Source of the DNA: a virus
Taxonomy: Duplodnaviria; Heunggongvirae; Uroviricota; Caudoviricetes
DNA length: 6,054 nt
Direction: 5' to 3' (one strand)
Virus record (IMG/VR): IMGVR_UViG_2724679236_000018
Span: 1-6,054 of that record
In this document: positions 1-6,054 of the stretch, one piece after another
How positions within the stretch are numbered: the stretch's first letter is position 1
How the letters are laid out: the number at the start of each line of letters is the position of its first letter
Made by a program: the position numbers and the translations under genes
Notes under the pieces: generated by a model
The model's input: only the letters and a program-made list of their open reading frames with translations
What the model was told of the DNA's origin: nothing
The model's database searches: none

Positions 1-1284
1 TTACTTCTTCGCCTCTGCAACCACTTTGCTACCCACGCCGCGGTTGTTGTACTCCCACATGCGGTTGTAGTTAGTGTCATTCAGATTGCGCTGTACATCG
101 TCGCTATCATCAGCGTTTCCGGTATTACCCGCGAACGGACGATTAGAGATCACCGCATCAGCCCACGGTTTAGCTGTGTTAAAGCCTTCGTTAATGGCGC
201 TATCACGAATCACCACCTGGCCGTTGGTATTGGCATCAACATCCAGCGAGCGACCCAACTGCGCGACGCCATCACCAGAAGCATTAAATCGGCTATTTAC
301 TGCCAGGAAACCGTAATAGATATTAGACAGCGTAGCTGGTGCAAACACATACGCTTCCTGCTGGGTACGGGAGTTCACCACGCGGAATTCAGTATTATCG
401 AACACCACTGCGCCGCGACCAGAAACGATATCCACATCCCCTTCGATGTAGCTGTTAGTCACCAGCGTACGCGGTTGGCGGTTGGTTTCCAGACGGTTTT
501 GCACGCCACTGTTAGTCACAAAGAAAGTATTCTGACGACCCAGAATATTGACGTTATTGATCTGTACTTTATCGCCATCAGTACGCAGAGCTACCGCTGG
601 ATGGTTGCCTGCATCTACGCTATCGCCCAGCGTGTTTTCGATGGTCAGATTTTGCAGTTGCAGGCCATTGTTTTGCGACCAGAAGACCGCAGAACACAGA
701 ACGCCGATACTGTTGCTGCGTTTGCTCTGGCAGCTATCGTACATATACCACGCTGGTTTACCTGGCATATATTTGCCGCGCGGGTTGACGTCATGACGCC
801 AGTCGGCAGGGCTCATGCCGCCATCAAGGGAGAGTCCAATCTTCACATCAATCGGTTTTTCGCCTGTACCATAGACGGTGATTCCACCCGGAGCTGCAGG
901 GACATACACCGTTCCCTGATACTCACCAGGCATCACGGCAATATACTGGCGCTTATTGGTACGCTTGATAATTGCCGCATCTACCGCCGCCTGAATCGTG
1001 GTATGCGTTACGCCTGGAGTACCCGCCGGGCCGACAACAAAGTCAGGTTGTGCAGGCAGGGTAATCGGCGAAGGATTCCACGCCGCAGCACCAGGCGTCA
1101 GGGATGAAAAATAGTGTTGAGCATCGAAATTCTGCGCTTCTTTTGCCGACAGAATCGGGCGAGAAGAAGTACCAGGCGCGGTTTGATCAGAAGGACGTTG
1201 ATCGGGCGGTGTTGAGCTACAGGCGGTCAGCGTCACGCCAAAAGCCAGTGCCAGCGCCAGACGGGAAACTGAAAATGTGTTCAC
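1..1284 (-). CDS. ybhC: YbhC-like outer-membrane lipoprotein (pectinesterase-like / putative acyl-CoA thioesterase family); host gene flanking the prophage
   Basis: Complete 427-aa ORF on the minus strand with stop at 1-3. N-terminus MNTFSVSRLALALAFGVTLTAC is a lipoprotein signal peptide with lipobox LTAC. Body contains pectinesterase-like motifs (HPAVALRTDGDKV, GDVDIVSG). Lying directly beside the lambda attB core matches my recollection of E. coli ybhC. Confidence 0.85.
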   Translation of the reverse strand: MNTFSVSRLALALAFGVTLTACSSTPPDQRPSDQTAPGTSSRPILSAKEAQNFDAQHYFSSLTPGAAAWNPSPITLPAQPDFVVGPAGTPGVTHTTIQAAVDAAIIKRTNKRQYIAVMPGEYQGTVYVPAAPGGITVYGTGEKPIDVKIGLSLDGGMSPADWRHDVNPRGKYMPGKPAWYMYDSCQSKRSNSIGVLCSAVFWSQNNGLQLQNLTIENTLGDSVDAGNHPAVALRTDGDKVQINNVNILGRQNTFFVTNSGVQNRLETNRQPRTLVTNSYIEGDVDIVSGRGAVVFDNTEFRVVNSRTQQEAYVFAPATLSNIYYGFLAVNSRFNASGDGVAQLGRSLDVDANTNGQVVIRDSAINEGFNTAKPWADAVISNRPFAGNTGNADDSDDVQRNLNDTNYNRMWEYNNRGVGSKVVAEAKK

Positions 1285-1315
1285 AGGTTGCTCCGGGCTA
1301 TGAAATGTAAAAATG

Positions 1316-1421
1316 AATCCGTTGAAGCCTGCTTTTTTATACTAAGTTGGCCTTATAAAAAAGCATTACTTATCAATTTGTTGCAACGAACAGGTCACTA
1401 TCAGTCAAAATAAAATCATTA
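1316..1421. other. Prophage attachment site attL (B-O-P'): host B arm, 15-bp lambda common core GCTTTTTTATACTAA at 1331-1345, phage P' arm
   Basis: Exact lambda core GCTTTTTTATACTAA at 1331-1345. Left flank TGAAGCCTG matches the attB B arm and right flank GTTGG...TATAAAAAAGCATT matches the attP P' arm as I recall them. An IHF-like site TATCAATTTGTTG (1371-1383, WATCAANNNNTTR) and three tandem arm-type Int sites (AGGTCACTAT, CAGTCAAAAT, AAATCATTAT, 1392-1421) follow, running into the int stop codon. Confidence 0.9.
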
Positions 1422-2486
1422 TTTGATTTCAATTTTGTCCCACTCCCTGCCTCTGTCATCACGATACTGTGATGCCATGGTGTCCGACTTATGCCCGAGA
1501 AGATGTTGAGCAAACTTATCGCTTATCTGCTTCTCATAGAGTCTTGCAGACAAACTGCGCAACTCGTGAAAGGTAGGCGGAGTCCCTTCGAAGGAAAGAC
1601 CTGATGCTTTTCGTGCGCGCATAAAATACCTTGATACTGTGCCGGATGAAAGCGGTTCACGACGAGTAGATGCAATTATGGTTTCTCCGCCAAGAATCTC
1701 TTTGCATTTATCAAGTGTTTCTTTCATTGATATCCCGAGAGCATCAACATGCAATGTTGTAGGAATGGCAATTTTTACGCCTGTTTTGCTTTGCTCGACA
1801 TAAAGATAGCCATCTACGATATCAGACCACTTCATTTCGCATAAATCACCAACTCGCTGCCCGGTAACAACAGCCAGTTCCATTGCAAGTCTGAGCCAAC
1901 ATGGTGATGATTCTGCTGCTTGATAAATTTTCAGGTATTCGTCAGCCGTAAGTCTTGATCTCCTTACCTCTGATTTTGCTGCGCGAGTGGCGGTGACCGG
2001 GTTTGTCGTTATATGGCCTTCAGCTATAGCCTCTCGGAATGCATCGCTCAGTGTCGATCTGATTAACTTGGCTGATGCCGCCTTACCCTCGTCTATGTAT
2101 CCATTGAGCATTGTCGCAATTTCTTTTGTGGTGATGTCTTCAAGTGGAACATCAGGTAACTCCTTCCTTATTGCTTTAATTTTGCTCATGTAATTTATTA
2201 ATGTCTTCTGCTTGATCCCTCTGCTGGAGAGGATTTTTTCGTAGCGATCAAGCCAAGCATGGAGAGTGATTGAATCAGCGCCTTTAATCCTGCCCAGCAA
2301 TGATTCGTGCCCGCTTTCGGTGAAAAGCTCAATGTTGGTGTGAATTGCTTCGGAAATTGCTACCCTCCTGTCTCTTCCCAGCCCGAACTCTTTTTTCGTC
2401 CTCGGGTCTCTGTAGCAGTAATACCCGTTTCTTTCGTAGAGATTTGGCGGCAGGTCGCGCCGCTTATGGCTTCTCCTTCTTCCCAT
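1419..2486 (-). CDS. int: Lambda-type integrase (tyrosine site-specific recombinase Int)
   Basis: 355-aa ORF beginning MGRRRSHKRRDLPPNLYERNGYYCYRDPRTKKEFGLGRD and ending ...GREWDKIEIK, which matches lambda Int as I recall it. It sits next to attL and overlaps xis by 23 bp as in lambda. Confidence 0.96.
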   Translation of the reverse strand: MGRRRSHKRRDLPPNLYERNGYYCYRDPRTKKEFGLGRDRRVAISEAIHTNIELFTESGHESLLGRIKGADSITLHAWLDRYEKILSSRGIKQKTLINYMSKIKAIRKELPDVPLEDITTKEIATMLNGYIDEGKAASAKLIRSTLSDAFREAIAEGHITTNPVTATRAAKSEVRRSRLTADEYLKIYQAAESSPCWLRLAMELAVVTGQRVGDLCEMKWSDIVDGYLYVEQSKTGVKIAIPTTLHVDALGISMKETLDKCKEILGGETIIASTRREPLSSGTVSRYFMRARKASGLSFEGTPPTFHELRSLSARLYEKQISDKFAQHLLGHKSDTMASQYRDDRGREWDKIEIK

Positions 2487-2682
2487 TTCTGATCCTCTTC
2501 AAAAGACTACCTGTTACTGGTCGATTTAAGTCAACCTTTACCGCTGATTCGTGGAACAGATACTCTCTTCCATCCTTAACCGGAGGAGGGAATATCCTGC
2601 ACTCGCGTACCCATCGACGAACTGTTTCAAGGCTTCTTGGGCGTCGCTGGCGTGCGTTCCACTCCTGAAGTGTCAAGTACAT
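2464..2682 (-). CDS. xis: Lambda-type excisionase Xis
   Basis: 72-aa ORF MYLTLQEWNARQRRPRSLETVRRWVRECRIFPPPVKDGREYLFHESAVKVDLNRP..., which matches lambda Xis as I recall it. Its 3' end overlaps the int start in the classic arrangement. Confidence 0.95.
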   Translation of the reverse strand: MYLTLQEWNARQRRPRSLETVRRWVRECRIFPPPVKDGREYLFHESAVKVDLNRPVTGSLLKRIRNGKKEKP

Positions 2683-2738
2683 CGCAAAGTCTCCGCAATT
2701 ACTCGCAAGGGAACGAGTAGTGGTTGATTTTCTCCAAC

Positions 2739-2761
2739 AAAAAAGGAGCCGAAGCTCCTTT
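2739..2761 (-). terminator. Candidate rho-independent terminator downstream of the AntA-like gene and upstream of xis
   Basis: On the minus strand: GGAGC-TTCG-GCTCC (5-bp GC-rich stem, 4-nt loop) followed directly by TTTTTTGTTGG. The plus-strand version has only TTT after the stem. It lies 6 bp beyond the stop codon (2767-2769) of the AntA-like gene. Confidence 0.6.
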
Positions 2762-2766
2762 GATGA

Positions 2767-3390
2767 TTAAAATTCGAATTGTCTCGCCCGAAGGCTTTTC
2801 AACATTGGTCTTGCCCGTTCGAAAACGGCGCTTGTCTGGTCAAGTCGTGTCGCCTCCCTGAGCAGTACATCTCTGTTTTTTGTCACCGTGTAAAAAGTTT
2901 CAAACGCGATGTCATACAGCTTGCTCGCGTATGATGAGTTAAGTTCCTTCATTATCGGGTACAGGCGTTTGCAGGTATCCACTGCTTTTTCCATCTGTAC
3001 CAGCATGTAGCAGAGGAGGATGATTTCCTCGTCTGTGAATTGTTGTAGTGGCTGCATATTGCGATACTTCTTCTCGCATTCGATGAAGTATCGACGTATC
3101 TGGCGGCCTTTTTCGTTGCGCTCAACCATCGCCAGTTCTTTGGCTGTGTCGAGGGTGAGGTGGTAATCCTTGCGGTTGTGACCGCCTCTACCAGAGGTTT
3201 GCTTTCCCAAATTGGAAAGCAAAATATAGTCTTGATTTTCAATGAATTCGTATTCTGAAATGCGATTTGTAATCCATGCCGCAAACACCTTTTTCACGCC
3301 TAAAAAAGCATGCAGATCACGGGCATTACAGAGCAGGGTGGTTTCGTTGGCAATAGTGCCGTTGAATACGGGGATGAGTTGACTGGTCAT
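2767..3390 (-). CDS. Phage antirepressor-like protein with N-terminal AntA-type domain and uncharacterised C-terminal half
   Basis: ORF 2767..3402; I place the start at the second in-frame ATG (3388-3390, MTSQLIPVF...) because GGAGG sits 5 nt upstream of it, while the first ATG (3400-3402) has no SD. The N-terminal ~110 aa carry the motif set I associate with the AntA/AntB antirepressor domain (ARDLHAFLGV, WITNRISEYEFIENQDY, GGHNRKDYHLTLDTAKELAMVERNEKGRQIRRYFIECEKK). The C-terminal ~100 aa have no motif I recognise. Confidence 0.8.
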   Translation of the reverse strand: MTSQLIPVFNGTIANETTLLCNARDLHAFLGVKKVFAAWITNRISEYEFIENQDYILLSNLGKQTSGRGGHNRKDYHLTLDTAKELAMVERNEKGRQIRRYFIECEKKYRNMQPLQQFTDEEIILLCYMLVQMEKAVDTCKRLYPIMKELNSSYASKLYDIAFETFYTVTKNRDVLLREATRLDQTSAVFERARPMLKSLRARQFEF

Positions 3391-3418
3391 GATGACCTCC
3401 ATAGATTTTTAGTTAGCA

Positions 3419-3441
3419 ATCACCAGTTAGTGGCTGGTGAT
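3419..3441. promoter_or_regulatory. Perfect 8-bp inverted repeat ATCACCAG-N7-CTGGTGAT in the leader of the AntA-like gene; candidate operator or leader RNA hairpin
   Basis: Arms 3419-3426 and 3434-3441 are exact reverse complements. The element lies between a TTGACA hexamer (minus strand, plus-strand coordinates 3446-3451) and the RBS of the AntA-like gene (3393-3397). Confidence 0.35.
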
Positions 3442-3609
3442 CGGGTGTCAACTAGAGCATCTATGAAGCTCCGGGCATATTCCCCTTGCAGGTGTTGTAT
3501 TACGCCTCTCCACCCGACCTTTGTACGGATGTGACTATGCCAGATTGCAGGCATAAAAAAGCCGCAAAGCTATCGGGTGCGGAGACCGCATAGATTTTCT
3601 AGTGCGGTC

Positions 3610-3639
3610 AGTATGCGATAGCTCGAGCGGATTTGTCAA
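3610..3639 (-). promoter_or_regulatory. Candidate sigma70-type promoter (TTGACA-18 bp-CATACT) reading towards the AntA-like gene
   Basis: Minus-strand TTGACA (plus coordinates 3634-3639), 18-bp spacer, CATACT (3610-3615). This is hexamer matching only, with a weak -10 element. Confidence 0.2.
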
Positions 3640-3742
3640 ATCATGTGGTCTTTATCTTGCTGTAAGCCGCGCCATTCGGGCTTTTCCCCAGATTTGGGGG
3701 AAACTATCTGCGAAGTATTCACCTTTAACGGCTAGTTGCAGG

Positions 3743-4027
3743 TTAGCCACGACCTTCCTCCTTTGGCTTGTGAATTTGTATCGTCATGCCGCTTTGAGTG
3801 GTGACTACAATGACAGAACCAGGCTGAAGGCTGTTAAGATTGAATGCTTCGTAAAACGAATCCAATGCCAGTGCTTTTTTATTCTTTCGGTTCCACCAAC
3901 GCCATCCCTTGCTACAGGCTACACTGACAATCCACTGCCCACTCCTGTAAGCCATATAAAACCAGATGAGCAAAACCTGAAGGAAGGCTATCCAGTCAAT
4001 AATCGTATATTTAGCGAAGGAGTCCAT
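3743..4027 (-). CDS. Small predicted membrane protein (94 aa), translationally coupled to the upstream DUF551-like gene
   Basis: Start ATG at 4025-4027 overlaps the TAA stop of the upstream gene (TAATG on the minus strand) and is preceded by GGAGG 7 nt upstream. The longer 119-aa ORF in the track is an upstream extension with no RBS. The protein MDSFAKYTIIDWIAFLQVLLIWFYMAYRSGQW... has one clear hydrophobic helix (about residues 7-27) followed by a basic cluster NRKNKK, suggesting a cytoplasmic C-terminal domain. Confidence 0.65.
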   Translation of the reverse strand: MDSFAKYTIIDWIAFLQVLLIWFYMAYRSGQWIVSVACSKGWRWWNRKNKKALALDSFYEAFNLNSLQPGSVIVVTTQSGMTIQIHKPKEEGRG

Positions 4028-4449
4028 TACTTCACCTCCAGCGGTGGTTCCGGTAGCGGCATCCAGTGTGATGGTATCCACGACGCACCAGGAATTATCC
4101 ACCCATCATTAGCGTCAGGATGCCCAGGGATGTAAGTCGCCCATTTCATTCGCCAGTCACCTCTCCTGTCAAACTCCCTGGCAACAAGAACGGCTGTTTT
4201 GCTATCCGGCATTCGCTCACTACAGCTTATCCAACCATCCGGAATTACCGGAGAGTTGCCAGCCAGCGCGTTCAACTTGTAAGTTTGGCTTACAGGTTCT
4301 GCACTATCAGCTTCTCGCCGCTTCTGTAGCTCTGCTGCCATCGCTCTCACGACTTCAACTGGTGCCCTTGCAGCAAACTCCATGTTGGTGATCAGCTCAT
4401 TAAGATATTGCTCGCTGGGATACTGTTTCTTATTGGTAATGGTGGTCAT
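4027..4449 (-). CDS. Phage protein with C-terminal DUF551-like domain (140 aa)
   Basis: ORF with AAGGA 8 nt upstream of the ATG at 4447-4449. The C-terminal half (DGWISCSERMPDSKTAVLV...WATYIPG...ASWIPSHWMPLPEPP) resembles the conserved motif of DUF551-family prophage proteins as I remember it. The N-terminal ~70 aa are unassigned. Confidence 0.75.
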   Translation of the reverse strand: MTTITNKKQYPSEQYLNELITNMEFAARAPVEVVRAMAAELQKRREADSAEPVSQTYKLNALAGNSPVIPDGWISCSERMPDSKTAVLVAREFDRRGDWRMKWATYIPGHPDANDGWIIPGASWIPSHWMPLPEPPLEVK

Positions 4450-4453
4450 ATCA

Positions 4454-4639
4454 CTATCCTTTAGTGCGCAAGTGGTTTTTCCAGCGGTTTTGCGCCGCGC
4501 TGGGCTTGTTAAGTGAACACATCACAATATCAGCCGTATTTTTGAACAGCCCCATTCTGCGGTTACTGAGTTTTAACCATTGCTGGACGCCGCGAGCATT
4601 TCTACAGGTCAAAAGAATTTTTGCTTTACGGTTTTTCAT
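4454..4639 (-). CDS. Small basic hypothetical protein (61 aa, ORF A), start inside a duplicated boundary cassette
   Basis: ATG at 4637-4639 overlaps the TGA stop of ORF B (ATGA). Its stop at 4454-4456 is 4 nt from the start of the DUF551-like gene. The protein begins MKNRKAKILL..., sharing its first 7 residues with ORF B because of the direct repeat. No family recognised and the SD is weak, so coding status is uncertain. Confidence 0.4.
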   Translation of the reverse strand: MKNRKAKILLTCRNARGVQQWLKLSNRRMGLFKNTADIVMCSLNKPSAAQNRWKNHLRTKG

Positions 4640-4641
4640 CG
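4611..4641. repeat. Direct repeat copy 1 (23-bp exact core TTTTGCTTTACGGTTTTTCATCG at 4619-4641 plus AAAAGAA flank)
   Basis: Identical 23-mer recurs at 4792-4814, 173 bp away, each time with an AAAAGAA flank. On the minus strand it reads CGATGAAAAACCGTAAAGCAAAA and carries a start codon and the first codons of a small ORF. Confidence 0.85.
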
Positions 4642-4812
4642 CACTGCGTACCCCTTCTCTCGTCTGTTACGCGACGCGGTGGTTTTATAGTTAAATGCGA
4701 ATACCACCCTACCAAACATGCCGATCACCGCCCGTTTGTGATTGCTGATTGGTAGCTTCTCGTACCCCGTCGAACGCGATAAAAGAAGTAATTTTGCTTT
4801 ACGGTTTTTCAT
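4636..4812 (-). CDS. Small basic hypothetical protein (58 aa, ORF B), start inside a duplicated boundary cassette
   Basis: Internal ATG at 4810-4812 of the 72-aa track ORF, preceded by AGGAG about 9 nt upstream. It overlaps the last 14 nt of the Ea22-like gene and its TGA stop overlaps the ATG of ORF A. Begins [10 protein letters not shown]...; no family recognised. Confidence 0.4.
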   Translation of the reverse strand: MKNRKAKLLLLSRSTGYEKLPISNHKRAVIGMFGRVVFAFNYKTTASRNRREKGYAVR

Positions 4813-4814
4813 CG
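4781..4814. repeat. Direct repeat copy 2 (23-bp exact core at 4792-4814 plus AAAAGAA flank)
   Basis: Same 23-mer as 4619-4641. Here it spans the TAA stop of the Ea22-like gene (4799-4801) and the ATG of ORF B (4810-4812). Confidence 0.85.
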
Positions 4815-5449
4815 TTTTGCTCTCCTGCGTCTCCTTTGATGCGAATGCCAGCAAGCCAGTTTCTTATGCCGATATATTCAGCGTTCCTGAAACCGCTTTT
4901 TACATATATAAATGGCAAGCGAAGATTGTGACCATTGGCTGCCAGGTAGTTTTTACAACCCTGTTCGGTGAAACTGCAGGTAACGAATTCATCAATATCT
5001 TTCACAGCAACGCGCCGCCATTTTTCTGGTGGCTCTCGAAAGTTTTCGTGAAGTAGTTCGAGACGACGACTTTGGCGTTTATTGGCTTCATTGCCATCTT
5101 CATCAACCCAGACAATCCTGTCATAGTCATAATCAGAATCAACAACGATTTCGCGCTTTTGATACACACAAAACATAGGTTCTGACGTTATTCGATTATC
5201 CTGTGTTCGAATATTTTCACCGATGATGCCAAATGAATCTGGTGCAGATTTTGTCTGCAACTCTGCTATGCGCTTACTCCCATCCGAGATAACACCTTCG
5301 TAATATTCACGCTGCTCGTTGAGTTTTGATTCAAGTTCACCGAACTTACGGACAAGATATTCAGCGTTTGTTTCGTTAACCTTTAAATCTCGGGGGATGT
5401 ATTTACCTTTCAGAAATCCATCCATCTCAATTAGTGTCATTTGTTTCAT
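4799..5449 (-). CDS. ea22: Ea22-like early-left protein (mosaic; conserved central segment, divergent N- and C-termini)
   Basis: The central peptide [25 protein letters not shown] and the C-terminal AGIRIKG match lambda Ea22 segments as I recall them ([34 protein letters not shown]). The track ORF starts at a GTG (5465-5467) with no SD; I prefer the ATG at 5447-5449 ([12 protein letters not shown]...), which has a purine-rich GGAGTGGGAAGAA upstream. The start is uncertain between these two. Confidence 0.75.
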
Positions 5450-5606
5450 TTCTTCCCACTCCGCCACATCGCATTCAGATATTTGTTTTGATTTACTGAA
5501 GGAAAAGAATTTCTCTTAAGCAATTCCTCTCTCGATGGCATTGGCTTTACGCGTTGGCGAATAATCATTTCTGCCGGAAGAATGCCGGGATTGTATGCAA
5601 GTCCTC

Positions 5607-5897
5607 TCATGATTTACTCTCCACGAACTGGTCAATAGCCATGCTAAGTGACACACCTAAAGTATCGATATGCTGCTGAATATCCTGTAGCGTCTGAGCC
5701 TGAGATAACAGGATTTCACGGTTGCATAACTCTTTAACCAGATGCTCAAACTTGCTGTAATAACCGATACGGCTTAGTGTTTCTTTCCCTGCATTCTCGC
5801 CTTCTTTGATAATTCCTCTTTCGCTAAGAATCAGGTCGTGTTTGGTTCCGGTAATAACGTATTTTCCGAGGTCGATGTTTAGCTTCATTGTTTTCAT
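5607..5897 (-). CDS. Hypothetical phage protein (96 aa)
   Basis: Within the 146-aa track ORF the ATG at 5895-5897 ([13 protein letters not shown]...) is the only candidate start with a good SD (GAGGA 7 nt upstream). The 5' extension of the track ORF starts at a TTG without an RBS and overlaps another open frame. No family recognised. Confidence 0.55.
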
Positions 5898-5907
5898 TGT
5901 TAATTCC

Positions 5908-6054
5908 TCAGTCATTACTGATAGCGCCATAGCGTGAGCGGTAATTACGCAGGCGCGGGTCAATTTCAGGGAAGTGGGTATATGTGGCTTTGCGGAATGG
6001 TCGGATTGATGTCTGGTAAATTCGCTCGCGTTCTTCTTTCTCTGCAAGCCATAT
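5908..6054 (-). CDS. 3' end of a hypothetical gene whose start lies beyond the window (partial)
   Basis: A minus-strand frame is open from the window edge to a TGA at 5908-5910, giving ...IWLAEKEERERIYQTSIRPFRKATYTHFPEIDPRLRNYRSRYGAISND. The TGA abuts the SD of the next gene (TGAGGAATTAACAATG), a typical coupled arrangement. Not in the ORF track because it is truncated; no family recognised. Confidence 0.4.
   Translation of the reverse strand: MWLAEKEERERIYQTSIRPFRKATYTHFPEIDPRLRNYRSRYGAISND

Follow-up and report, generated by a model that had tools for sequence, protein, structure and literature searches.

A putative c4-style antisense RNA of the sRNA-Xcc1 family upstream of an antirepressor-type gene in a lambdoid prophage

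The c4 RNA of phage P1 is processed and acts in trans, and Hartmann et al. are said to have reported in 1995 that its 5′ end is made by RNase P (cited in PMC4919922). In the P1 record, where c4 is annotated as a separate misc_RNA, the elements are ordered promoter, a1/b1, c4, a2/b2, and icd-ant, and the RNA folds into a closing stem, a tetraloop hairpin, an antisense-loop hairpin, an antisense junction, and an ACC tail. In phage P22, translation of ant is governed by RNA pairing with the ant ribosome-binding region (P22 record; review PMC12197685), and symE is overlapped by SymR, an antisense RNA encoded in cis (10.1101/2025.06.18.660453). Another family, sRNA-Xcc1, was mapped in Xanthomonas as an 88-nt species by Northern blotting and RACE, and the first papers presented it as an sRNA that acts in trans, is controlled by HrpG/HrpX, and has many predicted targets (PMC2996969). 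Rfam lists it as type "Gene; sRNA." It turns up repeatedly when E. coli, Xylella, Haemophilus, Aeromonas, and APSE phages are annotated automatically, and it is then mostly treated as a virulence sRNA. Where its neighbors are mentioned in the literature, only adjacency is reported, either to symE, the two together forming the integron cassette that is most widespread in Xanthomonas (10.1101/2025.06.18.660453), or, in APSE phages, to an ORF6N gene; a mechanistic account linking the RNA to its downstream gene was not found in the searchable literature.

We analyzed a 6,054-nt stretch of phage DNA (the window) that carries a member of this RNA family directly upstream of an ant-like gene (Table 1). 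The locus is probably an immI-type antirepressor module, complete in itself and lying by int and xis at one end of a lambdoid prophage integrated at att-lambda, in which the RNA would silence ant in the style of c4. Its interest lies in the regulation of ant and not in the gene, which is an ordinary and very common prophage "antirepressor" gene. The Ant/window region was present in 976/5426 complete E. coli genomes (~18%), and 4855 homologues of Ant were found, the listed matches being named antA/AntB antirepressor family protein or phage antirepressor Ant; these relatives reside mostly in prophages, at early-left or immunity-type positions. Because such annotation is routine, the gene alone is unimportant. 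An alternative upstream ATG at 3402, which would yield a protein of 211 aa, is without a Shine-Dalgarno (SD) sequence, and database homologues are 207 aa long; one cluster among them has 100% identity and bears the name antA/AntB antirepressor family protein.

A sequence-only reading of the window had described a gene with its own strong ribosome-binding site (RBS) and its own terminator beside int and xis, and each of these features was recovered. The terminator consists of an 8-bp stem (AAAGGAGC/GCTCCTTT) with a UUCG loop, followed by a T-run (RNAfold, −12.5 kcal/mol). The AntA-type N-terminal domain proposed in that reading was significant in the profile search (PF08346, residues 22 to 92; E = 1.7e-26, 93 bits against a gathering cut-off of 27). 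The C-terminal ∼100 aa, which it had taken to be novel and unassigned, proved instead to be a known domain: P22_AR_C (PF10548) matched residues 116 to 178 of the full protein (E = 7e-11, 42.5 bits against 22.4) and was also recovered when residues 106 to 207 were searched alone (44.7 bits, E = 1.5e-11). The antirepressor of P22 comprises P22_AR_N and P22_AR_C, the latter scoring 106.6 bits, and BLASTP aligned the window Ant to residues 229 to 272 of P22 Ant with 36% identity (E = 7e-8). The PHROG family phrog_377 "anti-repressor Ant" spanned residues 1 to 207 (E = 8e-92). NCBIfam gave no match for Ant or the neighboring genes, a PDB sequence search with Ant returned nothing below E = 0.2, and homology between P1 Ant1 and the window Ant was not detectable (BLASTP E = 1.9). 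The single-sequence AF2 model of Ant had a mean pLDDT of 40.6, too low for use, and the 120 homologues returned, being at least 93% identical, added no depth to the alignment. A literature search for experimental work on AntA+P22_AR_C proteins in lambdoid or Stx phages found none. These matches support an AntA-domain, antirepressor-type protein, the assignment of antirepressor activity resting on the P22_AR_C domain shared with P22 Ant. By analogy with P22, Ant may bind a prophage repressor; the immunity region of this prophage is outside the window.

The 340-bp gap upstream of ant had been read as non-coding. No credible protein-coding gene was found between the ant ATG and the DUF4752 stop (ORF list, Pfam), so that part of the claim stands, but the gap holds an sRNA-Xcc1-family RNA, a leader element, and a promoter-like site, and the boundary at 3451 assigned earlier to the ant feature cuts through the RNA. 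The RNA matched RF02221 over its full length (62.3 bits against a gathering score (GA) of 53, E = 7e-10, model positions 1 to 87 of 87), whereas the c4 family RF01695 had no match in positions 3380 to 3760 even at E ≤ 10 with permissive filters. Inspection by eye of an alignment of 112 homologues showed compensatory changes in the closing stem, P1. In the minimum free energy (MFE) fold, a hairpin, P4, lies directly on the 3′ side of the RNA; its 5′ arm takes in the ACCA tail together with the final nucleotides of the closing stem. Judged by eye, the P4 arrangement recurs in a number of the other loci in alignment A2. Determinants resembling those of RNase P substrates are found across the family, with G at +1 in 96%, U at −1 in ∼60%, and an NCC tail in 64 to 71%; the window RNA has G at +1 and ACCA after the closing stem. 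The RNA would be released from the transcript, probably by RNase P.

The transcription start site (TSS) predicted for the promoter candidate lies near 3603, just ahead of b1, the upstream copy of the RBS target. Promoters of this kind formed a positional peak, with the −10 hexamer ending ∼90 nt before the closing stem, in 11 loci including the window. In the relatives L004, L032, L040, L041, L070, and L098, the TTGAC and nATACT/TATGCT motifs are retained although the spacer has diverged. The earlier view of ant as an independently regulated unit agrees with these conserved hexamers and with the gene's own RBS and terminator. A CTG-N10-CAG box indicative of LexA-type control was not seen by eye around the promoter. 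The leader element was recognized by the covariance model R1, for which 28 other loci had served as the training set, and the model found matches upstream of 72/101 RNAs. The covariation of hairpin T, which resembles a terminator, was reached in 0/500 shuffles. The alternative leader hairpin, hairpin A, was paired in 77% and its covariation was no better than in shuffles; for this reason, antisense-sensing attenuation is treated here as hypothetical. In the leader, only a b1-type copy is evident, and an a1-type upstream copy was not identified.

Table 1. Features of the ant locus in the order of predicted transcription (positions in the window)
Feature	Position	Strand	Basis or remark
DUF4752 ORF upstream of ant	stop at 3743		gap to ant ATG ∼340–350 nt
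Sigma-70-type promoter candidate TTGACA-18-CATACT	3639–3610	minus	promoter scan, 10/12 match
Leader element	3602–3551	minus	covariance model R1: 53 bits, E = 8e-11
b1, upstream target copy AUCUAUG	3595–3589	minus	in leader element
Hairpin A, UGCGG/CCGCA	3590–3578	minus	in leader element
Hairpin T, terminator-like, CCGC/GCGG	3582–3579/3565–3562	minus	in leader element
U6 run	3560–3555	minus	in leader element, after hairpin T
sRNA-Xcc1-family RNA, 89 nt	3519–3431	minus	Rfam RF02221; 3′ end 40 nt before ant ATG
Closing stem P1 of RNA	3519–3511/3447–3439	minus	
HP1 of RNA	3507–3473	minus	conserved
HP2 of RNA	3472–3454	minus	antisense loop 3468–3459
Junction of RNA	3453–3448	minus	
ACCA tail of RNA	3438–3435	minus	
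Hairpin P4, GAUCACCAG/CUGGUGAUU	3442–3418	minus	directly 3′ of RNA; MFE fold
a2-like candidate target CUAACUGG for junction (CUAGUUG)	3430–3423	minus	7-bp, G-U-rich, weak, −6.3 kcal/mol (duplexfold)
Second a2-like copy UAACUA	3415–3410	minus	similar; two candidate sites, ambiguous in window
b2-like target AUCUAUGGAG	3406–3397	minus	overlaps SD; complementary to HP2 loop
Shine-Dalgarno GGAGG	3400–3396	minus	5 nt before ATG at 3390; read from sequence
ant-like CDS, 207 aa	2767–3390	minus	ORF list, Pfam, PHROG, identical database cluster
Intrinsic terminator of ant	2761–2742	minus	terminator scan; just past stop codon
xis	2464–2682	minus, same strand as ant	directly downstream of ant with int
int	1419–2486	minus, same strand as ant	directly downstream of ant with xis

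The linkage of the RNA to downstream genes was surveyed in both viral contigs and bacterial genomes (∼200 loci in all). Instances were chosen by an exact 17-base RNA core, and the sets therefore cover only part of the Rfam family. Since ∼70 chance matches to the 17-base pattern are expected in the 596-Gb genome collection, a closing stem of ≥7 bp was required, which retained 100/111 genome instances; 16/17 sampled pattern-derived loci passed the RF02221 GA. A co-oriented ORF was located 62 to 183 nt after the core in 103/113 viral-contig instances, with most starts falling 101 to 128 nt after the core when start calling took the SD into account, and a co-oriented gene was downstream in 95/100 of the structure-filtered genome instances. 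Among the 103 downstream genes of the viral-contig set, the Pfam domains were KilA-N (14), Bro-N (12), AntA (11), P22_AR_N (10), ORF6N (10), Rha (8), and P22_AR_C (19), and the N-terminal domains were varied in this set of related genes. The independent genome set yielded Bro-N (21), Rha (12), SymE_toxin (6, in 94 loci), P22_AR_N (5), ORF6N (3), AntA (2), and KilA-N (2). As the partner proteins span six Pfam families, the linkage is not that of one inherited cassette. The position and orientation of the RNA are constant relative to antirepressor-type genes.

In the window, the HP2 loop and b2 can form 10 contiguous base pairs, including G-U pairs, at −16.7 kcal/mol (duplexfold). The cognate TIR was a better partner for this loop than 183/185 non-cognate TIRs, and the loop paired equally well with only 2/185; its pairing with b1 was predicted at −12.2 kcal/mol. 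Across the family, HP2 paired with the cognate TIR at −13.65 kcal/mol, compared to −9.37 kcal/mol for non-cognate TIRs (p = 6e-25, n = 92) and −10.12 kcal/mol for an interior control from the same locus (p = 4e-9), and the targets mapped to −22 to −3 relative to the start. The difference was replicated in the genome set (−14.75 versus −11.20, p = 3e-13). Target identity was highly variable, with 133 distinct 7-mer cores among 158 well-paired instances. An exact 7-mer copy of the target was present upstream in 38/90 loci (1.1 expected), and HP2 paired with its own leader at −16.2, compared to −9.8 for non-cognate leaders (p = 1e-22). The junction likewise favored its cognate a-site family-wide (−4.24 versus −2.27, p = 7e-22). 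Covariation of the loop with the SD region, of the loop with b1, and of the junction with the a-site is shown by these family-wide comparisons. Loop-specific pairing with the called ORF was not seen in the Xanthomonas copies. Tandem modules with different addresses occur on one contig, and the L004-type RNA, which is non-cognate to the window, carries the loop UCUUUGAAG. The family as a whole has a layout like that of P1 c4, with a co-oriented upstream RNA, a variable loop complementary to the RBS, and a target copy in the leader.

We propose that the promoter starts a transcript that would first carry the leader, with its b1 copy of the ant RBS region followed by the terminator-like hairpin and U-run, and next the 89-nt RNA, a short spacer containing the a2-like and b2 targets, and ant with its own terminator. 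The 9- to 10-nt loop of HP2 would pair with the ant SD region, and ribosome binding would therefore be blocked, while the junction would pair with a second nearby site, following the logic of the P1/P7 c4 RNA on icd-ant. Such pairing would repress translation, and antisense binding at b1 may modulate termination in the leader. Since the loop, b1, and b2 differ between phages in a coordinated manner, each module would have a private address, and its cargo, a potentially hazardous antirepressor-type regulator, would be kept translationally silent in the lysogen. The family-wide patterns suggest that these RNAs switch off their downstream genes as P1 c4 does.

The same leader could in principle work in cis only. 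One mRNA, riboswitch-like or protein-responsive, would then switch between two exclusive states, the sRNA-Xcc1 fold and a fold with the 5′ arm and loop of HP2 paired to the SD. The internal loop of HP1 would be the sensor and b1 a cis anti-antisense segment, with no requirement for a free RNA. The MFE fold of the RNA, leader, and RBS (146 nt) is indeed the SD-sequestered form (−47.5 kcal/mol, z = −3.1), the HP1 internal loop is near-invariant and is without an assigned role, b1 is upstream on the same predicted transcript, and the RNA always shares the strand of the start codon and lies within ∼30 to 60 nt of it. However, display of antisense bases in a hairpin loop is usual for bimolecular antisense recognition, and a terminator-like hairpin separates b1 from the RNA. 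The discrete RNA mapped in Xanthomonas (PMC2996969), the match in layout to P1 c4, which is a separate RNA in its record, and the tandem modules, whose different addresses on one contig fit orthogonality in trans, also argue for a free RNA, and we regard control purely in cis as unlikely.

A different role for the protein also has to be weighed, in which Ant is mainly a host-toxic effector comparable to KilA, Icd, or SymE and the RNA is its antitoxin, the locus being a toxin/antitoxin-like or abortive-infection module with no part in antirepression. This would account for the occurrence of the RNA ahead of SymE-type toxins in the genome set and in the Xanthomonas integron cassette, and ahead of KilA-N and Bro-N proteins; KilA "can kill host" according to the P1 record, and Phi11 Gp07, a Bro-like/KilA-domain protein, is reported to inhibit growth (PMC5944126). 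The window Ant, however, shares its C-terminal domain with a genuine antirepressor, that of P22, and most of its relatives are prophage genes in early-left or immunity-type positions. A mainly toxic role is rather improbable; toxicity and antirepression can also coexist.

On the sequence-only reading, ant would be a stand-alone antirepressor with specificity set by an uncharacterized C-terminal half and with no regulation beyond a promoter, RBS, and terminator of its own. The AntA domain was recovered along with the gene, its RBS, and its terminator, but the C-terminal half is P22_AR_C, a known domain. The gap, moreover, holds a member of a curated RNA family and a conserved leader, and each of these is complementary to the RBS in a covarying manner. 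That reading is already contradicted on C-terminal novelty and on the empty gap, and as a whole it is very improbable. Almost no weight is given to the idea that sRNA-Xcc1 acts independently, in trans, on host targets and merely hitch-hikes beside ant in mobile DNA, as its original description (PMC2996969) and Rfam type might suggest, given that it keeps a fixed position and orientation to the downstream start codon in different phyla, its partners come from six Pfam families, and its variable loop tracks the SD region of the neighbor.

With silencing of ant by the upstream RNA as the preferred reading, sRNA-Xcc1 gains a concrete, testable mechanism, and the P1 c4 paradigm would reach many prophages in Proteobacteria and beyond, including Stx-converting phages. 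A broader reading can be advanced tentatively, at somewhat less than even confidence: sRNA-Xcc1 could be a second, very widespread c4-type class of "immunity RNA" rather than a Xanthomonas virulence sRNA, with programmable addresses that silence the adjacent antirepressor-like or toxin gene and define heteroimmunity-like groups in polylysogens, and with b1 and the terminator acting as an attenuator or decoy that sets the RNA-to-ant ratio. If this were so, addresses in polylysogens such as Stx-phage-carrying E. coli would decide which prophages cross-induce. More generally, if the antirepressor-type protein affects induction, the RNA address would decide when and in which prophage, with a bearing on Shiga-toxin release and prophage cross-talk. 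The covarying triplets of loop, b1, and b2 would represent natural orthogonal RNA addressing, and the link to SymE suggests a general RNA "safety catch" for hazardous genes of mobile elements.

Compared with the known systems, the window RNA is a full-length member of RF02221 above the gathering score, but the family has been described as trans-acting and virulence regulated, whereas its action against the SD of a gene linked in cis and its likeness to c4 are deduced here. SymR-SymE, a type I toxin-antitoxin system, is similar in that an RNA blocks translation of a harmful protein and that some bacterial SymE-family genes have sRNA-Xcc1 upstream, although the window cargo is not SymE. The immI region of P22 (sar-ant) has the P22_AR_C domain of its cargo protein in common with the window; in contrast, sar is an opposite-strand cis-antisense RNA over the arc-ant junction, whereas the window RNA is upstream on the same strand with a short loop-displayed antisense, and Arc/Mnt-type repressors were not seen in the window.

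The likeness to the immI region of P1/P7 (c4-icd-ant, with its a1/b1 leader known as the c4-a1b1 motif) goes further. The order is promoter, upstream target copy, terminator-like hairpin with U-run, small RNA, targets, and gene, all on one strand, with the final downstream target on the RBS and with loop and target sequences that vary between related elements; the RNA, like c4, is built of a closing stem, a structural hairpin, an antisense-loop hairpin, a candidate antisense junction, and an ACC(A) tail. There are also differences. The two RNAs fall into separate Rfam families that no clan connects, their sequences are not significantly similar, and HP1 of sRNA-Xcc1 has a large conserved internal loop that c4 is without. 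The window RNA would target the ant RBS directly, and an icd-like ORF for coupling is absent from the window; a b1-type copy is present, compared to a1 and b1 in P1; and the cargo is AntA+P22_AR_C, whereas P1 Ant1 has a KilAC domain only. Direct alignment of the window and P1 leaders gave a score of 20 against a null of 15 ± 2.2 (3 to 7% of nulls reach 20), and that of the window RNA and c4 gave a score equal to the null mean. Because these pairwise alignments are not significant, the relationship claimed is one of shared architecture and a shared leader motif, not of RNA homology. The leader motif is found with the covariance model R1, trained without P1, for which the best match in 20 kb of P1 is exactly b1 (20.6 bits, E = 0.004). 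By this model match, the leader element is common to sRNA-Xcc1 loci and P1 c4.

The point of attention at this end of the prophage is not the antirepressor-type gene ant but the control cassette upstream of it, which lies just outside and inside position 3451, the upper coordinate that the sequence-only reading had given to the gene. Judged by covariation across ~200 loci, from which its logic can be read, the cassette is a predicted sRNA-Xcc1-class, c4-like antisense control.

The gene itself was already known, as an ordinary representative of an established family. The sequence-only reading was partly right: ant is a real open reading frame with its own ribosome-binding site and terminator, stands as a separate unit, and carries an AntA domain in its N-terminal half (residues 22-92, Pfam E=1.7e-26, above the gathering score). 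The proposed novelty of the C-terminal half is refuted, because this half carries a known domain, P22_AR_C (residues 116-178, E=7e-11, above the gathering score), which was still matched when residues 106-207 were searched alone (E=1.5e-11) and which aligns directly with the genuine P22 antirepressor (36% identity, E=7e-8), itself composed of P22_AR_N and P22_AR_C. Over its whole length the protein belongs to phrog_377 "anti-repressor Ant" (PHROGs, E=8e-92). Its database homologues are 207 aa long, and one cluster is 100% identical; the 120 homologues listed are 93-100% identical, and each contains both domains and bears the name antA/AntB antirepressor family protein or phage antirepressor Ant. 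The database source of the exact window protein is Escherichia albertii. Of 5426 complete E. coli genomes, 976 contain the ant region, as do many Stx-converting phages, where it is annotated AntB or anti-repressor Ant. A sequence search found no relatives in the PDB, and a single-sequence AF2 model (pLDDT 40.6) was unusable. By the domain it shares with P22 Ant, the protein would act as an antirepressor.

The window covers the right end of a lambdoid prophage, which sits at att-lambda, since the lambda core is flanked by host ybhC on one side and a lambda-type int on the other. The DUF551 ORF and the longest DUF4752 ORF share 76 nt; the true start of DUF4752 is probably internal, because the PA28 homologue has 94 aa and profile matches begin at residues 26-33. 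The two phrog_1380 ORFs are adjacent, overlapping mutual paralogues. The 340-bp gap upstream of ant, previously called noncoding, does lack a credible protein-coding gene between ant and the DUF4752 stop (3743), but it holds a full-length sRNA-Xcc1 RNA (Rfam RF02221, 62.3 bits versus a gathering score of 53).

Coordinates of features in the window
Feature	Position	Strand	Remarks
Host ybhC	1-1284	-	Weak Pectinesterase match
Lambda attachment core	1331-1345		GCTTTTTTATACTAA; between ybhC and int (1284-1420)
int	1419-2486		Phage_integrase, lambda Arm-binding domain
xis	2464-2682		Exc
ant terminator	2761-2742		8-bp UUCG hairpin, then T-run
ant	2767-3390	-	207 aa
ant Shine-Dalgarno (SD)	3400-3396		GGAGG, 5 nt from ATG
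ant SD region	3406-3397		AUCUAUGGAG
sRNA-Xcc1	3519-3431	-	Full length
Closing stem P1	3519-3511 / 3447-3439
HP1	3473-3507	-	Conserved hairpin
HP2	3472-3454		Variable hairpin
Junction			6 nt, single-stranded, between HP2 and stem P1
3' tail			ACCA
Leader match	3602-3551		53 bits, E=8e-11
Leader terminator hairpin loop	3566-3578	-
Hairpin A	3590-3586 / 3582-3578		UGCGG / CCGCA
Terminator-like site	3577-3591	+
Upstream target copy (b1)	3595-3589		ATCTATG
Promoter candidate	3639-3610		TTGACA-18-CATACT
DUF4752, longest ORF	3743-4102	-	Early-left type
DUF551	4027-4449	-	Early-left type
phrog_1380	4454-4639	-	61 aa; early-left type
phrog_1380	4636-4854	-	72 aa; early-left type
Ea22-like ORF		-	Early-left type
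DUF5405 ORF		-	Early-left type

Viral contigs were scanned with the conserved RNA core ATACAANACCNNNAAGGGGAA as the query, regardless of the neighboring gene. In 103/113 usable instances, a co-oriented ORF of 60 aa or more begins 62-183 nt after the core; with SD-aware start calling, starts lie 94-183 nt past the core, mostly 101-128, and 93/104 ORFs are preceded by an SD of 4 nt or longer. Rfam's own threshold was passed by 16/17 sampled loci. The downstream ORFs match KilA-N (14), Bro-N (12), AntA (11), P22_AR_N (10), ORF6N (10), Phage_pRha (8), and P22_AR_C (19) in Pfam, and their biggest class without a Pfam match is phrog_17048 "anti-repressor." The six N-terminal families, KilA-N, Bro-N, AntA, P22_AR_N, ORF6N, and Rha, reportedly all fall within the KilA-N/Bro-N DNA-binding-domain superfamily (Iyer, Koonin, and Aravind 2002). 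An independent second scan, which took a single genome from each bacterial species, agreed with this (Bro-N 21, Rha 12, P22_AR_N 5, ORF6N 3, AntA 2, KilA-N 2), together with a few HTH proteins and, in 6/94 loci, SymE-type toxin genes (SymE_toxin) downstream of the RNA. The RNA occurs in Alpha-, Beta-, Gamma-, and Deltaproteobacteria and more sparsely in Acidobacteria and Gemmatimonadota; the single sampled Bacteroidota locus (L149) scored below the Rfam gathering score. The RNA has remained conserved next to protein partners that diverged beyond the limits of single Pfam families; the coupling is thus functional and not simple co-inheritance. SymE linkage is found at L124, L130, L164, L195, and other genome loci, and in Xanthomonas integron cassettes. 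The loops of the Xanthomonas copies L124, L130, and L164 show no specific complementarity to the translation-initiation region (TIR) of the called ORF, and in a separate class of loci the starts lie at distances of 178-190 nt; thus, some sRNA-Xcc1 subgroups may be differently arranged.

The HP2 loop of the window RNA, CUUCAUAGAU, was seen by eye to be the reverse complement of the ant SD region, and the two are paired in the minimum free energy fold of the whole 146-nt leader. Between loci, the variable HP2 loop and the 6 to 8 nt directly 5' of the SD vary jointly, as they do between the window and a relative whose Ant is 93% identical (L004).

HP2 loops and ribosome-binding-site regions at six loci
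Locus	HP2 loop	RBS region
Window	CTTCATAGAT	ATCTATGGAG
L004	TCTTTGAAG	CTTCAAAGGA
L070	CTTCTTATTTG	CAAATAAGGAG
L098	CTTCACATTAG	CTAATGTGGAG
L036	CTTCACTGA	TCAGTGAGG
L068	CTCCATGGG	CCCATGGAG

Duplex energies of HP2 alone against the TIR (-22 to +6) in 92 nonredundant viral instances averaged -13.65 kcal/mol for cognate versus -9.37 for noncognate pairs (Mann-Whitney p=6e-25), and -10.12 kcal/mol for a same-size control segment inside the same ORF (Wilcoxon p=4e-9). In 58% of cases, even with relatives in the set, the cognate pair ranked among the best 10% of its column; the target lay nearly always at -22 to -3. The difference was replicated in the genome set (-14.75 versus -11.20, p=3e-13), and 158 well-paired instances comprised 133 different 7-mer target cores. 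The window HP2 pairs with its own TIR at a computed -16.7 kcal/mol, equaled by only 2/185 foreign TIRs, and the two-module contigs L076 and L226 each have two different loop/target addresses. This comparative evidence shows the SD region to be the predicted pairing partner of the HP2 loop. Tandem modules of leader, RNA, and small ORF, ~380 bp apart on one contig and each with a different address, were observed at L076:7500-9400 (UCUACUUC/GAAGUAGGAG and UCUGAGUU/AACUCAGGAG), L226:5400-7700, and Xylella Temecula1 1,313,466-1,315,082; L076 has five leader matches.

The junction has a predicted, covarying partner of its own in the spacer, the a-site (e.g., TACGAA/TTCGTAA, TCTTAA/TTAAGAA, and TCTGAA/TTCAGAA), which in the largest class lies 0 to 3 nt 5' of the HP2 target; comparative evidence shows this pairing in the energies of the junction with the spacer site (-4.24 kcal/mol for cognate combinations versus -2.27, p=7e-22). 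Further upstream, an exact 7-mer copy of the locus's own HP2 target is present in 38/90 loci, against 1.1 expected from noncognate upstream regions, mostly 66-113 nt before stem P1. The copy begins a conserved leader element with the consensus [copy]-GCGG-N3-5-CCGC-(A/G)CCCG(A/U)(C/U)AG-N3-5-GCGG-U6-7. Its 5' segment pairs with HP2 at -16.2 (cognate) versus -9.8 (noncognate) kcal/mol (p=1e-22, median rank 2 of 59), comparative evidence that shows b1 as a second predicted partner of the HP2 loop. In the CCGC/GCGG hairpin that precedes the U-run, pairing is 90% with nine double-sided changes (0/500 shuffles), so that covariation backs a putative terminator-like hairpin; an alternative 5' hairpin, GCGG/CCGC, is conserved but without covariation support. 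A covariance model (CM) trained on 28 leaders, with the window and phage P1 excluded, matched the window and the same strand upstream of 72/101 RNAs, 11-66 nt from stem P1 with a sole exception at 164 nt. Promoter-like sites cluster with -10 ends ~90 or ~120 nt before stem P1; the window candidate belongs to the ~90-nt class, and its hexamers are retained in relatives with differing spacers. By these comparisons, the module architecture appears fixed.

The loop of the terminator hairpin carries the conserved box (A/G)CCCG(A/U)(C/U)AG in the window and homologous leaders; in the window only, unlike at other loci, the box equals the first seven bases of the 3' strand of stem P1 (CACCCGA). The plus-strand terminator-like site is the hairpin A palindrome on the opposite strand and probably not a separate feature. 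HP1 contains an asymmetric, almost invariant internal loop (AAUACAAnACC/GGGGAAUA) that surrounds a short stem of 3 bp capped by a GNRA-like loop; it lies outside the antisense pairings and could serve to bind a protein or RNase P, or act as a ligand pocket.

Occupation of the SD region by the HP2 loop would block ant translation, as the only plausible consequence of SD occlusion and by the c4 precedent. The RNA would be excised from the transcript and could act in trans. In Xanthomonas, Northern blot and RACE detected sRNA-Xcc1 as a discrete species of 88 nt (PMC2996969). Position +1 is G in 96% of sRNA-Xcc1 copies and position -1 is U in ~60%, and 64-71% carry an NCC tail; these features fit RNase P processing but are no proof of it. 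Since hairpin A of the window has 2 nt in common with b1 and its CCGC is also part of the terminator, binding of the RNA at b1 could favor termination, a negative feedback like pT181/pIP501 attenuation. Instead of such attenuation at b1, the short terminated leader could be a decoy.

A preprint (10.1101/2025.06.18.660453) places sRNA-Xcc1 ahead of symE in integron cassettes of Xanthomonas, "suggesting a divergent regulatory mechanism," and an APSE phage paper has one copy upstream of an ORF6N gene. A 2025 phage sRNA review treats c4, sar, IsrK, and 24B_1 as regulators linked to antirepressor or related phage genes, and sRNA-Xcc1 is absent from its list; the c4-a1b1 motif appears in Weinberg et al. 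2010. The anti-SD covariation, the leader copy, the general KilA-N superfamily link, and the c4 analogy were not found described in the openly searchable literature, and priority is uncertain.

The c4 RNA of phage P1 immI and sRNA-Xcc1 have the same plan. The phage P1 record runs from promoters P2c4 and P1c4 through putative upstream targets a1 and b1 and the 77-nt c4 RNA to a2 and b2, then icd, ant1/ant2, and kilA, with b2 ending 11 nt before icd. c4, reportedly processed by RNase P (title of Hartmann et al. 1995, as cited in PMC4919922), folds into a closing stem, a UUCG hairpin, an antisense-loop hairpin, a single-stranded junction, and an ACC tail; its hairpin loop CACUAAC is antisense to b2 (GUUAGUG then AGG), and its junction CUGUCAA is antisense to a2. 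Homology of RNA or protein with immI is disfavored, as pairwise alignments of the window and phage P1 leaders and RNAs were not significant, Rfam made no c4 call in the window, and the window Ant and phage P1 cargo proteins are unrelated; membership of the window RNA in the c4 family was rejected on the Rfam result and the alignment. The sequence 3' of phage P1 b1, CGGACAACCGC...CCGATA-TTGCGG-TATTTTT, has the leader layout of sRNA-Xcc1 loci, and the best leader CM match on both strands of 20 kb of phage P1 falls on b1 (8263-8316, 20.6 bits, E=0.004). We file the window as a cassette outside the c4 RNA family that would work like immI and shares its leader element.

Follow-up and report, generated by a model that had tools for sequence, protein, structure and literature searches.

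The DUF551 gene and the DUF4752 gene of this prophage are probably two separate accessory genes that end a tightly packed delayed-early string, the DUF4752 gene being a self-contained cassette and the DUF551 gene a neighbor that shuffles independently of it. In a first-pass annotation made from the sequence, the two genes had been proposed to form a two-gene accessory module. Here, the window denotes the whole stretch of 6,054 nucleotides that was analyzed.

Based on the list of open reading frames (ORFs) as well as Pfam and PHROG profile searches, the minus strand is the coding strand for every gene from position 1 to 6054 (Table 1). The window is the left arm of a lambdoid prophage inserted beside ybhC. 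Because the 140-residue protein is a 100% match to an annotated Escherichia albertii protein (P0150), while ybhC is only ~93% identical to that of E. coli, the prophage host is probably E. albertii. As described in the first-pass annotation, the two genes are located in a variable accessory region between the Ead/Ea22-like gene and xis/int, and the string would comprise, in order, the Ead/Ea22-like gene, the two small basic phrog_1380 genes, the DUF551 gene, and the DUF4752 gene. Tight junctions are the normal packing across this early operon. Four of the eight same-strand junctions in the window overlap, including the one from xis to int, and one more has a gap of 4 nt, at which the Shine-Dalgarno (SD) sequence of the following gene spans the preceding stop codon. 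Taking M15, where the PHROG match begins, as the start of the first phrog_1380 copy (copy A), this copy and the Ea22-like gene overlap by 14 nt; copies A and B overlap through ATGA. In such an operon of a lambdoid phage, overlapping stop and start codons should not be taken as a sign that two genes form a functional pair.

TABLE 1 Coordinates of genes and sequence features in the window
Feature	Position	Strand	Details
ybhC	1-1284	-	
Lambda-type integrase	1419-2486	-	
Excisionase	2464-2682	-	Pfam Exc, 136 bits
AntA/P22_AR_C antirepressor	2767-3402	-	
Conserved mosaic cassette, ~360 bp	3708-4067	-	DUF4752 gene, ~13 terminal codons of the preceding gene, and ~35 nt beyond the DUF4752 stop codon
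DUF4752 gene, 94 aa	3743-4027	-	PF15944 and phrog_667; predicted bitopic (single-pass) inner-membrane protein
Basic juxtamembrane stretch	3875-3946	-	Residues 28-51 (RSGQWIVSVACSKGWRWWNRKNKK)
Predicted transmembrane helix	3947-4006	-	Residues 8-27 (TIIDWIAFLQVLLIWFYMAY)
TAATG stop/start overlap, 1 nt	4025-4029	-	TAA at 4029-4027, ATG at 4027-4025
Shine-Dalgarno sequence GGAGG of the DUF4752 gene	4035-4039	-	7 nt ahead of the ATG
DUF551-domain gene, 140 aa	4027-4449	-	PF04448
DUF551 domain	4042-4236	-	Residues 72-136, PF04448
Two small basic paralogues, phrog_1380	4454-4639 and 4636-4854	-	
Ead/Ea22-like gene	4799-5467	-	Pfam 23.1 bits, under the 27-bit cutoff
DUF5405 gene	5607-6047	-	

The 94-residue protein had not been recognized in the first-pass annotation; it is a member of the Pfam family DUF4752 and of PHROG 667. 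PF15944 matches residues 8 to 91 at 123.9 bits over model positions 2 to 84 of 84, i.e., with full-model coverage and above the curated cutoff of 27 bits, and the match to phrog_667 has an E value of 6.6e-39. The protein is 97 to 100% identical to annotated proteins of Stx, P22-like, and HK/mEp phages and equal to them in length. It shares the hallmarks of the family, namely, a size of ~85 to 95 residues, an N-terminal hydrophobic helix, a basic cluster, a conserved A-x-x-x-FY-x-AF helix, and an (E/Q)PG hairpin; W22, W42, Y59, A61, and G70 are invariant in the family alignments. DUF4752 homologs form 565 clusters at 90% identity. Among 1.84 billion cluster representatives searched with an HMM, 73 were DUF4752 proteins (clusters at 50% identity); all 73 are stand-alone proteins of ≤145 residues, and neither fusions nor informative remote relatives were found. 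All named sources are Enterobacterales, and the carriers in the phage collection searched are temperate phages or prophages only. The family alignments start at the ATG, and a 119-residue ORF with a GTG start in the ORF list reflects only the open frame ahead of the true start. The gene is under purifying selection, with a dN/dS of ~0.10 across 57 nucleotide alleles and of 0.20 against a homolog with 66% identity. The plus strand carries a long ORF (177 residues, 3602 to 4135), of which the 94-residue ORF could be a shadow, or it could be a chance ORF; the strong Pfam match, the number of homolog clusters, both dN/dS values, and the conserved start context refute this reading for practical purposes, and its probability is close to nil.

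The proposal that the 94-residue protein is a single-helix membrane protein probably holds. In the protein from the window, the 19-residue Kyte-Doolittle mean is 1.78 at residues 8 to 26, and the helix is conserved family-wide; the corresponding maximum ranges from 1.16 to 2.14 over the family and is borderline (1.2 to 1.4) in many members. Members have 0 to 1 basic residues ahead of the hydrophobic segment and 6 to 10 in the 25 residues after it (family means for lysine plus arginine, 0.2 versus 8.6). Because this basic stretch follows the helix, the positive-inside rule predicts a cytoplasmic location for the C-terminal ~65 residues and a periplasmic one for the N terminus, of 0 to 11 residues. 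DUF4752 is, as far as its sequence tells, probably a single-pass inner-membrane protein with the N terminus out and the C terminus in. An AlphaFold2 model based on a 45-sequence alignment has a long helix at residues 6 to 45 that packs against nothing, a short helix at residues 52 to 61, and a hairpin at residues 73 to 85; the overall pLDDT is low (62.5), with values of 86 to 87 over residues 11 to 30. The product would have nearly no periplasmic tail, and its conserved cytoplasmic ~65 residues would consist of the basic stretch, the short helix, and the beta-hairpin. A Foldseek search of the PDB with this model gave no match at E ≤ 0.001. In a search against the sequences of solved structures, WD40-repeat designs matched DUF4752 with an E value of 5.8e-5; we rejected them as a composition/repeat artifact, as no matched stretch passed alone. 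DUF4752 is a strongly conserved small predicted membrane protein of temperate enterobacterial phages.

In the 140-residue protein, the DUF551 domain is C-terminal (74.7 bits against PF04448, passing the curated cutoff of 22 bits) and is preceded by a mosaic N-terminal segment, residues 1 to 60, matching phrog_6847. The ends of the domain are conserved (PDGWISCSERMP ... HWMPLPEPP; also given as WISCSERMP ... HWMPLPEPP), and its core is variable, with at least 12 core types among 66 genes located upstream of DUF4752. A structure prediction for the window protein reached a pLDDT of only 41.8, and a search with this protein against the sequences of solved structures returned noise only (calmodulin, E ≥ 0.14). 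DUF551 has been described as a portable domain that is fused to diverse N-terminal parts (PMC10834534; PMC4776307), including in variants of Ea22 (PMC10834534). A housekeeping phage function would have spoken against the accessory role proposed in the first-pass annotation; none is assigned to either protein.

The junction between the two genes is exactly as had been noted, with the 140- and 94-codon genes joined by TAATG and a GGAGG inside the end of the upstream gene, where it falls in the codons for the final residues (..LEVK*). This stop/start overlap with an SD sequence inside the upstream ORF is the layout of a coupled pair. To follow the junction in related loci, we used a close subclade, namely, 80 viral contigs whose DUF4752 proteins are 96 to 100% identical to that of the window; 79 of these loci enter the junction counts. 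A 1-nt overlap of the form TAATG or TGATG is present in 78 of these 79 loci, and because it is kept in this manner, the DUF551/DUF4752 overlap is not due to chance. The same number of loci (78/79) combine the 1-nt overlap with an upstream protein ending in ...QE(V/M/A)(K/N)*, and the SD sequence is kept as GCAGGAGGTGAAGTGATG across the 79 loci irrespective of the upstream gene. The SD sequence of the DUF4752 gene is strong and correctly spaced. We found no sequestration of this sequence or of the start codon in mRNA structure, as the junction RNA does not fold more stably than shuffled sequence (minimum free energy of −23.7 kcal/mol versus a shuffle mean of −26.8 kcal/mol; z = +0.82). Because the SD sequence is both strong and not sequestered, neither a fixed expression ratio nor dependence on upstream translation is forced, and the coexpression at a fixed ratio read from this arrangement in the first-pass annotation does not follow from it. 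Ribosomes could initiate anew at the DUF4752 SD sequence or restart after ending at the overlapping stop codon. A TAATG is also shared by yfdS, which encodes a DUF551 protein, and yfdT in E. coli K-12; we considered YfdT as a DUF4752 relative and rejected it based on an hhalign probability of 0.4% and the lack of a Pfam match.

Comparison of the 80 loci delimits the conserved unit. Ungapped identity is 0.76 to 0.99 inside the block listed in Table 1 and 0.2 to 0.35, i.e., random, outside of it, and the edges are sharp, at approximately −40 (~40 nt upstream) and +320 relative to the DUF4752 ATG. A sharp drop in identity at both edges next to unrelated flanks is what defines a lambdoid mosaic module, and the DUF4752 cassette has these properties. 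The cassette is present in 564 of 5,426 complete E. coli genomes (~10%), in which the NCBI label is "DUF4752 family protein." By contrast with the uniform cassette, the genes upstream of DUF4752 encode 69 distinct proteins of 58 to 341 residues over 79 loci, and the N-terminal parts of these proteins are of many kinds. DUF551 is directly upstream in 67 of the 79 to 80 close-subclade loci; the domains concerned are typically ~40% identical to that of the window, and a few are 85 to 94% identical. In the large sets of loci, DUF551 was detected using an ad hoc HMM together with a sequence motif, with a Pfam check on representatives only, and its position relative to DUF4752 was counted from domain coordinates.

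In 12 of the 79 loci, the upstream gene does not contain DUF551 and encodes a Lar-type restriction-alleviation protein (PF14354), a member of a 70- or 101-residue family, or a 106-residue protein with no Pfam match. The ...QEVK* ending, or a close variant of it, is common to all 12 of these genes, as is the GCAGGAGGTGAAGTGATG junction with the 1-nt overlap. Because the junction is unchanged behind genes without DUF551, the SD sequence and the upstream gene's final codons are part of the DUF4752 cassette and not of DUF551. Moreover, the DUF4752 proteins are 96 to 100% identical, whereas the adjacent DUF551 cores share ~40% identity and represent at least 12 types; therefore, the two do not covary. 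The DUF4752 gene is a self-contained mosaic cassette that begins, at its 5' edge, within the final codons of whichever gene precedes it; hence, it brings its own strong SD sequence and gives the upstream protein its ...QEVK* tail. This picture agrees with the published idea that short conserved boundaries allow phages to exchange mosaic modules (PMC3029335), and also with the described portability of DUF551 in Ea22 variants (PMC10834534). With its ribosome binding site placed at the end of the preceding gene, the portable DUF4752 cassette neatly illustrates such exchange.

Outside of the close subclade, the association of the two genes is largely lost. Both homologs at 63 to 66% identity, one in an Enterobacter soli prophage and the other in a metagenomic contig, follow genes for proteins of 379 and 282 residues, and DUF551 is upstream in 0/2; in the metagenomic contig, the locus is in the nin region, with replication genes on one side and ninB on the other. 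Six annotated phages encode a true DUF4752 protein (119 to 147 bits), i.e., Klebsiella phages VLCpiS13b and Chronis, Salmonella phage SPN1S, the P1-like phage D6, Hafnia phage yong1, and E. coli phage PhiR46_1. None of the six has DUF551 upstream; the genes in this position encode a ClpX-type zinc-finger protein, DUF4014, DUF977/LygF, and unknowns. We also examined 96 viral loci of a second, larger DUF4752 subfamily. In 80 of these, the DUF4752 gene overlaps the upstream ORF by 1 to 8 nt, and the upstream genes form 45 clusters, e.g., DUF977, lambda P, DUF4406, and DUF7446, with many Ead-like proteins having the C terminus ...AAQLRKGVQS*. DUF551 is directly upstream in 2 to 3 of the 96 loci, directly downstream in 7, and elsewhere within 2.5 kb in 32; a DUF551 gene is within 2.5 kb downstream in 39, indicating a loose neighborhood association. 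Thus, synteny between DUF551 and DUF4752, a check named in the first-pass annotation, holds in one near-identical subclade and fails in the distant relatives, and the low counts among the latter argue against a dedicated two-gene module: across divergent lineages of both families, the two genes are not kept as neighbors.

DUF551 likewise occurs apart from DUF4752. Among phage records, 597 matched DUF551 and 72 matched DUF4752, an ~8-fold difference. DUF551 genes with the core found in the window (91 to 92% identical) are next to other genes in phage HK633 and in the Stx1 phage NC_004913, and the latter has a DUF4752 gene of the other subfamily behind a TraR/DksA-like gene, with a GTGA overlap. 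A scan of genome contigs returned five loci only and added little.

Using a consensus scan, which is a crude measure, we found no sigma-70-like promoter on the coding strand between positions 3743 and 4700. Loci of the DUF4752 family are in the ea region (from pL toward xis/int) or in the nin region (from the replication genes to Q), and both regions of lambdoid phages are delayed-early and antitermination dependent. Because of these locations and the lack of a promoter-like site, DUF4752 would be expressed only from antiterminated early transcripts. We infer that lysogens do not make the protein and that its synthesis falls in early lytic growth or follows induction; such early-only expression would, therefore, fit poorly with prophage-expressed exclusion or toxin-antitoxin modules. 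Searches with PADLOC models at E ≤ 0.1 gave no match to the DUF551 and DUF4752 proteins or to their neighbors, and the NCBIfam models gave none to the same set of proteins, leaving the suggested fit to superinfection exclusion, abortive infection, or toxin-antitoxin modules without a counterpart in either collection. As to what DUF4752 does, we tentatively suggest, and with clearly less than even confidence, that it may be a cytoplasmic domain tethered to the membrane, which acts on a host machine associated with the inner membrane, either early in lytic growth or at the lysis-lysogeny decision, and not a prophage-expressed exclusion or toxin-antitoxin system.

We considered whether DUF551 and DUF4752 could instead be a dedicated two-component system, translationally coupled at a fixed ratio, in which a soluble partner and a membrane effector function in exclusion, abortive infection, or a toxin-antitoxin-like role. 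The conserved stop/start overlap and the internal SD sequence point in this direction, but the same junction is found unchanged where the partner is swapped for Lar-like or unknown genes, and with the SD sequence not sequestered, coupling would not be obligatory. That DUF551 is upstream in so many of the close-subclade loci (67 of 79 to 80) despite heavy shuffling, which could reflect selection for the pairing, and that the DUF551-DUF4752 layout also appears in the annotations of Stx phage PA28 and of E. coli genomes, would be expected of a dedicated pair; against this, DUF551 is absent upstream in the homologs with 63 to 66% identity, in the six annotated phages, and in ~93 of the 96 loci of the other subfamily, and it is ~8 times more common than DUF4752 in phage records. 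The diverse cores beside nearly invariant DUF4752 proteins, i.e., the lack of covariation, the lack of a PADLOC or NCBIfam match, and the lack of an own promoter in the crude consensus scan also weigh against this proposal, which we consider unlikely. Altogether, the first-pass interpretation is partly supported by these data.

Alternatively, DUF4752 alone might be a prophage-expressed protective membrane protein that functions in superinfection exclusion or abortive infection, for which P22 SieA, lambda SieB, T4 Imm, and HK97 gp15 are the comparators. Its small size and predicted membrane location, its restriction to temperate Enterobacterales phages, and the spread of a highly conserved cassette among unrelated phage backbones would suit such a protein. 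However, the gene has no detectable promoter and is embedded in early operons (ea/nin) that are silent in lysogens, the protein lacks similarity to PADLOC defense models and to named families, and a periplasmic tail of 0 to 11 residues with the conserved part in the cytoplasm is a poor fit to a block of entry from outside, making a protective role improbable. Finally, the most common upstream genes in both DUF4752 subfamilies are hypervariable mosaics with a conserved tail. A constant DUF4752 membrane effector might, therefore, act together with whichever hypervariable protein is encoded upstream (DUF551 variants or Ead-like proteins ending in ...AAQLRKGVQS), the two being linked by the conserved tail or by cotranslational proximity. 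We regard this idea as very unlikely; if true, it would make the two a sensor/effector pair of a novel kind among phage early genes.

Under the reading that we favor, of two separate accessory genes, the DUF551 gene would be a hypervariable mosaic gene that shuffles independently of DUF4752. The adjacency of the two in one subclade then probably arose by recombination inside the conserved DUF551 ends and at the short conserved junction, and a mutual need of the two proteins for each other would not be the likely reason for it.

Both genes belong to catalogued families, and the layout of the pair is already annotated in Stx, P22-like, and HK/mEp phages. As a discovery, the arrangement matters little, as it is known from about 1 in 10 complete E. 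coli genomes and many phages. In the literature library that was searched, no paper on DUF4752 (PF15944, phrog_667, IPR031855) was found, and the work on the exo-xis region that we consulted, a modeling review included, neither models nor tests DUF4752.

T4 Imm, P22 SieA, HK97 gp15, and SPO1 gp56 are small phage membrane proteins that act on the host envelope. DUF4752 resembles proteins of this type in being the small product of a phage accessory gene, with one predicted transmembrane helix; it differs from them in having no sequence or profile similarity to them, almost no periplasmic part, and a conserved portion that is cytoplasmic. With the accessory genes of the lambda/Stx exo-xis region (orf60a, orf61, orf63, orf73, ea22, and ea8.5), DUF4752 has in common the genomic compartment and delayed-early transcription from pL. 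In contrast to DUF4752, which is a predicted membrane protein, the characterized exo-xis proteins are soluble, and unlike the exo-xis accessory genes, some DUF4752 genes are located in the nin region. The DUF551 domain of the window protein is common to the EaA-type proteins of P22 and Stx phages, the C-terminal domain of Ea22 variant V2, and YfdS of the K-12 element CPS-53; the window protein has a short N-terminal module of 60 residues (phrog_6847), whereas Ea22 has a coiled coil. The phage members of PF15944 and the window gene share their site in the ea region: an Ead/Ea22- or DUF551-type gene lies on one side and xis/int on the other. In Salmonella phage ST104, the annotated layout is ead/Ea22-like, DUF4752, ASCH, and xis, and in Stx phage PA28, it is DUF551, DUF4752, a gap, and Ant, as in the window. 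Compared with ST104 orf7, PA28 gp09, and the homologs in mEp213, mEp043, and HK106, the DUF4752 protein of the window is a plain member of its family and differs from them in nothing substantial.

The DUF551 gene adjoining the invariant DUF4752 gene is hypervariable. Among the 80 viral contigs encoding a DUF4752 protein 96-100% identical to that of the window, the upstream ORFs at 79 loci encode 69 distinct proteins; the DUF551 cores, of ~45 residues, fall into at least 12 unrelated-looking types, and the N-terminal extensions range from 44 to 280 residues. The ends of the DUF551 motif, PDGWISCSERMP ... HWMPLPEPP (window 4042-4236), are kept across loci. The pattern resembles a shuffling of cassettes between flanks that stay conserved; the DUF551 gene is possibly under diversifying selection as well.

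A short conserved stretch, translated ...LAFASKE(S/T)... and containing an AAGGAG Shine-Dalgarno sequence, is present at window 4812-4854 (-) and in many of the upstream ORFs of the 80 contigs. It lies immediately 5' of the ATG of differing genes, among them many DUF551 genes in other loci and, in the window, phrog_1380 copy A, and is a candidate for a further conserved boundary sequence for mosaic exchange. The two phrog_1380 copies, A and B, are tandem paralogues that both match phrog_1380 and overlap each other through ATGA; some phage records, such as those of HF4s and Dewey, label the homologue "RNA-binding protein".

Using Rfam, we identified a full-length match to sRNA-Xcc1 (RF02221; cut-off, 53 bits) within the 340-nt gap separating the DUF4752 gene from the antirepressor gene. 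The antirepressor ORF is listed with a start at ATG 3402 (-); based on its sequence, ATG 3390 is more likely the true start because of its context, GGAGGTCATCATG, and the observation that the PHROG match begins at residue 5 supports a later start (window 3390-3402 (-)). The RF02221 match ends 29-41 nt upstream of the antA start. In Stx phage PA28, the element precedes the Ant gene by 41 nt. It was not found in the 16 other loci searched. Purely by analogy with P1 c4/ant and P22 sar/ant, which its arrangement recalls, the element may regulate the antirepressor as a leader or small RNA.

Coordinates of features in the window and in compared loci
Feature	Location	Strand	Details
phrog_1380 copy B, very basic small protein gene	window 4454-4639	(-)	61 aa
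phrog_1380 copy A, very basic small protein gene	window 4636-4854	(-)	about 58 aa counted from internal ATG at 4812
sRNA-Xcc1 (RF02221) match	window 3431-3519	(-)	Rfam, 62.3 bits
Promoter-like site TTGACA-18-CATACT	window 3639..3610	(-)	upstream of RF02221 match
RF02221 element, Stx phage PA28	L191 4010-4099		65.4 bits
yfdS/yfdT, E. coli K-12 CPS-53	L195 9512-10179		TAATG overlap common to both genes
sok antitoxin RNA (RF01794), Stx1 phage NC_004913	L193 2263-2437		Rfam, 113.5 bits

The prophage integrase directly adjoins ybhC (window 1-2486), in the neighbourhood of the classical lambda attachment site. The ybhC of the window shares only about 93% identity with its E. coli counterpart, and an E. 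albertii entry matches the DUF551 protein exactly; from these sequence identities, it follows that the source is probably E. albertii.

DUF551 genes are also found in other settings. In NC_004913, the sok RNA overlaps a MokW/Gef-like gene and lies ~0.5 kb downstream of that phage's DUF551 gene; it has no relation to the DUF551/DUF4752 pair. E. coli K-12 yfdS, with a DUF551 score only just at the cut-off (22.2 bits), overlaps yfdT in the same manner as the window pair; YfdT is unrelated to DUF4752. Overexpression of yfdQRS or yfdQRT is reported to inhibit the initiation of chromosomal replication (PMC4776307), the sole clue to the function of any DUF551 protein that emerged in this analysis.

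Follow-up and report, generated by a model that had tools for sequence, protein, structure and literature searches.

A packed run of mosaic accessory genes at the int-proximal end of a lambdoid prophage of Escherichia albertii

The exo-xis region of phage lambda comprises ea8.5, ea22, orf61, orf63 and orf60a. Transcription of the exo-xis genes is among the earliest to begin, and Ea22 favors lysogeny (PMC10834534, PMC7093339), an effect established by deletion studies of ea22 in lambda and Stx phages, Phi24B included (PMC7093339). The C-terminal domains of Ea22 variants have been described as interchangeable (PMC10834534). In P22 the corresponding stretch is the "ea" region, containing orf56, eaE, eaF, eaD, eaI, eaA, eaG and eaC, and in HK022 (AF069308) genes 38 to 34 encode a DUF2737 protein, the Ea22-like gp37, gene 36, the "EaA C-terminal half" (gene 35) and gene 34. 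In Stx phages this region has been reported to influence lysogeny and induction.

The window (the whole 6,054-nt stretch analyzed here) covers the end nearest int of a lambdoid prophage that occupies the lambda att site and adjoins ybhC in Escherichia albertii. The source contig originates from an E. albertii draft genome, and the YbhC encoded by the host gene (positions 1 to 1284) exactly matches an E. albertii protein. The att core (GCTTTTTTATACTAA, 1331 to 1345) lies beside ybhC and is followed by the minus-strand, lambda-type int (1419 to 2486) and xis (2464 to 2682); from the att core through xis, the identity to lambda is 91.5%. Read along the minus strand, the order is abc2, seven small genes, Ant, xis, int and att. 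Only the 3' part of abc2 (anti-RecBCD; Pfam Anti-RecBCD_p2) is present (5908 to 6054, minus strand), since it is cut by the end of both window and contig; the region is 98.8% identical to HK022, and abc2 is the upstream neighbor of the packed run described below. The run lies on one strand between the recombination/anti-RecBCD genes and xis-int, which is the location of early-left (pL) accessory genes, and pL, N and nutL are beyond the contig end. All of the genes were assignable to known Pfam or PHROG families. We consider it very probable that the chain of genes analyzed here is the int-proximal part of the pL operon of this prophage, made up of mosaic accessory genes that are co-transcribed from pL and translationally coupled. 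Its counterparts are the exo-xis region in lambda and the ea region in P22 and HK022, where small, non-essential accessory genes fill the space between the recombination/anti-RecBCD genes and xis-int.

The preliminary description had reported five chained genes; they lie on the minus strand, and every frame and junction was confirmed by script: the Ea22-like gene overlaps ORF B by 14 nt (-14), ORF B overlaps ORF A by 4 nt at ATGA (-4), ORF A is separated from the DUF551 gene by a 4-nt gap (+4), and the DUF551 gene overlaps the DUF4752 gene by 1 nt at TAATG (-1). Each chain gene had an ATG start and zero internal stops, and an independent gene caller applied to the source contig returned the identical five calls. 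Upstream, the DUF2737 gene overlaps the Ea22-like gene and the DUF5405 gene overlaps the DUF2737 gene, in both cases at ATGA (-4), and abc2 ends 10 nt before the DUF5405 gene (+10). Since the packing goes on upstream of the Ea22-like gene, the run consists of at least seven genes, not five; it ends at a 352-nt gap past the DUF4752 gene. Plus-strand ORFs over the chain gave fragmentary matches to small, high-numbered PHROGs that were split between frames, and these were judged to be shadow ORFs. The five chain genes, like at least two more upstream of them, genuinely encode proteins, and these belong to phage families that are known but uncharacterized.

The first gene of the run (5607 to 5897, minus strand) encodes a 96-aa protein matching Pfam DUF5405 (24.1 bits, cut-off of 21.6) and phrog_154 (E value of 3.5e-32); HK022 and P22 lack it at this position. 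Next comes a gene for a 54-aa DUF2737 protein (5446 to 5610, minus strand; 107.7 bits) of the P22 orf56/HK022 gene 38 type, which is 75% identical to P22 orf56.

The Ea22-like gene (4799 to 5449, minus strand) encodes 216 aa from the ATG at 5449, not the GTG at 5467. Its product combines an N-terminal segment and coiled coil in common with lambda Ea22 (phrog_614) with a C-terminal domain of the HK022 gp37 type (phrog_3205). It scored 23.1 bits against Ead_Ea22 (PF13935), below the gathering cut-off of 27, with only the last 27 profile positions matched; PF13935 is carried by its close homolog HK022 gp37, relative to which it lacks 28 coiled-coil residues, and by most database homologs. BLASTP against lambda Ea22 gave 59% identity over residues 16 to 66 (E value of 4e-13), accompanied by a 67-bp DNA match, and this bore out the earlier statement that it is the only chain member relatable to lambda. 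The lambda-type C-terminal domain, an NMR-solved dimeric alpha-beta domain (residues 102 to 182), was not found in it, and only an 8-residue C-terminal motif (AGIRIKG) was alike. An AlphaFold2 model from a 27-sequence alignment was poor, having a mean pLDDT of 63.6 and values under 60 in most of the C-terminal domain. The link to the lysis/lysogeny decision that the preliminary description mentioned for this family has indeed been published for Ea22 of lambda and Stx phages (PMC7093339, PMC10834534); since only about 50 residues are in common with lambda Ea22 and the C-terminal domain differs, transfer of the pro-lysogenic function to the present protein is uncertain.

The DUF551 protein (4027 to 4449, minus strand; 140 aa) consists of an N-terminal module (residues 1 to 60, phrog_6847) and a DUF551 domain at residues 72 to 136 (PF04448; 74.7 bits, gathering score of 22) of the type found in the P22 EaA C-terminal half and HK022 gene 35, to the latter of which it is 93% identical. 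The last gene of the run (3743 to 4027, minus strand) encodes a 94-aa DUF4752 protein matching positions 2 to 84 of the 84-position profile (PF15944; 123.9 bits versus 27), and its exact sequence was present on at least 1000 contigs. The "membrane protein" label previously given to it is plausible, its basis being one N-terminal hydrophobic segment (residues about 9 to 27, mean Kyte-Doolittle value of 1.75). PDB sequence searches with the Ea22-like, DUF551 and DUF4752 proteins yielded only chance matches (clathrin, calmodulin and WD40 with 0 stretches). Searches with eight proteins of the window found no NCBIfam matches and no match to PADLOC defense models at an E value of ≤0.01.

ORF B (4636 to 4812, minus strand; 58 aa, pI 11.6) and ORF A (4454 to 4639, minus strand; 61 aa, pI 11.9) are paralogs, both having full-length matches to the 62-position phrog_1380 profile (positions 1 to 60, E value of 3.9e-22, B type; positions 1 to 61, E value of 9.9e-26, A type) and the invariant N-terminus MKNRKAK. 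ORF A is identical to RefSeq WP_059268800.1, "hypothetical protein [E. albertii]". Their full-length kin include 933W L0068, VT2-Sakai H0078, RCS47 gp56/gp57 and TL-2011c gp07; in this family, B is commonly followed by A and joined to it through an ATGA overlap. An exact-pattern scan for the ORF B/ORF A junction had no match among species-representative genomes. The B-to-A tandem was found in 41 cases (about 40 other loci), always at a spacing of -4, and the distance from the upstream gene was -4 for 72 of 83 A-type and 39 of 41 B-type genes, with +1 to the next gene in 74/83. Compared with other phrog_1380 loci, the present B2 and A2 allele pair is rare, and the start of ORF B overlaps the Ea22-like gene by 14 nt rather than 4.

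The nucleotide conservation of phrog_1380 genes is uneven, being 77 to 90% in the 5' 30 nt and 86 to 100% in the 3' stretch of about 51 nt but 31 to 59% in the core. This pattern could be taken to mean that the two ORFs, instead of being genes, are a conserved non-coding linker, "boundary" DNA or RNA element that is open by chance; in agreement with that, PGAP left the homologous stretch of E. coli MS1657 unannotated (positions 3162 to 3513 of the related locus L008), Pfam and NCBIfam have no model for these ORFs, and premature stops occur in two loci. Against it, the frame was intact in all six of six allele types despite the divergence of the core, with indels in multiples of three, and starts and stops were exactly placed relative to the neighbors in more than 80% of cases. 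The pN/pS ratio within allele groups was 0.14 to 0.18 (0.14 to 0.18 for ORF A; 0.15 for the B1 group of ORF B), and variable sites at the three codon positions numbered 5/4/12, 3/2/11 and 3/2/9, a 2- to 4-fold excess at the third position. These ORFs were also called by other annotators. A non-coding origin is most improbable. The substitution patterns indicate that ORF A and ORF B are under purifying selection as genuine coding genes.

A Pfam scan at an E value of ≤10 with each of the 18 aligned ORF A sequences produced noise only, and a profile search of 1.84 billion representatives recovered 42 proteins, all short relatives and none linked to a known family. The structure model of ORF A (pLDDT of 66.8) has an alpha-beta-beta-beta-alpha topology, and a Foldseek search of BFVD with this model returned nothing at an E value of ≤0.001. 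A HicA-like toxin identity (E value of 0.4 to 0.8, TM of about 0.3 only) was rejected as unsupported, and P22 EaI, considered as the positional homolog of ORF A, proved to be unrelated. The highly basic pair is probably nucleic-acid binding. Because the N-terminus is invariant and the C-terminus near-invariant even at synonymous sites while the core has diverged almost to randomness, the tandem might conceivably be a cassette-like diversifying module, in which recombination handles and coupling signals would be provided by the conserved ends, and the variable core would be directed at a fast-evolving nucleic acid or protein of the host or a rival phage, e.g., as a small dsRBD-like (alpha-beta3-alpha) RNA binder or anti-defense factor; we regard this idea as unlikely.

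As a baseline, overlaps or spacings of up to 4 nt were counted at the junctions annotated for the early-left operons of three phages, giving 9 of 15 in HK022, 12 of 16 in P22 and 5 of 10 in lambda (26/41 in total). Tight packing is the usual state of early-left operons and is no special signal, and the claim that the compaction is non-random holds against random sequence but not against this proper baseline. When prokaryotic gene pairs run in the same direction, -4 and -1 nt are their most frequent overlaps, and these support coupling (PMC6728339, PMC10666635). The distances within the run (-4, -4, -14, -4, +4 and -1) have the geometry of coupled pairs as described in the same studies (PMC6728339, PMC10666635), and the Shine-Dalgarno-like motif of each gene sits inside the preceding gene. 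The stop/start geometry and these motifs fit co-transcription and translational coupling; since each gene has its own Shine-Dalgarno-like motif, independent initiation is possible too. The proposal of one co-translated unit agrees with the shared orientation, the geometry and the motifs, but the packing extends past the five genes to which the unit had been confined.

From 3743 to 5897, the minus strand showed no sigma-70-like promoter or intrinsic-terminator-like site, in what was a crude consensus scan for promoters that a weak internal or non-sigma-70 promoter could escape. Folding of 3640 to 3745 and 3540 to 3605 gave no convincing hairpin with a U-tract as a terminator at the 3' end of the chain (z of -1.3 to -1.7). 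A LexA box (CTGT-N8-ACAG, at most 1 mismatch) was absent from 3403 to 3742, and LexA-box-like matches at 4534 and 4961 were both within coding sequence. We propose that the chain genes have no promoter of their own and would be silent in the repressed prophage. After infection or induction, one long antiterminated pL transcript would span the chain, and each downstream cistron may be translated by ribosomes terminating on, or unfolding, the preceding one, with termination-reinitiation at ATGA and TAATG. By analogy with Ea22 of lambda and Stx phages, the products may modulate host physiology or the lysis-lysogeny balance.

Past the 352-nt gap lies an antirepressor gene (AntA and P22_AR_C; 2767 to 3390, minus strand), whose 207-aa frame opens with the ATG at 3390. 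A promoter-like site at 3639 to 3610 precedes this gene and a terminator-like hairpin at 2761 to 2742 follows it, and from these signals the Ant module looks autonomous. The gap contains a full-length sRNA-Xcc1 element (Rfam RF02221; 3431 to 3519, minus strand; 62.3 bits versus a gathering score of 53), which is part of the downstream Ant module and not of the chain. As a separate observation, all Ant copies inspected (L001, L003, L007 and L044) had sRNA-Xcc1 at a distance of about 40 nt on their upstream side.

Int-proximal ends of lambdoid prophages often bear lysogen-expressed genes. Together with the hydrophobic N-terminal segment of the DUF4752 protein and the apparent autonomy of the adjoining Ant module, this would suit a reading in which some of the chain genes form a lysogenic-conversion "moron" that is active while the prophage is repressed, e.g., a membrane-anchored DUF4752 protein acting in superinfection exclusion. 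Such a role is distinctly unlikely, as the coding strand showed no promoter-like site in the chain or immediately before it, nor a terminator that would set apart the DUF4752 gene, which is tied to the DUF551 gene by its 1-nt overlap; a defense-family match was also lacking.

In addition to transcription from pL, the preferred reading holds that the accessory genes are mosaic. Breakpoints were taken from high-identity matches to 90 related loci and clustered at gene junctions (4023 to 4031, 4434 to 4449, 4639 to 4641, 4793, 5610 to 5611 and 5892 to 5894) and at domain borders in the DUF551 (4250 to 4307) and Ea22-like (5262 to 5336) genes. Since no gene junction is without a breakpoint and two domain borders have one as well, the genes are modules exchanged separately and not as one unit. 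Each gene, and each of the two domains, is a mosaic module that can be exchanged separately, and the modules are joined at the tight junctions. At least 80% of the present gene combination was found in none of 492 phage records with a match and none of 5426 complete E. coli genomes, and its parts were common.

The preliminary description had regarded the genes other than the Ea22-like one as a foreign cassette. In its fullest form, this would make ORF B, ORF A, DUF551 and DUF4752 one acquired cassette and a single functional unit (a multi-subunit complex or a defense/counter-defense system) attached to the Ea22-like gene. In its favor, lambda itself has no counterpart of these four genes, genes for subunits of one complex are often joined by tight overlaps (PMC10666635), and the order Ea22-like, phrog_1380, DUF551, DUF4752 recurs, e.g., in L008, L010, L031 and L056. 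However, breakpoints at all of the internal junctions and within the DUF551 and Ea22-like genes, together with the co-occurrence data, largely refute it: the genes are found in many other combinations, ORF A alone, ORF A and DUF551 without DUF4752, and DUF4752 upstream of ORF B among them, and HK022 has the same Ea22-like and DUF551 modules but, where ORF B and ORF A would lie, its unrelated gene 36. The GC content of the chain showed no discontinuity relative to int/xis, the PADLOC matches were zero, and the DUF551, DUF4752 and phrog_1380 families are common in lambdoid, P22-like and P1-like phages. The alignment proposed as a check showed that the gene order matches HK022 genes 38 to 34 and an E. 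coli prophage (L008) with differing alleles; with HK022, the chain is thus largely collinear with a well-characterized phage region, an outcome that the preliminary description had named as refuting its reading. We therefore consider a single foreign cassette very unlikely and retain the reading of individually exchanged pL accessory genes.

The chain is a textbook case of the dense mosaic accessory region of lambdoid prophages, and all its genes have entries in Pfam, PHROGs or RefSeq as uncharacterized proteins. It provides a clean negative in that tight stop/start junctions in a phage operon are no mark of a cassette, and an example from an E. albertii prophage of recombination joints coinciding with gene and domain borders. 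phrog_1380, DUF551, DUF4752 and the HK022-type Ea22 C-terminal domain are legitimate "viral dark matter" targets.

HK022 has the same gene order as the window and the same position between abc2 and xis-int, with 95 to 99% identity over 4031 to 4264 (95%), 4830 to 5611 and 5894 to 6054. DUF2737, the Ea22-like gene (84% protein identity, same C-terminal domain) and the DUF551 domain are all near-identical to those of HK022 (95 to 97% at the DNA level), and the HK022 junctions are of the same style (-8, -4, +1 and -4). The differences from HK022 are the replacement of gene 36 by ORF B and ORF A and of gene 34 by DUF4752, the extra N-terminal module on DUF551, the DUF5405 gene inserted after abc2, the shortened Ea22-like coiled coil, and the Ant module with sRNA-Xcc1 before xis. 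In P22, the ea region has the same architecture, with chains of -4 overlaps and the order abc2, orf56 (DUF2737), an Ead/Ea22-type gene, a small gene, EaA (DUF551) and xis-int; its DUF551 domain is 45% identical to that of the window, compared with the 75% noted above for DUF2737. The small P22 gene between eaD and eaA encodes EaI, which is acidic and not phrog_1380 kin, and P22 lacks DUF4752. The lambda exo-xis region belongs to the same operon and has the same place relative to xis-int, the genes being non-essential early genes in both (PMC10834534). The N-terminal/coiled-coil segment of Ea22 is common to both (59% over about 50 residues) and the C-terminal domain is unrelated; ea8.5, orf61, orf63 and orf60a are absent from the window. 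Nothing in the window matched the orf60a-orf63-orf61(-orf73) block that lambda and Stx phages conserve; the window has the P22/HK022-type arm (abc2) instead, the upstream recombination module being of the abc2/erf type rather than the exo/bet type of lambda. The lambda junctions in the corresponding stretch are looser, ranging from +39 to +443.

All relevant genes of the window are encoded on the minus strand. Host ybhC occupies its left 1.3 kb, with DNA only ~93% identical to that of E. coli, and a protein look-up matched YbhC exactly to a protein recorded under the name Escherichia albertii. The lambda att core GCTTTTTTATACTAA is present at 1331-1345, adjoining the ybhC side, and from this core through int (1419-2486, the last gene in transcription order) to xis (2464-2682, overlapping int by 23 nt) the window exhibits 91.5% DNA identity to lambda. 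Nine contigs encode the exact Ea22-like protein; the longest, BBVS01000034.1 of assembly GCA_001514845.1, terminates within abc2, as does the window. From the YbhC match, the att core, the int/xis identity and this contig, the window is identified at the sequence level as the int-proximal end of a lambdoid prophage integrated in E. albertii at the lambda attachment site, and the host is assigned to this species and not to E. coli. Since the source contig ends inside abc2, the remainder of the prophage (pL, N and the immunity region) lies on another contig. An Rfam match to naRNA4 (CssrE, REP-derived) was found between ybhJ and ybhC in E. coli MS 85-1 (locus L001, 1362-1432, plus strand); it adjoins ybhC in E. 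coli, is outside the window sequence and is unrelated to the chain.

The preliminary description had reported five genes joined by overlapping or nearly abutting stops and starts. When frames and junctions were checked by script, its four junctions proved exactly right, and on the source contig an independent gene caller arrived at identical genes. The Ea22-like gene (4799-5449) overlaps ORF B (4636-4812) by 14 nt, ORF B overlaps ORF A (4454-4639) by 4 nt, ORF A is separated by 4 nt from DUF551 (4027-4449), and DUF551 overlaps DUF4752 (3743-4027) by 1 nt. However, the packing is not limited to these five genes: the run comprises at least seven, with DUF5405 (5607-5897) overlapping DUF2737 (5446-5610) by 4 nt and DUF2737 overlapping the Ea22-like gene by 4 nt. 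The 3' end of abc2 (5908-6054) lies 10 nt ahead of DUF5405. Shine-Dalgarno-like motifs sit within the 3' end of every upstream gene of the run, examples being GGAGGTGAAGTAATG ahead of DUF4752 and AAGGATAGTGATATG ahead of DUF551. The compaction is genuine, and it is probably functional. The geometries met most often in co-directional gene pairs of prokaryotes are -4 (ATGA) and -1 (TAATG/TGATG) overlaps, and these have been linked to translational coupling (PMC6728339, PMC10666635, PMC12548453). The packing had been called non-random, which holds against random sequence but not against the baseline of early-left operons: tight junctions (an overlap or at most 4 nt) accounted for 9/15 in the annotated operon of HK022, 12/16 in P22 and 5/10 in lambda, 26 of 41 in total. 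Tight packing is the default state of such operons and no mark of a special unit.

The chain genes share one orientation and are tightly joined, and on their strand neither a sigma-70-like promoter nor an intrinsic-terminator-like site was detected between 3743 and 5897. It is plausible that they form one co-expressed, probably translationally coupled unit, which retains the earlier proposal of a co-translated unit in this form. Transcription of the exo-xis genes is reported to be among the earliest (PMC10834534). Drawing on this study and on knowledge of the lambda and P22 early-left operons, we infer that the chain would be silent under repressor and, upon infection or induction, would be transcribed from pL within a single antiterminated transcript running on towards xis-int. 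At the ATGA and TAATG junctions, translation of each cistron would be coupled to that of the one before it, and the products may modulate host physiology or the lysis-lysogeny balance without being essential.

Profile searches against Pfam and PHROGs placed each gene of the run in a known phage family, and the chain is an ordinary feature of known type. Pfam scores were 123.9 bits for DUF4752, 74.7 for DUF551, 107.7 for DUF2737 and 24.1 for DUF5405; ORF A and ORF B were both full-length members of phrog_1380, and the Ea22-like protein combined phrog_614 (N terminus) with phrog_3205 (C-terminal domain). NCBIfam and PADLOC searches gave no match for any of eight proteins. RefSeq already holds the ORF A ("hypothetical"), DUF551 ("DUF551") and DUF4752 ("DUF4752") proteins. 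Searches of PDB sequences, AlphaFold2 modelling (pLDDT 63.6 and 66.8) and a fold search of BFVD gave no informative lead on biochemical function. The DUF5405 gene, between abc2 and DUF2737, is absent from HK022 and P22, and similarity breakpoints fall exactly at both its ends; the PHROGs label of its family, phrog_154 ("replication initiation protein"), seems doubtful for a 96-aa protein at that position. Plus-strand ORFs antisense to the chain or gap (3602-4135, 4120-4329 and 3310-3534) matched PHROGs 38841, 19126 and 23547. Matches to these small, high-numbered families were fragmentary and in different frames, and the families probably go back to shadow ORFs that were called as genes in a small number of phage genomes.

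ORF A and ORF B are paralogues of 58-61 aa (pI 11.6-11.9) with MKNRKAK in common, and a 29-nt direct repeat spans their starts. The window and 88 related loci yielded 128 phrog_1380 members as 42 distinct coding sequences. Within allele groups, variable sites were concentrated at third codon positions (5/4/12, 3/2/11 and 3/2/9 by codon position) and pN/pS was 0.14-0.18; this sequence variation indicates that both ORFs are genuine genes subject to purifying selection. The B-then-A tandem occurred 41 times, always with the ATGA overlap, and A-type genes were at -4 from the upstream gene in 72/83 cases and at +1 from the downstream gene in 74/83. PGAP placed no annotation on the homologous stretch of an E. 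coli MS1657 prophage (L008, 3162-3513; NZ_CP135957.1), where the unannotated ORF B shows 98% identity and is subject to purifying selection; such small basic early genes are inconsistently annotated. With 42 representatives among 1.84 billion in a profile search, the family is tiny and confined to enterobacterial prophages. Compared between allele types at the nucleotide level, over window 4454-4812 and the family members in L006-L088, the first 30 nt were 77-90% identical and, among A-type alleles, the last ~51 nt were 86-100% identical, flanking a core of near-random identity (31-59%). The best explanation of this pattern is that recombination takes place inside the conserved ends. Some database proteins, P0010 and P0039, are in-frame fusions of an Ead/Ea22 N terminus to an A-type ORF, and together with the conserved ends they suggest that the gene ends act as recombination joints.

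Likeness of the Ea22-like protein to lambda Ea22 was confined to residues 16-66 (59% identity), with a 67-bp DNA match between the genes. Overall it was 84% identical to HK022 gp37, the main difference being a 28-residue coiled-coil deletion at 5262-5272 (residues ~60-64); its Ead_Ea22 score in Pfam (23.1) fell under the cut-off of 27, probably because these residues are missing. The pattern fits the description of Ea22 as a protein whose N terminus and coiled coil are shared and whose C-terminal domains can be exchanged (PMC10834534). The suggested link of Ea22 to the lysis/lysogeny decision is documented for lambda and Stx phages (PMC7093339) and may extend by analogy to this type of C-terminal domain.

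The 352-nt gap between DUF4752 and ant (2767-3390, 84 nt from xis) contains a full-length match to sRNA-Xcc1 (RF02221; 3431-3519, minus strand; 62.3 bits versus 53). On the same strand, a promoter-like site (TTGACA-18-CATACT, 3639-3610) precedes sRNA-Xcc1 and ant, and a terminator-like strong hairpin with a T-run (2761-2742) directly follows the ant stop, so that the antirepressor module looks autonomous. In the loci checked, 6/6 AntA-type antirepressor genes had a full-length sRNA-Xcc1 element ~40 nt upstream on the same strand (L001, 4936-5025; L003, 2487-2572 and 3025-3114; L007, 1070-1155 and 1605-1694; L044, 3402-3491). In APSE phages, published notes put the element ahead of an ORF6N gene (PMC7313666), and in Xanthomonas integron cassettes it is described upstream of symE (bioRxiv 10.1101/2025.06.18.660453). 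The sRNA-Xcc1 element may be a portable cis-acting 5' leader, instead of or besides a trans-acting sRNA, and with ant it looks like a separate, portable leader-plus-gene module bounding the chain. On the plus strand, a promoter-like site at the ant start (3379-3407) and a terminator-like hairpin ~180 nt away (3577-3591) could give rise to antisense RNA against the leader, in a manner that recalls P22 sar.

The suggestion that most of the chain is a foreign cassette was not upheld, given collinear order elsewhere, breakpoints at junctions, variable combinations and no GC step. Between the window and 90 loci, HSPs with an identity of at least 88% had ends that clustered at the gene junctions 4023-4031 (n = 18), 4434-4449 (17), 4639-4641 (10), 4793 (5), 5610-5611 (12) and 5892-5894 (12), and also at domain borders in DUF551 (4250-4307) and the Ea22-like gene (5262-5336). 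In related loci ORF A was present on its own or in varying company, with ORF B, DUF551 and DUF4752 each accompanying it in some cases and missing in others. Each single part of the window's gene combination is common, and at least 80% of the combination was found in none of 492 phage records with a match and none of 5426 complete E. coli genomes. The GC content of the chain (0.41-0.52) showed no step relative to int/xis. Judged by these comparisons, the chain is a permuted set of modules that were exchanged independently within a gene pool shared by lambdoid, P22-like and P1-like phages. The E. coli prophage L008 carries DUF5405, DUF2737, Ea22-like, ORF B (98%), an A-type ORF (43%), DUF551 and DUF4752 in this order. 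From abc2 to xis, HK022 carries DUF2737 (gene 38), Ea22-like (37), gene 36, DUF551 (35) and gene 34 in the order of the window, with 95-97% DNA identity over 4031-4264 and 4830-5611, although its gene 36 is unrelated to the window's genes at the corresponding position. P22 carries an analogous series, orf56 ... eaD, eaI, eaA.

Follow-up and report, generated by a model that had tools for sequence, protein, structure and literature searches.

Why should two neighbouring gene boundaries of one prophage carry the same 23 nucleotides? In the window (the whole 6,054-nt stretch of DNA analysed here), TTTTGCTTTACGGTTTTTCATCG occurs exactly twice on the plus strand with a spacing of 173 bp, forming a repeat that lengthens to 29 nt at 93% identity, and 0 of 200 shuffled sequences contained even a single copy of it. 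The first-pass annotation had described this duplicated 23-mer and had noted that each copy, read on the minus strand, supplies the stop codon of an upstream gene together with the start of the next, the two stops being different and in different frames. Exact matching confirms these observations (Table 1): both copies encode the ATG-initiated peptide MKNRKAK, the first seven codons of a small basic ORF, with TAA of the Ea22-like gene at one copy and TGA of ORF1 at the other. It had further been suggested that the cassette is either a reused module boundary, at which recombination stacked two unrelated genes, or a repeated regulatory site. We propose instead, with a probability of about 0.85, that the window carries a tandem A-B pair of phrog_1380 paralogs in a lambda-like prophage, and that the repeat is the conserved 5' coding end of these genes, made identical by a swap of the core of the B gene.

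Table 1. Coordinates of the repeat, the two small genes and their surroundings in the window
Feature	Position	Strand	Description
ORF1, type A phrog_1380 member	4636..4812	-	58 aa, ends ...GYAVR-stop; ATG at 4812, stop 4636-4638; TGA overlaps ORF2 ATG
ORF2, type B phrog_1380 member	4454..4639	-	61 aa, MKNRKAKILLTCRN...SAAQNRWKNHLRTKG-stop; ATG at 4639, stop 4454-4456
Cassette copy 1	4619..4641	-	ORF1 stop (TGA), ORF2 ATG and codons 1-7; also the putative core-swap crossover interval; basis: exact match, HSP ends 4639-4641, HSP starts 4614, three-way alignment
Cassette copy 2	4792..4814	-	ORF1 ATG and codons 1-7; TAA of Ea22-like gene at 4799-4801 in another frame
Variable core of ORF2	4502..4613	-	112-nt patch replaced relative to otherwise collinear L004, L035, L041
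Ea22-like gene, upstream neighbour	4799..5467	-	222 aa; phrog_3205 (1.7e-49), phrog_614; Pfam Ead_Ea22 weak, 23.1 bits, below cut-off 27
DUF551 gene, downstream neighbour	4027..4449	-	140 aa; PF04448 E 1.1e-20
Conserved upstream junction GGCATTCGCATCAAAGGAGACGCAGGAGAGCAAAACG	4815..4852	-	ORF1 Shine-Dalgarno and shared C-terminal tail of different Ea22-like proteins

The window carries a lambda-like prophage at the lambda attachment site, with YbhC identified at the equivalog level and the lambda att core at 1331-1345. The paralogs are located in the early-left (exo-xis) operon between the Ea22-like and DUF551 genes; this stretch has been described as varying in the number and kind of its genes, with duplications (PMC8614690). 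Traits that they share with lambdoid exo-xis accessory genes, such as lambda ea8.5 and orf55, are the operon position between ea22 and xis, early pL transcription, small size and not being known to be essential. The lambda annotation between ea22 and xis includes no phrog_1380 member, and kinship to lambda Orf55, which is also predicted to have a beta3-alpha arrangement, was rejected at an hhalign probability of 1.4%. The Ea22-like gene upstream of the pair ends with a TAA that lies 11 nt past the ATG of ORF1. In other loci an unrelated upstream ORF, small and basic, reads the nucleotides of the upstream junction in a different frame (...KKRRRAKR-stop), and ten HSPs terminate at 4852.

The two ORFs are highly basic, as had been stated, with pI values of 11.6 and 11.9 for the 58- and 61-aa products, respectively. 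Their bodies, wrongly taken to be unrelated, both match the phrog_1380 profile end to end (ORF1 with E 3.9e-22, residues 1-58 on positions 1-60 of the 62 in the profile; ORF2 with E 9.9e-26 over 1-61 of both protein and profile) and align with each other in BLASTP over 52 aa (37% identity, E 4e-7). All three family motifs, viz., the N-terminal M-[KN]-N-R-K-A-[KR], the central [ILV]-S-N-[RH]-[RK] and the C-terminal [AS]-[QR]-N-R, are present in both, and in an alignment of 28 diverse phrog_1380 members N3, R4, K5, N26, N51 and R52 are invariant. On the evidence of these sequence similarities, ORF1 and ORF2 are tandem paralogs of one small basic protein family. The AAAAGAA flank, previously listed as a separate element, lies 1 nt from one copy of the 23-mer and 4 nt from the other, and corresponds to homologous Leu-rich codons 8-11 with a one-codon indel.

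The family phrog_1380 is annotated as of unknown function in PHROG and could be identified in 144 phage records by tblastn and at 248 matching IMG/VR loci. Its members include Min27 gp09, VT2-Sakai H0078 / VT2-Sap08, phiV10 p50 and p51, and Bas106_0023, from which the window ORFs show no difference in kind: they share the length of 58-65 aa, the basic character, the three motifs and, in temperate phages of enterobacteria, the location downstream of an Ea22-like gene; ORF2 stops one codon early. Stx-converting phages and further temperate phages of enterobacteria carry the family widely, although it is uncharacterised and some of its genes lack annotation, as in the reference record of 933W. 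Pfam, NCBIfam and PADLOC scans found no match to either ORF, and a pattern scan of genome contigs based on the family alignment proved too loose (81 pattern hits, 0 confirmed). The longer "homologs" of 78-103 aa do not represent a larger domain: they arise through in-frame extension at the upstream end, through frameshifts or through fusion by deletion.

The 23-bp repeat is the conserved 5' coding end of this one gene family and not a special signal. All 45 exact copies of the 23-mer examined begin a phrog_1380 gene, some of them truncated, which speaks against a free-standing module boundary joined to unrelated genes. Variation in codons 1-7 is purely synonymous (pS 0.26, pN 0), and in 46 of the 47 other tandem pairs the two 21-mers are set apart by 1-3 synonymous sites with no change in the peptide, though the loci were gathered via MKNRKAK or the 23-mer and the constancy of the heptapeptide among them is partly circular. 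This purely synonymous divergence indicates that selection acts on the peptide and not just on the DNA. An independent representative search revealed heptapeptide variants such as MNNRKAK, MKNRKAR and MRNRKVK, and a literature search gave no paper containing MKNRKAK. The nucleotides of the cassette are further constrained by the upstream genes, whose stop codons fall within it in other frames; the overlapping TAA takes its T from CGT, where that T is invariant. Identical 21-mers in both genes occur only in the window among the loci compared.

A survey of 95 non-identical related loci comprised 46 solo genes, 48 pairs and one triple, and every pair consists of an A gene of 58-60 aa followed by a B gene of 61-63 aa with a 4-nt ATGA overlap (48/48). 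The window shows the same arrangement as 47 other loci, with an A gene ending in ...GYAVR whose TGA overlaps, as ATGA, the start of a B gene with a ...QNRWKNH... tail. An A-B architecture found in 48 of 95 loci does not bear out the earlier view that two small genes were stacked ad hoc by recombination. Six combinations of A and B bodies were observed, among which LLLLSR with ILLTCR is unique to the window; neither this combination nor the perfectly identical 5' ends were seen in the other 94 loci or in 5,426 E. coli genomes. The A gene has its own Shine-Dalgarno sequence (AGGAG, 9 nt upstream of the ATG), and the ATGA overlap suggests that the B gene is probably translated via termination-reinitiation coupling.

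The closest relatives of the two halves of the pair point to how the copies became identical. The ORF1 segment (4614-4852) is 97% identical to L003, L004, L019, L022, L023, L031, L035, L037 and L041, and the solo-B loci L053 and L055 match the ORF2 segment (4447-4641) at 95% identity; the nearest relatives of the ORF2 protein are P0001 and P0002, at 95% identity. The flanks of the ORF2 core are collinear with L004 over 4289-4501 at 93% and over 4614-4852 at 97.5%, enclosing a gap that measures 112 nt in the window against 115 nt in L004, and this core is the sole part replaced relative to L004, L035 and L041. Boundaries of high-identity segments against about 125 related loci cluster at 4614 (starts) and 4639-4641 (ends), and a three-way alignment places the crossover inside CGATGAAAAACCGTAA, an interval of 16 nt. 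The junction 4540-4720 is missing from all 5,426 complete E. coli genomes, in which hits to this region start at 4613/4614. Other natural chimeras are P0054 and phiV10 p50. Since the conserved 3' motif and the 5' cassette delimit the patch, the cassette likely served as a recombination arm. The earlier suggestion of recombination at the cassette thus stands with respect to its breakpoints and crossover, whereas the module-boundary reading does not, the cassette being the coding 5' end of a gene family.

In the history that we propose, the B gene exchanged its variable core for that of a different B lineage (ILLTCRN type), with the two conserved gene ends, viz., the SAAQNRWKNH region (3') and the MKNRKAK cassette (5'), acting as exchange arms. 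The ILLTCRN-type lineage happens to share the synonymous codons of the A gene, which leaves letter-for-letter identical copies in the window. The exchange was probably catalysed by a phage single-strand-annealing recombinase. The repeat is an ordinary product of phage gene shuffling, and its apparent oddity is explained by a selected 5' end of a gene family, with the perfect duplication traced to core-swap recombination.

Lambdoid mosaic junctions, as seen by the "linker" idea or by relaxed homologous recombination with Rad52-like recombinases, are similar in that short conserved gene-end sequences coincide with switches of relatedness, and also in patch length and in an identity arm of 23-28 nt near the Red-beta minimal pairing length (PMC3945230). 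Minimal pairing segments are 23-27 bp for Red-beta versus 31-34 bp for RecA (PMC3945230). As at a linker, the breakpoints coincide with the conserved sequence (4614, 4639-4641, the 16-nt crossover interval and the patch at 4502-4613), and the genes that it borders upstream are indeed unrelated to one another and use two frames. Unlike an intergenic linker between unrelated modules, however, the cassette is a selected coding end with a homologous phrog_1380 body downstream of every copy, and it is the variable interior of a single gene that was exchanged. The family offers a clean natural example of within-gene exchange between conserved arms of ~25-55 nt, near the Red-beta minimal pairing length. 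At 16 nt, the mapped crossover interval falls short of the minimal pairing lengths in the literature; either the actual parents had more sequence in common, or microhomology may have mediated the event.

Identical 5' ends could also have been made by a recent tandem duplication or by ongoing gene conversion, without exchange with another phage. The copies are indeed direct repeats lying next to each other, paralogs often undergo gene conversion, and the lower pS at the gene ends is compatible with homogenisation. We nevertheless regard this origin as very improbable, given that orthologs elsewhere are far closer to each gene (A 97%, B 95%) than its neighbour is (37% amino acid identity), that the A and B subtypes are old and widespread, and that the patch boundaries match an exchange with an ILLTCR-type B gene. 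Moreover, the codon variant AAAGCAAAA is already present in both lineages independently and conversion is therefore unnecessary for the identity of the two copies.

A cis-regulatory site repeated in front of small genes and conserved as nucleotide sequence (for example an operator, a translational operator or an RNA-binding site) would fit the exact identity of 23 nt between genes whose bodies share only 37%, as well as the conservation of the upstream stretch ACGCAGGAGArCAAArCG across different upstream genes and two reading frames. The gene ends have also diverged slightly less at synonymous sites (pS 0.26, 0.20) than the core has (0.35-0.45). The regulatory reading, previously offered as an alternative, is nonetheless unsupported and very improbable in our judgement: the copies in 46 of the 47 other pairs vary synonymously around a constant peptide, the interval 4000-5600 contains no promoter-like or terminator-like sites, RNA folding at both junctions is no better than that of shuffled sequence (z 0.15, 0.47), and an Rfam scan found no family at the repeat. 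The upstream conservation can be attributed to the ribosome-binding site together with the overlapping coding frames.

Substitution patterns in the family support translation of the small ORFs in the proposed frame, which the first-pass annotation had considered uncertain. From codon 8 on, this frame has a dN/dS of 0.34, compared with 1.03 and 0.94 when the frame is shifted, the pooled values being drawn from non-independent pairs, and stops interrupt the other five frames in at least 62 of the 68 unique genes. Length differences between members (58-65 aa) preserve the reading frame. The three motif islands have pN/pS values of 0-0.28 and the variable segments 0.64-0.79, where the higher ratios could mean relaxed constraint and where the between-subtype alignment is uncertain. 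That the ORFs are spurious, the Ea22-like/DUF551 interval non-coding or pseudogenic and the repeat a remnant of local duplication is most improbable in the face of this in-frame constraint, the frame-preserving indels, an existing family model of wide spread, the tight gene spacing with ATGA overlaps and a confident AF2 model, even though the proteins are tiny and extremely basic with no Pfam or NCBIfam model, the 933W homolog was left unannotated in RefSeq, and truncated copies are present in L012, L017, L003 and L015.

The AF2 model of ORF2 obtained with the 28-sequence alignment has a pLDDT of 84.9 and consists of a helix (4-12), three strands and a second helix (48-60); an earlier run with 14 sequences was of low confidence (pLDDT 59). 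No significant structural match was found for this predicted alpha-beta3-alpha fold. The dsRBD (alpha-beta-beta-beta-alpha) resembles the model in the order of its secondary-structure elements, in size and in being basic, and significant superposition on solved dsRBDs was not obtained. On inspection, MKNRKAK-ILL-TC does not qualify as a lipoprotein signal or signal peptide, as the hydrophobic stretch spans only 3 residues and the Cys is not conserved.

Our best guess, a tentative one, is that these proteins of ~60 aa with pI near 12 may be early-expressed accessory factors binding nucleic acid or an acidic host target. The conserved A-B coupling, as predicted, and the confident yet unmatched fold speak for including the pair in studies of exo-xis region function. 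A bolder and rather doubtful idea is that phrog_1380 is an unrecognised class of small basic alpha-beta3-alpha proteins acting as an early A/B pair, whose conserved ends would double as functional motifs and as homology arms for swapping a fast-evolving beta-sheet core. If so, the pair would form a system that uses recombination to diversify a surface interacting with the host or with defences.

The 23-mer at the starts of the two small minus-strand genes ORF1 (type A) and ORF2 (type B) is present in two exact copies (4619-4641 and 4792-4814), which a repeat finder lengthens to 29 nt at 93% identity, and none of 200 dinucleotide-preserving shuffles contained even one copy; the repeat is real and not a chance match. 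The two exact copies, the N-terminal heptapeptide MKNRKAK common to both proteins, and the TAA and TGA stops within the cassettes are all as the first-pass annotation described them. The Ea22-like gene crosses the start of ORF1 and reaches its TAA stop 11 nt past the A of the ATG, while the TGA of ORF1 and the ATG of ORF2 overlap as ATGA. At the other end of ORF2, TAG replaces the GAG (Glu) that is followed by TGA in relatives, and the protein is therefore 61 aa and not 62 aa long. The AAAAGAA flank, earlier noted beside each copy, lies 1 nt from one copy of the 23-mer and 4 nt from the other; as this difference of 3 nt equals one codon, the flank simply represents the homologous Leu-rich codons 8-11 (K-LLLLS and K-ILLT).

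Both ORFs match the phage protein family phrog_1380 end to end (E 3.9e-22 for ORF1 and 9.9e-26 for ORF2) and a direct BLASTP alignment covering 52 aa shows 37% identity (E 4e-7). Three islands emerge when 18 or 28 diverse family members are aligned, viz., the N-terminal M-[KN]-N-R-K-A-[KR], the central [ILV]-S-N-[RH]-[RK] and the C-terminal S-A-A-Q-N-R-W-K-N-H, the last of which has A-S-[RQ]-N-R in the A subtype, with N3, R4, K5, N26, N51 and R52 invariant. Thus, the key premise of the first pass, that the two ORF bodies are unrelated, is wrong, and the ORFs are tandem paralogs, two members of a phage gene family that is known but uncharacterised. The annotation of phiV10 already remarks on the likeness of its p50 and p51. 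The family is narrow: a profile search run exhaustively over 1.84 billion cluster representatives yielded just 43 that belong to it, the most distant members beginning with MNNRKAK, MKNRKAR, MRNRKVK and MKNRAAK.

The exact 23-mer occurs in 41 IMG/VR contigs, a peptide-pattern search gave 280 stretches with relatives encoded in 248, and tblastn located the family in 144 phage records. These include 933W, Min27, VT2-Sakai, Stx2 phage 86, phiV10, HK225 and TL-2011b, together with P1-like plasmid prophages (RCS47, D6), Sasha-like Salmonella phages and Bas106, and the products of annotated matches are hypothetical or of unknown function; the heptapeptide found no mention in the literature searched. 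All examined copies of the 23-mer begin a family gene, full or truncated. Among 95 non-identical loci, 46 carry a single copy, 48 a tandem pair and one three copies. Every pair consists of a 58-60 aa A gene with the tail ...GYAVR*, whose TGA overlaps the start ATG of a B gene (61-63 aa) with the tail ...QNRWKNH(LRTKGE)*. Given this constant form, the tandem in the window is the normal architecture of the family and not an ad hoc stacking of two small genes by recombination. In the reference annotation of 933W (NC_000924; related locus L046, 2846-3189), both the family member (3769-3951 of the record) and the basic ORF MRVACIGLL...RRAKR preceding it are missing, and ST933Wp08 has its annotated start at a GTG within the family gene, relatives starting their counterpart of ST933Wp08 at a later ATG (MAIAASYTMHLYCDC...).

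Selection on the small ORFs, a check that the first pass had itself proposed, was assessed in 68 unique full-length members of the family, collected across about 125 related loci. The pooled Nei-Gojobori dN/dS from codon 8 onward is 0.34 in the proposed frame versus 1.03 and 0.94 in the shifted frames, figures that are descriptive, given non-independent pairs and uncertain subtype alignment in the variable parts, though the contrast between frames is still clear. Stops interrupt the other five frames in at least 62 of these 68 genes, and members vary from 58 to 65 aa, no length difference putting the C-terminal motif out of frame with the N-terminal one. The pN/pS, to be read as equally descriptive, is 0.00 in codons 1-7, 0.10 in the SNRR motif, 0.28 in the C-terminal motif and 0.64-0.79 in the two variable segments. 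Premature stops produce truncated copies of 19-20 aa or 50 aa (L012, L017, L003 and L015), so that at least some lysogens can do without the family genes.

While the heptapeptide is constant across the sample, its codons vary (AAA/AAG at 5 and 7, AAC/AAT at 3, GCA/GCT at 6), with a pS of 0.26 in codons 1-7 versus 0.35-0.45 in the core, so it is chiefly the peptide that is under selection. Two nucleotide positions in these codons never vary: the T of CGT, because with the next AA it forms the TAA ending the Ea22-like upstream genes, and the third base of codon 2, because it is a second codon position in the upstream Ea22-like frame. About 20 nt upstream of the ATG are also conserved (ACGCAGGAGArCAAArCG), with an AGGAG ribosome-binding site among them, 9 nt ahead of the ATG. 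That the 23-mer is a repeated cis-regulatory site, the other option raised in the first pass, is unsupported, since sigma-70-like promoters and intrinsic terminators are found on neither strand of 4000-5600, mRNA folding at both junctions is no better than shuffled (z 0.15 and 0.47) and the repeat has no Rfam match; with the synonymous variation added, there is little scope for a cis element beyond an ordinary translation-initiation region. The ~25 nt before the family ATG (4815-4852 in the window, with equivalents in L005-L128) are used in two frames by unrelated upstream genes, of which one encodes the C-terminal tail of Ea22-like proteins and the other the ...AAKKRRRAKR* end of a basic ORF of 51-60 aa (MRVACIGLL...) lying ahead of the family gene in most loci. 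One 17-residue tail is common to different Ea22-like bodies, with a mosaic boundary near 4852.

The perfect repeat arose by core-swap recombination typical of lambdoid mosaicism, an ordinary explanation. Of 47 tandem pairs, the window's alone has identical 21-mers in A and B, the others differing at 1-3 synonymous sites. BLAST of window positions 3900-5599 against all loci places the starts of high-identity segments at 4614 (10 loci) and 4793 (5 loci), and their ends at 4639-4641 (17 loci), 4852 (10), 4449 (10) and 4501 (7). The ORF2 segment 4447-4641 is 95% identical to solo B loci of the ILLTCRN type (L053, L055), 4614-4852 is 97% identical to loci pairing the same A with a MLIAKPG-type B (L003, L004, L019 and others), and in a three-way alignment the switch between the two relatives falls inside CGATGAAAAACCGTAA. 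The flanks are collinear with L004, L035 and L041 (4289-4501, 93% identical; 4614-4852, 97.5% identical), the sole difference between them being 112 nt of ORF2 core (4502-4613) in place of 115 nt in L004. The simplest reading is a patch exchange of the B core, by double crossover or gene conversion, in which the homology arms were the region of the conserved 3' motif (4447-4501, 55 nt) and, on the 5' side, the cassette (4614-4641, 28 nt). As the AAAGCAAAA codon variant was present in both parental lineages beforehand, the swap gave a perfect direct repeat. The segment boundaries, the crossover in CGATGAAAAACCGTAA and the patch thus bear out the earlier suggestion that recombination uses the 23-mer sequence. 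With 28-55 nt, the arms come near the shortest segments reported to pair efficiently with Red-beta (23-27 bp) and RecA (31-34 bp) (PMC3945230). A phage single-strand-annealing recombinase probably catalysed the exchange.

None of the 5,426 complete E. coli genomes contains the junction 4540-4720, their matches starting at 4613/4614, and of six A x B combinations seen, LLLLSR with ILLTCR occurs in the window only. Natural chimeras, such as the family protein P0054 (A body, B tail) and phiV10 p50 (L048, 1822-2004; B body, A tail), show that such exchanges recur. Other fusions join an Ea22 N-terminal fragment in frame to a B gene (P0010, P0039) or the N-terminal half of a B gene to the downstream DUF4014 gene (P0051).

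Both proteins are very basic (pI 11.6 and 11.9; 15 K+R versus 1-2 D+E). AlphaFold2, with the 28-sequence alignment, gives a fairly confident model (mean pLDDT 84.9, pTM 0.56) with predicted helix 4-12, strands 20-23, 28-32 and 38-43, and helix 48-60, in which the conserved NRKAK forms the start of helix 1, the turn joining strands 1 and 2 holds SNRR, and helix 2 opens with SAAQNRWKNH. The order of these elements is like that of the dsRBD, but structural and profile searches lend this no support, as a BFVD structural search returned only a family member and a PDB profile search nothing. Lambda Orf55, also predicted to be beta3-alpha, is unrelated, and PADLOC gave no match. Based on charge, operon position and conserved pairing, we tentatively propose an early-expressed accessory factor whose ligand might be nucleic acid or an acidic protein of the host and which may work as an A/B pair, though this role is rather doubtful.

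Features of the window, with coordinates on the plus strand
Feature	Position	Strand	Remarks
ybhC (E. coli gene)	1-1284	-	NCBIfam equivalog NF007822, 726 bits; window begins inside gene
Lambda attachment core GCTTTTTTATACTAA	1331-1345		between ybhC and integrase gene
Tyrosine integrase	1419-2486	-	355 aa
ORF at xis position	2464-2682	-	72 aa
AntA-like gene	2767-3402	-	last in listed transcription order
sRNA-Xcc1 (RF02221) Rfam match	3431-3519	-	full model, 62.3 bits (gathering score 53), E 7e-10; between AntA-like gene and DUF4752 ORF
DUF4752 ORF	3743-4102	-	between DUF551 and AntA-like genes in transcription order
DUF551 gene	4027-4449	-	next after ORF2 in transcription direction
ORF2	ATG 4639 to TAG 4454-4456	-	61 aa, begins MKNRKAK
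ORF1	ATG 4812 to TGA 4636-4638	-	58 aa, begins MKNRKAK
Ea22-like gene	4799-5467	-	directly before ORF1 in transcription direction
DUF5405 gene	5607-6047	-	first in listed transcription order

The attachment core represents attL, the junction of a lambdoid prophage occupying the lambda attachment site, and, together with ybhC, the integrase and the ORF at the xis position, shows the remainder of the window to be a lambda-like prophage's early-left (exo-xis) arm, its genes lying on the minus strand throughout. In the exo-xis literature, the genes that follow ea22 are described as variable and as lacking characterisation, Stx phages carrying duplications (PMC8614690). Counted from the listed GTG start, the DUF4752 ORF shares 76 nt with the end of the DUF551 gene; its Pfam match starts only at residue 33, and the true start is therefore probably further downstream.
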